DNA of 64,000 nucleotides from a virus. Taxonomy: Duplodnaviria; Caudoviricetes. The notes beneath the pieces were generated by a model. It was not told the DNA's origin. It saw only the letters and a program-made list of their open reading frames with translations, and searched no databases. The stretch spans positions 34,419 to 98,418 of the IMG/VR virus record IMGVR_UViG_3300043364_000002. The stretch is one strand, 5' to 3'. Below, piece by piece: positions 1 to 64,000 of the stretch (the stretch's first letter is position 1; every line of letters starts with the position of its first letter). Both the position numbers and the translations under genes were made by a program.

Positions 1-1
1 C

Positions 2-913
2 GCAGCCGAGTACATGCCTGGCGTGCGCGCCGCTCTGAAACTGCCCGAGCTCGCCACGGCCAAGATGTGCAGCGACCACCTCGGCATGCTGCGCGAGCAC
101 TACAACGCAGCCGGCGGCGACATGACCGTCGCGCCGACGGGCGTCAAGCTCGGCGACTACATGATGCCGATGCGCGACATGCTTCGCCCTCCGATGGGCG
201 CATCGTGGGACGACGTGTTCGACCTCATGGAGGACCTCGTCGACCAAGCAATGGATGAGCACTTGATTCGCGACCACGGGCTTTCGCCTGCAGCGGTCGA
301 AGATGACAACGAAACAGCAACCGCTTCCGACGAAACGTTGGACGACGAGGAAATGACCATGAGCGATGCCGCATTGACCGTGCAATTGACCGAAGCCAAG
401 GCGCAGTCGATCGCGCTCACCGACAAGGTGAAGTCGCAAGAGACCGAAGTGGCCAAGCTGACCCTTCAGCTAAAGGACGCCGAAAGCAAGACCTCGGACG
501 CGACCACCAAGATCGCCGAGCTCGAGAAGCAGCTGAAAACGCTGACGGACGAGCGCGACGCGCGCAACGCGAAGCTCATGTCGGACCGCGTCGACGCAGC
601 CTTCGAGACCTACAAGGACTCGAAGAAGCTTACGGACGCGAACAAGAAACAGATGACGCTGACGCTGAAGCAGGACGAAGCTCTCTTCAATGAGCTCTAT
701 CCGACTGTCGACGCGAGCAAGCGGTATCTCTTGCGCGACGTCAGCACGACAGGATCCGATCGCGGCGTCGCGACGACCACAGCGCCGAACGAGATCCCGG
801 ACATGAAGACGCTGACGGACAAGTATGCAAAAGAGCCGGGCGTGACCATCGAGCAGGCCGTCGCGAAGGCATATACGGAAGTCACTGCCCGCATCGGGCG
901 CCACGTCGCCTAA
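2..913 (+). CDS. C-terminal part of Mu gpI-like prohead protease/scaffold (5' truncated by window edge)
   Basis: Frame is open from position 2. Acidic linker then long coiled coil. Lies directly before the decoration and capsid genes. Confidence 0.65.
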   Translation, partial: AAEYMPGVRAALKLPELATAKMCSDHLGMLREHYNAAGGDMTVAPTGVKLGDYMMPMRDMLRPPMGASWDDVFDLMEDLVDQAMDEHLIRDHGLSPAAVEDDNETATASDETLDDEEMTMSDAALTVQLTEAKAQSIALTDKVKSQETEVAKLTLQLKDAESKTSDATTKIAELEKQLKTLTDERDARNAKLMSDRVDAAFETYKDSKKLTDANKKQMTLTLKQDEALFNELYPTVDASKRYLLRDVSTTGSDRGVATTTAPNEIPDMKTLTDKYAKEPGVTIEQAVAKAYTEVTARIGRHVA

Positions 914-1025
914 GTAAACAACTCGACGTTGCCGCATAAGCGACGTCTGTAACTCAAATCTCAACGCGCGGCATCGCCCACGCACTTTCAACCGCTGCGC
1001 ATAGCGGCATTGGAGACCTGTACCC

Positions 1026-1433
1026 ATGGCCCAGATCAATCAACTCGGCGGCATCGCCGTCGCCGGCGGCGACATCCCTGTCAAAAACTACGGCGGTTCC
1101 GACATCGCCGCCGGGCTTGTCGTCAAATACGACACGTCGAACCCTGGCGGCACCAACCTGCCGCGTGGTGTCGTCATTACCAGCAACGACACGTTGGCGA
1201 TGGGCGTCACCGTGACGGTGATCCCGGCTGGCAAAACTGGGCTTGTGCGCACGCTGGGTCAAGCCATCGGCACCGCGTCGGCGACCATCCACGTAGGCCA
1301 AGTGCTGATGAGCGACAGCGCCGGCAAGGTGCTCCCGCAAACAGCAGCAAAAACTCAGATCGGAATTGCCACAAGCGAAGCGCTCAATGGCGACTTCGTG
1401 GCGATCGACATTGCCAGGGCGGCGAACGCCTGA
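1026..1433 (+). CDS. Capsid decoration/cement protein (DUF2190-like)
   Basis: 135 aa, Gly/Ala-rich beta pattern (GVTVTVIPAGKTGLVRTLG...IGIATSEALNGD), position between scaffold and MCP, GGAG RBS. Confidence 0.7.
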   Translation: MAQINQLGGIAVAGGDIPVKNYGGSDIAAGLVVKYDTSNPGGTNLPRGVVITSNDTLAMGVTVTVIPAGKTGLVRTLGQAIGTASATIHVGQVLMSDSAGKVLPQTAAKTQIGIATSEALNGDFVAIDIARAANA

Positions 1434-1849
1434 TGGCGATCGTACTAGACGTAACCCTGCCGTCCGTTAGGGCATCAGTGTCCGGTGTAACACACGGAAC
1501 TAATTCTGCTCTAGCGACTATTCCCGTCGCAACCGCTGTAAGCCCACTTCAAGTCTCTTCTGGCAGGCATTTGTTCGTCGAACTAACGGCGAAGATGGCA
1601 TTCAGCAATGGCGAATCGCAGGTTCAGCACATGTTGTTCGTTGTGTTCGGTGGATCGCCTCCAGTGATTGCCTTCAGCACAGGAGTCAATCAACGGATCA
1701 CAAGCAGCGGCTCTTTGAACTCCAATTCGGAGGTTTCTGTCGCTCTTGACGGCAACAACGACATTGTGCTCACGGCAGAAAATCACGAAGCCTCCAGCGC
1801 CATGGATGCAGTGGTCGACTGTCGGCTGACCTTATTCGGCACATCGTAG
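1433..1849 (+). CDS. Hypothetical beta-rich protein inserted in head operon
   Basis: ATG overlaps the previous TGA (TGATG). Visibly lower GC than its neighbours. Confidence 0.6.
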   Translation: MAIVLDVTLPSVRASVSGVTHGTNSALATIPVATAVSPLQVSSGRHLFVELTAKMAFSNGESQVQHMLFVVFGGSPPVIAFSTGVNQRITSSGSLNSNSEVSVALDGNNDIVLTAENHEASSAMDAVVDCRLTLFGTS

Positions 1850-1949
1850 CCGCAAGTAAAAGCCACAGAAACTCCTAACAACTTCCGAGCCTGCGCGCCG
1901 AAGAGACGCGCCCGCCGAGATTCACCGTCACCGAAAGGTAATAGCGAAC

Positions 1950-3059
1950 ATGAACCCCAATATCGTCAAGGTGCGAGACGCCGACACCGGCCAGCTCATC
2001 ACGCTCGACCTGTACAACAATACTCGCACCATGTCCGACGATTCTGGGCGGACGGTGACTATGGATCTCGGTCAGGCCGACGTCCACATCGACGCCGCGC
2101 TCGCCAACTACGCTGCCGGCTACAAGCAGTGGGAAGGCATCGCCGACGAAGTGGCGCCTCTTGTGCCGGTCGACAAGGCCAGCAACAAGTTCTGGACTTG
2201 GGACAAGGACGACGTCTTCCAAGACGCCGAGGATCTCATCGTCGGCCCAGGCGCCGCCGTGAAAGAGATCAGCCCTCGTCTCAGCTCGTCGAGCTACACG
2301 ACCGTTGCGTACGGCGTCGCGTCGTATGTCTCGACCGAGCTCAGCGCCAACCAAGACGCGCCGCTTAAGGTCGAGCAGGCGGCCATGCGCCGATGCCTCA
2401 ACGCCATCAATCTGGGCCGGGAACGGCGCGTCGCGGCTCTCGTGACCACCAGCGGCAACTGGACTGGCGGTTACACGAGCGCGCTCGCGGCTGGAGCCAA
2501 GTGGAACGGCGGCGCTTCGTCGAACCCGGTGCAGGATCTCTTCACGGCGATTGAAGCTTCGCTGACCCCAGTGCGCACCATCGCGATGAGCGAGCTGGTC
2601 TGGCACGACTTTGTGCAAAACTCAGCGGTGCAAAAATACGTTGCGATGAAGACCGCTGCGCCGCCGCTGCCGAACGCCCGCGCCACCAATCAGGGGCGCA
2701 TCGCAGCTGAAGAGTTCAGCGCGATCCTCGGACTCCCGCCGTTTCTCATCGGTCGCCAAAAGGGCAAGCTTACCTCGACGACCTACGGGTACGTGTGGGG
2801 CAACAACGTTGCTCTGCTCGAGAACGATCCGACGGTGCCTAGCGATGGGCAGACGATTTCAACCGCCAAGACCTTCCGTTGGACCGGCGCCGACTCGGGT
2901 ACGCCAGACGGCACCGTGCAAGGCGGCTTCCTCGTTCGTAGCTACTACGACCCGAAGCGCGGCGCACGCGGCGGTCGCGTCGTGGTTGTTACGCACAACG
3001 ATGCCGAGGTCATGACCTCGGTCGTGGCCGGCGGTTTGATCACCGGCGCACACGCGTAA
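1950..3059 (+). CDS. Major capsid protein (Mu gpT / phage cap E-like)
   Basis: 369 aa, VHIDAALANYAAGY..IADEVAPLVPVDK N-terminal motif, KWNGGASSNPVQD motif, position in operon. Confidence 0.85.
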   Translation: MNPNIVKVRDADTGQLITLDLYNNTRTMSDDSGRTVTMDLGQADVHIDAALANYAAGYKQWEGIADEVAPLVPVDKASNKFWTWDKDDVFQDAEDLIVGPGAAVKEISPRLSSSSYTTVAYGVASYVSTELSANQDAPLKVEQAAMRRCLNAINLGRERRVAALVTTSGNWTGGYTSALAAGAKWNGGASSNPVQDLFTAIEASLTPVRTIAMSELVWHDFVQNSAVQKYVAMKTAAPPLPNARATNQGRIAAEEFSAILGLPPFLIGRQKGKLTSTTYGYVWGNNVALLENDPTVPSDGQTISTAKTFRWTGADSGTPDGTVQGGFLVRSYYDPKRGARGGRVVVVTHNDAEVMTSVVAGGLITGAHA

Positions 3060-3115
3060 AAAAGAAGTTGCCGGCCACGTGCTGGGCGCGTGGCCATTGA
3101 GCTAAAGGAGCCACC

Positions 3116-3418
3116 ATGGCCGATCTCTACGAAGTGATCGTTTACTCCGTCACAGTCGATGCGCGGGGTTTCAACCACGTGGGCGACGCGGCGGACGGTC
3201 GGCACTGGCAAAAGGGAGCTCTCATCGAGATCCCTTCTAGCGTCGACGCTGCTGCGCTCTTGCGGGCTGGGGCCATCAAGCTGAGCAGCCCGAAGGGGCA
3301 GTCCGAGCCGGTTACGGTGCAGCCGCAAGAGCCGCTGGAGTCAACCGCCGAACCTATGCACAAGGCGGCGTCGCACCACCAGAAGCAGTCGTCAACGTCG
3401 GCAGAGTCGAAGAAGTAA
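3116..3418 (+). CDS. Hypothetical head-associated protein
   Basis: Strong AAGGAG RBS, follows MCP. Confidence 0.6.
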   Translation: MADLYEVIVYSVTVDARGFNHVGDAADGRHWQKGALIEIPSSVDAAALLRAGAIKLSSPKGQSEPVTVQPQEPLESTAEPMHKAASHHQKQSSTSAESKK

Positions 3419-3421
3419 GCC

Positions 3422-3922
3422 GTGGCGGCGGCAGCTGGCAGGTACATCGCGGCGGCAGATCTCATCAATCGTCTGACGCCAACGACGTACATCGCCATCT
3501 ACGACGACAGCAGCAACAACGACGTTACCAGCGTCAACGATGCCGCTGTGCAGCTCGACATCGACAGCGCGGAAGGCGAAGTCGATTCGTACCTGATCAC
3601 GGAGCAATCGCTACCGCTGCCAGCACTGGCTGGCGGCAAGATCGATAGGCTCGTCAGATTGGCCGCGATCGACTTTGCCGAGGCGTTAGCGTGGCTTCGG
3701 CACCCTGAATATGTGCGCACGTTTGGCGAGAACAAGCGGTCTGCCGGTATATGGGACCGCGCCAACGCCAGAATGCGGCGCATCAAGAGCGCGATTCAGG
3801 AACTCCCCGACAACGTCAGGGAGAACGGCAAGCCTGGCAACGTGGGCGGCGTCGTTCTCGATACTGACAAGCGAATGATCGTCGCCAACATCGACGGCAC
3901 GTCCAACTCGGGTGACTTTTGA
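3422..3922 (+). CDS. Head-tail connector (Mu gp36/DUF1320-like)
   Basis: YIAAADL...IDSAEGEVDSYL...LPLP motif typical of the family. Confidence 0.8.
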   Translation: MAAAAGRYIAAADLINRLTPTTYIAIYDDSSNNDVTSVNDAAVQLDIDSAEGEVDSYLITEQSLPLPALAGGKIDRLVRLAAIDFAEALAWLRHPEYVRTFGENKRSAGIWDRANARMRRIKSAIQELPDNVRENGKPGNVGGVVLDTDKRMIVANIDGTSNSGDF

Positions 3923-4380
3923 TCCGTCCCGTGCTCATGCGTCCGGCAAAGTTTCTGCGCCGGCGCAGTCGCGAAGTCGAAGATCTGTCAACCATCGGAC
4001 CGCTCGTCATCGATATGACGGACACGCTGCTTGAGCTGAATGGGTCCGGCCTGTCGGCCGTGCAAGTTGGCGCCCCGCTGCGCATCGTCGTTCTGTCGCT
4101 TCTCGGCGGCCGCACGATGACGTTCGTGAACCCTCGCATCCTTGAGTCGAGCGGTTCGCTTCTGGCCGTAGAAACGTGCCTGTCGATTCCTGGGCAGCGC
4201 CACCGAGTAGAGCGGGCGCGCTACCTGAAGGTGGAGCATCTTCGTCCGAGCGGCATCGATGTGCTGGACGTCAAGGATCCAGAGCTCGCGGTCGCGCTGC
4301 AGCACGAGTGCGACCACCTGAATGGGGTCATGACGCTCGACCGGCGCATCGTGAGCGTGCTTGACCCAACTATGAACTGA
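3919..4380 (+). CDS. def: Peptide deformylase
   Basis: Three PDF motifs: GSGLSAVQVG, ETCLS (EGCLS variant), QHECDHLNG. Confidence 0.9.
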   Translation: MIRPVLMRPAKFLRRRSREVEDLSTIGPLVIDMTDTLLELNGSGLSAVQVGAPLRIVVLSLLGGRTMTFVNPRILESSGSLLAVETCLSIPGQRHRVERARYLKVEHLRPSGIDVLDVKDPELAVALQHECDHLNGVMTLDRRIVSVLDPTMN

Positions 4381-4763
4381 TGTTCGATATCGAGATTGAC
4401 ATCAGCGGGCTCGAGGCCGCGTGGGGATCGGGCGTGCAAGCGCTGCATGCGGGCGCTGCGACCGCTGTTGACGTGGCTTGCCGCGAAGGCGCACGCGAAG
4501 CGGTAAACTCGCATCTCTACCAGGATCGCACTGCGCAGCTTACGGCGTCCATTCACGGCGACGAAGGCCTGACGCTGACGGCCGACGGCGCCGAGGGGCA
4601 AATCACGGCCGGCGAAGACTACGCCAGCTACGTCGACGGGTGGGAACGCGGGCAGAGAGAATTTGGCTACATGGATCTGGCACACGACAAGGCCGAAGCC
4701 GTGCTTAGCCGTGAGATGGAATCTGGCATTTCCAGCGCTGAAGCCAAGATCAACAGTCGATAG
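4380..4763 (+). CDS. Tail completion / HK97 gp10-like neck protein
   Basis: DRTAQLTASI and YASYVDG motifs, position in operon. Confidence 0.65.
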   Translation: MFDIEIDISGLEAAWGSGVQALHAGAATAVDVACREGAREAVNSHLYQDRTAQLTASIHGDEGLTLTADGAEGQITAGEDYASYVDGWERGQREFGYMDLAHDKAEAVLSREMESGISSAEAKINSR

Positions 4764-4775
4764 GAGAGGGTTCAC

Positions 4776-5477
4776 ATGGCCGACTCCTTCGGGGCGGAGA
4801 GCATCCCGCTTCAGGCGGCTCTAGCCGGTGAAGAGATTGCCGACCCAGCGGTCTCGAGGCTGGCGAATTACTTCCAGGCAGTCGTCAACGCCCACGCTAC
4901 TGATCGCTGGCAGACCGTCATGCCGAATAGCGTGCCGGTGAAAAATGCTTTTACGCACAACCCTGAAGAGTTGTCGTTCAACGAACGCGATCTGCCTTCG
5001 CTCTGGCTCAACAGAGTTGGCGAGGATGCACTTGAACGACATGCCGAGGACTTCGACCTCGCTCACGTCAACCTTCGACTCTTGTGGGTTTTCCCGCCGG
5101 TGCGGCAGGAGTTTCAAAAGACCCGCGCAACATTCGCGAACGGCATCGCCCACATCTTGGCTCACTGTATCGAGCTAGGTCGAGATCCTTCCTACGTGTT
5201 CCCTGGCGATCCTGACCCAACGGCCGCTGCGCAAGGGAGCGTCATCATGCGAATCGCTGGGCTCTGGGAGCTCAAGTGGAACGGCTACAAATCCGGCCTC
5301 GGTCTGCCCATCAAGACGACGTCGGATACGCGGAACTACTACTGCCTTGACGCAAAGATTGGCATCACCGAACGGCGCGTTCTTGACATCGTCGCCGATT
5401 TCCCGGCCGTGCGCGGCCTCGACCTGACCATCACCACGCCCGACAAGGCGAGAGACCTCGCGGTCGGAAAGCTGTAA
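4776..5477 (+). CDS. Putative tail terminator/neck protein
   Basis: Position before the sheath gene, DLPSLWL motif, AGGAG RBS. Confidence 0.45.
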   Translation: MADSFGAESIPLQAALAGEEIADPAVSRLANYFQAVVNAHATDRWQTVMPNSVPVKNAFTHNPEELSFNERDLPSLWLNRVGEDALERHAEDFDLAHVNLRLLWVFPPVRQEFQKTRATFANGIAHILAHCIELGRDPSYVFPGDPDPTAAAQGSVIMRIAGLWELKWNGYKSGLGLPIKTTSDTRNYYCLDAKIGITERRVLDIVADFPAVRGLDLTITTPDKARDLAVGKL

Positions 5478-5481
5478 GGAC

Positions 5482-6012
5482 ATGGCCAAGAAATTCCTAC
5501 TCGTCTACCCGAACCCGTTCATCGCGCTCGATCACGATGGTTTTCCGGCTGGCGCTTGCCAGTGCGACATGGCCGAGCACGTTGGCATGACGTCGCGTCG
5601 CTGGGTCGGCGCCGAGCTCGACGACAAGGCAACGTTCCTGCTCGAGAAGCTGTCGACGGAAGAGCTTCGTTACCGAGACGCGCGGCAGCAGACGCGGTTC
5701 CGATTCGATTTCAGTGAACCTACCCGCCTACCGGTGACGGAGTACTACCGGGACCGTTTGCGGCACAGCGAGATTCTGTGTGCCGACGAGGCCACGGCCA
5801 AGCTTGCCGGGCTCAAGTTCGTGGCTCCAGCGGAAGCGCTCGCGAAGGCCAAGGCCGACGCTGCAGCGAAGTGGATCGCGATGATGGGCCCAGGGGAGAA
5901 GCCGGACGGTATCGACTTGCTCGACACGGCCATGGCGGCCATCGGCGCTTCGCCAGCGGCAACGCCGCCCACCAAGTTTGAAACTCCCAAGTCCACCAAA
6001 GAGGTGAAGTGA
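5482..6012 (+). CDS. Hypothetical protein
   Basis: Tightly packed ORF with TAAGGA RBS. Confidence 0.6.
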   Translation: MAKKFLLVYPNPFIALDHDGFPAGACQCDMAEHVGMTSRRWVGAELDDKATFLLEKLSTEELRYRDARQQTRFRFDFSEPTRLPVTEYYRDRLRHSEILCADEATAKLAGLKFVAPAEALAKAKADAAAKWIAMMGPGEKPDGIDLLDTAMAAIGASPAATPPTKFETPKSTKEVK

Positions 6013-7565
6013 TGTCCGCGCCCCCAGTGATCATAGCCGGATGGTCCAGCACGTCGAAGGTGCCAGGCGTTACGGCCGAGGTCGTCTACGGCGCCGGCCC
6101 CATCAACGCATCGTCCATCCCGCTCGTGTGCCTGCTGCTCGGTCTCCAGGCATCGACCGGTACGGCTACCGGCAATCAGGACGTCAAGCTCATCACGAAC
6201 GGCGACGACGCGGCCACGTTCTACGGTGGCCAGAGCGAAATCGCCAATATGGCCTACAAGGCGCTCGGCGTCTCTGGCGTTAACCTGTACGGCGCTGGCG
6301 TCATTGAGTCGTCAGGCTCTGGCGTAGCTTCGGCAACGGCCACCATCACGATCACGCTGAGCTCGGGGTCCAACCCGATCGCTCAGGGCACGCTCCAGTA
6401 TTGGATCGGAAGCCGCTACGTGTCGGTGAGTTTCTCGACAACCGACACCGTCACGACGATTGCGGCCTCGATCAAGAACGCCATCAACGCCAACAGCCGT
6501 TGGCCATTTACAGCCACGAACGCGTCCGGCGTCTTGACCATCACGGTCACGCAAAAGGGTCTGCGCGGCAACGATTACATCGTCTTCCAAGACGTCTCGA
6601 AGGCGACCGGTACCAACGTCGTGTCGACGCCGACGGGCGGCACTGCCGTTACGGGAGGCGGGCTCCACTTCACGGCCGGATCCAACGGGGCTACGGCGGA
6701 AGCCATCGCAACCGTTCTCAACGTCCTCTACCCTGGAACGTACGACTTCATCGCGGCGGCGCAGTACGACGTCACGAACGCGGCTCTCTTCTTGGCCCAC
6801 TCGCAGCAGAAGGCTGGGCCGCTCGAGATGCGCCCAACGCGCTTTCTGTTCGGGTTCCAGGATACTTTGGTAGCTGCGACAACGCTGGCGCAGACGACGC
6901 TGAACGATCAGCGGTCAGCTGTCGTGTGGTGCCTCAACTGTGAATCCGTGCCGAGCGAGATCGCGGCTGTTGCCGCGGCCGTGAGGTGCTCGGTGTCGCA
7001 GAATGACCCCGGCGCAAGCTTCGACGGCTACGTGCTGCCCGGCATTGCGCCGCAGCGCGCGAAGGCTGACTTGGCGCAGCGCTCCACGCAAGAGACAGCG
7101 CTTTCTGCTGGCGTCACACCGTGCATCACGGTCGGCAATGCAGTGCAGATCGTGCGCGCGGTCGGGACGCATTCACTAACGGGTGCGACGCCAGACTACC
7201 GCACGCTTGATTGGGCCGACGACTACGTACCGGACTTCATCCGCAAGGACCTGTCGCTCTACTGGCAGACCGAATACGTCATCAGCAACCCGCGGCTCGC
7301 CGACGACCCGGCGCCGGAGCAACGCGATCGCGTGGCTGGCGTCGCTACGCCGACGCGCTGGAACCAGGTCATCACGGGCCGCCTCATGAACTACGAAGCG
7401 CGCGGGCCGGTGGGGCCGTTGCCGATCGTCGTCAACGTTGAGTCGCACCCGCCGACCAGCGGCTACGACTCGATCGCCAAGCGCATCGTGTCGCTCGTGC
7501 CGGTCGAAGTGTTCCCGAGCCAGCACCAGGTTGGCCTCAGCATTCGGCAGCTCGCCATCACCTGA
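6009..7565 (+). CDS. Tail sheath protein (Mu gpL-like)
   Basis: 518 aa, KVPGVTAEV N-terminus, A..FYGGQSEIA.M, KGLRGND and ETALSAGVTP motifs. Confidence 0.88.
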   Translation: MMSAPPVIIAGWSSTSKVPGVTAEVVYGAGPINASSIPLVCLLLGLQASTGTATGNQDVKLITNGDDAATFYGGQSEIANMAYKALGVSGVNLYGAGVIESSGSGVASATATITITLSSGSNPIAQGTLQYWIGSRYVSVSFSTTDTVTTIAASIKNAINANSRWPFTATNASGVLTITVTQKGLRGNDYIVFQDVSKATGTNVVSTPTGGTAVTGGGLHFTAGSNGATAEAIATVLNVLYPGTYDFIAAAQYDVTNAALFLAHSQQKAGPLEMRPTRFLFGFQDTLVAATTLAQTTLNDQRSAVVWCLNCESVPSEIAAVAAAVRCSVSQNDPGASFDGYVLPGIAPQRAKADLAQRSTQETALSAGVTPCITVGNAVQIVRAVGTHSLTGATPDYRTLDWADDYVPDFIRKDLSLYWQTEYVISNPRLADDPAPEQRDRVAGVATPTRWNQVITGRLMNYEARGPVGPLPIVVNVESHPPTSGYDSIAKRIVSLVPVEVFPSQHQVGLSIRQLAIT

Positions 7566-7658
7566 ACGTAGCCGCCTAGCAAACGCATTCGCCGCGTGAC
7601 GGATCGGGGTCCCCGGTCGCTCGCCGCCAATTGAGCTGCATTCCGAGGAGCAAGAAAA

Positions 7659-8033
7659 ATGAGCAAGAGTCTGATCCGACCTGCCCCTGTCTACTATCGT
7701 TCAAAGAAGGTGGCGGAGATCCGCGAGGGCACGTACGAGATCGACTCGAACGACCAGCGCGAGATCGCGGCCGAAGGCTACATTGGCCACACGGACGGCG
7801 CGACCACCAGCAACATCCAGATGACGCTGATCGTGCCTGTGCCGGGGCTGTCGATCCCGATGCTCGCCGACATGCTGCGCAAAGCGTACGTGAAGATCGG
7901 CCTCTTTGAGGACGCGAAGCTTCACAACCTCGAGGGGCGCATCACGAAGATCTCCTACTCGTGGAACCATGAAAAAGGGGAAAATCGCTGCGTCGGTTCC
8001 TTCGAATCCGGCGCCCCCGATCTCGCCGGTTAA
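7659..8033 (+). CDS. Tail tube protein
   Basis: 124 aa beta-rich ORF directly after the sheath gene, GAGGAG RBS. Confidence 0.7.
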   Translation: MSKSLIRPAPVYYRSKKVAEIREGTYEIDSNDQREIAAEGYIGHTDGATTSNIQMTLIVPVPGLSIPMLADMLRKAYVKIGLFEDAKLHNLEGRITKISYSWNHEKGENRCVGSFESGAPDLAG

Positions 8034-8122
8034 GTAGCAACACCGCCGCACCGGACGCCGCAATGCGTCCACTCCGCCGCTGACGGAGACAGCTAACCAC
8101 TGCCACCGTCGCACGGAGTCAC

Positions 8123-8854
8123 ATGCCGCGTTTCTCAGATGTAGCGAAAGGAACAAGGGCCCGTAAGCCCGTCCCGTTTCCTATCGCCAATACCCGTTGC
8201 GACCTGCTCGCCGATCTCCCCGAGCTTGCCGCCCAACGCGCCCGCGATCGCGCGGCGTGGGAGAAGGCCGCCCAGGCAGGGCCGGCACCTTCGGTAGCTT
8301 CAGACGACCAAGTGATGGTCGATCTTCGCGTGCTTACCGGAGCCGAGGAATCCCAAGTCCTCCAAAAAGCCAGAGACTACGCCATCGAGCGCGGGATCGA
8401 ATCGCCAACCAATGGCGAGCCGATCTACGAAATCGCAAAGATGGCGGAGACGCTCGCGTTAGGCGTTATCGACCACGATTCGCCAGAGGCGGAGCCTTGC
8501 CCGTTTTTCGACGGCGGGGCGAAGCAGCTGCTCGACGAGGTCGACGGCGACCGCATTGCCTTTTTGTACGCTCGCTGGGAAATGTGGCAGGGCGAGTGCT
8601 CTCCTCGAATCGGGACACTGTCCGGCGAGCAGTTTTACTCGCAAATGGTAAAGGTGACGGTAGCCGAGGACGATCTCCCTTTTACGCAGATGGAGCCCAT
8701 CACGCGATGGGTCTTCGCTCGTACTTTGGCTGCCCTGTTACTGAACTCACCAGAGGGCAAGTCGCTCTTTACCTCGGCCTTCGGCGGTACGGTGAAGCCA
8801 GAGACCGCGGCGCCGTCACCGCGCAAGTCAGCCGCGCGCTCCAAGAAGCGATGA
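8123..8854 (+). CDS. Putative tail assembly chaperone 1
   Basis: Position between tube and tape measure genes. Confidence 0.55.
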   Translation: MPRFSDVAKGTRARKPVPFPIANTRCDLLADLPELAAQRARDRAAWEKAAQAGPAPSVASDDQVMVDLRVLTGAEESQVLQKARDYAIERGIESPTNGEPIYEIAKMAETLALGVIDHDSPEAEPCPFFDGGAKQLLDEVDGDRIAFLYARWEMWQGECSPRIGTLSGEQFYSQMVKVTVAEDDLPFTQMEPITRWVFARTLAALLLNSPEGKSLFTSAFGGTVKPETAAPSPRKSAARSKKR

Positions 8855-8885
8855 GCACGCGCAAGGCTGAACCGGACTACGACGA

Positions 8886-9434
8886 ATGACCACATTTTCC
8901 AAGCTCAACGATTGCGCCAGGCCAGCGGCTCGCGTGGTCGAGCTCTTGCCGTCGTGCTTCGCTGACGACTGGGACAAGAAGCCGTCCGAAGCGATGCGCG
9001 TTGGCCTCAGGCTCGTCGGCGAGGGCGACATCGAGCGCGCCCGCGCTGCGGCCTATCAGAAGGCCATGGAGATGATTCCGGAGCCTTCGCAAGATCGCGT
9101 CGATCAGTTCAACGACAGCATCATGCGCGGCATCATTGCGCGAGCGACGTGCATGCCGGAGGACGCGCGAGAGCCGTTTTTCCCCATGCCGGAGGACGAC
9201 GTGCAGGCGGCGCTGACGGATGATGCCGTTAAGCTTCTGTGGCACGAGTACGATGTCCTTAAGCTCGAGAGCTGCGGCTACCTGCGCGAAGCGACCGACG
9301 ATGAGCTTACGGAGCTCGCCGCGATGCTGCTGAGTGAGGAGGCGTGGGGCGCGCTCACGGTAGAGAAGTCGAAACGGCTTCGGCGCATCGCGCTGCATGT
9401 GCTGGAGGAGCTCGATACGGAACTGCGCGGGTAG
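8886..9434 (+). CDS. Putative tail assembly chaperone 2
   Basis: Position before TMP, acidic and helical, loosely similar to chaperone 1. Confidence 0.5.
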   Translation: MTTFSKLNDCARPAARVVELLPSCFADDWDKKPSEAMRVGLRLVGEGDIERARAAAYQKAMEMIPEPSQDRVDQFNDSIMRGIIARATCMPEDAREPFFPMPEDDVQAALTDDAVKLLWHEYDVLKLESCGYLREATDDELTELAAMLLSEEAWGALTVEKSKRLRRIALHVLEELDTELRG

Positions 9435-9437
9435 CCA

Positions 9438-11726
9438 GTGGCCGATATACGGATCAAGGTGGGCGCGTCGCTCGACAGCGACTTGGCCAATGTATTCAAA
9501 CCGCTACGCGATGAAGCCCGCAAGGCGAGGCAACAGATCGCGAGCGAAGGTAAAGCGATCGATAAGCAGTCAGCGTCGAGCCAGCTGACGGTAGCGCGCG
9601 ACGTTTACCGCGAGCAGAGCAAGCTGAATCGCGAGACCTTCAAGTCGAAGGTTCAGCTGGAGCGTGATGCCGGCAAGCAGATGACGGACATCCAGCGCGA
9701 GCAGATTCGCGCTACGAATCGTCTGAAGCTGCAAGCGATTCAGGAGGCGGCGAAGGCAGAAAGAGACGCGGCGAAACAGACGGCGTCGCAAGAGACGGCT
9801 CTGGCTCGCCGAGTTGGCGCCGACATGGCCAAGGCTCACGGCGGCGGCATGGGTGGCAGCGGCGGCAGATTTGGTGGCGGCGGTGTCATTGGCTACATGG
9901 GCGGTCGGTCAATGGTCGGATCGTTCGGCTCGTCAATGAGTCGTTTAGGCCGCGGCGCGATGCACATGGCCGGCTCTGTAGCGAGCGGTATGGGTGTCGA
10001 CTTCGACGTGTCCAGCATCGTGCGGCGCAACGTTGATGTCGCGAAGAAGTCCCAGGAGATCGTCAACTCAGGCTACCAGAAGGGCGCCGCCGGGCCGGCT
10101 GGCGTAAGGCAGGATGCCGGCAAGATCGAAGACGAGTCCCGCAAGATAGGGACCCAGTGGGGTCTCATGCCGAGCAGTGTAGCGGATGCTCACAAGGCGT
10201 TCATCGGCGTCACTGGCGATCTGGCGACAAGCCGGGAGCTCATGGGCGAGCTTGCGAAGATGTCGGTCGCAACTGGGTCCAACATCGAAGATGTTGCGAA
10301 GGCAGCCGCGAAGGTTTCGGCGCAGATGCCGGACACTGCTGACAAGGGCAAGAAGGTGCTCGAGGTCATGCAGGCCGTTGCATCGCAAGGCAAACTCGGC
10401 GGCGCAGAGATGAGCACGACGGCCAAGCAGATGGCTGCTCTCGCCGCGGTGTCGAACAAGTTTTCTGGCGACTCCGCCAAGAACATGAAGATGATGGGCG
10501 TCCTCTACCAAGAGGCGATCCAGCGCGGCGGCGCCAAGGGCGAGGCGCAAGCCGCAACAAGCGTGATGTCGTTCGTCAACACGTTCTCGAAGCCGGCTCG
10601 CGTCAAGGCGATGGCAGCACTCATGCCTGGATACAACCCGCGCGACGCATCCGGCTTCCTGAAGAACCCAGAAGAAACGATCGTCAAGCTTCTGCGCGCG
10701 ACAGGCGGCAACGAAAACAAACTCAGCAAAGCCGTGATGGATGTCCGCGCGAAGTCGGCCATCGGCGGGTTCCAGACGGCGTTTCTGCGGGCGTCGGGTG
10801 GCAAGACGGACAAGGCGTCGCTCGACCTCGGAGAAAAGGCCGTGCGCGCGGAGTTTGAACGCCTTTCAGCATCGCTTATGGACAACGCCGAGCTCGAGAA
10901 AGAAGCCGGCGACCGTATGAAGGACACGGACAAGCGCGCGCAGCAGTTTCAAAATCGACTCGACGAGGTTGGCAAGAGCGTTCAGACAGCTCTTCTTCCC
11001 TCTCTTGAGGCAGTAGCACCGAAGCTCATCGGCATAGCCGAGTCATTCGGCAAAATAATCGAGTGGGCCGCAACGAACCCATGGCAAGCCGTTGTCGCTG
11101 CGCTTGGCGTAAGTGCTGCCAAGGCGTTGATGACGGAAACGTTCGCTAGGGCCCTGATGGGCGGCATGGGCGGCGGCCGCGGTGGTGGAGGCGGAGGAGT
11201 TGGCGGCATTGGTGGCGGTGGTGTCATGGGCGCCATTGGCCTAGGTGGCGCAATCGGCACTGGTGTGGCCGCGTACATCACGGCCGAGGGTATCGGCGGC
11301 TGGGAGTCGAACAAGAAGGAACTAGGCGGCCTCACGAGCGGGCTTGCCAAGATGACGCCGGAGCAGCGCAAGGCGGCGCTCCCTGGCGCAGTGGCGAAGT
11401 TCAACGAGCTATCAGAAAAACGCAGCACCCTCGACAAGGTGACGGGGTTTTCCGACGCTGAGTTCAAGGGCGCGAAAGAATACCTAGTCCAGCAGCTCAA
11501 GGCGATGGGGCTCGACAAGGGGCTTACCGCGCAACAGGCTGCCGCCGATCATCTGGCGACCGTGAGCCGCCTTCTGGGCGAGACGCTCAAGGTAGAAATC
11601 ATGAATATGCCAGGCGGCATGGCTGGCCCGCCGGCGCTGCCAGGCAACGGCGTTGATAACCCTGTGCCTGGGCCGTGGAGTCCGGCGCCTAAGATCATGT
11701 TCGGAGCGCCAGGCAGCTCACTCTAG
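9438..11726 (+). CDS. Tape measure protein
   Basis: 762 aa, Ala/Gly/Lys-rich helical protein with poly-Gly and hydrophobic segments. Confidence 0.85.
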   Translation: MADIRIKVGASLDSDLANVFKPLRDEARKARQQIASEGKAIDKQSASSQLTVARDVYREQSKLNRETFKSKVQLERDAGKQMTDIQREQIRATNRLKLQAIQEAAKAERDAAKQTASQETALARRVGADMAKAHGGGMGGSGGRFGGGGVIGYMGGRSMVGSFGSSMSRLGRGAMHMAGSVASGMGVDFDVSSIVRRNVDVAKKSQEIVNSGYQKGAAGPAGVRQDAGKIEDESRKIGTQWGLMPSSVADAHKAFIGVTGDLATSRELMGELAKMSVATGSNIEDVAKAAAKVSAQMPDTADKGKKVLEVMQAVASQGKLGGAEMSTTAKQMAALAAVSNKFSGDSAKNMKMMGVLYQEAIQRGGAKGEAQAATSVMSFVNTFSKPARVKAMAALMPGYNPRDASGFLKNPEETIVKLLRATGGNENKLSKAVMDVRAKSAIGGFQTAFLRASGGKTDKASLDLGEKAVRAEFERLSASLMDNAELEKEAGDRMKDTDKRAQQFQNRLDEVGKSVQTALLPSLEAVAPKLIGIAESFGKIIEWAATNPWQAVVAALGVSAAKALMTETFARALMGGMGGGRGGGGGGVGGIGGGGVMGAIGLGGAIGTGVAAYITAEGIGGWESNKKELGGLTSGLAKMTPEQRKAALPGAVAKFNELSEKRSTLDKVTGFSDAEFKGAKEYLVQQLKAMGLDKGLTAQQAAADHLATVSRLLGETLKVEIMNMPGGMAGPPALPGNGVDNPVPGPWSPAPKIMFGAPGSSL

Positions 11727-11732
11727 TCGCCC

Positions 11733-12650
11733 ATGTCCGCATTCGACAACTTCCCCACGGCTGCCTTCGACGGAATCGAGTTCCCCTACGAGGAGCGCAC
11801 GATCCGCGGCGCCATCCGCGAGCACCAGCACAAGTACCCTCACACGCCAGGCGCGGCGCTCGAAACGCTTGGCCGCGAGCTCTACGTCATCACGTTCCGC
11901 TGCAACTTCTCCGACACGTACAAGCTCTACCCGAACCTTTACCCGATTTCGCTGGAGTCGCTGCGAAGCCGGTTTGAGCGGGAGATCCGCGCCGATCTCG
12001 ACGTGCCCGGACTGGGTACCATCACGGCCGTCTGCACGGCGTGGGACTCAAGTGCGACGCCGAAGGAATCACGCTCCGGCGAGAAGGTGAGCCTTACGTT
12101 TCTCGAGGACATCGAGGACGCGTTTCTCATCAACAACCTCATCGGCATCTCGACGCAGAGCCTCGCCGCGTCGCAAAAAGAGTGGGCGCTCAACGTCAAC
12201 AAGGTCCGCGCAGACTTCGCCAAAGAGAAGGCGCTGCCGTTCTTCGACGCCATCACGGACGCCGTGAACAGTGTTCTTGCTGTCGTCGACACGGTCGAGG
12301 CGTACGGCAACCTGCTCGAAGCCAAGATTCTCGCCGCCGCGCAGCTCATCTACCAGGCCGACAGGCGCGTGCGCTACCTGAACGACCCAACGAATGCCGA
12401 GGTGCTGCAGGCTCTGCTTCAGCTTTGGGATTCGCTCAAGACGCTGAACGATGATCTCGATAAGACAGGCGGCGGACTAGTCGACTTTCTTGTTGAGCGC
12501 ACGATGAGCGTCATCGAGCTATCGCAGGCCATCTACAACGGCGACGGCACGAGAGCGGTGGAACTGATGCAGCTGAACGCTCTGCCGGACCCGTACATGG
12601 TACCGCCAGGCTTCCGCATTCGTTACTACCAAGTGCTGAAGGCCGCCTGA
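11733..12650 (+). CDS. Mu gpN-like DNA circularization / tube initiator protein
   Basis: AAFDGIEF...HKYPH...ETLGR N-terminus and LysM-like C-terminus (IYNGDGTRAVELMQLNALPDP). Confidence 0.8.
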   Translation: MSAFDNFPTAAFDGIEFPYEERTIRGAIREHQHKYPHTPGAALETLGRELYVITFRCNFSDTYKLYPNLYPISLESLRSRFEREIRADLDVPGLGTITAVCTAWDSSATPKESRSGEKVSLTFLEDIEDAFLINNLIGISTQSLAASQKEWALNVNKVRADFAKEKALPFFDAITDAVNSVLAVVDTVEAYGNLLEAKILAAAQLIYQADRRVRYLNDPTNAEVLQALLQLWDSLKTLNDDLDKTGGGLVDFLVERTMSVIELSQAIYNGDGTRAVELMQLNALPDPYMVPPGFRIRYYQVLKAA

Positions 12651-12657
12651 CGGCTCG

Positions 12658-13935
12658 ATGCCAGCCTACAATCCAGGCGCAGGCAATGACGCCGTAAGTA
12701 TCAAGTTCGGCGGACAAGAGTCGCGGATCTTCACCAGCTACACGGTCAGAAAATCCATTCTGACGCAACCTTCGCAATTCACCGTGCGGTTAGGCCACGG
12801 TGAGATGACGCAGGCCGCCAGCGCGCGTGCCGCTGGATCGTCCACGCGGCCATCTTCCGCGGAGTCGTTCACGGACCAGCGTCGCGGCGAGACCGTCAAC
12901 GAGATCCTGAAGAAGATCCCGCCGGAGACACCGTTTGAGCTCTACATCAACAACACGCTGCAGCAGACCGGTACCACCGATGGCTACCGCGCCAACGGGT
13001 TCGCTACCGAGGTCGAGATCTTCGGCCGCGACAACCTCAAGTTCATCCACGATCCGTACCTGACGGCCGACATCGCGTTCGCGAACGACACCTACACGTC
13101 GCTGACCGAAAAGGTCATCAAGCTCCTCAGCATCAACCAGCGACTTTCGACGTCTGATGAGGCCAACCTCAAGCTGACGACGGGCGTTGGCATTCAGGAC
13201 TACGTCAATCCGGTCACGGTCGACGAGATCGAACCGTTCACCGATTCGGTCGCTGGTACGCCAGGAAACAAGCAGGTCAAGCGTTCGATCACGGCCAAGC
13301 TCGGAGAAACGTACATGGCGTTTTTGCAGCGCCAATACCGTCGAGCGGGGATCTTTCTGTGGGCCGCTGGCGACGGCTCGTACGTTCTGTCAGAACCAGC
13401 GTTCGACCAGAGTCCGACGTATCGTCTCTTCCGCAAGCGCGGGACCGTACGCAACGCCGTCAACATCACGGCCCACGACTTCAAGCACGACACGACGCGT
13501 CGTTACACGATTGCCGCCGTCTATGGGCGTGGAGGGCGTGGGAAGTTTGGCCGCGCGAAGGTAGCTGGAGCGTTCGTTGACGAGTACATGGTCAACCTGC
13601 TTGGCAATCAAGACAAGCGGCCGATCACATTCCGCGACGTCAACGTCACGACGACGCAGCAGGCCGAATTCTACGCGCGGCGTAAGCTCGCTGAGTTGAA
13701 CCGGTCCGCCTACCATTTGCAGTACACGGTGCCTGGGCACGTAGCTCCGAACATCCGCACTGGACTCGATTCGACATGGGCGCCCAACACCGTAGTTGAA
13801 GTGCAGGACGATGAGCTTGGGTTTCACCGCACTTTCTACCTCGAAGAGGTCGTGTTCAGCCGCCCGCCTACGCAGACGACGCTGACGCTCATACCAGAGG
13901 AATTCATGATCTTCGCGAGCGACGAGGGCGACTGA
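12658..13935 (+). CDS. Baseplate hub (Mu gpP/gp44-like)
   Basis: AKLGETYMAFL and WAPNTVVEVQDDELG motifs, gene order. Confidence 0.8.
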   Translation: MPAYNPGAGNDAVSIKFGGQESRIFTSYTVRKSILTQPSQFTVRLGHGEMTQAASARAAGSSTRPSSAESFTDQRRGETVNEILKKIPPETPFELYINNTLQQTGTTDGYRANGFATEVEIFGRDNLKFIHDPYLTADIAFANDTYTSLTEKVIKLLSINQRLSTSDEANLKLTTGVGIQDYVNPVTVDEIEPFTDSVAGTPGNKQVKRSITAKLGETYMAFLQRQYRRAGIFLWAAGDGSYVLSEPAFDQSPTYRLFRKRGTVRNAVNITAHDFKHDTTRRYTIAAVYGRGGRGKFGRAKVAGAFVDEYMVNLLGNQDKRPITFRDVNVTTTQQAEFYARRKLAELNRSAYHLQYTVPGHVAPNIRTGLDSTWAPNTVVEVQDDELGFHRTFYLEEVVFSRPPTQTTLTLIPEEFMIFASDEGD

Positions 13936-14774
13936 TGCCTGGTTTTGACTGGGACCTAGGGACCGCCGTCTCCAGCGAATACGACGCAGATGGTTTCCTG
14001 TATGTGGCCTTTGACAGCTATGGCGAGAAGAATTCCGGCGTTCCACCGGCCGAGCTGCATTCGGCCTATGGGTTTCTATCCCGTTCGCTCGATCCAGACG
14101 TCGACCCAGAGGGCAATCCGACTCTAGGTTGCAATCTGTGGCGGGCGTTCGAGGGGAACGTGCCGCACTCTCTATTCGCGCAAGATCCGCGCGTGATGTT
14201 GAAGTTGCCTCAGCTCAAAAAAGGCGAGGCGATGTTTCACGGTGCCGCAAGCAACTTCATCCGCTGCAAGGAAGATGGCAGCGTCGTCACGATGGCGACG
14301 TCCGACGGCACCTCGACCGGGCAGACCATCTTTCATCGCATCGGCCCAACCGACGACATGATCTTCGCCCCGTGGGGCAAGCGAACATTTGACGCCAACG
14401 GATATCATCTTTTCACGCGTAGCGGCGCGCGCCTCGACATGGGCGGCATTGGAGGTTTGCCGTCTCCGCTGAGTTCACTCGGCTCATACGCGACGCTTTC
14501 GGCGAAGATCCTAAGGCTCGATGGGACGATTGTAGCGATTGGGCCTTCTGGCGCACCGGCGGACGCCGTTGCCAAGGCTACGCCTGTATTGACGGCGCTC
14601 GCGGCGCTCAACTCTGTACTCGCGGCGCTAGTGACGCCAGGGGCTTACGTTTCTGCGGCACCAGGCTCTCCGGCTGTACCGGGGCCAGGTCTTATTGCCG
14701 CCGTCGCTGCTGCGGAGGCAACGCTTGCAGCGGCCCCCGGGCTAGTCCCATCCAATAGCGCGACGGTGACCTGA
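13935..14774 (+). CDS. Baseplate spike (Mu gp45-like)
   Basis: YGFLSR and DPR...LKKGEAMFH motifs, gene order. Confidence 0.7.
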   Translation: MPGFDWDLGTAVSSEYDADGFLYVAFDSYGEKNSGVPPAELHSAYGFLSRSLDPDVDPEGNPTLGCNLWRAFEGNVPHSLFAQDPRVMLKLPQLKKGEAMFHGAASNFIRCKEDGSVVTMATSDGTSTGQTIFHRIGPTDDMIFAPWGKRTFDANGYHLFTRSGARLDMGGIGGLPSPLSSLGSYATLSAKILRLDGTIVAIGPSGAPADAVAKATPVLTALAALNSVLAALVTPGAYVSAAPGSPAVPGPGLIAAVAAAEATLAAAPGLVPSNSATVT

Positions 14775-15052
14775 TGCCGTGCGTATCGGCGCCCATCCCG
14801 CCGCTACCGCCTAGCCCATTCCCTTTCTCTGTGCCGGCATTCCCGGCGCCTCCGGTTCCTTCGCAGCCGCAGCTCTGCTGCCAGATGCCGGACATCGCGC
14901 AGATGATTCTCGATGCCTTACCGCCCTTCCCGTTCCCGCCAGGAACGATCAATCCAGCAGTCGTGGCCGTAGTAGTCACGACCATGCAAGAGGGGCTGAC
15001 GGCCGTGCAGGTGTACCTGGACGGTCTGATCCCGGAGTGTCCAAAGGAATGA
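14774..15052 (+). CDS. Small Pro/Cys-rich protein, possible spike tip
   Basis: Translationally coupled to the spike gene, 4 Cys. Confidence 0.4.
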   Translation: MPCVSAPIPPLPPSPFPFSVPAFPAPPVPSQPQLCCQMPDIAQMILDALPPFPFPPGTINPAVVAVVVTTMQEGLTAVQVYLDGLIPECPKE

Positions 15053-15053
15053 A

Positions 15054-15518
15054 ATGACCACAGGCGCTGGCGCATTCGGCGCAGGACTCGGCTCCGGCGG
15101 CTTCGACCCCGTTCTCGACGCGAGCAACAGCAACGCGTCCACGCCTCCTTCCGCGCTCCTCTTCGACCCCAACACGCGCGACTTCCGCCTCGGCGCCGAT
15201 GGGCGGTTCGTTGCCGTCCACCCCGTTGACCAATGGGTGGCGCTGCAGCTCTGGCTTCGCAAAGGCTCCGTCGGTAGCGCGCCTGGCGCCGGATGCGATC
15301 TGCGCAACCTATCGCGGCAAGGCGGACAAGGCTACGTCGCCAAAATCCAGGACATGTGCCGCCATTCGCTGCGCGCCATGATCGACAACGGCTCCATCCG
15401 CGTCATCAGCATCGCCGTGCAGACGCCGAGTCGCGGGCAAACCTTCGTGCAGGTCACCTACGTGAATCTCAAACTCGCAAGCCCGCAGACGCCGCAAACC
15501 GCTGGGGCATTCCTATAG
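15054..15518 (+). CDS. Baseplate wedge protein (Mu gp46/gp25-like)
   Basis: Size and gene order, LRKGS..APGAG and LRAMIDNG motifs. Confidence 0.65.
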   Translation: MTTGAGAFGAGLGSGGFDPVLDASNSNASTPPSALLFDPNTRDFRLGADGRFVAVHPVDQWVALQLWLRKGSVGSAPGAGCDLRNLSRQGGQGYVAKIQDMCRHSLRAMIDNGSIRVISIAVQTPSRGQTFVQVTYVNLKLASPQTPQTAGAFL

Positions 15519-15521
15519 CCC

Positions 15522-16103
15522 ATGGCTAATCTTCGATGCATTCAGGGCGCTACGACGGTGAACGGATCGGCCGCCAACTCTACGACGCAAGTCGGTCTCA
15601 TGATCGACCAGATCGTGACGTCGAGTATCCAGGGCGTCACGCCTAGCTCGTACCTGTGGGCGCTGGCTGTGCCGGCGCTCAGCGAAGGCGTGGAACTCTC
15701 GGCCGTCGACGACGTGGCGCCGACGTGGACGCCTGATGTTGCGGGCGATTACCTTCTCACGCTGAACGGTACCTACACGCTGCCGCTCAACGTTGGCACG
15801 ACGGAGCCGAACGTCTACGGTGGGCCCGTCGTGCCTGCATTCTTGCTCGCGGCGCAGGCGCCCGTGCCGGCGCAGGGCGTTGGCATCATCTCGGACTCGG
15901 CCAACGCTGGGTCGTTACTGACGACCGACGCGGCAGGCAACCAAGCGCCTGTCGCGATCGTGCGATCGGGGACGACTGGCGCTCGGCCGACATCGCCGGC
16001 CATTGGGCTCTACGTCGGTTTTCAGTACTGGGACTCGACGCTATCGAAGCCAGTCTATTGGAACGGGACCGTCTGGAAAGACGCAACGGGGGCCACCGTT
16101 TAG
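15522..16103 (+). CDS. Ig/PKD-like virion protein with C-terminal fibre-type motif
   Basis: TWTPDVAGDYLLTL PKD-like segment and SGTTGARP...GFQYWDSTLSKPVYWNGTVWKDATG tail. Confidence 0.55.
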   Translation: MANLRCIQGATTVNGSAANSTTQVGLMIDQIVTSSIQGVTPSSYLWALAVPALSEGVELSAVDDVAPTWTPDVAGDYLLTLNGTYTLPLNVGTTEPNVYGGPVVPAFLLAAQAPVPAQGVGIISDSANAGSLLTTDAAGNQAPVAIVRSGTTGARPTSPAIGLYVGFQYWDSTLSKPVYWNGTVWKDATGATV

Positions 16104-17612
16104 ATGCCGATCACTGGGTCGCCTGGCACGCTCATCATCCCGTCACGCGATGAGACGCGGGAGCTCTACCTAAGAAGCTTCCGCGTCCGTAACCCGTCCG
16201 CGCTGACGACCGAAAACACGTTTCCATGGATCGACGCCTCGTGTCAGGCCGATCTGATGCAGGTGCTTTACCGCGACGCTGTCGTGACGAATGCCGGCAT
16301 CCTGTTGTCAACGGCAACAGGCGCCGCGGTCGATCAGCGCCTAGCCGACCTTGGACTTTCGCGCCTTTCGTCCGTTGGATCGTCTGGCTACGTGTTTTGC
16401 GATGCCTCCGTTGGCGGAACAACCATCTTCCAGGGCGACGAGCTCAAGCAGCTCAGCACGGGCCTTCGGTTTCAGTGCAGCGTAACGGCTCTCTATCTCG
16501 ACGGCGACGAGATTCCGATCGCCGGCATCGACATCGGCGAGCAGACGAACGTTGACGGCGGTACCATTCTCACGTGGTCGGCTCCGCGACCCGGCTGCGG
16601 GTCGACCGCTACCGTCGTTACACAGGCTGATGGCGAATCAGGTCTGACGGGCGGCCACGGCATCGAGGGCGACGACGACGCCATCAAGCGCGCGATCTCG
16701 ATCCGCGCCAACCCGCCAGCGAGCGGAAACGACGCCGAGTACCAGGCCGACGTAGCCGACACGCCCGCGATCGCGATCCAGCAAGCCTTCACGTACCCGT
16801 GTATCCGCGGCCCGGGGACGATGGGCGTCTGTTTCACCATCCGCAACACGACTCCCGGCGCGAGCCGCATCCCGAACGGGGCGCAGATCTCGTCAGCGCT
16901 CGCCAACCTCGTCGGGCAAATGCCCGCCGACGATCAGATCTTCATCGGCATCATCTCGGCGATCAATCTCGACATCGTTTTCAAGGTGACGTGGGCGGTG
17001 GGGTCGCCTTCGTGGACCGACGCGGCGCCATGGCCGGCGTACTACGCGCCCGCCGGGCAGGCGATCATCGTGCAGGCCGCGACGGACGCGACCAACTTCA
17101 TCCTCAAGTGTCAAAACAACGTCTACACGGCCGTTGCGCAGCCTGCGGTGGGGCAAACTTTCGGGTTTTATGACGGTCCCGCGCGCGTGTTCCGGCGCAA
17201 GAAGGTCCTGTCGTTCACCGGAACGGGGCCGTGGACGATCGTCTGCGACACGGCCAATGCTGCTAGCGACACAAGCTACGTGCCGATCGTGGGGCAGCGC
17301 GCGTCGCCGTGGTCCGACTCTCTCGACAATATACCGCCGGCCGTCGTCAGCTATTGCGATGGTCTTGGACCTGGCGAACAGGTGGCATCTTTTTTCGACG
17401 CCGGACTTCGAATGCGGCGCAGCCCAGTGTCGCCAGGCAGCTACCCGCATCAAATCAGCAACCGCATCGTGACACCAGTGCTTGACCTGGACGCCATCCA
17501 GGATGCCGAGCTCATTGAGCCAACGGTCCCGCACAGCACCACGGTCGGAACGCCAGGCGTCAACTCCTACATGCAAGTCCTTCGCTACCTCGACGTGTTC
17601 CCGCAGCCATGA
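16104..17612 (+). CDS. Baseplate J-like protein (Mu gp47)
   Basis: LSTATGAAVD, LTGGHGIEGDD, PPASGNDAEY and RGPGT motifs. Confidence 0.88.
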   Translation: MPITGSPGTLIIPSRDETRELYLRSFRVRNPSALTTENTFPWIDASCQADLMQVLYRDAVVTNAGILLSTATGAAVDQRLADLGLSRLSSVGSSGYVFCDASVGGTTIFQGDELKQLSTGLRFQCSVTALYLDGDEIPIAGIDIGEQTNVDGGTILTWSAPRPGCGSTATVVTQADGESGLTGGHGIEGDDDAIKRAISIRANPPASGNDAEYQADVADTPAIAIQQAFTYPCIRGPGTMGVCFTIRNTTPGASRIPNGAQISSALANLVGQMPADDQIFIGIISAINLDIVFKVTWAVGSPSWTDAAPWPAYYAPAGQAIIVQAATDATNFILKCQNNVYTAVAQPAVGQTFGFYDGPARVFRRKKVLSFTGTGPWTIVCDTANAASDTSYVPIVGQRASPWSDSLDNIPPAVVSYCDGLGPGEQVASFFDAGLRMRRSPVSPGSYPHQISNRIVTPVLDLDAIQDAELIEPTVPHSTTVGTPGVNSYMQVLRYLDVFPQP

Positions 17613-18097
17613 CGATACCTACCGTATCCGCCTTCGAGATTGTCGGTGCTCCGCGCCGGCCAGGGCTCGCCGACGTCGGCGGCGCAGCATTCATCGATGA
17701 CGCCACGGATCCGCCCGATCCGCAGACGATGCCGTCGGCTGCGATGGAGAACCAGAACGAGTTTCTGGCCGTTGCCTTCGGCATGATGATTCCGGTGGCG
17801 CGGTTTACCGTGACATGGAACGGCGCCGCCTACGTGCTCACGTCGTACCAGTGCGTCAGCACGCTCGTCAGCACGGGCACGTTCACGGTCACGCGCAATT
17901 CGGTCGGCAACATCTCGATCACGTGGGCAGCCAATACGCTTCCGGCGTCGGCTGGGCAGCCAACAACCTCGTTTACACTCGCGGCGCTACTCAACAATGC
18001 GACGATCGGGTCGAGGAACATCACGAACGGCGTGCAGACATTTATCACTGCCGGCGGCGCAGGATCCGACCAAAGCTACACGGTCGAGGTGCACTGA
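17609..18097 (+). CDS. Hypothetical baseplate/fibre protein
   Basis: Coupled ORF with beta-rich C-terminus. Confidence 0.5.
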   Translation: MTIPTVSAFEIVGAPRRPGLADVGGAAFIDDATDPPDPQTMPSAAMENQNEFLAVAFGMMIPVARFTVTWNGAAYVLTSYQCVSTLVSTGTFTVTRNSVGNISITWAANTLPASAGQPTTSFTLAALLNNATIGSRNITNGVQTFITAGGAGSDQSYTVEVH

Positions 18098-18098
18098 G

Positions 18099-19070
18099 GT
18101 GCCGAAATACAGCTCGTTCACGCCGTTCGGCGCGCTCACATTCAGCTCGAAGCCGTCGCGCGTGCAGACGATCTACGAAGCGAACAAGGCGAATCTCAAT
18201 CCGAAGGACAACGAGAACTTCGACCTCTCGCCCGGGACCAACGTCGAGTCGATGATCTACGCGCGGTCCCGCGTGCAGGCGGCGGCCAGGTATGCGCTCG
18301 AACGAGCGTACAACAACGCGAACCCGCTGAAGGCGACCGAAACGCTGCCGGTGCTCGAGAAGGAATACGGTCTCGTTCCGGCGCCGACCGATAGGCTTTC
18401 GCAGCGCCGAGCTGCTCTTGCGGCTCGCATGCTCCTTCCTGGCGGCGCCATCTATACGAACGTCACGAACGCCCTCTTGACGCTTCTCGGCACAGATTTC
18501 AAGTACTACCGCGTCACGAAAGCGGTAGAGGCGATCAACTTTCCGACCATTGGCGGCGATTCACCGGGCAACTTTGCCTCCGCGCAGACCGTCATCAAGA
18601 ACTACCTCGTCACCAGCACGGTATCTGTAGGACTCGGCTCGCCTCAGGTCGTCAACTACGTCCCGTTCAACACGGCAACCGCCATATCGCTTCTCAACGG
18701 CGACACGCTGGTCGTGTACCCGGAAAACATCGACCTCGCCGAGCGCGTCGTCGTCTCAAACGTGACGAGCTCAACGTTTCTCGCCACGTTCAACAACGCG
18801 CACGATCCAAACGTCATCGCGACCACGCAACCGTTTCCATACTGGGTCTCGTCGCAACGCTTCTCGCTCGTTATCGTCACGCGTGCGTGCGCGGAGAACT
18901 TCGACAAGAGACGCCAGATCAACGAGCTCATGGCGCGCATCGCGCGCGGCGTGAGCTCTTGGGCCATCGTGCCCGACCTTGACGGCTCGCACACGGCGCC
19001 ATTCACGGTAGAAGACCCCATCTATGGGCGCGTCGGGTACGCCGGTATCACTTCGGTTGCGTACCCTTAA
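18099..19070 (+). CDS. Baseplate protein (Mu gp48/YmfQ-like)
   Basis: GTG start at 18099, P.KATETLPVLEKEYGL...QRRAALAAR motif. Confidence 0.75.
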   Translation: MPKYSSFTPFGALTFSSKPSRVQTIYEANKANLNPKDNENFDLSPGTNVESMIYARSRVQAAARYALERAYNNANPLKATETLPVLEKEYGLVPAPTDRLSQRRAALAARMLLPGGAIYTNVTNALLTLLGTDFKYYRVTKAVEAINFPTIGGDSPGNFASAQTVIKNYLVTSTVSVGLGSPQVVNYVPFNTATAISLLNGDTLVVYPENIDLAERVVVSNVTSSTFLATFNNAHDPNVIATTQPFPYWVSSQRFSLVIVTRACAENFDKRRQINELMARIARGVSSWAIVPDLDGSHTAPFTVEDPIYGRVGYAGITSVAYP

Positions 19071-19079
19071 GGATAAATT

Positions 19080-20000
19080 TTGGCGCATAACGCGAGAATT
19101 CACACAGCCGTAACGGGTTGGCCGCCCGGCTACGTCGTCACGCAAGCCGACTGGCTTACGATCGACACGCTCCTATTTCAAGCCGCAAACTTCGATCTCG
19201 GCGGCACGTGGGCGCCCGCATCCGTCATTACGATTGGCGGCGCAGGCGTGGTCCTCACGGCCAAGACGACGTTCGACGGTGACACCGAGTTCAACGCGCA
19301 GAACCAGTTCGACGACATCGTCGTATTCAGCGGAACGAGCTTCGTCACTGCCTCAGGCAACGTTGTGTGCGATGCAGCTTCGACGGTTGAATTCCAGAGT
19401 GGGTTTACCGTATCGACAGGCGACATCGTCGTCACGGCCGGCGACGTCACCGTCACTGCTGGTAGCGTTGCCATCACAGCTGGCGGGCTCACAGTTGGCG
19501 GCGCGACCATCGTGCAAGGATTCACTGCGCTTGGCGCAACGTCGCTCGCTGCGGCGACAGCCGTGTCACTCGGCGTCGCCAGCGTGATCGTGCTCGACGC
19601 GACGACGCTGAGCACGACGAGCGCCGTTACGGCGGCGTTCGCTGGACCTGTAAACGTCAGCAACACGCTGACGATGGCGAGCGCGGCGATCACGTTTTCC
19701 GGCACGGGCCGCATATTGCAGCGCTTTCATACGCTGCCTGACGCTGACGCGACGGTCACAATTGCTGATGGAAACTATTTCATCATCCCCGCGCTCGGCG
19801 CGCTGCGCACCTATACGATGTCGACGACGGGAGCACTGGCCGGCGACATCGTTACATTTTCGGCATACGCCAACACTGGCGCAAACGCCGGCTTCGTTGG
19901 CGCGTGGGGCCTGGTCAATACAACCGGGCAAGTTGCTGAAGCCTCGTTCTATTTTAGCGGCGGATCGTGGCTCACTTTGAGCACGTCGCTAATTTCCTAA
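19080..20000 (+). CDS. Tail fibre protein
   Basis: Follows the gp48-like gene, VTAGD/VTAGS beta repeats. Confidence 0.6.
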   Translation: MAHNARIHTAVTGWPPGYVVTQADWLTIDTLLFQAANFDLGGTWAPASVITIGGAGVVLTAKTTFDGDTEFNAQNQFDDIVVFSGTSFVTASGNVVCDAASTVEFQSGFTVSTGDIVVTAGDVTVTAGSVAITAGGLTVGGATIVQGFTALGATSLAAATAVSLGVASVIVLDATTLSTTSAVTAAFAGPVNVSNTLTMASAAITFSGTGRILQRFHTLPDADATVTIADGNYFIIPALGALRTYTMSTTGALAGDIVTFSAYANTGANAGFVGAWGLVNTTGQVAEASFYFSGGSWLTLSTSLIS

Positions 20001-20572
20001 TGGGCACAACAGAACGTGTTGCTTGGAAACCCTGGGCCATCAACACCGTTGAGCGGACCGATTGCTCGGTGACACTCTGCTGGGATTGCGGTTGCGGCGA
20101 GGCAACTCATCGCGAGTGGACGCATGTACCGCTTAGAGCACGGGTCATCGTATTGCGGCGCTCGTCCGCAATCGCAAGCGCCGCCGTTGCATGATGCGAA
20201 CTCGCACCCGCAGCTGATAGCGCCGCCGCAGTAGTCATCCAGCATCCCGCAGAGCTGCGCCCCGCCATCTGCCTCCGGCGCCGGGCACGTCGTCCTACCA
20301 GTGCAGCTGCCGCCAGCGCCTGATCCTGAAGCGCCGCCGGTGCCGGCTTGGCCAGCGCCCGCGCTACCGCCGCTCCCTGAACTGCCGCCGCACTGGCAGG
20401 CCTCGTAGCCCGTCCCGTCGTCACGGCACGCCTGAGCGCCCTTCACGCCGCCTGGGCAGGCACATTCGACCGTCACGCCGGCCACGCAGATCTTCGATCC
20501 GAAGACATCTTTCGTATCGGCGCTTCCGCACGCGACCGCGCAAAGCGCAAGCAAGATTCCCCACCGCAGCAT
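19997..20572 (-). CDS. Cys-rich lipoprotein (moron)
   Basis: Lipobox ALCAVAC, CVAG..VECACPGG..GAQAC motif, Gly/Ser linker, antisense to the tail operon. Confidence 0.75.
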   Translation of the reverse strand: MLRWGILLALCAVACGSADTKDVFGSKICVAGVTVECACPGGVKGAQACRDDGTGYEACQCGGSSGSGGSAGAGQAGTGGASGSGAGGSCTGRTTCPAPEADGGAQLCGMLDDYCGGAISCGCEFASCNGGACDCGRAPQYDDPCSKRYMRPLAMSCLAATAIPAECHRAIGPLNGVDGPGFPSNTFCCAH

Positions 20573-20574
20573 CG

Positions 20575-20787
20575 TTAGCTCCCCTCGCGAACGGTCTCGC
20601 CGCTCGCGTCCAGCGTCACCTTGACCCGCTGGTCCATCAGCGCGCTCGCGCCGCGGTTCGCCAGGTAGGCGTCAATCAAAACCTGCAGCGCATCGGCGGG
20701 GACCGTCAGGCCGTAGCCCGCATTCTGGCCCCACGCGTTGTGCGCCCATTCGGAGGCCGTACACGGCCCTTTTGGCAAAACATTCAT
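20575..20787 (-). CDS. Small hypothetical protein, first gene of moron
   Basis: ATG at 20787 lies 7 nt after a -10 box. Ends 2 nt before the lipoprotein start. Confidence 0.55.
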   Translation of the reverse strand: MNVLPKGPCTASEWAHNAWGQNAGYGLTVPADALQVLIDAYLANRGASALMDQRVKVTLDASGETVREGS

Positions 20788-20823
20788 GCCCCAAAACGTA
20801 ACAACCCTGTCCCGAACGGACAA
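20788..20823 (-). promoter_or_regulatory. sigma70-type leaderless promoter with TGTCC-N5-GGACA inverted repeat
   Basis: TTGTCC-17nt-TACGTT (with extended TGn)-7nt-ATG. Palindrome 20808-20822 overlaps the -35 box. Confidence 0.55.
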
Positions 20824-20831
20824 CTGAGCGG

Positions 20832-22757
20832 ATGCCTAGCGTTCCCTACGCGCGCCTGCTCGTCTCCGTCAATGGCGGCGCGTACCAAACGGGCAAGATT
20901 TCGCCTGCTTACGGCGACTCGATCCAGCTTGTCGGCGAAGTTACGGCCGGCTGGGAGCACCAGATTTGGGAAATTGTCTATTATCCGGACACTTGGGGCA
21001 CGCCAGCCGGTTGGACGCTCGATGCGACGACCGGGTTTATCTACTCAACAGCTGTTCAGCCTCCGGCCTTTACGCTTCCGGCAAGCACGCTTTGGGGCAA
21101 GTGGGAGCTCCGCCTACGCATCAACGATGCGATCACGAACGACCATGCGGAAACGCGCTTTACCGACTTCGCGTCCGGCCTGTCAATTGAGTCGTCGCAC
21201 ACCCTCCGCGATTTAGGCTCCTACGAGTCGAACCAGTACGACAAGGACTGGGCGCGCGACCACCAGCACAACCTACGCGCCCTCGATTCTGGGATGACGG
21301 GCGGCGGTGGGCCGCCGACTGGCGCGGCCGGCGGCGATCTCGGCGGCAACTACCCGAACCCCAACGTTCTCAAGATCCACGGCGCCACGGTGCCGGCTGC
21401 CGGCGGGCTGACGACCGGCAACGGGCTCTACGTCTCCGGCGCATCGGCGCTTACCTACTCGGCGCTGAACCTCGCCGGCGGCGTCAACTGGGTAGTCAAC
21501 CGGCTGCCCATCGTTAGCCTCGCGTTCGGCGCCGCGAATACGGTACTGACGACGAACGCGGCGGCGAACGACACCGTCTATCGGCTGGTCGTCGACGCCA
21601 ACATCGACCCAGCGGCCGCCATTGCGGTTTCCAAGCTCGCTCCCGGCTCGAACGGGCAATCGCTCGTTACCACTGGTGGCGTGGCCGTTTGGGGCACGGC
21701 GACCGTCGGCACCGGCGGCGTAACGCCTGGCACCAACCGTCAGATCTTCGTCACGAACGCCACCCCAGTTTCGGCATGGGCGACCGTCTCCGGCGACGTC
21801 AGCGTGCCGACGACGGCCGGCGTCTTCCGCGTCGACAAGATCAACGGCACCGCGGTAACGACCGCTGGCGGAGCTCTCGCTGTCGGCGGCGTCCTCCGCG
21901 TCACCGGCGTCGCTGCCTCCGACTGGGGCCCGCTCGACCTCGCCGACTCCGATGCGGTGACGGGCCTTCTCGCCGTCACGCACATCGCGCCAGGCACCAA
22001 CGGGCAGTTTCTGGGCACCGTCGGCGGCGTAGCGACGTGGACCGCGGTCACGATTGGCTCGATCACGCCAGGCGCCGCGAACACCGTCCTGACGACCAAC
22101 GGCGCTGGCAGCGCGACCGCGTGGGCGTTCATCGTCAACGCGAACGTCGACGCAGCGGCGGCCGTCGCGGTAACGAAGCTCGCCCCCGGCGCTACCAACA
22201 CCGTCCTCATCACGGACGGTACCGGCGCCATCGTTTGGAGCACCGGCGTACCGGGCGGCTCCGTCATTCTCGCGGGCGACGTGACGGGGCCGAACAGCTC
22301 CAACGTCGTCGGACGAATCAACGGCGCGACCGTCCCCATCTCGGGCGCGCTCGTCACGGGCAACGGTCTCTACGTGACGGGCGCTTCGGCGCTCACGTAC
22401 AGCGCCCTTAACCTAGGCGGCGGCGCCGGGTACGTCAGTGGCTTCCTTCCGCTTACGAACATCGCCCAAGGCGGCGCCGTCCTCAACGACGTCATGCGGT
22501 GGAACGGGACCGTGTGGGACCCGGAGCCGATTGGCAACTTGCTGCCGCCGAGTGCGACCACCGTGCAGATCGTGGCCGACATGCCGGCGCTTGAGGCGCT
22601 GGCCGTAACAGCGCTCACCGATGGCATCATGGCAATCGTTCAAACCCCTTGGGGTCTCTACCGTTTGAACAAGACAGGTACGCCGGCCGCAACTGGTGAC
22701 ATGCACATTCCGCCCGCCAACGCCGCTGGGCGCTGGGAAAACTTGATGGCTGCCTAA
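20832..22757 (+). CDS. Long tail-fibre-like protein with internal repeats
   Basis: Duplicated GATVP..G.L.TGNGLYV.GASALTYSALNL.GG and GAANTVLTTN...AN.D.AAA.AV.KLAPG modules. Confidence 0.7.
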   Translation: MPSVPYARLLVSVNGGAYQTGKISPAYGDSIQLVGEVTAGWEHQIWEIVYYPDTWGTPAGWTLDATTGFIYSTAVQPPAFTLPASTLWGKWELRLRINDAITNDHAETRFTDFASGLSIESSHTLRDLGSYESNQYDKDWARDHQHNLRALDSGMTGGGGPPTGAAGGDLGGNYPNPNVLKIHGATVPAAGGLTTGNGLYVSGASALTYSALNLAGGVNWVVNRLPIVSLAFGAANTVLTTNAAANDTVYRLVVDANIDPAAAIAVSKLAPGSNGQSLVTTGGVAVWGTATVGTGGVTPGTNRQIFVTNATPVSAWATVSGDVSVPTTAGVFRVDKINGTAVTTAGGALAVGGVLRVTGVAASDWGPLDLADSDAVTGLLAVTHIAPGTNGQFLGTVGGVATWTAVTIGSITPGAANTVLTTNGAGSATAWAFIVNANVDAAAAVAVTKLAPGATNTVLITDGTGAIVWSTGVPGGSVILAGDVTGPNSSNVVGRINGATVPISGALVTGNGLYVTGASALTYSALNLGGGAGYVSGFLPLTNIAQGGAVLNDVMRWNGTVWDPEPIGNLLPPSATTVQIVADMPALEALAVTALTDGIMAIVQTPWGLYRLNKTGTPAATGDMHIPPANAAGRWENLMAA

Positions 22758-23965
22758 TGGGAGAAGCATCCGAACGGCAGCCGACGTGGGTGATTGATTC
22801 GACCGCGGCGAACAATCGCGATACCGGCATCGATGCGGCGCACCCTATCCGAGACGTCGAAGAGTTGCAGCGACGTCTCGGAAAAGGCACAGCGGCGCTA
22901 CGACAGGCGACCACGATCACGATCGCAGCTAACGCAACCAGCTCGGACCCGCTCAATATTCCGTTCGCGGTGCGGGCCGGCGGCAGCCTGACTATCCAGG
23001 GCACGGCGACTGTCGTCGGTTCCGGTACGTTCGGCGCTCCCACGGCTATCAACCGCGCCACGCAGCAGATGCAGCAGGTCCTAGATGGTGCGCAGAACTT
23101 CGCGCCTCACGTTGGGAGACTGATCCGAATTCCCAGCGGCGCCCGTTCTGGGGCATATGCGGTGCTGGCTACAAATATCGGCGGCACCGGGGCGCGTACG
23201 GGTCGCTGGCAGATTCCGAACCGTGCGGCCGGTCAGAGTTCCACTACGACAGCTCCGCTCGTCGGAGATCCGTATGAGATCATTACGGTGCCAAAGCTAT
23301 ATCTGGGCGGGTTCTCTGTCGAACAAGCCGCAGGCGACGCCACGCCCTACTGCAACCTGCACAACCTAGAACTCGACGCAGGCGCATCGTACTCCGGCGC
23401 GCTTCGCGGGCTTGCTGGGATCCCAATCTATATGACGGCGTGCGTAACCCAGAAGCTCAACATCGACGCCGACTTCATCGTGTGCATCGCGTCGCGCTTT
23501 GGCGGTGCAGATCCAGCTGTTGGTATTGATTGGCGGACTTCGCTAATAGCGCAAGTTTGGGGTTGCGTGAGTTTCATCCCGCACTTCGTATGCACAGGAG
23601 CGACTGTCCAATTTGATCGAGATACGCTTTTTCAGGGCTGCCAACACGGCACCAACGGCAACGCAGGCAGCTACGTCGCATTTGGAACGTGTGCGTTCTT
23701 TGATTGCACGCCGTCGCTATTCCTAGATACGGCTGGAAATAGGACAACGGTAGGAGTGTTTAACGACGGCGTTGGGGCACTGTGGGGCACCAACAACACT
23801 GGCCAAGTTAGCGTAGGCAACGGCACCGTCATGTCTTGCTCAACGATCCCGACCGTAAACTCCGGACTTGGACTCGGCAGAGAGATTCGTCTCGGGGCTG
23901 TTCCAATGCTCTGGAGCGATATGCCGGCTGTAGACGCGTCGACGGGCGCGAGAGTGTCGCTATAA
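22757..23965 (+). CDS. Putative receptor-binding/tailspike protein
   Basis: IDS...N.DTG.DAAHP N-terminus and beta-helix-like C-terminal half. Confidence 0.5.
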   Translation: MGEASERQPTWVIDSTAANNRDTGIDAAHPIRDVEELQRRLGKGTAALRQATTITIAANATSSDPLNIPFAVRAGGSLTIQGTATVVGSGTFGAPTAINRATQQMQQVLDGAQNFAPHVGRLIRIPSGARSGAYAVLATNIGGTGARTGRWQIPNRAAGQSSTTTAPLVGDPYEIITVPKLYLGGFSVEQAAGDATPYCNLHNLELDAGASYSGALRGLAGIPIYMTACVTQKLNIDADFIVCIASRFGGADPAVGIDWRTSLIAQVWGCVSFIPHFVCTGATVQFDRDTLFQGCQHGTNGNAGSYVAFGTCAFFDCTPSLFLDTAGNRTTVGVFNDGVGALWGTNNTGQVSVGNGTVMSCSTIPTVNSGLGLGREIRLGAVPMLWSDMPAVDASTGARVSL

Positions 23966-25744
23966 ATGTCGCAGCAATACGTCCGCTCGCTGCTAGCCTC
24001 TCTGCCGGTAGGCACCGAGATCAAGGATGGCGCACTAGGTCAGATCAACGCAACTAACGCCGGCGAGATTGCCGTCTACCGCAACGGCGCGTGGGAGCTA
24101 TTGGCTCGCACAGGCACGGGCACCGTCACGCTCGCCGGAGACGTTACCGGCGTAAGCAGCGCGAACGTCGTCGAGAAGATCACGGGCGTCGGCGGCGTCG
24201 TCGACATGAAGGGCACCGACATCGCCTGGCGCGCAACCGCCAGCACGATGACGCTGAGCCAGATCGATCAGACGACGAACAACCCGGCGGCGTCGTTTCT
24301 CGTGTCGCTGTCGGCCCCGTTCGCTAGCGCGACAGGCGCAAACCGCAACGCGCCTAGTGGCTGGTTCTACATTCCGGCTCCCGTTGGCGCTGGAACCGCC
24401 GGACGCTGGCGGTTCGACGTCTCTGGCGCCGAGGTGTTCGCTGTCGAGGCAACGAGGCTCTACGTTACGGCCGCCGAGATACGGTCAGCGACATCCATCA
24501 CCGTAAAGCCAGTTGACGTGGCCGGCGCTGGATCGGGGGCGCTCTTCGCGGCCGGAGACAGCAGCGGCGCAGTAGGCGGCGTTGCTAAACTCTACGGAGG
24601 TGGAGGCGTCACACCTGGCAGCGTTGACATACGAGCGTCGAGTTCGTCCGGCGGCATTTCCGTCACATCGACTGCTGTCACAGTTGGCCTTTCGCTCTTG
24701 CAGTTCGGGTTGTCCGTGTCGGCGCCGGTCATCGGGCAGGCGACGATCGCCGGCACGCCAAGTACGCTCACGGTCCAGTCGCAGAGCAGTTCGACCACAA
24801 AAGGCGGCAACCTCTCCCACGTCACGGGGGCCGGCTCAGGTGGCAGCAACGGTGACATGACGTTCAGCACGGGCGCTCGGCCCGTCATGACGTTCTTCGA
24901 TGCGTCGAATCCGATCGTTCATTTGTATTCGCCGACGATTCGTTACGACGAGAACATCAGCGCTCCCGGTATCCTGATCGCGCCACGCACGGGCAACGTT
25001 TCGACGCACGACTTCACGTGCACCATGCAGGCCCCGTTCGCTTCGGCTACCGGCTCCAACCGTGACGCTCCAAGCTTCATCGTAGATATCCCGTCGCCGG
25101 CAGCCGGTGGAGCTAGCGGCAGCTTTGATGTCGTGATCTCGGCCTCGAATCGAATGGTCGTCAACACGTCTCGGGTTGAGCTCAGCGTGCCGAGCGTACG
25201 CTGGGAGAACATCGGCGTAGGCTTCACGATCGAGCAGGTTGCATCTGCGACCGATGGCAGCCTGTGCCGAATCATTGCCCAAGAGGGGCTAACGGGCGAC
25301 GGCGGCAATCTAGAACTCATCGGCGGAATCGCGAATGCGGCCATCCGAGGCGGCATCGCACTCGTCGTCGGCGGCGATGTCAGCGATCCCGGCGGCATTT
25401 ACATGGTCGAGGTGCGACATGTTTCTTCGCAATTCGTAACAGCCATCGGGTCCATCGCAGGTATCACGGCCACCGATTTTCCGGCAGGCATTGCCAACCC
25501 GTCTGTCTATGTCGGCAACGCGCCGTCTGGCACGGTAGGCGCCGGATTCCCATTGAACGGCTTCGCCATGTACTCCGACGACGGCCGACCGGCCTTCAAG
25601 ACGGCAACAGGAGCTGGCGCAGTTGGCGAACGGATGTTCACGTTGGACGGTGAGTTGACGGTAGCCGGCGGCGCTCTGGATCGATACTTCGTCATCTACA
25701 TTGACGATACTCGCTACAAGATTCCCATTCACCTCGACTCATAG
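23966..25744 (+). CDS. Tail-fibre-like protein
   Basis: LAGDVTG..S.NVV motif shared with 20832-22757, duplicated APFASATG.NR.APS module, YKIPIH C-terminus. Confidence 0.65.
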   Translation: MSQQYVRSLLASLPVGTEIKDGALGQINATNAGEIAVYRNGAWELLARTGTGTVTLAGDVTGVSSANVVEKITGVGGVVDMKGTDIAWRATASTMTLSQIDQTTNNPAASFLVSLSAPFASATGANRNAPSGWFYIPAPVGAGTAGRWRFDVSGAEVFAVEATRLYVTAAEIRSATSITVKPVDVAGAGSGALFAAGDSSGAVGGVAKLYGGGGVTPGSVDIRASSSSGGISVTSTAVTVGLSLLQFGLSVSAPVIGQATIAGTPSTLTVQSQSSSTTKGGNLSHVTGAGSGGSNGDMTFSTGARPVMTFFDASNPIVHLYSPTIRYDENISAPGILIAPRTGNVSTHDFTCTMQAPFASATGSNRDAPSFIVDIPSPAAGGASGSFDVVISASNRMVVNTSRVELSVPSVRWENIGVGFTIEQVASATDGSLCRIIAQEGLTGDGGNLELIGGIANAAIRGGIALVVGGDVSDPGGIYMVEVRHVSSQFVTAIGSIAGITATDFPAGIANPSVYVGNAPSGTVGAGFPLNGFAMYSDDGRPAFKTATGAGAVGERMFTLDGELTVAGGALDRYFVIYIDDTRYKIPIHLDS

Positions 25745-25810
25745 CGAGTGAGCAGCAGATCCGCGCGCAAGCGCAAACGGCTTGGGCTTTCCAAGCAAGA
25801 GGACAGTCAT

Positions 25811-26221
25811 ATGCGATACATCCATCTCACGCACAAGCCCGAACAACACGACGTCATCGACGAGCGCGGCAACGTCGTAGGGCAGGCACTCATGACGCTT
25901 GAGAGCCTTCTCAATTCCAATTGCTGGGGCCAGCCGGAATGGCGCCAGGATGAAGCGTGGCTCGCCGCGTGGGAGCGCCTGACCGACAGCTTTGAGCGCG
26001 GGTTCAGGACGATGGCGCCGTACGTCGCTGCCGACGACAAGGACTACGAGAAGTTTGCGCCCATCGCGACGCTGAAGGGCAAGCAGATTGCGCCGCATCT
26101 CGCTCGGGCAGTAACGAAGATCACGGCGCCCATCACCCGCGCGTCGTCGACTGAGCCTGAAGCAGCGAAGCAGATGAACGGCGCCGAAAAGGCGCTGCCG
26201 GAAGCCGCACAAGCCTCGTAA
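25811..26221 (+). CDS. Hypothetical protein, possible fibre chaperone
   Basis: GAGGA RBS before ATG 25811, follows the fibre genes. Confidence 0.45.
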   Translation: MRYIHLTHKPEQHDVIDERGNVVGQALMTLESLLNSNCWGQPEWRQDEAWLAAWERLTDSFERGFRTMAPYVAADDKDYEKFAPIATLKGKQIAPHLARAVTKITAPITRASSTEPEAAKQMNGAEKALPEAAQAS

Positions 26222-26255
26222 CGATTAACACAGAAGCCGTGGAATTGAGAACTAC

Positions 26256-26636
26256 ATGCTAATAACGACGCAGAATACTGCCAATAGCTTCACGGCGCAG
26301 CAGTGGATCACTGGAGCGGCAAACTTCACAGACGCAGCGCCAACAAATGCCGCTTCCGTGGCAGCGGCTCGGCGAATTACAACGCCGCCCGGCATTTTCG
26401 TTACGCCTGGCCTGCTGGTATCCGCGTTCCTTGGCGATGGCACATCAGCCAGCATTCGCATGTGGTGGCTCGACGATGTGCAGGATTTGTGGGTGCCGTT
26501 TCAGGCGACTGTGGCGCTGACGCTGGCCGCCACGTCCAGCACAAGCGTTGGCGTAGGATGCATGCCTGGTGCGAAGTTGTACGCACAGGTAACGGCTAAC
26601 TCAGGCGTTACCAAGATCGCGTTTATGGTTCGATGA
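26256..26636 (+). CDS. Hypothetical beta protein, tandem paralog A
   Basis: Aligns end to end with the next ORF. Confidence 0.65.
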   Translation: MLITTQNTANSFTAQQWITGAANFTDAAPTNAASVAAARRITTPPGIFVTPGLLVSAFLGDGTSASIRMWWLDDVQDLWVPFQATVALTLAATSSTSVGVGCMPGAKLYAQVTANSGVTKIAFMVR

Positions 26637-27046
26637 TTGCCACTACAACGAACACGGCGCCAAGCTTCACGGCGCAGTGTTGGATCACTAACGGTGGCTC
26701 GGCCATCGCGCTCGACGTGAGCGATCCAAACGCAGCGCCTCCCGTGGCCGCTAGGATAATCACCACGCCAAACTACGCCCTAGCCATCACGGTTCCAATT
26801 GCATCAGGGTTTTTCCGATGCTTGCTCCTGTCGCTATTCGTTGCAGACGGCACGGGCGCGACGGTGCGGCCTTGGTGGTACGACGATGCGCAGGCGCTGT
26901 GGGTCCCGATGGCCGTAGCGCAGGCTATTACATACTCCGGTTTCAACGGATACTCGCAGCCTGTTTCCTACATGCCAGGCGCTAGATTCACATGGCAGGT
27001 CACAGCCAACACAGGCGTAACGAAAATGGCCTGCTTGATTCGCTAG
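26633..27046 (+). CDS. Hypothetical beta protein, tandem paralog B
   Basis: Shares NTA.SFTAQ.WIT, DGT.A..R.WW.DD.Q.LWVP and MPGA...QVTAN.GVTK with paralog A. Confidence 0.65.
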   Translation: MIATTTNTAPSFTAQCWITNGGSAIALDVSDPNAAPPVAARIITTPNYALAITVPIASGFFRCLLLSLFVADGTGATVRPWWYDDAQALWVPMAVAQAITYSGFNGYSQPVSYMPGARFTWQVTANTGVTKMACLIR

Positions 27047-27051
27047 CCAGC

Positions 27052-27582
27052 ATGCCGAAGTCCCACGACGATCCGGACGAGATCGACCCCATCGACTTTG
27101 CGCAGATGGCGCGGGAAGCAAAAGAGCGCGCGGCCAAACGGAAACATAGCGCTTACGAACGGAGCGAACCTCCGCCGATCCCGTCGTCTTACCCGACGGC
27201 TATACAAGGCATCGGCTCACCGTCTCCGTACCGCGGTCGCACGGCAACGCCAGTCGGCTTCGGCACCGGCGTAGCTCACATCGCGCACGCGTCCGGTCAC
27301 ATCGGCAAACGCCTCGCTGTGCTGCTCGCCGCATGGGGAAGCGTCTCGTGGGTCGGCGCCGTTGCGCTCACGTACTGGACCAGCCACAGCGTCGTCAGCC
27401 TCGACCGATACGCGAAGGACGAAGCCGCCAAGACAGTCGAGCAAAACACGCGTAACCGCGACGTCGCAAGCCTGCGCGACGCCATCAACGAGCTGCGTGA
27501 AGAGCTAGCGGCGCACCAGGCCGCACTCAACGTGATGCAGCAACTGCCGATCCAACCGGAGAAGAAGAAGAAACCCAGATGA
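27052..27582 (+). CDS. Single-TM coiled-coil membrane protein (lysis region)
   Basis: One hydrophobic segment followed by a coiled coil. Confidence 0.55.
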   Translation: MPKSHDDPDEIDPIDFAQMAREAKERAAKRKHSAYERSEPPPIPSSYPTAIQGIGSPSPYRGRTATPVGFGTGVAHIAHASGHIGKRLAVLLAAWGSVSWVGAVALTYWTSHSVVSLDRYAKDEAAKTVEQNTRNRDVASLRDAINELREELAAHQAALNVMQQLPIQPEKKKKPR

Positions 27583-28109
27583 CGGACCGCCACCCTACGA
27601 TCCCGCCTCCGCCTGACCGCGACCGCGATACGGATCCGCCGCCGCCTCCTACCGATCCGGCGCCATCGAAAGAGCTTCTGGATCTTTCCGACAACGTCTT
27701 TACTCGGCTCGCCGAGACCGATGGCGATCTCGAGGCCGTGCGACTCGAGCTCGTCGCCATCAACGAACGGCTCAGGAAAGTCGACGAGCTGCATGCGCTC
27801 CTGATGGGCGCAGCGCCTGCGAAGCCGGGTGGCAAGCCGCAGCCAAGCATCGTCTCCGAGCTGCACCAGATGAACAACAACTTGGCGATCCTTGGGCTCA
27901 ACACGGAGCACGCGATCGAGCAGCAGAAGTCGCTCCCCGAGCTCATCGCCGAGAGGCTGTCGACGAAGGTGACGAACAGCGTGCTCACGCTTTACCACGG
28001 CCAGATCTCCGACCTCAAGGAGGCTGACGCGGCGATCTTGAAGCGCGTCGAAGAACTCGCAGAGTCCCTGCGCGCCGACATTCCCAACGGTAACGGTCCA
28101 CGCAAATAG
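27579..28109 (+). CDS. Coiled-coil protein with Pro-rich N-terminus
   Basis: Coupled ORF. Confidence 0.55.
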   Translation: MTDRHPTIPPPPDRDRDTDPPPPPTDPAPSKELLDLSDNVFTRLAETDGDLEAVRLELVAINERLRKVDELHALLMGAAPAKPGGKPQPSIVSELHQMNNNLAILGLNTEHAIEQQKSLPELIAERLSTKVTNSVLTLYHGQISDLKEADAAILKRVEELAESLRADIPNGNGPRK

Positions 28110-28122
28110 GAAGAGAGTCACG

Positions 28123-28998
28123 ATGAAACGTTTCGCAATTGCGCTGCCGCTCGCAGCCGCATCGGTATTGTTCTGTCTTCCAGCGTTCGCCGCTGACGCT
28201 GCGCCAACGGGCGAGCTTCAGAAGGACATGGCTGGCAAGCATCTCGCGATCATGATCGCGGCCGTGCTCCTGCCGGTGCTGGTCAAGTTCTTCGGCAACG
28301 AGACGCTGCATCTGCCGTACTGGGCGGCGAAGCTCCGCGTGGCCGTGGTCATTCTCCTAGGCGGCTCTGCTACCGTGGCTGACCAGATCCAGAACGGCGG
28401 CGAAGTGTGGAGTGCCGTCACGGCTGCCATCATGACAACGGCTCCTGCGCTGCTGATTGAGCTGCTCCAGAAGTTCGGCGGCGGCGGCGAGGTAGCAGGG
28501 CAGAGGGCGAAGAGCGTGAGACCTTCGGCGATGATACCGCCGCCCGTGCTGTGCTTGGCGCTGGCGCTCGTGGTGCTGCCTGGGTGCGCGGCGCTGCAAA
28601 ATGTCAAGACGGTCGTTCGCGATGTGGCCGCCGAGGTCTTCGACGACGCGGCCCAGGCGAACACGGTCCTCGACGTGCTGCACTCAGTCGTCGAAGTGTT
28701 CTTCCTCGCTTCTCCGGATGCAGCTACGCAAGCGCAGGTTGAGCAGTACTTCGCTGACGCGCGGCTTGCCGTAGAGTCGGCGATGGATGTGGCCAAGGGC
28801 GCTAACGCGGCATCTGGCGCGGACTACAACGCCGCGTTCGGACACTTCCGCGAAGCGTACTCGAAGCTGATGACCGTGCTCAACGATCTCGGCATCGTCG
28901 GCAAGACTTCAAGCGGCAAGATGTCGGTCAATCGCCGCGGTGGCGGAACGAACGAGATCCCGGTGCCGCGCGCCGCGATGATGAAGGCGGCGAAGTAG
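28123..28998 (+). CDS. Multi-TM holin-like protein with internal lipobox
   Basis: Signal peptide, about 3 TM segments, then VLCLALALVVLPGC. Confidence 0.5.
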   Translation: MKRFAIALPLAAASVLFCLPAFAADAAPTGELQKDMAGKHLAIMIAAVLLPVLVKFFGNETLHLPYWAAKLRVAVVILLGGSATVADQIQNGGEVWSAVTAAIMTTAPALLIELLQKFGGGGEVAGQRAKSVRPSAMIPPPVLCLALALVVLPGCAALQNVKTVVRDVAAEVFDDAAQANTVLDVLHSVVEVFFLASPDAATQAQVEQYFADARLAVESAMDVAKGANAASGADYNAAFGHFREAYSKLMTVLNDLGIVGKTSSGKMSVNRRGGGTNEIPVPRAAMMKAAK

Positions 28999-29000
28999 CC

Positions 29001-29807
29001 ATGCCGTTCAGTTTCGGTTACCGCCCGTCGCCTCCGGAAGAGGTCGGACTAGGACATCCGCACAAGTTCGGTGCAGCGCCTCCGCCTGAGCACGCGTTCG
29101 TGCAGCTGCCTGCCGCTTTGAATCAGGGAAATTCCAACTCCTGCACGGGAAACGCATTCTCAGTAGCGATCTGCGTCGCGATGGCGCGCGAAGCCGGCAT
29201 GGCACCGGGAGACTTCCCTGAGCTCCCGTCGCGTCTCTTTCTCTACTACGGCGGGCGTGGTGAGATCGGGGAAACGAAGCGCGACGAAGGGGCCATGATC
29301 CATAGCCTGGTCGCGTGCGCGCAAAAGCTCGGCGTGCCACCAGAGAGCGCATGGCCATTCTCAGACAAGCTCAGCGACATCATCAAGCAGCCCGATTGGG
29401 CCGCGATTCAAGCTGCAGCCGATCAGAAGATCGTCGATGGCGCGTACCGCATTGCGACTGTCGGCAGAGAACGCGCTGACGACGTAGCGCGAGCGCTAGG
29501 GCAAGGCGCCACGGTTGTATGGGGCACGGCGCTGGATAACGCTGTCTTCGATCTCGAGAACAATCCTGATGGCGTTTGGCCAGGCGTGCGCGGCGCGATC
29601 ATCGGCGGGCACGCGATGGTGCTGCATGCACACGAGCCATGGCAAGGCGGTCAGCGGCGCTTTCTCAGCCGTACATCGTGGGGACCGTTCGGCAAAGACG
29701 GCTCGTTCTGGGTATCGGAGGACGCGGTGACTTCGTCGAATGCGTCGGACTTTTGGATTTGTTCGATCGCGCCGCTGTACTCCAAACTGGCATCGGTGAT
29801 CGCATGA
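29001..29807 (+). CDS. Papain-like (C1) cysteine peptidase
   Basis: QGNSNSCTGNA, SRLFLYY, GGHAM and SWGPFGKDG motifs. Confidence 0.85.
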   Translation: MPFSFGYRPSPPEEVGLGHPHKFGAAPPPEHAFVQLPAALNQGNSNSCTGNAFSVAICVAMAREAGMAPGDFPELPSRLFLYYGGRGEIGETKRDEGAMIHSLVACAQKLGVPPESAWPFSDKLSDIIKQPDWAAIQAAADQKIVDGAYRIATVGRERADDVARALGQGATVVWGTALDNAVFDLENNPDGVWPGVRGAIIGGHAMVLHAHEPWQGGQRRFLSRTSWGPFGKDGSFWVSEDAVTSSNASDFWICSIAPLYSKLASVIA

Positions 29808-30166
29808 GGCGCCTTCTTCTCGCGCTGCTTCTCGCCGGCTGTCAGCCGATTCCTGTGCCGGTGCCGCCGACGCCGGATGCTGACGCGGCTGCGCCACAGC
29901 CGCCGCCTGCGCCAACGACGCCTCCGCCACGTCTGGACGCTGCGCCGCCGTTTCCTGTTGACGGTACGGAGTGCGAGCGAGCGTGCGCCGTTCTTGGCCC
30001 GCGCTTTCTCGATTGTCCGGAAGGACGAAACACGCCGCGAGGCGAGCGCTGCGCCGATACATGCCAGCATGCTGTCGATTACCCGGCATTCAGTCTTCCT
30101 ACGGCTGCCGTCATCAAGTGCCGCGACGTCGAATGCGTGCGTCGCGCCGGCGTAAAATGTAAATGA
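29804..30166 (+). CDS. Pro/Cys-rich lipoprotein
   Basis: MRRLLLALLLAGC lipobox at ATG 29804, overlapping the previous stop. Confidence 0.7.
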   Translation: MRRLLLALLLAGCQPIPVPVPPTPDADAAAPQPPPAPTTPPPRLDAAPPFPVDGTECERACAVLGPRFLDCPEGRNTPRGERCADTCQHAVDYPAFSLPTAAVIKCRDVECVRRAGVKCK

Positions 30167-30333
30167 GCCGCGAGCGCGCCCGTCAGCAAGTCAAGCGCGC
30201 AACGATCGAAGCAGTCATCATCCGCGCCGATGGGAGGCGCGAGAATCTAGGCATTGTGGGGGAATACAGGTCAGGCATCGGCTTCAAGATCATTCAGATC
30301 TTGAAGGACGTTGTTAGGAGACTCGCCCCATGA
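30163..30333 (+). CDS. Small protein (56 aa) opening the fibre cassette
   Basis: Not in the ORF track. ATGA-coupled at both ends. MSRERARQQVKRATIEAVIIRADGRRENLGIV... Confidence 0.6.
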   Translation: MSRERARQQVKRATIEAVIIRADGRRENLGIVGEYRSGIGFKIIQILKDVVRRLAP

Positions 30334-30734
30334 TGTTCGCATTATCCGTTCTCGCGTTGCTCGCAGCAACGCTCGTCGTCAACACCGGCAAAGCCATCGT
30401 CACCAATCGAATCAAAGGCGCCGGCACGGAGCCTCTTTTTGTCGCCTGGGGGACCGGCGCCGGCACCACTGCAGCAACTGACACAACGCTTTTCACCGAA
30501 GCGTCAGAGGCGCGTGTGTCTGGCACGAGTACGCAGCAGACCACTACAACGACGAACGATACCTATCGCGTCGTCGGTACCATGACGGTGGCTGGCTCAG
30601 GGAAGACCATTACCAATGTTGGGTTGCTGGATGCCAGTTCGGCTGGCAACCTATTCTTCAAAAGCGATTTCACTGGGCTCGCTCTCAACGTTGGCGACGC
30701 AATCGCCTTCACGATCTCTGTCCAGTTCACCTAG
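30330..30734 (+). CDS. Beta-sandwich virion fibre subunit-like protein
   Basis: VVNTGKAIVTNRIKG...WGTGAGT...TITNVGLLDASSAGNL...LNVGDAIAFT pattern. Confidence 0.6.
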   Translation: MMFALSVLALLAATLVVNTGKAIVTNRIKGAGTEPLFVAWGTGAGTTAATDTTLFTEASEARVSGTSTQQTTTTTNDTYRVVGTMTVAGSGKTITNVGLLDASSAGNLFFKSDFTGLALNVGDAIAFTISVQFT

Positions 30735-31172
30735 ATGGCAACCTATTCTCTCGGCGTCGTAACTCCCGCTGCCGCTGCCGGCGCCGCGTATGCGTCGATC
30801 CACACGGCATCAACCGACCGCGCCAAGGTTCTAGAACTTGGCGCCTTCTGCAACGCTGCCACGGCGTCAAGTATCGGGATCATCCGGTCGTCGAATACGC
30901 CGGTTGCTACAACGTCCGCGCTTGGACAGGCGGAAGATCCGAACGACCCAGCTGCGACTGTGAACATCGACACCGCGTGGTCGACAGCGCCGACGATCGG
31001 GTCAAACTTTCTTCGTCGTTTCGTGTCCGCCGCTTCGATTGGCAGCGGTGTGATCTGGACGTGGCCGAAAGACGCGCCGCTGATTATCCAAGTGTCTACG
31101 TGGCTGGTCGTATGGAACTACGGTGCTGGCGCCGGATCTGCGCTTAGCCTATACGTCAAGTACGACGAGTAA
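30735..31172 (+). CDS. Hypothetical beta-rich virion protein
   Basis: Abuts the previous stop. Confidence 0.55.
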   Translation: MATYSLGVVTPAAAAGAAYASIHTASTDRAKVLELGAFCNAATASSIGIIRSSNTPVATTSALGQAEDPNDPAATVNIDTAWSTAPTIGSNFLRRFVSAASIGSGVIWTWPKDAPLIIQVSTWLVVWNYGAGAGSALSLYVKYDE

Positions 31173-31184
31173 CCGCGGGCGAAT

Positions 31185-32807
31185 ATGCCCGTATTCACGA
31201 ACTGGGTAAGCTCGGAGGGTGGCCGGTGGAAGCCGGATGTCCAGCCGTTTGACCCGCCGAAAGCGTCGGCCGTCTTCGTCGCCGGAACCACCTATTCCGT
31301 CACGCTAGTGGTTGGCATTGCGTCGACGGCGTCCATAGTACGAGCGCTCGGCAAGGCTATTCAGGTGGCGTCAGTATCGTCGCCGTCGGTAACGCGCAAT
31401 CTGCCTCTTTCGGCTGCCGCCGCGTCGGTAGCTGTACCGAGTCAAATTCGCTCGGCGCTGAAGCCAATGCTTGCGTCCGTGTCAGTGGTCGCGACTTCGA
31501 CGGTCGCTAAGATCTACGCCAAGGCGCTAGCCGCGTCGGCCGTTGGCGTGGTGGCGTTAGCGAGATCTGCGGCGCTTGCACGGGTCGCCACGCTGGCCAC
31601 TCAAGTCGGCGTTGTACGCTCGCTGGCGCGAGCGTCTGCCGCCACGATATCCGGGCATGCGATTGTGGCGCGCGGAATAGCGAAACCATTCGCTGCATCG
31701 TTGGCCACGTCGTCCGTGCTGGTCGTTGGCAGGCTATTTGTTAGGACGCTTTCGGCGTCGTCCACCGTAGCAGCCTCCGTGACGCGCAGCGTAGGGTCTC
31801 TTCGGTCGGCGTCGATAGCCGCCGGAATCGGTTTACTCCGAAACATCGGATTCCGCCGCGGCATAACGGTTGCCGTTGGCGCATCTGTACTTCGATCGCT
31901 GCCAAGGGCCATCGCCTCGTCTCTGTCTGTGGGTCCAGCCGTACTCAAAGCCATCGGATTGCCGAAGTCGGCGACCCAGCCGGCCACTCCAACTTTTCGC
32001 CGCTCTGCCGGCTTGCTACGGGCCTCGACAGCGCCGGCCGCGTCTACGCTGCGCCGAACGGTCGGCGTCGCAAGGGCAGACGCCAGGACGACTGGCGCTG
32101 CCATTGGGAGGCAGGTCGGCATGGGCCGATCCGTGGCAGCCTCCGTCGCCGCGGCGCTGTCCAAGCTTCTGCCGCGCACCTTTGCGCGGACCGTCACTAC
32201 GTCGGCCTCAGCCTCAAAGGCCTACGTCCGAACGCTCGCCGCGGGCGTTGCCGCTTCGGCCAGCGTGAGGCGGGCGGTTGGCCTGCCGCGCGTCGCAGCG
32301 GTAGGGACTTCGCTGGCGCTCAAACGAGCGCTCACGTTCGCGCGTTCCTCCAGCGCTGCCGTTGCGAGCTCGTTCCGACGTACGGTGCCGAAGACCTACG
32401 CAGCATCTGCCGCAGTGGCCCCGGCGCTTGCGCGGATCTTTGGGCGCAATCTGTCTCCAGCGCCAGTCACAGCGGCCGCGGCAATATCCAGGAAGGTCGG
32501 CCTTCCCGTAGTCGTCGCATTGTCTGCCGCCAGCACGATCACGCGAGCCATCTCGCGGTCGTTCGGCTTATTCGTTGGTTTTCTATCCAACCTCTTCAGT
32601 TTCCTGCCGACGGCCGCGACAGGCACTGTTGCCGTATCGGACGCTCCGACGTGGCGCGTAGCAATGACGGCTGAGCCGTTAGGCAGCGCGACAGCTTCGG
32701 CGTCTCCTGCGCTAGCCGCCGTGTCCACCGGCGCCACTCTTCTCGGTTCCGTCGGCGTCTCCGACCGAGCCAGTGCCACGTGCATCGCAACTCACGCTCT
32801 GAAGTGA
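31185..32807 (+). CDS. Ala/Ser/Val/Arg-rich protein with about 22 tandem 18-aa repeats
   Basis: R/K recurs every 18 residues. The repeat region has almost no acidic residues. Confidence 0.7.
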   Translation: MPVFTNWVSSEGGRWKPDVQPFDPPKASAVFVAGTTYSVTLVVGIASTASIVRALGKAIQVASVSSPSVTRNLPLSAAAASVAVPSQIRSALKPMLASVSVVATSTVAKIYAKALAASAVGVVALARSAALARVATLATQVGVVRSLARASAATISGHAIVARGIAKPFAASLATSSVLVVGRLFVRTLSASSTVAASVTRSVGSLRSASIAAGIGLLRNIGFRRGITVAVGASVLRSLPRAIASSLSVGPAVLKAIGLPKSATQPATPTFRRSAGLLRASTAPAASTLRRTVGVARADARTTGAAIGRQVGMGRSVAASVAAALSKLLPRTFARTVTTSASASKAYVRTLAAGVAASASVRRAVGLPRVAAVGTSLALKRALTFARSSSAAVASSFRRTVPKTYAASAAVAPALARIFGRNLSPAPVTAAAAISRKVGLPVVVALSAASTITRAISRSFGLFVGFLSNLFSFLPTAATGTVAVSDAPTWRVAMTAEPLGSATASASPALAAVSTGATLLGSVGVSDRASATCIATHALK

Positions 32808-32811
32808 CCCC

Positions 32812-33093
32812 ATGGCAAACTATTCTGTCGGCTGCGAAGCACGCCTGTCCGCAACGTTCACCAGCTCGTCAGGCGTTGTCGCCGACCCTACGACAGTTAC
32901 GCTCAAGATCAAGGATCCGAGCAAGTCAGCGATGACGTACACGAGCGGATGGGTCAAGGATTCTACCGGCGTCTATCACTTCGATCTCACGCTCACGAAG
33001 CCAGGCGCATGGTACTACCGCTGGATCGGGACAGGTACAGTTGTCGCTGCCGCTGAAGGTTCACTCACCGTGCAGAAGAGCGAGTTCATGTGA
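32812..33093 (+). CDS. Small Ig-like (BppU-like) virion protein
   Basis: DPTTVTLKIKDP...STGVYHFD...GAWYYRWIGTG motif. Confidence 0.6.
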   Translation: MANYSVGCEARLSATFTSSSGVVADPTTVTLKIKDPSKSAMTYTSGWVKDSTGVYHFDLTLTKPGAWYYRWIGTGTVVAAAEGSLTVQKSEFM

Positions 33094-33317
33094 CGCTAAG
33101 ACGCAAGCGCGGCACCGGCTGCGTTACTCAGCGAGGCGAAGCGTATTTCGTAGCGTACGCTCCGCAGCTTGGCGGGCGCGGCGCCAAGCAACACCGCATC
33201 GCTACGCGACCGACCTACCAGGCTGCCGCGCTAGAGCTCGACGCGTGGCTGAATCGGAGCGGCCGCATCTTGCGACGCGAGACGGTTGCAGAAAAACGAG
33301 CACGTACCCACAAATGA
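33090..33317 (+). CDS. Stand-alone integrase arm-binding-like DNA-binding protein
   Basis: RKRGTGCVTQR..YFVAY...TYQAAALEL resembles tyrosine integrase N-terminal domains. Confidence 0.5.
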   Translation: MTLRRKRGTGCVTQRGEAYFVAYAPQLGGRGAKQHRIATRPTYQAAALELDAWLNRSGRILRRETVAEKRARTHK

Positions 33318-33979
33318 CCGAAGAACTCCTTCCAAACGTACTCACGCCGATCGATCCTGAAGCACTCGCCGATGCGCTCGTTCATGCCTGGCGCAAGCTG
33401 CTCGGCACCATCCCGAGCCGCGAGGCGATTCTACTTCTTCTAGCTCAGAGCGCTCACGAGACGGGACGCTGGAAGTCGGCCCATTGCTACAACATCGGTA
33501 ACGCGAAGGGCAAAGCCGGCGACGGTCGCGATTACACGCAGTTTCGCTGCTGGGAACTCGTGAACGGGCAGAAGGTGTGGTTCGATCCGCCGCATCCAGC
33601 GACGCGCTTCCGTGCGTTCCGCTCGCTAGAGCTAGGCGTGATCGATTATTTCGGCGTGCTCCGCGGTCGCTACGTGAGCGCATGGCCAGCCGTCGAAGCC
33701 GGAGACGCCATTGCGTTCGTGCATGCGCTGAAGGTCAAGGGATACTTCACCGACACCGAGGAGAACTACTCCAAGGCGGTCGTGAGTTTCGTGAATCTCT
33801 ACCGAGCGCAGCTGCACTTCGAGGTTCGCCCAGTGGACGACATCGCGTTTGACGACGACGCACGCGCGCTCATTGCCGGACAGATCGCCGTGAGCTTGCG
33901 AGACATGGCGCGCGAGGCAGACGACGAAGCTAGGGCCGACACCGAGCCGGCGCCGCCGAAGCCAGATGACGTCGCCTAA
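33314..33979 (+). CDS. Endolysin, GH73/FlgJ-like glycosidase
   Basis: AQSAHETG, NIGNAKG, FRAFRSLELGVIDY and GYFTD motifs. Start at ATG 33314. Confidence 0.8.
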   Translation: MTEELLPNVLTPIDPEALADALVHAWRKLLGTIPSREAILLLLAQSAHETGRWKSAHCYNIGNAKGKAGDGRDYTQFRCWELVNGQKVWFDPPHPATRFRAFRSLELGVIDYFGVLRGRYVSAWPAVEAGDAIAFVHALKVKGYFTDTEENYSKAVVSFVNLYRAQLHFEVRPVDDIAFDDDARALIAGQIAVSLRDMAREADDEARADTEPAPPKPDDVA

Positions 33980-33991
33980 CATTCCCCGCAG

Positions 33992-34240
33992 TTGACCGAA
34001 CAGGAGCAGCTTATGGCTACCCCTTCTTTTTGCCCGCACTGCGGCTGCGAGCAAACCGATCTCGGCGAGTTTGGTCACGTCTGCACGGACTGCGGAGTGG
34101 CGATCGTGCCGGGAGAAATTCTCGGGGCGGTAACCTCCGTTTCATGCCCGGCCTGCGAACGATGCGCCGAATGTCATGGGCGCCACCTCGTTACGCCTGA
34201 GCACGCCGCCAGGATCCGCGCCGCCGCAACGAGAGTCTGA
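33992..34240 (+). CDS. Small Cys-rich zinc-finger-like protein
   Basis: Four CxxC pairs. Confidence 0.45.
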   Translation: MTEQEQLMATPSFCPHCGCEQTDLGEFGHVCTDCGVAIVPGEILGAVTSVSCPACERCAECHGRHLVTPEHAARIRAAATRV

Positions 34241-34299
34241 ATCACCGCGCCGAATAGGCGCTCAGTAGCAAAACCAACGCCTTGGATGGAGGCTGGACC

Positions 34300-35100
34300 A
34301 TGAGAACAGTTCTATTTGTCGTGTGCGCGGTATTTCTTTTTGGTTGCTCGAGTGCTGACGTGGAAGGCGTCGTCGAGCAGTCGCAAGCGCCGCTCGTCAC
34401 CACTGTGTCGGCGATCAACGGCACAACCAATCTTCCGGCCGCGAGCCAATACTTCTGCCATCCTACGCGCTTCCTAGCAGCCGGCGCACACGCTGGCTCG
34501 CCAGTGCTGCCGCCGTGGCAAGTGATCGAGCGTGGCGCAGACTTTGGTTACGATCCGAATGCTATTTCCGCAATCCCATACGGCGGACAGGGCAACGCGC
34601 GCATGGATGTGCAGTGTGACTCGTGGTCTAACTTCCACGGCAATCTCACGTACGCTGGGCTGGTCGGCAATTATTTCCTGACGTGGAGCCCCACAGGAAC
34701 GATATCGCCTGTCTCTGGTGCCGTCGGTGCCTACTACCAGGATTCTCCGTGTTGGCTTTCCGGCGTGTATGGGTTGTCGAACGGCAACTCCGAGAAGGCT
34801 TGGATCGACACCACGAGCAACCCTGGCATCTACACGCTCAACGCCATCGGCTTCCGTGGTCTATCGGCGCAGACGGAGTGCGCCGCACTTGGCCGCCCGC
34901 TCACCGGGCAACAGTGGCTCACCGCAACGACAGCGCAGTCGCCGTACAGCAGCTATGGGAGCAGCACGGGCATCTGCCTGATCATGTCGGCGGAGGGTAA
35001 CATCGATGACGGCTCTATCACCGTCTGGGGCGGTGCGCAGATGCGGTTGGCCGTGACCGGCGGCGTTAGCAAAGCCACCGCGATGTGTTTTCCGTATTGA
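34300..35100 (+). CDS. Lipoprotein with three Cys-bracketed modules (paralog of 43187-44038)
   Basis: GGAGG RBS, lipobox FLFGC. Confidence 0.75.
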   Translation: MRTVLFVVCAVFLFGCSSADVEGVVEQSQAPLVTTVSAINGTTNLPAASQYFCHPTRFLAAGAHAGSPVLPPWQVIERGADFGYDPNAISAIPYGGQGNARMDVQCDSWSNFHGNLTYAGLVGNYFLTWSPTGTISPVSGAVGAYYQDSPCWLSGVYGLSNGNSEKAWIDTTSNPGIYTLNAIGFRGLSAQTECAALGRPLTGQQWLTATTAQSPYSSYGSSTGICLIMSAEGNIDDGSITVWGGAQMRLAVTGGVSKATAMCFPY

Positions 35101-35320
35101 GCGTGGAGCCGAAGCGCTACCAAAGCGTTCGCGAGCATCTCTGCTCGCAAGAAACGCTCACGGATTGTCCTGCGTGTGCGGGCAATGTCGTGCTTCGGTA
35201 CGCATGCGCCGTGTGCGCCGGAGCCGGCATGGTGACGGTCGCACGGGCAGACGAATGGCGCGCAAGCAAGGGACTGCCGAAGAGACGCGGACCGCTACCG
35301 CCGCCGTCGCATCCGAAACG

Positions 35321-35554
35321 CTAGCGCGGCGTCTGCCACGCGGCGCGCAGGATCCACCGCGTCTCCGGCCCCAGCGCGAGCTTGACGGCGTCGTCACGCT
35401 GCTCCGGTGGTAGTCGCTCCAGCGTTTCGCGGATCGTTGCCGCCGCGTCTTCGACGGTCGCGATCGGCTTCGGCAGGTGTGCTACCAGCGTGCGGATGAC
35501 TTCGCGCGGGTCAATCTCTCGAATGGTCGGCGCCGCGTATCGTTTTTGGTCCAT
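35321..35554 (-). CDS. Hypothetical protein
   Basis: G-rich RBS and candidate TAGACG..TAGCGT promoter upstream. Confidence 0.5.
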   Translation of the reverse strand: MDQKRYAAPTIREIDPREVIRTLVAHLPKPIATVEDAAATIRETLERLPPEQRDDAVKLALGPETRWILRAAWQTPR

Positions 35555-35639
35555 CGTCCCCCCATCGTTCCGACACGCTAACGCCGCTCGCGCCCGCTCG
35601 TCTACTGTGATTTGACAGCGTCATCTGTGGCGTAATCGC

Positions 35640-35753
35640 CGCACCCCAACAGCCTTACGTAACCGCCGGCCACGCCTCCTACCCTCCTGGGTTGTGCGTG
35701 GCTCGGCGGTCCTTTTCAGCCGCCTTCGCCTTCGGGTGAGGGCGGCTTTTTTT
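35640..35753 (+). ncRNA. Candidate small structured RNA
   Basis: 14-bp stem 35662-35710 with CU-rich loops, followed by an intrinsic terminator. TTGACA at 35612. Confidence 0.4.
35718..35753 (+). terminator. Rho-independent terminator
   Basis: AGCCGCCTTCGCC-TTCG-GGTGAGGGCGGCT then T run. Confidence 0.85.
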
Positions 35754-35765
35754 GCGTTTGGTACG

Positions 35766-35954
35766 TCAGAAGCAGCCGGAGATCTTCATACACGTGCCGC
35801 TCGGCGCGTACGGCGTCGCCTTGACGCAAACCTCGCACCTGTCGTTGCATCCGGCCGTGTTGAAGCACATCGCTCCTGGGAACGAAGGCGGCGGCGCGAC
35901 GCGCGCGTTGGAGCTGACGGAAAACATCACGATCGCAGCGGCGAGTAGTTTCAT
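35766..35954 (-). CDS. Small secreted 6-Cys peptide
   Basis: Hydrophobic N-terminus, six Cys, AGGAG RBS. Confidence 0.55.
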   Translation of the reverse strand: MKLLAAAIVMFSVSSNARVAPPPSFPGAMCFNTAGCNDRCEVCVKATPYAPSGTCMKISGCF

Positions 35955-36533
35955 TGGGGACTCCTGTCGTTGTTCTTGTCGGTCGTATCACACGCTGGGC
36001 ACACACGATCGCCGTCTTCGTCTTCTGGCCACCGCCTCGCGCTCTCCGGGTCTTCGTACTCGCCGCAGTGACTGCATTGATTTACGGCGACCAGCGGCTG
36101 ACCGCGGAATGTGGAGACTAGGGCGCGGACTTTGGGGGAGATCATTATCTACCTCTAACCAGATGCCCGCGGCCAGCGTCGACTAGCTCCGCGTCAATCT
36201 CACTCTGCGTCCGCATGTACTCTCGCGGCATTCCGGCGAAGTAACGTCGCCAGTAGTCGTGCTCCTCGCAGCACGCCTGGCACGGCTCGCCGTCGTCGGC
36301 GTCGCACGGATGATCAAGGTCGGCGTTGCATTCGATGGTCATCGCTCGCCTCGCGACTGTTGAGCGGCAAGTTCGCAGAGAATGCCGTGGCACCGATCGC
36401 ACTGTTCTTCTGCGTGTACGCTGTCGAAGTGGACGGCGCGAACCGCGACATCGTATCGTGCGCAGCCAGCGCACCGAAGGTAGCCTAGTTCGTCGACGTG
36501 ACCGACAACGGTGTCACTGGCAACGCGACTCAC
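35951..36533 (-). other. Three coupled small Cys-rich ORFs (35951-36145, 36145-36342, 36339-36533)
   Basis: Overlapping start/stop codons and CxxC pairs. Confidence 0.55.
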
Positions 36534-37141
36534 TTCACCCTCTTAACTTCGACGGCCGGGCATGCGCCGCCGCCGAAGCTCAGCTTCTGGCCGACTTCCA
36601 GATGCGCCAGGTCAGCAAGGTCGACCTCAGAGAGGGTCTCGCCGTTCGCGTCCACGAACTCGTCGATGGTGCACTCGCCGCAGTCGCCGTCGTCGTCGGT
36701 GTAGGCCAGTAGGGCTTTCGAGGTGTCGATCATCGTTGCGGTGCTCATCGTGAATCCTCCGTGGTGGTCTTTGCGGCCTTTGCTGGCGGCGAGAGTGGCT
36801 GCGCGCTTGGCAGCCGTTGCTGCCTTGCGGGCTGCGTCGTACGCGGCCTTGCGTGCGTCCGTGATGGCGAGCACCTGAACGCGCAGCATGGCCGACAGCG
36901 TGTCCTGAATCGGCCTGGAGAAGTCCGCCTCTGCCGCGGCTTGCATGCTCTCGGTCACGGTCGGCCATCCGCCAGCGTCGACGCACTTGAGACAGATGCC
37001 TTCCAGCGAGCCCTGCCCGTACTTCGCGAAGTCGATGCCCTGGCACGAGAGACACGGCACGGGCTTCGACTTCTTGTGTTGATGCAAGGAGAGAATGCTG
37101 AGCGGCGTCTTGCGGTACCAAGCTTTTTGCGTCGTCTTCAT
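36530..37141 (-). CDS. Hypothetical protein with in-frame internal start at 36748
   Basis: Leaderless ATG at 37141, CxxC pairs, internal GGAGG-7nt-ATG. Confidence 0.55.
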   Translation of the reverse strand: MKTTQKAWYRKTPLSILSLHQHKKSKPVPCLSCQGIDFAKYGQGSLEGICLKCVDAGGWPTVTESMQAAAEADFSRPIQDTLSAMLRVQVLAITDARKAAYDAARKAATAAKRAATLAASKGRKDHHGGFTMSTATMIDTSKALLAYTDDDGDCGECTIDEFVDANGETLSEVDLADLAHLEVGQKLSFGGGACPAVEVKRVK

Positions 37142-37176
37142 GAATATCAACCTATCATGACTGTCCAGACAGTCAA
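37142..37176 (-). promoter_or_regulatory. sigma70-type leaderless promoter with perfect operator palindrome
   Basis: TTGACT-16nt-TAGGTT (extended TGn)-7nt-ATG. TGACTGTC-CA-GACAGTCA at 37158-37175. Confidence 0.7.
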
Positions 37177-37220
37177 TACCAGGTAAGACGATTTCTTGTA
37201 AGTCGCGGGAACTGCGCCGC

Positions 37221-37499
37221 TTACCGGCGTCGTTTTGCGGCGCTTTGGTCGGCCTTTATCGCGTCGCAGCGCCGTTTGAGGTCGGCCAACACAGCGGGAC
37301 TTCGCGCCGCTTCTGCCTGCGATACGACGCACGCTTCGGCGACGGCGCTCATCTTGTGCGCGAGCTTCACCGCGAGACCGGCTAGCGCCGCTTTCCCTTC
37401 TGGCGAAACGGTCAGCGAAACCTTTGGGCGGTTACGGTCGTCTTGCTTCGGCGATGACCACTTCGGCCCGCGGTCTCTCTTCGCTGCACGTTTCTGCAT
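37221..37499 (-). CDS. Ribbon-helix-helix DNA-binding protein
   Basis: RPKVSLTVSPEGKAALAGLAVKL...MSAVAEACV strand-helix-helix pattern. Confidence 0.65.
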   Translation of the reverse strand: MQKRAAKRDRGPKWSSPKQDDRNRPKVSLTVSPEGKAALAGLAVKLAHKMSAVAEACVVSQAEAARSPAVLADLKRRCDAIKADQSAAKRRR

Positions 37500-37534
37500 T
37501 GTTCTGTTGTAAGGCGACTGTCATGACGTCGCAA
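37500..37534 (-). promoter_or_regulatory. sigma70-type leaderless promoter with related operator
   Basis: TTGCGA-17nt-TACAAC-6nt-ATG. GACTGTC-AT-GACGTC at 37516-37530. Confidence 0.55.
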
Positions 37535-37795
37535 GGCGCCGCGTTCGTTCGGCCTCAACCCAGCCTTCCTAATCAAGTACACGTCGATCCAAGCCACCGT
37601 CTTCTCGCACTGCACGGTCTCCGGGTCAGCGCCCGCCGCCTTGAAGCACGCCGCCGCTTGCGCGTAGAGCGCCCGTGCGCCGCCGAGGTCCTTCGCGCGT
37701 AGGGCACGCCATAGCGGCGACGCAGGCAGCGCCGCCAGCCGCGTAGGCGTCGGAACGGAGGGAACGCCGAGCGCTGCCGAAGTAGTAGCCGCGGT

Positions 37796-38050
37796 TCACG
37801 ACGCCATCTCCTCTTCCAAGCCAAGCCCGGGGCCGAGCATTCCGACGCACGCCGCGCGGTCCCAGACCATCCAGTCCACGATAGCGATTCTCAGCTCACG
37901 AATGGCTTCGTTCCTGTCGGCGTCGCTTTTGCTGTTTTGGTATGAAAGCACGGCCCTGTTGACTTGCATCGGAGCGTACCAACCTTCGTTCTCGACGAGG
38001 AACGACATGCAGATGTCGGCCATGGCGTAGGTGACGCGGAAGCGGCTCAC
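37796..38050 (-). CDS. Hypothetical protein
   Basis: GTG start overlaps the upstream TGA. Confidence 0.5.
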   Translation of the reverse strand: MSRFRVTYAMADICMSFLVENEGWYAPMQVNRAVLSYQNSKSDADRNEAIRELRIAIVDWMVWDRAACVGMLGPGLGLEEEMAS

Positions 38051-38194
38051 GACGCCACCGCCGTTCGGCCGTTACGGGCCAGGATGGCAGCGCGTTCGCC
38101 TTCGGGATGCTCGAGACGCACGTGGCTGTAGAAGTTGACATGAAAAGTAGTCGCTCTGGATGTCCGAGCCGTCGAAGTTGTAGTTCGTGTTCAT
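38047..38194 (-). pseudogene. Frameshifted small ORF (LPD29-like motif)
   Basis: Removing one base of the A run at 38143-38146 gives MNTNYNFDGSDIQSDYFHVNFYSHVRLE..., whose stop overlaps the next start. Confidence 0.55.
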
Positions 38195-38203
38195 GTTGGG
38201 ATC

Positions 38204-38223
38204 CTATTGCGAGAGCTGTGCCA
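38204..38223 (-). promoter_or_regulatory. sigma54-type promoter P1
   Basis: TGGCACAGCTCTCGCAATAG, ATG 14 nt after GC. Confidence 0.8.
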
Positions 38224-38230
38224 GCGTTCC

Positions 38231-38557
38231 TCAGTGATCGCCGGCCGGGCCAGCGCGGTAGCCGTCTGCCATTACAAGGTAGCCGGGGACGACGTCTAAG
38301 TAGGTGACGAGCGTCGTTCCCTTGATCCGTTCGCGGGTTACGCGTGCGATCGTGGCGGTGTAGTGGATGACGGCTTCCTCCACATCGGCAATGGTGACGC
38401 CAGCCGCCGCTAGGTCGTCGTCTGTCACGATGGCGTGGATTCGGTCCTTCCAGTCGCCACGGAGGCTCTTGACGCCGTATAGCGCCATAACGGCGGCATT
38501 GGGCGCCGGGGTGACGAGGTCGAACGCGGTACCGAGCTTGTCTTGGTTCGTTTGCAT
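38231..38557 (-). CDS. Hypothetical protein (cassette P2)
   Basis: DWKDRI...VEEAVIHYTAT...ADGYRAGP, leaderless start. Confidence 0.7.
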   Translation of the reverse strand: MQTNQDKLGTAFDLVTPAPNAAVMALYGVKSLRGDWKDRIHAIVTDDDLAAAGVTIADVEEAVIHYTATIARVTRERIKGTTLVTYLDVVPGYLVMADGYRAGPAGDH

Positions 38558-38565
38558 GACGGAGG

Positions 38566-38585
38566 CTATTGCTAGCGCCGTGCCA
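38566..38585 (-). promoter_or_regulatory. sigma54-type promoter P2
   Basis: TGGCACGGCGCTAGCAATAG, ATG 13 nt after GC. Confidence 0.8.
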
Positions 38586-38597
38586 GCGGCTCAGCGC

Positions 38598-38987
38598 TTA
38601 TGCCGACAACGCCTCAGGTAGTTTGGCGACCTGCAATTCCACCGAGAACGATCGGTAGTAGTCGTTCCAGGTGACGCTCAGAACGGCAGCGTTGCCCGGC
38701 AGGTCGCGCACTTCCTGGTCGTTGTTGGAGCCAGCGTGAACAGCCCAATCACCACCGGACACGTGAAGCCTTCCACTTAGTTCCATGGTTTCGAGGTTGA
38801 GCGCGTAACGCCGCCCGCATTCGAAGTCGTGGACAACCATCGGCGATACCGTGTCGGTGAACGTTACCGACTTGGGGCAGCGCTGCGTTGTGCCCGTATC
38901 GGCCTTGATGGCCGGCCAGATCTTGCGGAAGCCGGGAAGAAGCGTCTCGATGTCGGCTAGCTTGGCGATTCGGAAGGTCTTGTTCAT
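38598..38987 (-). CDS. Hypothetical protein (cassette P3)
   Basis: Start ATG 38987 is fixed by promoter spacing. Confidence 0.7.
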   Translation of the reverse strand: MNKTFRIAKLADIETLLPGFRKIWPAIKADTGTTQRCPKSVTFTDTVSPMVVHDFECGRRYALNLETMELSGRLHVSGGDWAVHAGSNNDQEVRDLPGNAAVLSVTWNDYYRSFSVELQVAKLPEALSA

Positions 38988-38995
38988 GTCCTGGG

Positions 38996-39015
38996 CTATT
39001 GCTAGCGCCGTGCCA
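38996..39015 (-). promoter_or_regulatory. sigma54-type promoter P3
   Basis: Identical to P2, ATG 13 nt after GC. Confidence 0.8.
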
Positions 39016-39048
39016 GCCACGGCTGGGCCGTTAACCGATTCTATGCAT

Positions 39049-39214
39049 GGGCAATGTAATTTCTGTTCAGTGAACTGTCCGGTGGCCGTACGAGTGTCAC
39101 GTTACAGGTGTCCGCTGACACGGCCGTCATCGGACAAATCGTTCAGTACCCTTAACGTGCCGTTCAGTGGTCTAGCCTTCTTGGGTGGCGGAATAGTGGC
39201 CAGGGCAATGTTTT
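39049..39214. promoter_or_regulatory. Candidate shared enhancer region
   Basis: TGTCCG at 39076 and 39109, CGGACA at 39131, GTTCAGT three times, GGGCAATGT at 39049 and 39203. Confidence 0.5.
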
Positions 39215-39230
39215 TGGTGTTCTGGTAGGC

Positions 39231-39250
39231 TGGCACGCTGCTCGCAATAG
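39231..39250 (+). promoter_or_regulatory. sigma54-type promoter P4
   Basis: TGGCACGCTGCTCGCAATAG, ATG 13 nt after GC. Confidence 0.8.
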
Positions 39251-39258
39251 CTACCGAT

Positions 39259-39456
39259 ATGGAAACGACAACGACGAAGCTCGAAGAAGCCGCACAGGAA
39301 TTGGCCAATGAAACCGGCTGCCCCATCACGGTGGCTCGCGCTGGAATCCGCATGGAACTGGCACGCTGCCTCGCCGGAATCGGCGCCATGACGCCAGAAC
39401 AGGCTAACCAATACCTCGCCGACTGCGGAATTCCGGTTCAGCTGGTTCGCAAGTAG
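39259..39456 (+). CDS. Hypothetical protein (cassette P4)
   Basis: 65 aa, no SD. Confidence 0.65.
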   Translation: METTTTKLEEAAQELANETGCPITVARAGIRMELARCLAGIGAMTPEQANQYLADCGIPVQLVRK

Positions 39457-39460
39457 ACAC

Positions 39461-39480
39461 TGGCACGGATCACGCAATAG
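39461..39480 (+). promoter_or_regulatory. sigma54-type promoter P5
   Basis: TGGCACGGATCACGCAATAG, ATG 13 nt after GC. Confidence 0.8.
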
Positions 39481-39488
39481 CCTAAGCC

Positions 39489-39707
39489 ATGAACGCCGAC
39501 ACGAAACTGGTCCTCCTCTTCAACAAGTGCTGCGACCCCTCACGCGCGGCCCGCGTCCACGCGCCCGAGTGCGCCATGGTGAACACCGCCAAAAACGGCC
39601 GGCGCGTCTCCAAGGAAGAGGGGACGCTGGCCGAACTACAGGCGTCAATCGACGACCTCAACGAGCGCGAGTTCCCGGTCAAGTTCTGCAAGTGCTGCAA
39701 GGCATAG
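39489..39707 (+). CDS. Small Cys/His zinc-binding-like protein (cassette P5)
   Basis: VHAPEC...FCKCC. Confidence 0.65.
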   Translation: MNADTKLVLLFNKCCDPSRAARVHAPECAMVNTAKNGRRVSKEEGTLAELQASIDDLNEREFPVKFCKCCKA

Positions 39708-39708
39708 T

Positions 39709-39728
39709 TGGCACGGATCACGCAATAG
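39709..39728 (+). promoter_or_regulatory. sigma54-type promoter P6
   Basis: Identical to P5, ATG 14 nt after GC. Confidence 0.8.
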
Positions 39729-39737
39729 GAGTCAGAC

Positions 39738-39956
39738 ATGAAGACGACGAAAAGCGGTTTCCAGGTTGGCGCGACGGTGGCTTTCAACGCTGACCTCGCG
39801 GACATGTTCCCGAGCTGCATGAACACCATCTGGACGGTCGTCGATTGCCGCCTGTCGCCCGTGTTCGGGTATACCTACACGCTCTCGGAGCCGAACGGCT
39901 CGCTCGAGAACGTCTCGGCGGATGACCTCCGCGAAGTTGGCACGCCGCGCGCATAA
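39738..39956 (+). CDS. Small SH3/KOW-like protein (cassette P6)
   Basis: FQVGATV...WTVV...YTL...VSADDLREV pattern. Confidence 0.6.
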   Translation: MKTTKSGFQVGATVAFNADLADMFPSCMNTIWTVVDCRLSPVFGYTYTLSEPNGSLENVSADDLREVGTPRA

Positions 39957-39957
39957 G
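39938..39957 (+). promoter_or_regulatory. Degenerate sigma54-type promoter P6b
   Basis: TGGCACGCCGCGCGCATAAG, GG-N10-GC, ATG 39966 is 13 nt after GC. Confidence 0.65.
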
Positions 39958-39965
39958 GAACGAGC

Positions 39966-40124
39966 ATGGACATCAACAAGATGAATCGGGCCGAGCTGGA
40001 AGTAGCGATCCTCGAAAACGACGTCCCCTGCGACCCGAGCAAGGTTATCAAGATGACGGACGACGAGGTCCGCGCCTTCCTCGCCGCCTGGATTGAAGCT
40101 GGCGACGAGTGTGCCGGCTGCTGA
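39966..40124 (+). CDS. Small acidic protein, 52 aa (cassette P6b)
   Basis: Not in the ORF track. MDINKMNRAELEVAILENDVPCDPSKVIKMTDDEVRAFLAAWIEAGDECAGC. Confidence 0.65.
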   Translation: MDINKMNRAELEVAILENDVPCDPSKVIKMTDDEVRAFLAAWIEAGDECAGC

Positions 40125-40144
40125 GCCGTGGTAGACGGGATCCC

Positions 40145-40378
40145 ATGGCAATGGAACGAGCGAAGGTAGTCGCGGCGCTTGTAGACGAGCGCGCCTATGA
40201 CGGCGCCACGACGCCAGTGGAGCGCGCCAGGCTCGTGTCCGGGCTGACGTGGCAGGCGTTCGACACGGCGGCGCTGGAGCTCGCCAGGGCGGGCGCGATC
40301 GTGCTCCTGAAGGGTCCGTGCCGCTATCCGATTGTCGATGCCGGCGGGGTCGCTTACGCGCGGGCTGGACTCGTGTGA
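40145..40378 (+). CDS. Small winged-helix-like protein
   Basis: RLVSGLTWQAFDTAALELARAGAIVL pattern. Confidence 0.45.
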   Translation: MAMERAKVVAALVDERAYDGATTPVERARLVSGLTWQAFDTAALELARAGAIVLLKGPCRYPIVDAGGVAYARAGLV

Positions 40379-40483
40379 CCATATAACAAGTGTACCGGTC
40401 AGCTGTCCGGTTAGGTTTACACTTGTCCGGGTCGTGCCGTGTAGGTAACCGGCCTGGGCAATGTTTTAGAGAGATCCGGCCAC

Positions 40484-40503
40484 TGGCACGATGCTCGCAA
40501 TAG
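40484..40503 (+). promoter_or_regulatory. sigma54-type promoter P7
   Basis: TGGCACGATGCTCGCAATAG, ATG 40512 is 13 nt after GC. Confidence 0.8.
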
Positions 40504-40511
40504 TTCCCCTC

Positions 40512-40682
40512 ATGCAAATCAAAACTCGCTGGTCAGACCAAATGATTCTTGAGGCTGTCAAACTGGGTCAGTTCATGACGCGTCCCGCGCTGGACCGAGC
40601 TTTTGAGCTGATTGACCTCGGTTACATCGATGCCGCGGGCACTTGGAAGCTCACCGCTAAGGGTGAGGAGGCGGCTGGGTGA
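40512..40682 (+). CDS. Small winged-helix protein (cassette P7)
   Basis: ELIDLGYID...WKLTAKG motif. Confidence 0.6.
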   Translation: MQIKTRWSDQMILEAVKLGQFMTRPALDRAFELIDLGYIDAAGTWKLTAKGEEAAG

Positions 40683-40897
40683 GCCCCCGTTTCGGGGCGT
40701 GGACGATTGTGCAGCGGCGCGTGTTCTCGCCTCACCCGAGCGGCCGCGCCGTGCGCATGTCGTATCAGGTACATGCGATCCACGACGACGCCGACCCCCG
40801 CGTGGACTTCTGGTCCGCGCGTGTGCCTGCTGGGCCGAACGAATTCCCAACTCAAGCACAAGCGGACATTGAGGCGTTGCGCTTTACTGCGAGTTAG
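40679..40897 (+). CDS. Hypothetical protein
   Basis: GTGA-coupled with GAGGAGG RBS. Confidence 0.5.
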   Translation: MSPRFGAWTIVQRRVFSPHPSGRAVRMSYQVHAIHDDADPRVDFWSARVPAGPNEFPTQAQADIEALRFTAS

Positions 40898-41122
40898 TGG
40901 AATACAGCGTGCCCTACGGTCGCTGGGACATATAGGCGCATGAACTTCCAAAAGAAGTCCCCCGACGACCGCGCGTGGGGCAACGGACATGGGGCTTTCA
41001 GCGGTCGTCTGTCCGGCCACGTGTCCGATTATGTCCGGGTGAGGCGGATACAGTCGATGTAGGCAAGCCTCGATTCGCCACTACGGCCAAGCGCTTCACT
41101 CGCCGGATGCTCTTAATCCTGT

Positions 41123-41142
41123 TGGCACGCTGCTCGCAATAG
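41123..41142 (+). promoter_or_regulatory. sigma54-type promoter P8
   Basis: Identical to P4, ATG 13 nt after GC. Confidence 0.8.
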
Positions 41143-41150
41143 TCCCCATC

Positions 41151-41459
41151 ATGCAAACGATGACGATCTCCGGATACGTGGTTCAGGACAACCGAGGCAA
41201 CGAGCGCATGACCGCAAAGGCGCTTCGCGTCACGATCGACGAGGTCAACGGAGACGACCGCCGCGCCGCCGATTCAATCTGGCTCGCCAAGTCGCTTTGC
41301 ACGAACCTGCGCACAGAGAAGCGCTTCTACGAAGACGGCAGCCACTGGTATGCGTTTACGGCCGAGGTGCCAGCGTGGTGGGTTTTGAGCAAGCTCGACT
41401 TCCGCGCCGCCTGGGAGATCGCCGGCTACACCCGCCCGCCGTCGCCAGTGGGGCTGTAA
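41151..41459 (+). CDS. Hypothetical protein (cassette P8)
   Basis: TAKALRV...IWLAKS...EVPAWW small beta-barrel pattern. Confidence 0.65.
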   Translation: MQTMTISGYVVQDNRGNERMTAKALRVTIDEVNGDDRRAADSIWLAKSLCTNLRTEKRFYEDGSHWYAFTAEVPAWWVLSKLDFRAAWEIAGYTRPPSPVGL

Positions 41460-42135
41460 CCCTCACTCCTCCGCCCGCTTCGGCGCCGTGCTCACGATGA
41501 CGGCGTCGAACCGGCGGTGCGCAGCGATGTCGTTCGGCGCGCTGGCGGCGCAGTGCTGCTGGCAACTCTGGCAGACGACGCAAAGCCGAGCTTGCTCGCA
41601 CCGGATGCACTTCGATGGTCGGAGCGGCATGGTGGGGAGGCTACCGCCATCTTTGGGCCGGCGGCAAGGGTCGGATGTCACTCTCTCCTCCGGTACCGAT
41701 CGTAGCAAACCGCACACGCCGGTACGCTGTCGCCCATGTGAACGACGGCAGCTCGGACGCCGCAACAATAGCAAGGCGTTTCAGGCTTCAGCTTCACCGC
41801 GCCGTCGAGTCGTTCACCGGTCTCCTGCTTGCGCGTCGTTGGCGGACCGATCGGCCTAACGCGGTACGCGTTTAGCTCCGCGTCGAAGACGAGTTCGCGC
41901 TTTGAGCGCCGGCAGCGGGATCGTCGGCGGGATCATCCAGACCTCCCGCAAGTCGGACACCGCACCGTCAACCCCATCAGCCGCGCGTGCGTCTTGCAGA
42001 GCCCATCGCGGAACGCACGGTTGCGACAGCGTCGGCGGTCGCCTTCGCCGAAGACGTCGGACTTGCAGCGATCGGATTCGCGTCCTAGGCGCATCCAGTA
42101 ACGCGAACCGAATTGGGGGATGTGCGGATCGGAGG

Positions 42136-42645
42136 TCATTCTGAGTTTCGGCCGCGAGCGCCTTCGGCAATCCACTTCGCTACGAGCTTGACATCATCAT
42201 CGGCCCAGTAGCCTGTTTTTCCGCCTTTCGGCATTTGATTTGCGTACTGGTATTGCCCCTTCAAAACCTGCACGAGGATCGACTCATCCGGCTTGCCTGG
42301 TATCACGATGCGCGTCCCGCTCGACCCGCCGCCCATGCGCAACGTGCCGAGCGTCTCCAGATTGAGTCCGCCGAGATCGACGCCAAGGTGGCTTGCTGCC
42401 GAGGCATAGTGGCAACTGGCGCACCCGCGAGGAACATCTTTCGGCCCGCGGTTCATCAGCGGCCGGATGTCGTCGCGAAAACTAACGGTGCCCGGAGGCT
42501 CGGCATCGTCACCGCCTTCAGCGGCGCCACCGTCATCGGTCGCGGCGTCGCTGCCGAGCTCGACGCGCCACTGGCCGACATTGGGGTCGAGTTCGGAACA
42601 GCCCACAGCCATCATCGCGATCACGGCAATTCTTGAGCTTTTCAT
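42136..42645 (-). CDS. Lipoprotein with planctomycete-type cytochrome c domain
   Basis: Lipobox MAVGC, VSFRDDIRPL, CASCH heme motif, GGLNL, IPGKPDESIL, MP, WIAEGA. Confidence 0.85.
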   Translation of the reverse strand: MKSSRIAVIAMMAVGCSELDPNVGQWRVELGSDAATDDGGAAEGGDDAEPPGTVSFRDDIRPLMNRGPKDVPRGCASCHYASAASHLGVDLGGLNLETLGTLRMGGGSSGTRIVIPGKPDESILVQVLKGQYQYANQMPKGGKTGYWADDDVKLVAKWIAEGARGRNSE

Positions 42646-43178
42646 GGGTCTTTATTCTCACATCCCGCCGGCGGCGTCGACGGGCACGCGTCGCCATTGC
42701 GGCACGCCTCCGCAATGTCCTCGCTCGTCAGGCAGTTGAGTGACTCGTCGGTGCTCTTCGCCGCCATGATGGCGCGCGGGTCGGCCACGTGTTCGAGCCC
42801 CATCGCGTGACCGAGCTCGTGCGCCAGTATGGTGCTGAGCGGGTCGACGGTGATGTGATCCATCAAGATCACGATCTTCGTCGGTTCGAGCAGACTGCGA
42901 ATGCAGGCGCTCTGCTCGTGAAAATGCTCCTTGAAGTACGGGTCGATGTTGCCAGCGCCGCGCGAGTCGCTTCGGATGATCATGTTTCGGTCGGCCGCCA
43001 CGTCGGAGAACTTGATTCCGAAGATGAGATCGCGGTGCAGCCCCGTCGGCCCCCACAGCGCGGCGCCGAAGCGGATTTGCTCGGACTCTTCGGGTGTGAA
43101 TCTCGAATCTACGTAGTAGAGTTCTGAAAAGCACGCCGTGCAGAGGATCGCTTGCAGCGCCGCGATCAGAATGCGCAT
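42642..43178 (-). CDS. Matrixin-like (metzincin) metalloprotease lipoprotein
   Basis: Lipobox LCTAC, HELGHAMGLEH zinc motif, AIM Met-turn. Confidence 0.85.
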   Translation of the reverse strand: MRILIAALQAILCTACFSELYYVDSRFTPEESEQIRFGAALWGPTGLHRDLIFGIKFSDVAADRNMIIRSDSRGAGNIDPYFKEHFHEQSACIRSLLEPTKIVILMDHITVDPLSTILAHELGHAMGLEHVADPRAIMAAKSTDESLNCLTSEDIAEACRNGDACPSTPPAGCENKDP

Positions 43179-43186
43179 CACGCCGC

Positions 43187-44038
43187 TCACGGAAATTCCG
43201 CGCACGACATCTCGGCGTACGGATACGTATCATTGTTGTTATACGCCTCAACGTGGAGCCACCAGAAGCCCTGAGCTGAATAAATCTGAACCAGGGCATC
43301 GTCAAAGTTGCCCTGAAGACGCGTGAGACCGCAGAATGTTTTAGCTGTGCTGTGCCCTTTCGTTGTCTGGCCTGGCCCAGCGACATAGGTACGCCAGATG
43401 TTGAACGCCCGATTGGGATGAAGACACTTGACCCACGCAGCGAGCGCTGGAGTTCCAATCACTCTCAGCTTCCACATGTTCACAACGGGATCGATACTCA
43501 CAGACTCGACCAGATTCGGGTCGTCCTGCCCGCCAGTAGAAACGCCACTGACACCCGTTATCCAGCAGAAGTTGTCTGGGTAGGGAAACAGATTGATCTG
43601 CTGATCGACGTGCGATCCGCCGGCACTCTCCGGCCAATAGAGCTGGAACGGGTTCACGTCATCCGAGCCGTACGCGCCAGCAGGTAACAAGTAGTTGTGG
43701 AAGGCTTCACATCGCGCCCCAGCCGATGCGAACTCGCCACCGCCATATCCGCCTTGTGGTGAGGCAACGAAGTTGCCCGGCAACACAAGAAACGTCGCTC
43801 CGCTTTTTGGTACTTGATTCGGCCAATTCGGAGATCCAGCATGCGCGAGCGACGCCTGGAAGTACGTCGGTCTGCAAAACTGAAACGACGACGCTGGGAT
43901 CGATCCGTAACCGTTCGTCGTAGTGTAGTCGAGCGTTAGCTCCTGTGATTTCTCGTCCGGCGGCTCGCTGGCTTGGTCGGCGTTGCCGCATGCGATGGCG
44001 AGCAGGGTGAGAATCAAAAACATCAGGCTTCGTTTCAT
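43187..44038 (-). CDS. Lipoprotein (paralog of 34300-35100)
   Basis: MKRSLMFLILTLLAIAC lipobox, shared FC.PT.F.A..AHAGSP, CW..GV.G.S.G and GN.DD motifs. Confidence 0.75.
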   Translation of the reverse strand: MKRSLMFLILTLLAIACGNADQASEPPDEKSQELTLDYTTTNGYGSIPASSFQFCRPTYFQASLAHAGSPNWPNQVPKSGATFLVLPGNFVASPQGGYGGGEFASAGARCEAFHNYLLPAGAYGSDDVNPFQLYWPESAGGSHVDQQINLFPYPDNFCWITGVSGVSTGGQDDPNLVESVSIDPVVNMWKLRVIGTPALAAWVKCLHPNRAFNIWRTYVAGPGQTTKGHSTAKTFCGLTRLQGNFDDALVQIYSAQGFWWLHVEAYNNNDTYPYAEMSCAEFP

Positions 44039-46393
44039 GATTGGTTTGCTTCCTTCTCCCGCCCCTGTGATTCCAAACTGGCCATGCGGGCCTCGAGCTC
44101 CTTCACCTTCGCCTCTAGTCGGTCGACGCGGTCCTTCGGCGACGGGAACGTGCACGTGCAGTGGTCGTCGCCAAGCGCAGCTGCCCCCATGCACTGCGGG
44201 TAGCCGTATTTCTTGGTGCAGTTCATCGCTGTCCTCTGCCCGGATACGGCCCAGGCGCCGCAACCGGAAACCGCCCGCCGTGGTCGGCGCACACCGGGTC
44301 TCCGCGTCCGACGAACCACGCGCACGGCTTGCCGCATCCGGCGTAGCAACAGACGCGGTCTTCGACGCGACGCTTTGCCCAGTGAAACATGCAGTAGAGG
44401 TCGATCGCGCCAGACGGTTGCCAGCGGCAGAAATCGCAGCGGTAGGTCATCGCGTCGACTCCGTAGGCCGCTTCGGCGCCACGCGGCGGCTTCGGTTAGG
44501 CGTAGACAGCGCAAGCTCAAACGGCCAGCCAGCGCGGAAACGGTACTTCATCGTCTGATACTGAACGCCAGCGGCACGGGCCATGTCGCTCACGGCTAAG
44601 CCGTTCCAAAACAGTGCCGGTGGCCGCTGTCGCATGAATCGACACGTCGCCGCGCAGACCTTCTTTCGTGGGCGATTCTTGTTCACCTTGAACGAGGCTC
44701 CACACTGGCATCGCCGTTCAGCGACGACGATTGCTTCGCGCTTCTTGTATGCCTTGCGGCATCGCGCGCGGTTCGACGCGCGGCCCTTCGATGTCTTGTC
44801 CCACCATCGGCCGTACGCTGACCACTCGGCGAGCCGGTTGCGGTAGATGGCTTCCATGATGGCCTCTGTCCGTTCGGCGAAGCGCTGGTCGAATTCTGCT
44901 TGAACGTCTGCGGCCAGGTTCTTCCAGCTCATTCGACGTCTCCGATATCCCAAGCAGGCGATTCCAGCGGCACGATTCCCGTCCAAGCCTCTGCGTTCTT
45001 CAGCGAGTACCGGAGCTGGGCAGACACAATCGTGTGGGCCACGAGTGGCAACGCAGCAGCGCATGCGTTCACGGCTGGGCCTACGCCGTTCTTGATGGCC
45101 CGCTCGGCATTGCGGCGACCTTTCGCCATCAGGCGCGCACGCCTCTTCGCCGTCGCCTTCAGCTTCTCAGCGCGATCACGCTCCCAGTTCGCATGGTGGG
45201 CAGCTCCAACGTTGTGCGCGGCGCTTAGCTCCGCCTTCTCTGTCTCGATGGCGTAGTGGCGCCAGCGCTCAACGAGCGGTTCGAAGACGCAGCGCTCGAG
45301 CTGGATGAACGCGATGAACTCGCAGTACGACGGCGAGTTGCGGTCAGGCTCCCAGTGGAAAAAGTCGAGCTCGTCCGGAATACCGAGGGCGTATCGTTGC
45401 CCAGGACGCGGCGACAACGTGCCTCGGCGAATCCACCCAGACGCCTCGGCTGCCCTTAGGAGAGCGCGGGACGGGTCAGGAAGCGTGATGACGGTCAGAT
45501 CGTAGCCGTGCGCGCAGCCAGACCAGCACTTCTGGCACCACGCCCGGAAGGCGGCGTAGTGCTCCGCCCGAAGCGCCAGCGACGCGACGATGCTTTCGGC
45601 CTGCGTCATCGCCTCTCCTCCGTCTTCTTCTTCGCGCACTCCCCACACACCGAGAGCCAGCCTTGACCAGGCGAGAACCGCACGGCGGTCGCGACGGCGT
45701 TGCAGCCGCCCCAGTCGCAGGTGTGAGTGGGAGGATCGCTGGGAGGCGGGCCGTGGGATTGCCAGTTGGACCATTGCGCCAACGCCTTTCGCCTCGCGCA
45801 ATCCGGCGCGTGCTCTTCCGACTCCCGCGGCGGAGGCGGATCGGTACCGAAGATCGCTCGCCACCCGTCGGCGTTCCACTCGATTGGGTCCCACTGATGC
45901 CCGCAGCACCAGCACACGCCGAGCAGGCGGTTGATGTCGCAATCGCGACAACGGCCGTCGGGGCTAGAGCCTGGCTCTTCGCCGCAGTCGACGCACGGCG
46001 TGAAGGCTTCGCTCACTTCCGCCTCGCTTTCCGCGCCGGATTCTCCGCCGCACGCAGCAGTCGGTCAATCTCCGCGGCGATGAGCGCGCCGGCTTTCTCC
46101 AGCAGTCGGATTCGTTGAGCCGGCGTTGTGGTTTCGAGAATCAGCACGTTGCCGTTGTAGGGGCGCTTGTCGAAGCGCTCGTCCCACGGCCATGGGTCTC
46201 GATAGGTCGTGCCGGCGGCAAAGTCGCGGCGCACGAAGATCGGCTCAGGCGCCGCATAGCACGCTGCGGCCATAGCGATGTCGTCGCCGCCACCAGCGTC
46301 GTCGTGCTCGGACGAGTAGCCCTCTTCAGCTACCTGCCGCGCGCGCTCTGCTGCGATGCGCTCGGCGCCGGAGAGAGAGTCGACGCGGGTCAA
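44035..46393 (-). other. Run of coupled hypothetical genes (44035-44226, 44223-44450, 44447-44932, 44929-45609, 45606-46016, 46013-46393)
   Basis: ATGA/GTGA overlaps, several Cys-rich. 44447-44932 ends in an HTH. 46013-46393 has the common phage IAAERARQ..EG...EHDD motif. Confidence 0.6.
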
Positions 46394-46545
46394 CGCAGCA
46401 CCCTCGAATCCGCCGCCGCCTGACCGAGTGTGCTTCCAGTGTGCTTCCGGTTGGTACCGGTTGCTGCATTTACAGCGGTTTGCGACGCGTCCGAACCTAC
46501 AGTGTCGGATGAAAGCGTAACCAGTAACGCAGCGAAACTATTGAG

Positions 46546-46590
46546 TGGGCGGACTCGGGATCGAACCGAGGACTTCTGGCGTGTAAAGCC
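46546..46590 (-). mobile_element. attP core: 3' half of tRNA-Val(TAC)
   Basis: GGC-TTTACAC-GCCAG-AAGTC-CTCGG-TTCGATC-CCGAG-TCCGCCCA, 5 nt downstream of the integrase stop. The 5' half is absent. Confidence 0.85.
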
Positions 46591-46595
46591 TGCTG

Positions 46596-47897
46596 TCATG
46601 TTGATTTCTCCGCAGATTCTCGCACATTTTCTTTGGTCTGTGTTGTGATTGTGCTTCCGGGAAGCGCCGGCCAGTCGGTGTCCGTGAGCTCGATGACGCG
46701 AGCGGTCGACTCGATCGTCTGCTGCCCGTAGACCCGATCGAGCATGACGGTGGTCGTGTGCCGGGTGACGTTCTTCAGTACCGAGTGCGGCACGCCAGCC
46801 TGGCTTAGGAGACTTGAATGCGTTCGACGCAGGTCGTTCGGGGAGATCTTCTCGATGCCGATGCGCCGGCACGCCAGCCTTAGCGAGCGATAGACGTTCG
46901 CCCAAGGGGGGTAGAGTTTGCCAGTGGTTGGGCGACCGTACAGCGCGAATAGTAGCCACTCGCGAAACCGCGGCGCGATCGTGATGACGGCGGCGGAACC
47001 AGCCGTCTTGCTGCCGCGTATCCGCACGCGCCAGTTCACGAGATCGTGGTCCTTCATTTCGGTCATGTAAGACTCGCTGCGCCGTGCGCAACAGGCGATG
47101 ATCCAGGCAACGTGCTGCGATCGAAGCACGGCGAGCGGCGTTGGCTCCGCAACACTCATCCGCATGTATCGGTGCGCGGTTGCGTAGGCGACACCCATCT
47201 CTTTCGCGATCTGTCGCACGTTGCTACCAGCGATGCGCAGTGCCCGCGCACGGTCGAGCGTTGCCTGCGTCACCTTGCCAGCGTTGCCCCAAGCGACGCT
47301 TTCGATGACGGCCGGTATGTCTTCCCACGTGAGGTGGCGCTCGCGCGGCGTGTAGCCAACGGCGAACTTTCCCATGCGCGTCACGTGGTCTACGTCATGC
47401 TGGTAGTTGCCGCGCGCCTGCTCTAAGCGAAGCGCAAAGCGAAGCTGCTGCAGTTCCTTCGATATCTCGTGCTGGGAGCATTTCGATCCCTTGGCCGCGC
47501 CAGGCTCCGTCTCACGTTGCGTGATGAAACGTCCGACCGCGTCGTAGTCGATCAGGCTAAGCGGGAACTCGTCCCCAAAAACACGCGCAAAGTGGCCTAG
47601 TTTGGTGCGGCAGATCTCGACCGTATGGGCGGTGACGGTTCCGCCAAGCTTGCCTTTGCTTCGGCGCTTGGCTTCGATGGCGTGCTCGATCATGTCCCAG
47701 ACCGTTACCCTCTGCGAGGCTGCGTGACGTGGGTCGGCCGCTTCGCGTTCGAGCCTAGCCCTAACGATGCGCGCCGCCGGACGGTCGACGCACTCAGTTG
47801 AGCACCGCTTGCCAGCGATCGTAGTCCAGAAGTACGGAGAGCCGGGCCTTCGCCAGAGACGGTCTTTGCTGAACGTTCGTTTCTTTCTGTTTTCCAT
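46596..47897 (-). CDS. int: Tyrosine integrase with internal HTH insertion
   Basis: ARRSE, GSKT, NDLRRT, RH and RVYG catalytic motifs. Adjacent att site. Confidence 0.9.
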   Translation of the reverse strand: MENRKKRTFSKDRLWRRPGSPYFWTTIAGKRCSTECVDRPAARIVRARLEREAADPRHAASQRVTVWDMIEHAIEAKRRSKGKLGGTVTAHTVEICRTKLGHFARVFGDEFPLSLIDYDAVGRFITQRETEPGAAKGSKCSQHEISKELQQLRFALRLEQARGNYQHDVDHVTRMGKFAVGYTPRERHLTWEDIPAVIESVAWGNAGKVTQATLDRARALRIAGSNVRQIAKEMGVAYATAHRYMRMSVAEPTPLAVLRSQHVAWIIACCARRSESYMTEMKDHDLVNWRVRIRGSKTAGSAAVITIAPRFREWLLFALYGRPTTGKLYPPWANVYRSLRLACRRIGIEKISPNDLRRTHSSLLSQAGVPHSVLKNVTRHTTTVMLDRVYGQQTIESTARVIELTDTDWPALPGSTITTQTKENVRESAEKST

Positions 47898-48064
47898 GCG
47901 TCGTAGTCCTCCTGTGAGACGCGCCATCGTGGGACATCGCCCAGGCCGATGTCGATCGCGCGCATCTCGCGTCGCATGATTTCGCCTGCGTGGCGACGTG
48001 AACAGGAGAGCAGGAGCGCTACGTCGCCAGGCGTAAGGTGTTCTTCGGCTTTTTTCGTCGGCAT
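47705..48064 (-). CDS. xis: Excisionase-like HTH protein
   Basis: HLTPGDVALLLSCSRR...WRVSQEDYDAW. C-terminal tail overlaps the int start. Confidence 0.7.
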   Translation of the reverse strand: MPTKKAEEHLTPGDVALLLSCSRRHAGEIMRREMRAIDIGLGDVPRWRVSQEDYDAWKTERNERSAKTVSGEGPALRTSGLRSLASGAQLSASTVRRRASLGLGSNAKRPTHVTQPRRG

Positions 48065-49473
48065 TTATTCCTCCACCTCAAACCGCAACTCATGCGCCCC
48101 AAAGCCATCCGGCTCGCGCCTCGTCTGATAAACCTCCACCTCGCCGCCGACGCAGCTCAGCAGCACGACCCGCGCCCCATTCGGGCAGCGGAGCTCTTCG
48201 CCGACCCGCCGCATGATGGCGTGGCCGACCTCGACGCTTTTCACGCTGCGATTCGTGTCGTTCATGATGGCGCGAGCCATTGTTTGGATGGCTTCAACCA
48301 GCATTCGTCGCCGCCTTCCACTCCTCCAGCCATTCGCCCGCGGCAGCGCAAGCGCCGTCGTCGCTGCCGGCAATTGAGATACTTTCGAATCTCTCGGCCG
48401 CCTTGTCTACCAGCACTTGCAGCGCCGCCTTCTCCGCCCGCACCTTCCCTCGCGCCGCGCCCGCGTCTCGCGCCACAGTGCCGAGATCGCGACCCAATCT
48501 TCAGCGGTGCCGTACGTAAGATCGAGCGGCAATTCCCAGCGCTTCAACCACTCGTCTTGCGTGAAGAAGCGATAGAGATCTTCCGGGTCGCAACCAAACG
48601 CGTCTTGCAGGAGATCGCTTGCCGGCCTCGCGTCTGCGAACGACACCACAAGCGCGATAAAGCACCGCGGACACTCACGCGTTGCCGCGTCACCCATCGC
48701 CTTCCTCCTTCGTCCGCGGCTCACTCGCCACGCCGGTCCCGTTCTTCACGCACACTGGGCACGCCCACACGGTCGGCACGCACCACGCCGTGCGCTGCCA
48801 GCCGAGATCCTCCGCGACGGCTTCGTCTTCCGTCACGCCGCAGGATGCGCACGCGATGTCGGTCATGATTCTGCCTCCACCCGCTCACACATCACGTCGA
48901 AGCGGTCGCACTGCAGCGCCAGCGAGCCGATGACGCGGGCCTCGCTCCAGAGTTTGGCCGACACGGTGATGTGCCGCCCCGTCGCCTTGTGCGTGACTCT
49001 CCACGGCACTGGGGCCGATGCGGGGTATCCGAGATCGCTCATTCAAACTCCTCCTGGTCGATCCCGGCAGAGATGCCAGCTTCGATCGCCGTCTTCAGCT
49101 TGGCCGTGAGGTCTTTGATTCGCGCTTCGGCGGCTTCGGCGCGCTGCTCGACCTCATCGAACAAGCGGATCATCTCGTCGCATCGTGTCCGTGCTAGGTC
49201 GCGCTCTCGCAGCACCTCGGCGAGCTCGGCTTCGATGGCGTCGGCATGCTCGATGAGTTCAGTGGGCACGGCGGCTAAGTTGCGGTACTCCGCGAGTCGC
49301 TCAGCCGATAGGCGTTTAGGCTGCTCTTCGGCCATCTGTGAATAGAATTGTAGTCTGATCATCGCTTCTCTAGTTTCGCGCGGTGTAGGTTCTCTTCCAT
49401 GGCCAGCTTGGTTTGCGCCACGCGAACGGATTCGATTGCTTCGGCCAGCTTCTGCCTGTCAGCCGACCACTAG

Positions 49474-49770
49474 TCACCGCACTCCTCCGCGCGCCCGCAC
49501 TTCAGCAGGCGTCAACTCTGGTCGCACCGCCGCACCGCCGTCCTTCGACGCACCGAACAAGTCGCCTTCGAAGCAGCACTCGCCCTCGTGGCAAGCGTGA
49601 CCTTTCTCCCCGCATCGCTCGCCGCGACCGCAGCATCCGTGGTCGGGGCACTCAAAATAGTAGCCTTGGCCGCATGGAAAACCAGGTGTAGGATTTATTG
49701 GGATTGGCGTTTGGTCGCAAGACGGAGCGAAGGCTAAGGCCGCCGCTATGAGAATGGTTTTACACAACAT
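49474..49770 (-). CDS. Cys-rich lipoprotein
   Basis: LAFAPSC lipobox and many Cys. Confidence 0.6.
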   Translation of the reverse strand: MLCKTILIAAALAFAPSCDQTPIPINPTPGFPCGQGYYFECPDHGCCGRGERCGEKGHACHEGECCFEGDLFGASKDGGAAVRPELTPAEVRARGGVR

Positions 49771-50503
49771 GTGACCACCTTTTCCTTTGAGCGATTCTCG
49801 CGATCTGCGCTCGGCTTAGAGGAATAGTTCTGGCGATGTCAGAAAACTTCTCGCCGGAGTCTGCCCGTCGCCTGATTGTGCGAACTGTTTCCTCGTTAAT
49901 GCGCGCCATGTGGCTTTTTTCTCCAAACCGTTCGGTTCCGTGGCGCTTCTTGTCTCGCATGTTGTTAACGCGCGTAGCCCAACGCAAATTGGTCAGCCTC
50001 GGATTGGCTCGGTTCCCGTCCCAGTGCGCACACTCATGACCGGGCGGGCACGGTGGGCCGAATGTTAGCAGTACAAGCCGATGCACGTAGCGGTCGAAGC
50101 ACTTCCCACCATTGTGAAGTTTTACTTTCGGATAGTCCGCGTCGCTACGGTAGAACCTTATGTAACGACCACCGCGCCTTACTCTGCCGAGATCGCTTAT
50201 CTCGTAAAGTTCAAAGCCCGCCACTGGCGACCATGATTCAGCCGCCAATTCGGTTTCCGTAATCGGAGGATTGATATCTATCGGGTGCCTCTGTTTTTTT
50301 GGGCTGTCAAAGCAGACGCGGCAGTGGACAGATCGCCGCGACATCGACCCGCCGCACTTCGGGCAAGGCTCCTTAGCAAGGTCGTGGTTTCTTCCGTCGC
50401 GCCGTGACTCCCAGTAGCATTGAGGCGAACAGAACTTACGCTCACGACTAGCGAAGTCGACCACCGACTTGCCACAATTACCGCAATGTCCTTTCGATTC
50501 CAT
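49760..50503 (-). CDS. NUMOD4/HNH endonuclease with N-terminal zinc fingers
   Basis: ESWSPVAGFELYEISDLGRVR, YVHRLVL and ECAHWDGNRANPRLTNLRWAT motifs. Confidence 0.85.
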   Translation of the reverse strand: MESKGHCGNCGKSVVDFASRERKFCSPQCYWESRRDGRNHDLAKEPCPKCGGSMSRRSVHCRVCFDSPKKQRHPIDINPPITETELAAESWSPVAGFELYEISDLGRVRRGGRYIRFYRSDADYPKVKLHNGGKCFDRYVHRLVLLTFGPPCPPGHECAHWDGNRANPRLTNLRWATRVNNMRDKKRHGTERFGEKSHMARINEETVRTIRRRADSGEKFSDIARTIPLSRAQIARIAQRKRWSHVV

Positions 50504-50859
50504 GGGCAGTGTTGTTCGTTTATCGAACCACAGACGCCGCGCACCCCGTCGTCGTAATCGCAACCACGACCGCCAGCGCGCAGAGGACGGCGAGCAGAAT
50601 GGTGAGCGCGGCGATGGGCCAGCCGCTGCGTTCGGTTGGCGTCGTGAGGGCTGTGATTTTCATTGGGTAGACTCCTTGTCTTCTTCGACTTCGAACGACT
50701 CGAACGACCACGTCGATCCCCTGCAAATATTGTAGCCACCGTCGTCGGCCTCTTCTTTGGTCGCGTACTCCTCATCTTGCACTTGGTCGCCGCCATTGAA
50801 GCATCCTTGCGTGTCCATGCCGTCGCCGCAGTCACGGCACCAGACGCGGATCTTCCGGG

Positions 50860-51012
50860 TCATCGCGCACCACCATCCGCCGCTTCTGCGCAAACGCAGT
50901 CGCCGGTCGGATTGAATGACCGCACTCTGCCGGCGCACAGCTTGAAGCATTCGCCGGCCGTGGTGTTGCAGCCGACGACGAGCACCGCGAGCAGGAGGAC
51001 AAGTCTGCTCAT
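50860..51012 (-). CDS. Small lipoprotein
   Basis: MSRLVLLLAVLVVGC. Confidence 0.55.
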   Translation of the reverse strand: MSRLVLLLAVLVVGCNTTAGECFKLCAGRVRSFNPTGDCVCAEAADGGAR

Positions 51013-51248
51013 CTGGTCGCCCTCTTCAGGCACATGTCCGTGCACGCCTGCTGCATCTTGCCAACGACCGTTAGGTAGTTCTCGTGGGCGCTCTTCCACA
51101 CGCGGTAGTCGTCGGTGCCGCGTATGTCGCCGAAGATGATGACGGCCGACAGGTTCCCGGCTCGGGCGTCGACAAGCGCTTCTTCCAGAAGCGCCACCGT
51201 GTTTGGCGATGTGCTCTTCGGAGGCGAGGCCGATGAGGGGCGCGCGGG

Positions 51249-51524
51249 TCATGGCTTCACCTCACCCTTAACTCCAGACTTCGCTTGGCGCGGCTCAAAC
51301 AGCGCGAACCCGAAGAAGTAGATCGGAGCCGCGATCGTTTCGACTAACAACACTCCCCAAATCACGTTTCCCCAGCACACCTCGTACTGCACTTCGGGGT
51401 TTTTCTTTTCATCTTCATTGAGCAGACCGTAGACGTCGTAGGTCGTGCCGCTGATCGTTTTCTGCTTCGCGCAGCCAGATGTCGCGAGTACAGCGAGGAT
51501 GACGGTGACAATGATGCGTGTCAT
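51249..51524 (-). CDS. Small lipoprotein
   Basis: LATSGC lipobox, YGLLN..EKKNPEVQYEVCWGNVIW. Confidence 0.6.
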   Translation of the reverse strand: MTRIIVTVILAVLATSGCAKQKTISGTTYDVYGLLNEDEKKNPEVQYEVCWGNVIWGVLLVETIAAPIYFFGFALFEPRQAKSGVKGEVKP

Positions 51525-51704
51525 GGCCTGTCCCAGTCTGGATTGAAGCAGAAGTAGCCCCACGCCTGCTCGAGCGTAAGACGCTCCGGGTCAACGCCAT
51601 CCTTGAGCATCTGCGCGGTAATCCTTTTGATCATGCGCTCGCGCTCCGCCGTCGCGTGCTTGTGGCGGAGTTGGGATAGGGCGAGGGCGGAGGTCATGGT
51701 TCCT

Positions 51705-52196
51705 CTAGAACGGAAGCGGATCGTCTGCCGGTCCAGCGTTGTCTTCTTGGCGGTCGCTCACGTCTCGCCTGGCCGGCGTCGGCGCCGTCCAACCTTCGCG
51801 CTTGCGCCGGGCCCATCCGCGTGCGCGCTTTGCGTCGAGCCGCTTGTACAGAGACGACGGTTTCCCTTTGTACATCTTCCCGTCCTCGTCGTCCTTGTCA
51901 CCCATCCAGTCGAACAGGTCGGCCAGCACTTCGAGATACTCTGGCGGGCATTCGGAGAAGTTGCAGCCGGCGTAGCTGCCGTTGACATCTACGTTCCAGC
52001 GCTTCGGGTCCTTGCGGACCGATGGATCCCCATGTTCTGAGTCGAGCTCTCGATCGGTAGCGACGGCGCCGCCAGCGGTCGATGTTGCCGACGACGGAGC
52101 AGCCGCCTTGCTTGGCGCGGCGCCAGTCGCAAGCGCGCCGCGGATGCCTTTCAGCTCCGCCAGGATCTGCGTCAACAGCTGCTCAGTCGTCGCCAT
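51705..52196 (-). CDS. Hypothetical protein with SSB-like acidic tail
   Basis: Follows recT and ends DDPLPF. Confidence 0.6.
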   Translation of the reverse strand: MATTEQLLTQILAELKGIRGALATGAAPSKAAAPSSATSTAGGAVATDRELDSEHGDPSVRKDPKRWNVDVNGSYAGCNFSECPPEYLEVLADLFDWMGDKDDEDGKMYKGKPSSLYKRLDAKRARGWARRKREGWTAPTPARRDVSDRQEDNAGPADDPLPF

Positions 52197-52199
52197 CTG

Positions 52200-53093
52200 T
52201 CAATCCTCGCCAGGTTGTCGCCATCCCGAGTCACCTTCGGCCTTGGTCTTTTCGGCGACCTTGTTCTTGAGTGCGGCCACGTTGCTCTTCGGTTCCTCTG
52301 GCGTAGCGCCACCTGCGGGTCCGTCCTCAATCAGCGACACGTCGATCGTTTGAAGCTCGCCTCGTTCCACGGCCTCGTCCTGAGAGACGGCCTTCGCCAA
52401 CTCGGGAGAGAGCGGAAGGTACTTGCAAAGGCGGCGCACTACCGTCTTGCGCTGCATTTCTGCCGTGTCAGTGACCCACGGCCCATCGTCGGCGGCTTGC
52501 GAACGTTTCCGAATCCGTTCGAGCTCTGGCAGAGTCATGACTTCCACCTGCTCGCCACCGTCCTTGAACGTTGCCTTTGCCCAAACGCAGATGACTCTGC
52601 CTCGATCCTCGACAAGGATGTTGGGGCGGTGTTTGATGGGCTGGGCTCCACCGTATTCGAGGTCGAAAATGTCGTGCTCGTAGACGACGTGAGCTTCGAT
52701 GCATCGGATTTGCCCGCTGTTGCGCGCTAGCCTGATAAGCCCTCTGTAGCCAGGAATACACTGGGCCTCTACTTGCTTCGTGTGCTTGTTACGAAACGGA
52801 ACCAAATAGCAGTCCCCCATCAAGCCACCGACCTCTAGACCCATCTCGGCGCCCTGCATGACGGCGCGAAGAATTGACGCCGCTGAGCACGCGTGAAGAT
52901 CTGGGTTGCGCGACGTCGCCGAAAGCGCGATCTTCACGAGTCTATCGGCTGATAGGTGCTTCGGCGCAACGGCGGCCAAAGACGGGGCCGCCTTCGTTAG
53001 CAGCTCTTTCAAGGTTTGCTGTTTTGCTGCCGTGCCCGTAAGAGGCGCCAGCGACGTGGACGTGGGTTGAGTCATATTCATCTCCTTAGACAT
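52200..53093 (-). CDS. recT: RecT single-strand annealing protein
   Basis: CSAASI, GLE, CYLVPF, GYRGLIRLARNSG, GPWVTD..EM.RKTVVRRLCKYLP. Confidence 0.93.
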   Translation of the reverse strand: MSKEMNMTQPTSTSLAPLTGTAAKQQTLKELLTKAAPSLAAVAPKHLSADRLVKIALSATSRNPDLHACSAASILRAVMQGAEMGLEVGGLMGDCYLVPFRNKHTKQVEAQCIPGYRGLIRLARNSGQIRCIEAHVVYEHDIFDLEYGGAQPIKHRPNILVEDRGRVICVWAKATFKDGGEQVEVMTLPELERIRKRSQAADDGPWVTDTAEMQRKTVVRRLCKYLPLSPELAKAVSQDEAVERGELQTIDVSLIEDGPAGGATPEEPKSNVAALKNKVAEKTKAEGDSGWRQPGED

Positions 53094-53703
53094 GAGTCCA
53101 AATCTTGTTGTTTGCGATCAACGTCACCGTGGACCTCGATACGTTGAATTTTGCGGCAATTACGCGTTGCTTTGAGCCCGTCGACAGTTCTTGCTTTATG
53201 AGAGCCACAGCTGACTCGTCGAGCTTCGCGAACGGATTCCGAGATCCAACGGGCCTACGCTCAGGATGAGCGGCGAAGTGAGCTCGATTGCTTGCCGATA
53301 TCGCAGGACTTGGCCCGTAAGACTCAGGCTTCGTATGAGCCCTGTGACGCTTGTTCATCATCATGTCGCCGGCGTTTTGCTTACGCGTGCCCCATGCAAT
53401 GTTACTCGGAACGTTGTTCGTCTTGACGTCGTCGAGATGCCGCGCCTCTTGCCGCGCGTCACACGGTGGCCCGTGGAACACCCATGCCATAATTCGATGG
53501 ACGCCGATCAGCTTCAGCTTGCCGCCGATAATGAGACCGACTCGCAGATACCCGTCCTCGTCCGGCACCGTCTTGCGTTCGCGCATCACTGGCGGCCGGC
53601 TGTCGTCCGCCATCTTAGGACCGCGTCTGCGCGAAGAGAAAATGCGCCCATCTTCCGTAACGAAGTAACCTTGCGCAAACGGGATGTGGCGAAGGTGGCT
53701 CAC
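53086..53703 (-). CDS. HNH homing endonuclease
   Basis: YFVTEDGRIFS, VHRIMA, RHLDDVKTNN..SNIAWGT, C-terminal HTH. Confidence 0.85.
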   Translation of the reverse strand: MSHLRHIPFAQGYFVTEDGRIFSSRRRGPKMADDSRPPVMRERKTVPDEDGYLRVGLIIGGKLKLIGVHRIMAWVFHGPPCDARQEARHLDDVKTNNVPSNIAWGTRKQNAGDMMMNKRHRAHTKPESYGPSPAISASNRAHFAAHPERRPVGSRNPFAKLDESAVALIKQELSTGSKQRVIAAKFNVSRSTVTLIANNKIWTHV

Positions 53704-54665
53704 GCCTTATCTCCTTTGAGTGCAACGGTTAGTCGCCGTTCTGGTTTCGATGTGTGTTTGGCGATCAGTTCGCCTGGGACCCGTAGTTCTTCGCACAGCG
53801 ACTTCCACGACGTTCGGCCGCCGTTGGACGCCACCCAAGTAATCTTTCCCCACGGCGCGTCGAAGCCGTCGTGATCGCCGATGAAGAGACGGAGCTGATT
53901 CCCCGCGGCTTCCTTGCGCTCCTCCGCCTCTTTGGCGGCCTCGCGCGCCAAGACGTAGTCCTGGGCGAAGGCGAACACGGTCGACGCGGCCGAGCCCAAC
54001 GTGGGCGGTCCCAGCGGGATTAGCTTGCCTCTGTTGGCGGGGAAGATCTTGGCCAACGCTTCCTTGGTGCGTTCGGAGCCGTCGACAGACGGCGGCACGC
54101 GGGCGACAACATGGTCATTCCACCACTTGTGCGCAATGCGAACGAGCCCAGAAATCATCTCTTCGTCGCGCTTTACGCGATAGATCGCAAGATGACTTCC
54201 GAAGAACAGAACCGGCACCTCGGCGACCTCGCGACCGGTGACGGACAATTCCCATTGGCACTGCGCTAGGACGCTTTCCGGGATCTCGTCCGTGCCTTCT
54301 TGGCCCCATGCCCGCGATCGGCTACGGACCTTCTTGATCTGCACGATCCACGGCTTGCCGACAACGAGCCTGTCGGGCGTTGCGATTTGGAGAGGGTCCG
54401 TAGGGTGCACGAGCGTTCCGGACTCGATGAGCTGATTGCCAGTGCGGCGCGTGTAGAGCGCAGCGACAACTGGCTCGAGTAAATTGCCTAATTCGATGTG
54501 TTCTGCGATCTCGGTGTCATCCTGCGGTTCAATGAGCCCCGTTTTGATCGCCCAGATGTTGAGCGGGCTATCCCATGCGCCGTCGGCGCCGACGATGGCC
54601 GGGATCTCTGAGGCTCCAAGCCCCCCCAATCTGATCTTCTGCTGCTCAGCCGTTAGCATGGTCAA
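53700..54665 (-). CDS. YqaJ-type (RecE/lambda-exo family) exonuclease
   Basis: GLGASE, GNLLEP, ATPDRL and QCQW motifs, next to recT. Confidence 0.88.
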   Translation of the reverse strand: MTMLTAEQQKIRLGGLGASEIPAIVGADGAWDSPLNIWAIKTGLIEPQDDTEIAEHIELGNLLEPVVAALYTRRTGNQLIESGTLVHPTDPLQIATPDRLVVGKPWIVQIKKVRSRSRAWGQEGTDEIPESVLAQCQWELSVTGREVAEVPVLFFGSHLAIYRVKRDEEMISGLVRIAHKWWNDHVVARVPPSVDGSERTKEALAKIFPANRGKLIPLGPPTLGSAASTVFAFAQDYVLAREAAKEAEERKEAAGNQLRLFIGDHDGFDAPWGKITWVASNGGRTSWKSLCEELRVPGELIAKHTSKPERRLTVALKGDKA

Positions 54666-55338
54666 CCCTTTTCGAGAGAGCGCGAGACGGGTCCCAGCCG
54701 CGGCCCAGTCGAGAATGTATGGTTGCCGCCTTTAACCCGGTCCGTTCAGCCCATTCGCTTACGGTAAGTGTCGAGCCTTCGTGTGATAATCGGCGATTGT
54801 CACGCCTGTTTCGCTGTTGCTCAATATTCGTTGACCACTTGCAATTGTCCTTGGAATAGCCCAGTTCGTTGTTCTTCCTGTCGAGTGAATACCCATCCGG
54901 CTTTTCTCCCATGTCTGCAAGGAAATGGTCGAAGACTCTCCACCGGTCACAGACCGTAATGCCTCTTCCGCCGTAGTCTCGATATCTGCGATAGTTTGGA
55001 TTGGTGCAGCTGGCGATCATACCCTCCCAGATTCCGTAAGTAAGAGATCCGCCGCTACGTTTTGCGTGCCCATGGCGCGTCCTAGAGGCTCCGCCTTTCT
55101 TACCGCCTCGTTTCGAGTTGGCACAAGACGTTCTTTTGCCTAGCGCCGAGCAAACGTCCCTTCGCTGACATCCGCATGATTTGGTGTCGCCGCAGCGAAG
55201 CTCAGACGTGATGACAAATGTCGTCTCTCCGCAGTCGCAGACGCAACGCCACACGGCCTTGCCATTCTTCGAGCCATCACGTTCGACGACGACTAGTCGT
55301 CCGAAGCGTTGCCCAGATATATCTAAAGCCATCATCAC
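54646..55338 (-). CDS. HNH-like endonuclease
   Basis: GQRFGRL, WRCVCDCG, SCGC, YGGRGITVCDRW, SLDRKNN..GYSKDNCKW. Confidence 0.85.
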   Translation of the reverse strand: MMMALDISGQRFGRLVVVERDGSKNGKAVWRCVCDCGETTFVITSELRCGDTKSCGCQRRDVCSALGKRTSCANSKRGGKKGGASRTRHGHAKRSGGSLTYGIWEGMIASCTNPNYRRYRDYGGRGITVCDRWRVFDHFLADMGEKPDGYSLDRKNNELGYSKDNCKWSTNIEQQRNRRDNRRLSHEGSTLTVSEWAERTGLKAATIHSRLGRGWDPSRALSKRVDHANG

Positions 55339-55982
55339 GCCACGTCCCTAGGCGTCTGCTTCGCCAGCCAGTCGCAAAACCTCGCCCAGTCGTTCGCCTC
55401 TAGAACGCGCTGCGTGCGCAGCACTTCTCCGAGCGACGTGTCCTTGCCGTAGTAACCTGGCGCTAGCTTGAAGAAGAGCTGGCCACACGCTCGCGCGTCA
55501 ACGACAGCGTCGTGGGCACCTTTCATCTCAATGCCGTGACGCGCCGCCGCGACCTCTAGGCGATGCCGTCCGGCGCCACGGGCATATCGATCGACGGCGC
55601 GAACTAGCGTCAGCGGATCTAGCCATGGCCAAGCGTGATCTGCGGTGAACGTTGGCACGAACGCCTTATCGAACGAAGCGTTGAATGCGCACGGCTGCGC
55701 GCCGTTCAGTAGTTCGACGACGCGCGACGCCTTGAACAGGCTTTCGATGTCCACCGCTTCGGCCACCATCTCATCTGTGATGCCGTGGATCGCTGTAGCC
55801 TCTTGCGGAATGGGCCTGCCAGGATTGAGCAGCGCTCCGAACTCGCCAACGACAACGCCGCTCTCGAATCGGACGATGCCGACTTGCACGGCGCGGTCGA
55901 TTCCTGGTCGCACGCCAGTTGTCTCGACGTCGAGACAGACGACGGGCACAGACGGCCATGGCGCATTGAAAAACTTGATCAC
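55335..55982 (-). CDS. DnaQ-like (DEDDh) 3'-5' exonuclease
   Basis: DVETTG, IHGITD, FNASFD, HDAVVD. Confidence 0.92.
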   Translation of the reverse strand: MIKFFNAPWPSVPVVCLDVETTGVRPGIDRAVQVGIVRFESGVVVGEFGALLNPGRPIPQEATAIHGITDEMVAEAVDIESLFKASRVVELLNGAQPCAFNASFDKAFVPTFTADHAWPWLDPLTLVRAVDRYARGAGRHRLEVAAARHGIEMKGAHDAVVDARACGQLFFKLAPGYYGKDTSLGEVLRTQRVLEANDWARFCDWLAKQTPRDVA

Positions 55983-56506
55983 AACCCCACCTCCGCGTAC
56001 CGTTCCGCCGCCGCCGCCACCGTCACGACGAACTTCTCCCCGACACTACCGGCGAGCTCCGCCAGCTCTTCCTTCGTAAGCGGCAGCGTGAAAACCCTGC
56101 CTTCATGTTCCATGAAAGCCCGCCCGCTTTGGATCTCCACGAGCGTCGACAAGAGCGTGATCATTGCGCCATCCTCGCATTCAACTCATCGCTAAACTGC
56201 AACACGTCATCCTCCCGCTCCGCTTGCTCCACCGCCATCTGATACCGCTCACACGCCGAGCGGTACCGAGCCCGCGCAAGTTCGTCGCTGGGGCCGCGCT
56301 CGATCATGACGAGCCGACACTGGCGCATCTGCGCGAGCGAGCGCACGAGTTCGAGCCGCACGTCGAGTAGGCGGAACGCGAACTGCGTTTCGGCGAAGGT
56401 GCGGGCGGTCATGATGCGACAATCTCCATCAGCTTCACTTCGACGCGCGCTAGGCGAAGCCGCATCTTCTTCCTCTGCCGTTGCAGCCGGCGGCGCTTGG
56501 GTCTCA

Positions 56507-57244
56507 TCAGAACGCCACGTCATCCTGCTGCTCGGTACTGAGCGCAGGTGCCTTCTTTGGAGTCTCGTCCTTCGACGCATCCGGCAGGCCAATCGCCCGC
56601 CCGGTCCACTGCGACGCTTCCTCTATCTGGTCACGCGGAAACGCCTTCAGCAAGAACTTGGCAGCTACGGCGCCGTCGCCAGCGGTCGCCACGTACTCGT
56701 CGTACGTCTTGACGATGCGTCGCATTGCGGCGTCGCGATCGCGGCACCGACGCCAATCGGTCCACATGTCGACCAGAGCTTCCTCCTGTGCGCGAATAGC
56801 TTTATCGTGCTCCTCGCGGCGCTTGTCGTTCGACGCCGAGATCTCGGCCGCTCGCTTCACGGTCGTTAGAACTGCGCTGCTCTCTTCTTCGGATCGAAGC
56901 TTCTGCGCGCTTACCGTTGCGTCTTTGCCAAACGCCTTAGCCGATTCGATTGGCGTGCGGCCGCCGTGGTAGTTGGTCTCGACGATCACCGGATCGAGCG
57001 CCAAGAACTTCATGGCATCTTCCGAAGAGCGGAAAGCGATGTCGAGCTTGTGCCAGGTGTCGCGGTTGACGCGGTAGAACGAAAGCGATGGCTCCGGCAC
57101 TTCCGGCACGGCTTCGAGCTCCAACGTCGACGTGCGGAGAACGCCCTTCGCCATCAACTCGTACTCGGCGAACCGGTCGACCTGTTCCTGAGTGAGCGCC
57201 GCGCGCTCCTCTTCTGACAGCTCCCAGTAGTCTTTCGTATTCAT
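56507..57244 (-). CDS. Hypothetical protein
   Basis: 245 aa, GGAGG RBS, ends DDVAF. Confidence 0.65.
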   Translation of the reverse strand: MNTKDYWELSEEERAALTQEQVDRFAEYELMAKGVLRTSTLELEAVPEVPEPSLSFYRVNRDTWHKLDIAFRSSEDAMKFLALDPVIVETNYHGGRTPIESAKAFGKDATVSAQKLRSEEESSAVLTTVKRAAEISASNDKRREEHDKAIRAQEEALVDMWTDWRRCRDRDAAMRRIVKTYDEYVATAGDGAVAAKFLLKAFPRDQIEEASQWTGRAIGLPDASKDETPKKAPALSTEQQDDVAF

Positions 57245-57938
57245 TGTCCCTCCATCCCATTCCCACTGCTGTCGCTCTCACGCTGCAACAGCACTTCGCC
57301 GGACCTGACGCGCGCCTCGCAAGCGACAAGCGCATCGACGACGAGCCGCCTGTCCGCCTCGCTCATCGGGTCGCCGCGAAGAAACGCTTCGATGACCGCA
57401 TCCGCTTCCTCGGCCTTGGCGCAGCGAGCGCGCATCGCGTCGACGACCAGCGAGACTACGTTGCGCTTACCCTTCCCTTTGCCTCCAACCATCCTGATCA
57501 TCTTTCCTCCTGTCGATTCAGCCGCTCAAAGGTACCGACGACCCACGGGTTAGGCGGTCGCTAGCCAACGCGTCGCCGGGACCTTGGAATTGCTGAATTA
57601 CTTGCACACGTGCTCCCGATATCGCGCCCACCCGTCGTGCCACCGCTCCTCATACGGCGCCGCCATCGGCTGCCGGTGCCGGTCGAGTTCCAGCACGTAG
57701 GCGCCATCTTCCGTCTGCGCCCACTCGAGCCGGATGGCTTTCTCGTCCGTGCCGATCACGATGCACGTCGCCACGCCGCAACACTTTCCGTTGCACACCG
57801 AGCGCCCAAACGAAGTGTGCGGCGCGACCGGCGGCGGCGGTTTGAGCGGCGGCACCGGCGCGTACTGCGACGCGCGGTCACGCACGGTCGGCGGCGTGTC
57901 GGCCCATTCGCCTGGGAAGTATTGGCGTGTCATATCGT

Positions 57939-58463
57939 TCACCAGCCCTGGCACAGCGCTTCGCCTTTTTCGGCGAGCTCGGTTCTGTTCGATCGGAGCC
58001 AATCGAAGTCCTTGCGTCGGCCGACAACGCTCTCCGACTCGGCGCCGACGTAGAACGTGAATGCCTTCCACCAGCGACCGCTTGCCCTGGCGAGTTTCTC
58101 GCGCATCGTAATTGCGGCGCGTTCCGACGACAGCGCGTTCGACGCACAGACCTGCGCCGGCGTGTACGCGCCGAGTCGATCGGCCTTCAGCTGAAAGATG
58201 CCGAATGCTGTCGGCTTGCCGTGCCTATCCGAGTCGCACTCGCGGCGACGTGATACGGGATCAACGCGAGGGCACTCACACGTTTCGACCTCATGACGGA
58301 AGCTCGATTCCCACTTGGCCGTCGCTACGAGAGCAAGCCCCAACGTCACCTCCGACTCGTCGATCACGTTGTCGATGTCGGTCGCGTACCTGGCGACAGT
58401 TTCGTTCGGAAGGCTCGGCGCGGACCACGCGATGGCGGCTGCGATGATGTGGGCGGAGTTCAT
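57939..58463 (-). CDS. Lytic transglycosylase (SLT/lysozyme-like) with N-terminal signal
   Basis: ATAKWESSF, AFGIFQL and late Y motif. Confidence 0.65.
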   Translation of the reverse strand: MNSAHIIAAAIAWSAPSLPNETVARYATDIDNVIDESEVTLGLALVATAKWESSFRHEVETCECPRVDPVSRRRECDSDRHGKPTAFGIFQLKADRLGAYTPAQVCASNALSSERAAITMREKLARASGRWWKAFTFYVGAESESVVGRRKDFDWLRSNRTELAEKGEALCQGW

Positions 58464-61327
58464 TCAGTCGGTCTCCTTCGTGATGAAAATTAGCGCCGGC
58501 TTCACCCGCAACGTCTCGCAGGTCGGGGTAGGACGTTGATAGCGGGTTGCCTTGCTAGCTTCAGCGCCGACCGTCCGTTCCGGCTCCCCGTCACAACCGC
58601 CCACCGAAGCGGGTAGCAGTACGTCTCTGCCCGGTTGAGAAACTTGTGCATGTGCTGTCATTGCCCAGCCTCGATAGTGGCTAGAAGTTCAACGGCGCCG
58701 ATGCTCCGAAAGAGCGCGGCGACGCTGGCCATGAACTTGGACGTGCCGCCGCCAGCTCGGCCTGTCCGGCGCATCTCAGGCGGCGCGCCAGCGTTGATCG
58801 CGGCTCGGTGTAGCGCGTACCTGGTTGCAATCTCCGTCGCATGGCCTGCCACTTCGCGAGCCCACATCTCCGCTCGCGCCCGCGCAGTGGCGCTCGCTTC
58901 GATAGCGGACGGGGTTATTACGCCTCCAGCGTTACTCATGAGCGTGGCTCCATGGTTTGGTCTGATTGAAACGCGCCCTCGACGACGGCGCGCAGTCGCT
59001 GCAGATCCTTCGGCTCCAGCGTGGCGCTGAGACGCCGGAGCATTTCGAGACCGGTCTCCGCCAGCTTGCGATTCTCAGCCTTCAGCGTTCGGCACGCGCA
59101 TCGCTCGCGACGCGGAGGCACGAATTCCCACCGCTCCCACGGCACATCAGGCTGACCCGGACCAAGGTGAAAAGTGCCGGCGCCCTTCAGAACGTACACG
59201 CCTTCGCCGCGAGCTTCGCGCGGATGCGTGAACTGGCTCTTGGCGGTGACGACGTGCTCGGATTGCCGCGCGCCGCATATCCGGCATTTGGGGTCCGTGG
59301 AGATCATCGCCTCACTCCAATCAGCGCCCCGAGCGCCGTAGTCCCCGGCGACGTCGCCTCGCAGGTCTGAACGGCAGACGAGAACTTGCAGCCTTCGGCG
59401 TGGCGCTCGCAGGCGAGGCATTGCCCGCAGCAGCGACAGCGGAAGCAGAGGAGGGTAGGGGAGTGGGTCATCGCCCACCTCGCGCCATGAGGCGGCCGAT
59501 CAGTTCTTTGATGTCGATGTAGAGCGCCGCGTTGTCATTAGTTTCTTCCGGATCGATCTGTATCCGGCGCCACTCCAGCAGCCCGCGTAGGACGGCGTCG
59601 GCTTCGACTGGATCGAGGCCCATGTCTGGATGGCCTGGCCAGCTAACGCAGAGGTCAGCCGAGTCGCCGCCGACATCCTCCACAGTCACGCCAGTATTCT
59701 CTTCTTTCAGGTAGATCATCGCCCGCCTCGCCGCGCGAATGCGAGTCGCGCCAAGGTTTCCAGGTAGCCTTCGGTCGCGATGAGCTCGTCATCCAAGCCG
59801 ACCTGGCGACAAGCGGCGCGCCAGCCGGCCGGAAAGCCGACGCTAACGATGTCGTCGCCGTTGTGCGTGACCGTGAACCACTCGCCCCACGTCGCTTCCT
59901 TGCCGTTGCGAAAACCACGGATCTCGACAGCGACCGCCGTTTGCTCGGCGTCGCCGGCCAGCGGGAACGCGCCAACGGCGCCGTCAGCCGTCACGCCGAT
60001 CTTGCCGTGCTTCGCTTCGAGTTTGGCGACGCGGCGCTCCGTGAGTTCGTCGAATTCGTGTATGGCCATCACGTCCACTCCGGCATGTGAAGTACCCACG
60101 CGCTCTCGACGTTTTCGAGTCCGCGGAAATACGTAAGGTTTCGCTCAGCTTCGGCGGCCGAGTAGGGGCCGAGCAGCTTCGCCATCTCGCCACGGCGATC
60201 GCGTCGCGCATAGCAAATCCAGTGGGCGTAGCCTTCGCTCGGCATTTCGCCAGCGCACTCCGGGCAGTGCTGGCCGCCGTCCTCTGTCGTCGGCCAGAAG
60301 ATCGCTATCGTCGGATCTTCGGTAACGCCGCACCGCGCGCACTTGCCAAGCGGCGCAAGCGGCTCCGCGTCCTCGGCGGCGAAGTAGACGTGCGCGGCGC
60401 TCATGACGTCCTCACGACGAACCAGTGCGGCGCACCGACTTGCGGGATCTCGTGCTCCTCGCCGACCTCTAGCGCTCGGAGCGGCTCCTCGTGCTCGCTG
60501 TCGACCATCGCGATGATGTCGACGAGATCGCAGGGAGCGCCGACGCGGTCGGTTGACGTGCGGACTTCGTAGCGCGCGTTCATGCGGCCTCCGAGATCTG
60601 GACGGGCGCTTCGATGTCGTACCCGGTCCACGCCACGGTGAACTTGCCAACGTTCACGAGCAGGCAGGCAATGCCGCCATTCACGGACACGCCCACGAAA
60701 GGCAGCGTTGTCGGCGCGCAGAGGCCGAAGGCCCGCTCAGCTTGCGAGATGTAGAGAATCATGACGCCACCTTCAGCGCGGTCGCCCGCGCCTCTTGCAG
60801 CGTCGCGAGCACCATCGCGGTGCGGTCGGCGTCTCGGCTCACGCGGTCTTCGAGCACGTTGTTGACGGCTCGCATCATCGATGTCGAAACAAATTCCTTT
60901 TTGCTACTCATTGGGATCCCCCCTCCAGGGATGCGGTTATTGATTTGCGGCAACTGCCGCGGTGAACCTGCGCCTTCACGGCGCGATGCGCGGATGTCGT
61001 CCGAGAGCTCGACTAGGAGCGCGCGGAGGACCGCGATGACTAGGATCGCGAACGCGACGATGAGCGCGATGAGGAAGACGAGGGCGCGGAAAACTAGGAC
61101 TTGCGCTTCGTACGCTTCTTCTTCGTATCTAGCCGCTCCGTGATGCGGAGCTCGGCCTGAATCATCTTTCGAAAATCTACGCGTCGAGACCTGAGCCGCT
61201 CCACCGTCAACCAAACCTTGTCCGAGACTTTTGTCTCGTAGTCCGCGTCTCGCGCGTCGAAATCCCTCGTGTTGGTTAGGACGATCTTGGAGTACTCGTC
61301 CCACAATCTGCTGAGGTAAGCGGCCAT
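58464..61327 (-). other. Run of small leftward early genes of unknown function
   Basis: Chain of short, mostly coupled ORFs, e.g. 58658-58939, 59468-59719, 60580-60762, 61094-61327. Confidence 0.55.
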
Positions 61328-61367
61328 CGGTCCCTGCTCCTGTATGTTTCATCGCGACCATCTGAGG

Positions 61368-61388
61368 CTATGGTAATTACCAAAACCA
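61368..61388 (-). promoter_or_regulatory. Operator O-L / leftward promoter
   Basis: TGGTTTTGGTAATTACCATAG, identical to 62699-62719. Lies within TTGCCG-17-TACCAT. Confidence 0.8.
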
Positions 61389-61432
61389 AAGACGGCAACA
61401 ACAAAAGCATATGGCAACGAAACATACCGAAA

Positions 61433-61894
61433 TCAGACAGCGTTTTTTGTGATAACGCCGGAGCCCCGGACAGACATATAGATGGCCGCCAACATTGGCG
61501 CCGGGAAATGGGGCTGAATTGCCGCAAGCTCTCTAAAGGAGCTGCCGCGCGCCATTTCTTCCGGCAGTGCCAGTTCTAACGCGATCGACGTTACGTCTGC
61601 TTCGGTTGCTGGCGGTTCCAGCTGTTGCCCGATGGCCCGGGCTAGCGCGAGGTAGATGCTCAGTCCGCGACTCGGTATCGGCGCCCTGTTCGGGAACCGC
61701 AAAATACGCCCTTCGATGGTGGCCAACTCGACATTGGAAGGCCGGACTTCGAATCCGAGCCCCTCAGCGAGATCCCTTGGGTCGCAACAGCAGCGCATGC
61801 GCGCCAACGAGTACTGCTTAGCGACCAGTGATTTGATCCGTGTTTTGACGCCCGTTGCCGGACGCCTGCCCCCGTCCCGTAACCCACCCGTCAT
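61433..61894 (-). CDS. ImmA/IrrE-like protein lacking HExxH
   Basis: DPRDLAEGLGFEV and EADVTSIALELALP patterns, downstream of the repressor. Confidence 0.55.
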   Translation of the reverse strand: MTGGLRDGGRRPATGVKTRIKSLVAKQYSLARMRCCCDPRDLAEGLGFEVRPSNVELATIEGRILRFPNRAPIPSRGLSIYLALARAIGQQLEPPATEADVTSIALELALPEEMARGSSFRELAAIQPHFPAPMLAAIYMSVRGSGVITKNAV

Positions 61895-62027
61895 GAAACC
61901 AACACTCAGCCAATACAGACTTCCTGGCAAGGGTGAGCCCGTATTGCGCCACCTACATGCCCGGGAATGACCGGATTGCGAATTCGTTTGGCTTAGTCTG
62001 CGAGACTCAATATTATGACGGGCTATT

Positions 62028-62615
62028 TTAGCTGCGACTGTGCGCGTGTGCGCCGCTAGGCCGCGTCGGTGGGGTCACTTTATGCCGTTGCCGACCGCGC
62101 GCACGGTACGCATTTTCAAGCTCAGTTTGCTTCTCGTCCGGCAGATCAAGAATCTGTTCGGCGAGACGCAGAACGAAGTCGGCGTTGCGTTTGTCGACGC
62201 GCGGCTGAGGGCCGCGGAACATTTTTCCAGCTGCGTCAATGGCCCAGTCGTATTGCGGTTTGCGCTTAACGGCTGACATAGCCGCAGCTTTCCACCATTG
62301 GTATGACCCGTAGGGCAATTGACTACCGTGTTTCTTCTTGTAGGCAGACGGTAGCCAGTCGGGGTTTTGCTCGCGCCACTCCGAGGCCAACCGGGAGAGC
62401 TCGTCGCGGCTGCCGCCGGTGAGTTTCATCGCTAAGGAGTTCTCGAAGTCCTGCCCGATGTCGCTCAGCTTCGACGCGATGTTGCTGAGATGAGCGTGCG
62501 TGACGTCAAACTCCTTGCCGATCTTTCGCAAGGACATTCCGGCCGCGCTTCTCTGCTCAACCAAAAAAGCGACATACAACGCTAGTTCAGAGAAGGCGTC
62601 AGAATTTTTTGTCAT
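62028..62615 (-). CDS. Putative immunity repressor (XRE HTH)
   Basis: GMSLRKIGKEFDVTHAHLSNI HTH, divergent from the cro-like gene. Confidence 0.7.
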   Translation of the reverse strand: MTKNSDAFSELALYVAFLVEQRSAAGMSLRKIGKEFDVTHAHLSNIASKLSDIGQDFENSLAMKLTGGSRDELSRLASEWREQNPDWLPSAYKKKHGSQLPYGSYQWWKAAAMSAVKRKPQYDWAIDAAGKMFRGPQPRVDKRNADFVLRLAEQILDLPDEKQTELENAYRARGRQRHKVTPPTRPSGAHAHSRS

Positions 62616-62636
62616 GTCCGACACATAGCACGGCAC

Positions 62637-62719
62637 TGGTTTCGTTCGTTACCACTTTATACACAGGGAAAACCCAACGGGGGTCTTGACGGCGGCGATG
62701 GTTTTGGTAATTACCATAG
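62637..62719. promoter_or_regulatory. Operators O-R between repressor and cro
   Basis: TGGT-N10-ACCA at 62637-62654 and 62699-62716. TTGACG at 62686. Confidence 0.75.
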
Positions 62720-62728
62720 GCACCAGCC

Positions 62729-63037
62729 ATGACGAGACGCTGCCCAACAAAGGACGCTCGGTTGAAGAAGGCAGAGGCGGCGACAGACGTGCCCGCCAGG
62801 CGCTTGCTTCTTAGGTTTTTGGTTCGCAACCGCATCAGCTATCACGCGGCCGCTGCCGCTCTCGGCGTGAAGCACCCGACGGTGCTCCAGTGGGTACGCG
62901 GACCGAACCGTCCGCTCGACCATCGTGGGGACATCGAAGCTTGGACACGCGGCGAGGTGCCGGAACTCGCGTGGCGCCGAAAGGGCGAGCGCGCATCGGC
63001 TCCGGTTGCGCCGTTCGAACCGACGGGGACGGAGTGA
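62729..63037 (+). CDS. Cro-like HTH protein
   Basis: ISYHAAAAALGVKHPTVLQWVRG..RP...IEAWTRGEV. Confidence 0.75.
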   Translation: MTRRCPTKDARLKKAEAATDVPARRLLLRFLVRNRISYHAAAAALGVKHPTVLQWVRGPNRPLDHRGDIEAWTRGEVPELAWRRKGERASAPVAPFEPTGTE

Positions 63038-63040
63038 CCG

Positions 63041-64000
63041 ATGCAACGCGCATGGCATGAAGCGACCGCTGCGCTCAAGGCTTTCATGGCCGGACCGCCT
63101 TGCCAGTCGGTCGATGATGTCGCCGCGCAGCTCGACATCAACCCTGCAAATCTCCGCCACTGGCTGGCCGGCCACCGACCGCATCCGAAGTTTCGCCGAG
63201 CGCTCGCCGAATTGTCTGGCGGCGCCATTGTCGAAGCCACGTGGGCGACAGTGACTCAGCGCGGTCGAGCCATGAAGCGTGCGCAGGCTAGGGCGATCCA
63301 TGTTGCTCAGGCAGCGCGTTACCATCGGCCGGCAACAAACGAGCGGCACGGCATGTCGGGCACCGTCGAGTACCAGACGTGGCGCAACATGCTGAGCCGC
63401 TGCTACTACCCGCGTGACAAGAAATACAAGTACTACGGCGAGCGTGGAGTCACGGTCTGCGAGCGGTGGCGCGAGTCGTTCGCCAACTTCTTTGCTGACA
63501 TGGGCCCGCGGCCTCAGGGGCGATTCTCGATCGAGCGAAAAGAGAACAGTCTCGGTTACGAGCTGGACAACTGCATCTGGATGCCGCGTTCCAGGCAGAA
63601 CGCACACCGATCGAACAACCTGCTCCTCACGTTCGAAGGTCGCACGATGTGCGCATCCGACTGGGACAGGGAGCTCGGGTTCACCCATGCGAAGGTTGCG
63701 CATCGGTGGGGTCTCGGACTTCGCGGAGCCGACCTCTTCGTGCGTGACAATTCGCTGCGCGAACGTGCGCTGGCGCGTCTGAAGCAGCTCAACGCGCAGC
63801 GGCGCGGCACCGGCAAGCTGCCAACGTGCAACCTTGGCGCGCAGCTGCTCTTCGGGTGCCTCGCGCAGCGCCGCCTGTCGCGACGCGACGCAGCGAGGTC
63901 GCTCGGCATATCGCTGTCCGGTCTGGTTCTTTGGATGCGCGGCAAGGTTCGGCCGTGGCCTCACGTTCGCGAGCGGATCGCTGCATGGAGCGACGGCGCT
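63041..64000 (+). CDS. HTH-HNH-HTH fusion protein (runs off window)
   Basis: Manual translation gives 320 open codons from ATG 63041: Cro-like HTH, HGMS..EY.TW..M..RC / YGERGVTVCERW nuclease core, second HTH. Confidence 0.75.
   Translation, partial: MQRAWHEATAALKAFMAGPPCQSVDDVAAQLDINPANLRHWLAGHRPHPKFRRALAELSGGAIVEATWATVTQRGRAMKRAQARAIHVAQAARYHRPATNERHGMSGTVEYQTWRNMLSRCYYPRDKKYKYYGERGVTVCERWRESFANFFADMGPRPQGRFSIERKENSLGYELDNCIWMPRSRQNAHRSNNLLLTFEGRTMCASDWDRELGFTHAKVAHRWGLGLRGADLFVRDNSLRERALARLKQLNAQRRGTGKLPTCNLGAQLLFGCLAQRRLSRRDAARSLGISLSGLVLWMRGKVRPWPHVRERIAAWSDGA

Follow-up and report, generated by a model that had tools for sequence, protein, structure and literature searches.

Nine copies of a 20-bp promoter-like element lie within a 3-kb divergent region of an uncultured soil phage (genome 98,418 bp), each ahead of a small gene. 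From their sequence, spacing, statistics and recurrence in phages and host-type genomes, we infer, with a probability of roughly 0.7, that they are promoters for the host RNA polymerase with sigma-54 (RpoN), producing leaderless mRNAs, dependent on a host enhancer-binding protein and drawn from an expression pattern of a Polyangia-type host. Positions refer to the window, the whole 64,000-nt stretch of DNA analysed, unless the genome is named.

The repeated element and its genes

A pattern search for TGGCACR-N3-CWMGCAATAG re-found the eight consensus copies described in an earlier note on this DNA, on the minus strand at 38204, 38566 and 38996 and on the plus strand at 39231, 39461, 39709, 40484 and 41123, together with its degenerate copy at 39938 (TGGCACGCCGCGCGCATAAG, two mismatches). 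The form YTGGCAC-N7-GCAATAG likewise yields eight exact matches plus the degenerate one. The exact motif did not occur in 100 shuffles of the sequence, and the whole-genome scan that the note had proposed confined all nine copies to the 3-kb region, with none in the rest of the 98,418 bp.

The GG-N10-GC spacing is present in every copy (9/9), as are the TGGCAC and GCA contexts; a pyrimidine precedes TGGCAC at all nine sites and a G follows it at eight. None of the nine sites has the T that the sigma-54 consensus places before the -12 GC; the base there is C, A or G, and native Myxococcota matches that likewise lack the T do occur. Thirteen nt separate the -12 GC from the ATG at seven sites (offset 14, from C to A) and 14 nt at two (39709 and 38204; offset 15), in agreement with the earlier description. 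Gaps of 1, 4, 7 or 12 nt, or an overlap, separate the preceding stop from the next element, also as described. The ORFs behind the motif are indeed mutually unrelated and have a coding-like GC3 (0.61–0.89), but the size of about 50–130 aa given for them does not hold for the leftmost, which is 40 aa as written (range 40–129 aa). The features are as follows.

38996..39015, minus: promoter-like site P-A1, TGGCACGGCGCTAGCAATAG
38598..38987, minus: gene A1, 129 aa; ATG 8 nt past the 20-mer, no SD
38566..38585, minus: promoter-like site P-A2; begins 12 nt past the A1 stop
38231..38557, minus: gene A2, 108 aa, ORFan
38204..38223, minus: promoter-like site P-A3, TGGCACA variant; ATG 9 nt past the 20-mer
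38047..38194, minus: gene A3; ATG at 38194, the unshifted frame stops at 38072 after 40 aa
37796..38050, minus: gene A4, 84 aa; GTG start overlaps the frame-shifted A3 stop (GTGA); no promoter copy
39016..39230, unstranded: IG1, divergent intergenic region; TGTCCG/CGGACA boxes at 39076, 39109 and 39131
39231..39250, plus: promoter-like site P-B1; 20-mer same as P-D1
39259..39456, plus: gene B1, 65 aa
39461..39480, plus: promoter-like site P-B2; 20-mer same as P-B3, begins 4 nt past the B1 stop
39489..39707, plus: gene B2, 72 aa, 6 Cys
39709..39728, plus: promoter-like site P-B3; begins 1 nt past the B2 stop, 9-nt spacer with AGGAG
39738..39956, plus: gene B3, 72 aa
39938..39957, plus: degenerate promoter-like site P-B4; within the B3 3´ end, spanning the B3 stop
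39966..40124, plus: gene B4, 52 aa
40145..40378, plus: gene B5, 77 aa; no promoter copy
40379..40483, unstranded: IG2; TGTACCGG at 40392, TGTCCGG at 40404 and 40424
40484..40503, plus: promoter-like site P-C1
40512..40682, plus: gene C1, 56 aa
40679..40897, plus: gene C2, 72 aa; GTG start overlaps the C1 stop, GGAGG upstream, no promoter copy
40898..41122, unstranded: IG3; CGGACA at 40984, TGTCCG at 41010, 41022 and 41032
41123..41142, plus: promoter-like site P-D1
41151..41459, plus: gene D1, 102 aa

The leftward operon runs on past A4. The A1 protein belongs to a conserved family with 30 homologs, and its confident AF2 model matched no fold in the fold libraries; a 918-bp soil contig encodes the one homolog of D1, which is 87% identical. 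To extend to the TGA at 38047, the homologous reading of A3 has to shift by +1 at the TTTT near 38145, where a contig obtained independently in another soil study agrees with the phage in sequence. Judged by this homology, A3 is a remnant, 5´-truncated and with a broken frame, of a 146-aa family found elsewhere (L149). A doubtful 40-aa ORF (40940–41062) overlaps the boxes of IG3. Comparison of the cargo with Pfam, PHROGs, PADLOC and fold libraries returned nothing meaningful, and the host-takeover or anti-defence role suggested for it earlier is pure speculation.

Translation signals and predicted transcript starts

An SD site is absent from eight of the nine spacers between motif and gene, the exception being P-B3 with its AGGAG; elsewhere in the phage, many genes carry GGAGG or AAGGAG 5–10 nt upstream of the start. 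All nine motif genes begin with ATG, and the other phage genes use GTG and TTG too. Codons 2–5 contain 49% A in the motif genes versus 24% in SD-led genes (P = 1.3e-4). Genes of the same runs that have no promoter copy carry either an SD site or GTGA stop–start coupling.

The -12 element is defined such that sigma-54 transcription starts about 12 nt past the C of its GC. With TGGCAC taken as the -24 box, GCA as the -12 box and the sigma-54 (RpoN) holoenzyme of the host as their reader, the distance of 14–15 nt from the C of the GC to the A of the ATG would set the transcript start 0–3 nt ahead of the start codon, and each small gene would be expressed as a leaderless mRNA. The best reading is a predicted leader of 0–3 nt, with leaderless mRNAs made from host sigma-54 promoters and one promoter per gene. 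Every gene would have its own promoter abutting the previous stop because only a 5´-terminal AUG is translated without a ribosome-binding site, and this coupling to leaderless translation would explain the one-promoter-per-gene layout. The interpretation given in the earlier note is partly supported. Its core, the proposal of self-contained, leaderless units of sigma-54 type, fits every in-silico test run; these looked at the consensus and its spacing, the lack of SD sites, the exclusive use of ATG, A-rich codons at the 5´ ends, unrelated phages with the same layout and the spacing peak in Myxococcota chromosomes.

Alternatively, the motif could work as RNA within a long polycistronic transcript, either through its structure or as a signal for processing or translation. 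No terminators were found between the array genes, so read-through transcripts would include the motif. However, the nine copies have no conserved fold (z-scores of -0.7 to +2.5), the single Rfam match is far below the gathering score, and the conserved positions are those of the DNA -24/-12 element; the probability of an RNA-level role is next to negligible.

Recurrence, hosts and upstream boxes

In each of five other IMG/VR records, 2–6 sites show the ATG spacing of the array, against none for a reversed-pattern control; the records were picked for already having one such site, so that independence holds for the extra sites in them and not for the selection of the records. Across the six records, 27 of 38 loose sites lie 14–15 nt from an ATG. 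No proteins are common to the five records and the source phage, and no close relatives of the latter were found via the large terminase (phage isolates and bacterial genomes) or the portal (IMG/VR).

A GTDB scan for the full motif followed by ATG gave 76 matches, about 23–28 of them in Myxococcota. In eight Myxococcota genomes, TGGCACG-N5-TGCW-Nx-ATG occurred 1, 9, 34, 18 and 8 times for x = 10–14 (controls 0–5), with the peak at the same ATG distance as in the phage array, and these matches fall only in Polyangia-type genomes. Eight non-myxobacterial genomes gave one unbiased match, counted beyond the matches used to pick those genomes. When native N12 sites were fetched, 20/20 ATGs opened ORFs whose lengths run from 70 to over 200 codons; many encode signal peptides. 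The start-codon peak 14 nt past the -12 GC suggests that the Polyangia-type lineage commonly makes leaderless mRNAs under sigma-54. Moreover, the atlas neighbours of a phage protein with a PSCyt1 domain are mostly Myxococcota, and the host is probably a myxobacterium of the Polyangia-type group.

It could be argued that the 20-mer is merely sigma-54-like and is read by an unrecognised phage factor, for instance a sigma-like protein or an RNA polymerase of a novel kind. Annotation is absent for most genes of the phage, an r4-like helix-turn-helix is encoded at genome positions 5374–5460, and the blank Pfam search for a single-subunit phage RNA polymerase (PF00940) is weak, since it matched no control genome either. 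Nevertheless, the motif and its spacing also occur in phages sharing no proteins and in Myxococcota chromosomal genes, a recurrence that points to host machinery, and TGGCAC with GG-N10-GC is the defining sigma-54 signature, all of which renders a phage factor distinctly unlikely. None of the phage proteins matched Sigma54_activat, Sigma54_DBD, Sigma70_r2 or HTH_8. With no detectable phage sigma-54 or AAA+ activator, firing would depend on a host enhancer-binding protein.

The phage does encode RecT (52365–52943, minus strand), as noted earlier, and besides it a YqaJ exonuclease. The repeats might thus be chiefly recombination junctions, as cassette-exchange scars or as substrates for both proteins on short homologies, with promoter activity secondary. 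Promoters are identical in pairs, unconstrained spacer bases included (39461 = 39709 and 39231 = 41123 as 20-mers; 38566 = 38996 over 24 nt), across other contigs the A1 family has four different promoter contexts, and the homology of the A3 remnant to the 146-aa gene begins at the promoter–ATG junction. These circumstantial points make the cassette swapping proposed in the earlier note weakly supported, but they show no recombination event at the repeats. The repeat is without dyad symmetry or an integron-type integrase context, a scar needs no GG-N10-GC, constant ATG distance or host-chromosome recurrence, and the spacer sequences differ in unrelated phages, fitting selection on the consensus positions alone. 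That recombination is the chief function is very improbable. An integron-type cassette array, which has attC inverted repeats behind promoterless cassettes beside an IntI integrase, was rejected: dyad symmetry is absent, the repeat precedes the ORF and follows its orientation on both strands, and the only integrase, 5 kb from the array, is a phage-type tyrosine recombinase.

No hexamer is more enriched than CGGACA across the three long intergenic regions, where it is found 9 times versus 0.40 expected (P = 5.5e-10), and CGGACA/TGTCCG boxes lie 60–155 bp upstream of the three lead promoters. Furthermore, IG1 contains the dyads GTGTCA-N16-TGACAC and TGTCCG-N16-CGGACA and GGGCAATGT boxes at positions 39049 and 39203, and IG2 a GGGCAATGTTTT box at 40456 with TGGCAC 28 nt downstream. 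Similar box clusters precede sigma-54-like sites in two unrelated contigs (G001 and L018). The intergenic regions yielded no IHF or NmpR consensus and, at the tool's thresholds, no sigma-70-like promoter. The boxes are candidate enhancers, which would act on the lead promoters and may serve the internal ones from a distance; they might just as well be phage-repressor operators.

PMC4591121 describes sigma-54 holoenzyme sitting inactive on promoters and many E. coli sites as intragenic, with no known output. By analogy, the array sites might bind holoenzyme mainly as stable closed complexes, serving as roadblocks or silencers of accessory genes, for instance in a prophage. No enhancer-like sequence adjoins six of the nine sites, the internal promoters, and the 39938 site lies within a coding region. 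The fixed ATG distance, the missing SD sites and the A-rich 5´ coding ends fit a start at the ATG instead, and native host signal-peptide genes have the same layout as their sole evident expression signal; roadblocks are therefore unlikely.

Under the preferred reading as host sigma-54 promoters, the layout would copy the native expression pattern of Polyangia-type myxobacteria, and an accessory ORFan gene block near the integrase would be tied to a host signal. A broader and tentative proposal, to which we give somewhat less than even odds, is that enhancer-dependent leaderless genes form an undescribed pattern common to these myxobacteria and their phages, in which the phage borrows the CGGACA boxes of one host activator and the block fires on a host signal, possibly one set off by infection or starvation.

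Significance and known systems

Sigma-54 promoters stay silent until an ATP-driven activator fires them. By keeping a gene block behind such promoters, the phage would delegate its timing to a host signalling pathway. The sequence rule TGGCAC-N7-GCA-N12/13-ATG finds such genes in phages and Polyangia-type genomes, and may help to link uncultured soil phages to myxobacterial hosts. In addition, compact, tightly off, enhancer-gated and SD-free units could be genetic parts for myxobacteria. A literature search found no published start-site maps for the Polyangia-type lineage and no paper on arrays of such leaderless sigma-54 design.

Like enhancer-dependent sigma-54 promoters (glnAp2 with NtrC; NmpR-regulated promoters of Myxococcus xanthus, PMC11841059), the array has YTGGCACG-N4-xxGCA with GG-N10-GC, and its sites are intergenic and point into genes, with repeated boxes 60–155 bp upstream. 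Unlike them, it comprises nine copies in 3 kb of phage DNA, one per small gene, with the start codon at the expected transcript start, a base other than T before the GC, no IHF or NmpR consensus and no detectable phage-encoded activator.

The earlier statement that no phage regulon of this kind had been described is too strong as a general one, since Pseudomonas phage YuA shows sigma-54-dependent transcription (Ceyssens et al. 2008, cited in PMC10914365). In the 2024 YuA transcript mapping, one mapped promoter is linked to a sigma-54-like region (PMC10914365). YuA has no RNA polymerase of its own and uses host sigma-54 for part of its genes; the present phage, with no detectable RNA polymerase, would do likewise. 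YuA infects a pseudomonad, however, and the mapping study reports neither an array nor a fixed leaderless spacing.

Phage morons are small accessory genes with their own promoters, mutually unrelated. The array genes are likewise small, accessory and unrelated genes of a temperate phage, with their own promoters, close to its integrase end; unlike morons, they share one enhancer-dependent promoter type and have no terminators between them.

Lambda cI transcribed from PRM is an example of a leaderless mRNA. Such mRNAs have been reviewed by Beck and Moll 2018 (cited in PMC12754779), and the array genes share with them the absence of SD sites, the AUG start and a predicted 5´ end at most 5 nt from the start. 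Known leaderless genes are mostly sigma-70-driven, whereas those of the array would belong to the sigma-54 class, with a spacing constant within 1 nt in both phages and host genes.

The repeat array and its reading as sigma-54 promoters

The 20-bp element TGGCACR-N3-CWMGCAATAG, described in an earlier note on this DNA, is present in eight copies where that note had placed them, together with a degenerate ninth; the pattern never arose in 100 shuffles, and the whole 98,418-bp genome holds no further copy. The elements and the regions around them are as follows.

38204, 38566, 38996 (-): copies of the 20-mer, leftward
39231, 39461, 39709, 40484, 41123 (+): copies of the 20-mer, rightward
39938 (+): degenerate copy with two mismatches, overlapping the stop codon of the preceding gene
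38047-38194 (-): A3, the leftmost small gene
38598-38987 (-): A1, small gene
39016-39230: IG1, long intergenic region, divergent
40379-40483: IG2, long intergenic region
40898-41122: IG3, long intergenic region

The geometry claimed for the array was borne out. On either side of the 215-bp divergent region, three sites face left and six face right, the GG-N10-GC spacing is exact in all nine copies, and the distance from the C of GC to the A of ATG is 14 nt at seven sites and 15 nt at two. Within runs, the next element begins 1-12 nt past the previous stop or overlaps it. In addition, a pyrimidine precedes TGGCAC in 9/9 copies. The small genes are unrelated to one another, as had been stated, and are coding-like in GC3, while their size range was corrected from about 50-130 to 40-129 aa. 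The lower figure belongs to A3, which is 40 aa long as written and extends to 38047 only if the frame shifts by +1 at a TTTT run. The array is a real and highly non-random feature.

Judged from its sequence, the array most likely consists of host sigma-54 promoters set on leaderless accessory genes. Conservation falls on the positions typical of -24/-12 promoters (YTGGCACG, four free bases, xxGCA). Of the nine spacer positions that separate the GG doublet from the GC doublet, seven differ from copy to copy, the other two (A and C of TGGCAC) being invariant. The base preceding the -12 GC differs from the consensus T, and native myxobacterial sites from the GTDB scan depart from it in the same way. 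An RNA-structure element or Rfam family was considered for the repeat and rejected. An integron-like reading was rejected as well: the repeat lacks dyad symmetry and precedes each ORF.

No detectable match to a sigma-54 DNA-binding domain, a sigma-54 activator ATPase, sigma-70 region 2 or a Fis-type helix-turn-helix was obtained in the phage, and no sigma-70-like sites were called in the intergenic regions at the thresholds of the tool. The search of the phage for a T7-type RNA polymerase was blank, as was its control. Outside the window, positions 5374-5460 (+) of the full record match sigma-70 region 4 (HTH; 24.1 bits) within a 125-aa open frame; region 2 is absent anywhere in the genome, and a 145-aa ORF at genome positions 5382-5819, which lacks the first 8 nt of the match, hit no Pfam family on rescan. 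The product is probably a small DNA-binding protein.

Predicted leaderless starts and cargo genes

By definition, transcription from this promoter class starts about 12 nt past the C of the -12 GC, so the ATG is predicted to fall near +3 or +4. No Shine-Dalgarno (SD) sequence occurs in the 8-9 nt that separate the 20-mer from the ATG, save for AGGAG in a single copy; GGAGG or AAGGAG stands at the usual distance in many of the phage's other genes. All nine motif genes start with ATG, and the A content of their codons 2-5 is 49%, compared with 24% in SD-led genes and 19% genome-wide (P = 1.3e-4). Of the run genes that have no promoter copy of their own, at least two carry other signals, namely GGAGG with a GTGA stop-start overlap in C2 and a GTGA overlap in A4. 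Such a split between motif genes and promoter-less genes is what one would expect if every leaderless gene has a promoter to itself.

The promoter copies form identical pairs, unconstrained spacer bases included, which points to copying within the phage. The A1 family comprises 30 homologs in four different contexts. In this phage A1 has its own leaderless sigma-54-like site; in contigs L145 and L146 a 33-nt, SD-containing leader follows such a site; in L149 the homolog is coupled behind another gene and has no site of its own; and in L143, L144, L147 and L148 there is an SD only. The upstream gene in L149 encodes a 146-aa protein (L149:1070-1510) and has its own leaderless sigma-54-like site. 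A3 corresponds to the last 49 codons of this family, as a 5'-truncated, +1 frame-broken remnant whose homology begins at the promoter-ATG junction. The extra base lies in the TTTT run near 38145, and the sequence is identical in a contig from a second soil study. On these comparisons, the contexts of A1 and A3 fit mosaicism bounded by promoters.

The L145 and L146 contig (L145:1-12408) is phage-like, with 71% GC and 12 sigma-54-like sites over 12 kb, almost one for each small gene, at ATG distances of 14-18 nt; it also encodes a stand-alone 103-aa Fis-type HTH protein (PF02954; L145:927-1238). The cargo genes gave nothing meaningful or above threshold against Pfam, PHROGs and PADLOC, and the confident A1 model (pLDDT 88) had no fold match at E <= 0.001 in PDB or BFVD.

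Boxes in the intergenic regions

CGGACA/TGTCCG is the top-enriched hexamer of the three long intergenic regions and is present in all of them, with 9 occurrences where 0.40 would be expected (P = 5.5e-10, uncorrected for the roughly 2,000 hexamers). These boxes, found 60-155 bp upstream of the lead promoters, include a dyad, TGTCCG-N16-CGGACA. They are candidate enhancers; alternatively, they may serve as operators for a phage repressor. The same half-site lies upstream of sigma-54-like sites in two unrelated phage contigs, as a dyad CGTGTCCGAT...ATCGGACACG in G001 and as three full and one partial CGGACAAGTGT(C/A)C repeat units in L018.

A second box, GGGCAATGT, has three of its four genomic copies here, at 39049-39062, 39203-39216 and 40456-40469, each followed by an A/T-rich run; at two lead promoters, such a box lies exactly 28 nt ahead of TGGCAC. 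The intergenic regions contain no match to the IHF consensus (WATCAANNNNTTR, up to 1 mismatch) or to the NmpR site (GCGCA-N5-TGCGC, up to 2 mismatches). Two unrelated phage records, G001 (L110, near 26925) and G005 (intergenic region, L113:8378-8530), both carry TAAGTCGTTGAT(T/C), a match to the reverse complement of the IHF consensus, adjoining their divergent sigma-54-like promoters; this phage has no site of that type.

In Myxococcota genomes, the enhancer unit GGACAAGTGTCC matched solely coding DNA reading Asp-Lys-Cys-Pro in Asp-rich repeats, which we read as thrombospondin type 3-like; such matches are uninformative on enhancers. The native N12 promoters fetched from Myxococcota have no CGGACA clusters and thus belong to other regulons. 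A literature search on GGACA and Myxococcus enhancer-binding proteins found nothing relevant.

The phage, its probable host and comparable layouts

The IMG/VR record, of which the window covers bases 34419-98418, has direct terminal repeats and was judged complete; GC content is about 62%. Its plus strand encodes the large terminase, a Mu-type portal, a head protease, a beta clamp, a DnaB helicase, a primase and a DNA methylase. Since a tyrosine integrase, a YqaJ exonuclease, RecT and an RNase T-like exonuclease are encoded on the minus strand farther along the window, the phage is probably temperate. A strong intrinsic terminator (35718-35747, +; 13-bp stem, then a T run) closes the long rightward structural block just ahead of the leftward accessory operon. 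Just right of the array, 42136-43205 (-) holds two host-like genes; the product of one (169 aa) has a PSCyt1 (planctomycete cytochrome c) domain, that of the other (187 aa) a matrixin-type zinc peptidase motif.

Among phage isolates, the array region had no megablast match and the large terminase only 24%-identity matches; no relatives emerged through the portal in IMG/VR or the large terminase in GTDB genomes. Identical DNA was found in soil metagenomes of two studies, one run possibly being the source of the record, and contigs from two soil DNA runs carry the array with zero variants. Among the sequencing runs listed as containing this DNA, none was an RNA run.

Scanning 185,579 GTDB species genomes for the motif plus ATG yielded 76 matches, near a rough chance estimate of about 70. 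About 23-28 were in Myxococcota, where many of the ATGs start long ORFs with signal-peptide N-termini. The spacing was then counted in Myxococcota.

Matches to TGGCACG-N5-TGCW-Nx-ATG in eight Myxococcota genomes (68 Mb); x, nucleotides between TGCW and ATG
x = 10: 1 match; reversed-pattern control, 4
x = 11: 9 matches; reversed-pattern control, 2
x = 12: 34 matches; reversed-pattern control, 0
x = 13: 18 matches; reversed-pattern control, 1
x = 14: 8 matches; reversed-pattern control, 5

The peak at x = 12 equals the phage's own spacing. All 34 of its matches come from Polyangiaceae, Kofleriaceae, Labilithrix and unclassified myxobacterial genomes, with none in Corallococcus or Archangium, and 20/20 native sites fetched open ORFs of 70 to >200 codons. 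Eight non-myxobacterial genomes (42 Mb) gave five matches, four being those by which the genomes were picked. In the atlas, most neighbours of the small PSCyt1-domain protein come from Myxococcota. With moderate confidence, we take the host to be a Polyangia-type myxobacterium and the phage layout to be a copy of a native host design.

A separate locus, TGGCACGAC(G/A)CG(C/A)GCAATAGGTCCCGGC, is conserved in about eleven Corallococcus species (L034, L043, L051, L056, L061, L065, L067, L071, L079, L101, L102); its ATG mostly opens just a 15-codon ORF (MTASAKEAAPPGDQK), and it may be a leader peptide or a small-RNA start.

In IMG/VR, the motif plus ATG returned 22 loci, and several high-GC contigs had extra sites beyond those that the search pattern demanded. 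Five such records hold 2-6 sites each at the same ATG distance, the reversed control pattern giving none, and 27/38 loose TGGCA[CT]-N7-GC[AT] sites in six records have an ATG at 14-15 nt. In G001, as in this phage, a divergent intergenic region is flanked by sites on both sides, three pointing left and two adjacent ones pointing right. Because these records have no proteins in common with this phage, the resemblance would reflect common host machinery rather than common descent.

A distinct arrangement, unlike this array, occurs in low-GC (35-53%) viral contigs (L016, L019, L020, L022, L021, L023, L025, L029), where two sigma-54-like sites overlap head to head in a near-palindrome, TTGGCACG-N4-TTGCAATAGCAA-N4-CATGCCAA (e.g. 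L016:6996-7030), often with several close together.

Literature searches turned up no description of phage sigma-54 arrays or of myxobacterial leaderless genes driven by sigma-54, and nothing relevant on myxophages with sigma-54 or on sigma-54, leaderless mRNA and phages together. In Pseudomonas phage YuA, part of the transcription is reportedly sigma-54-dependent (PMC10914365).
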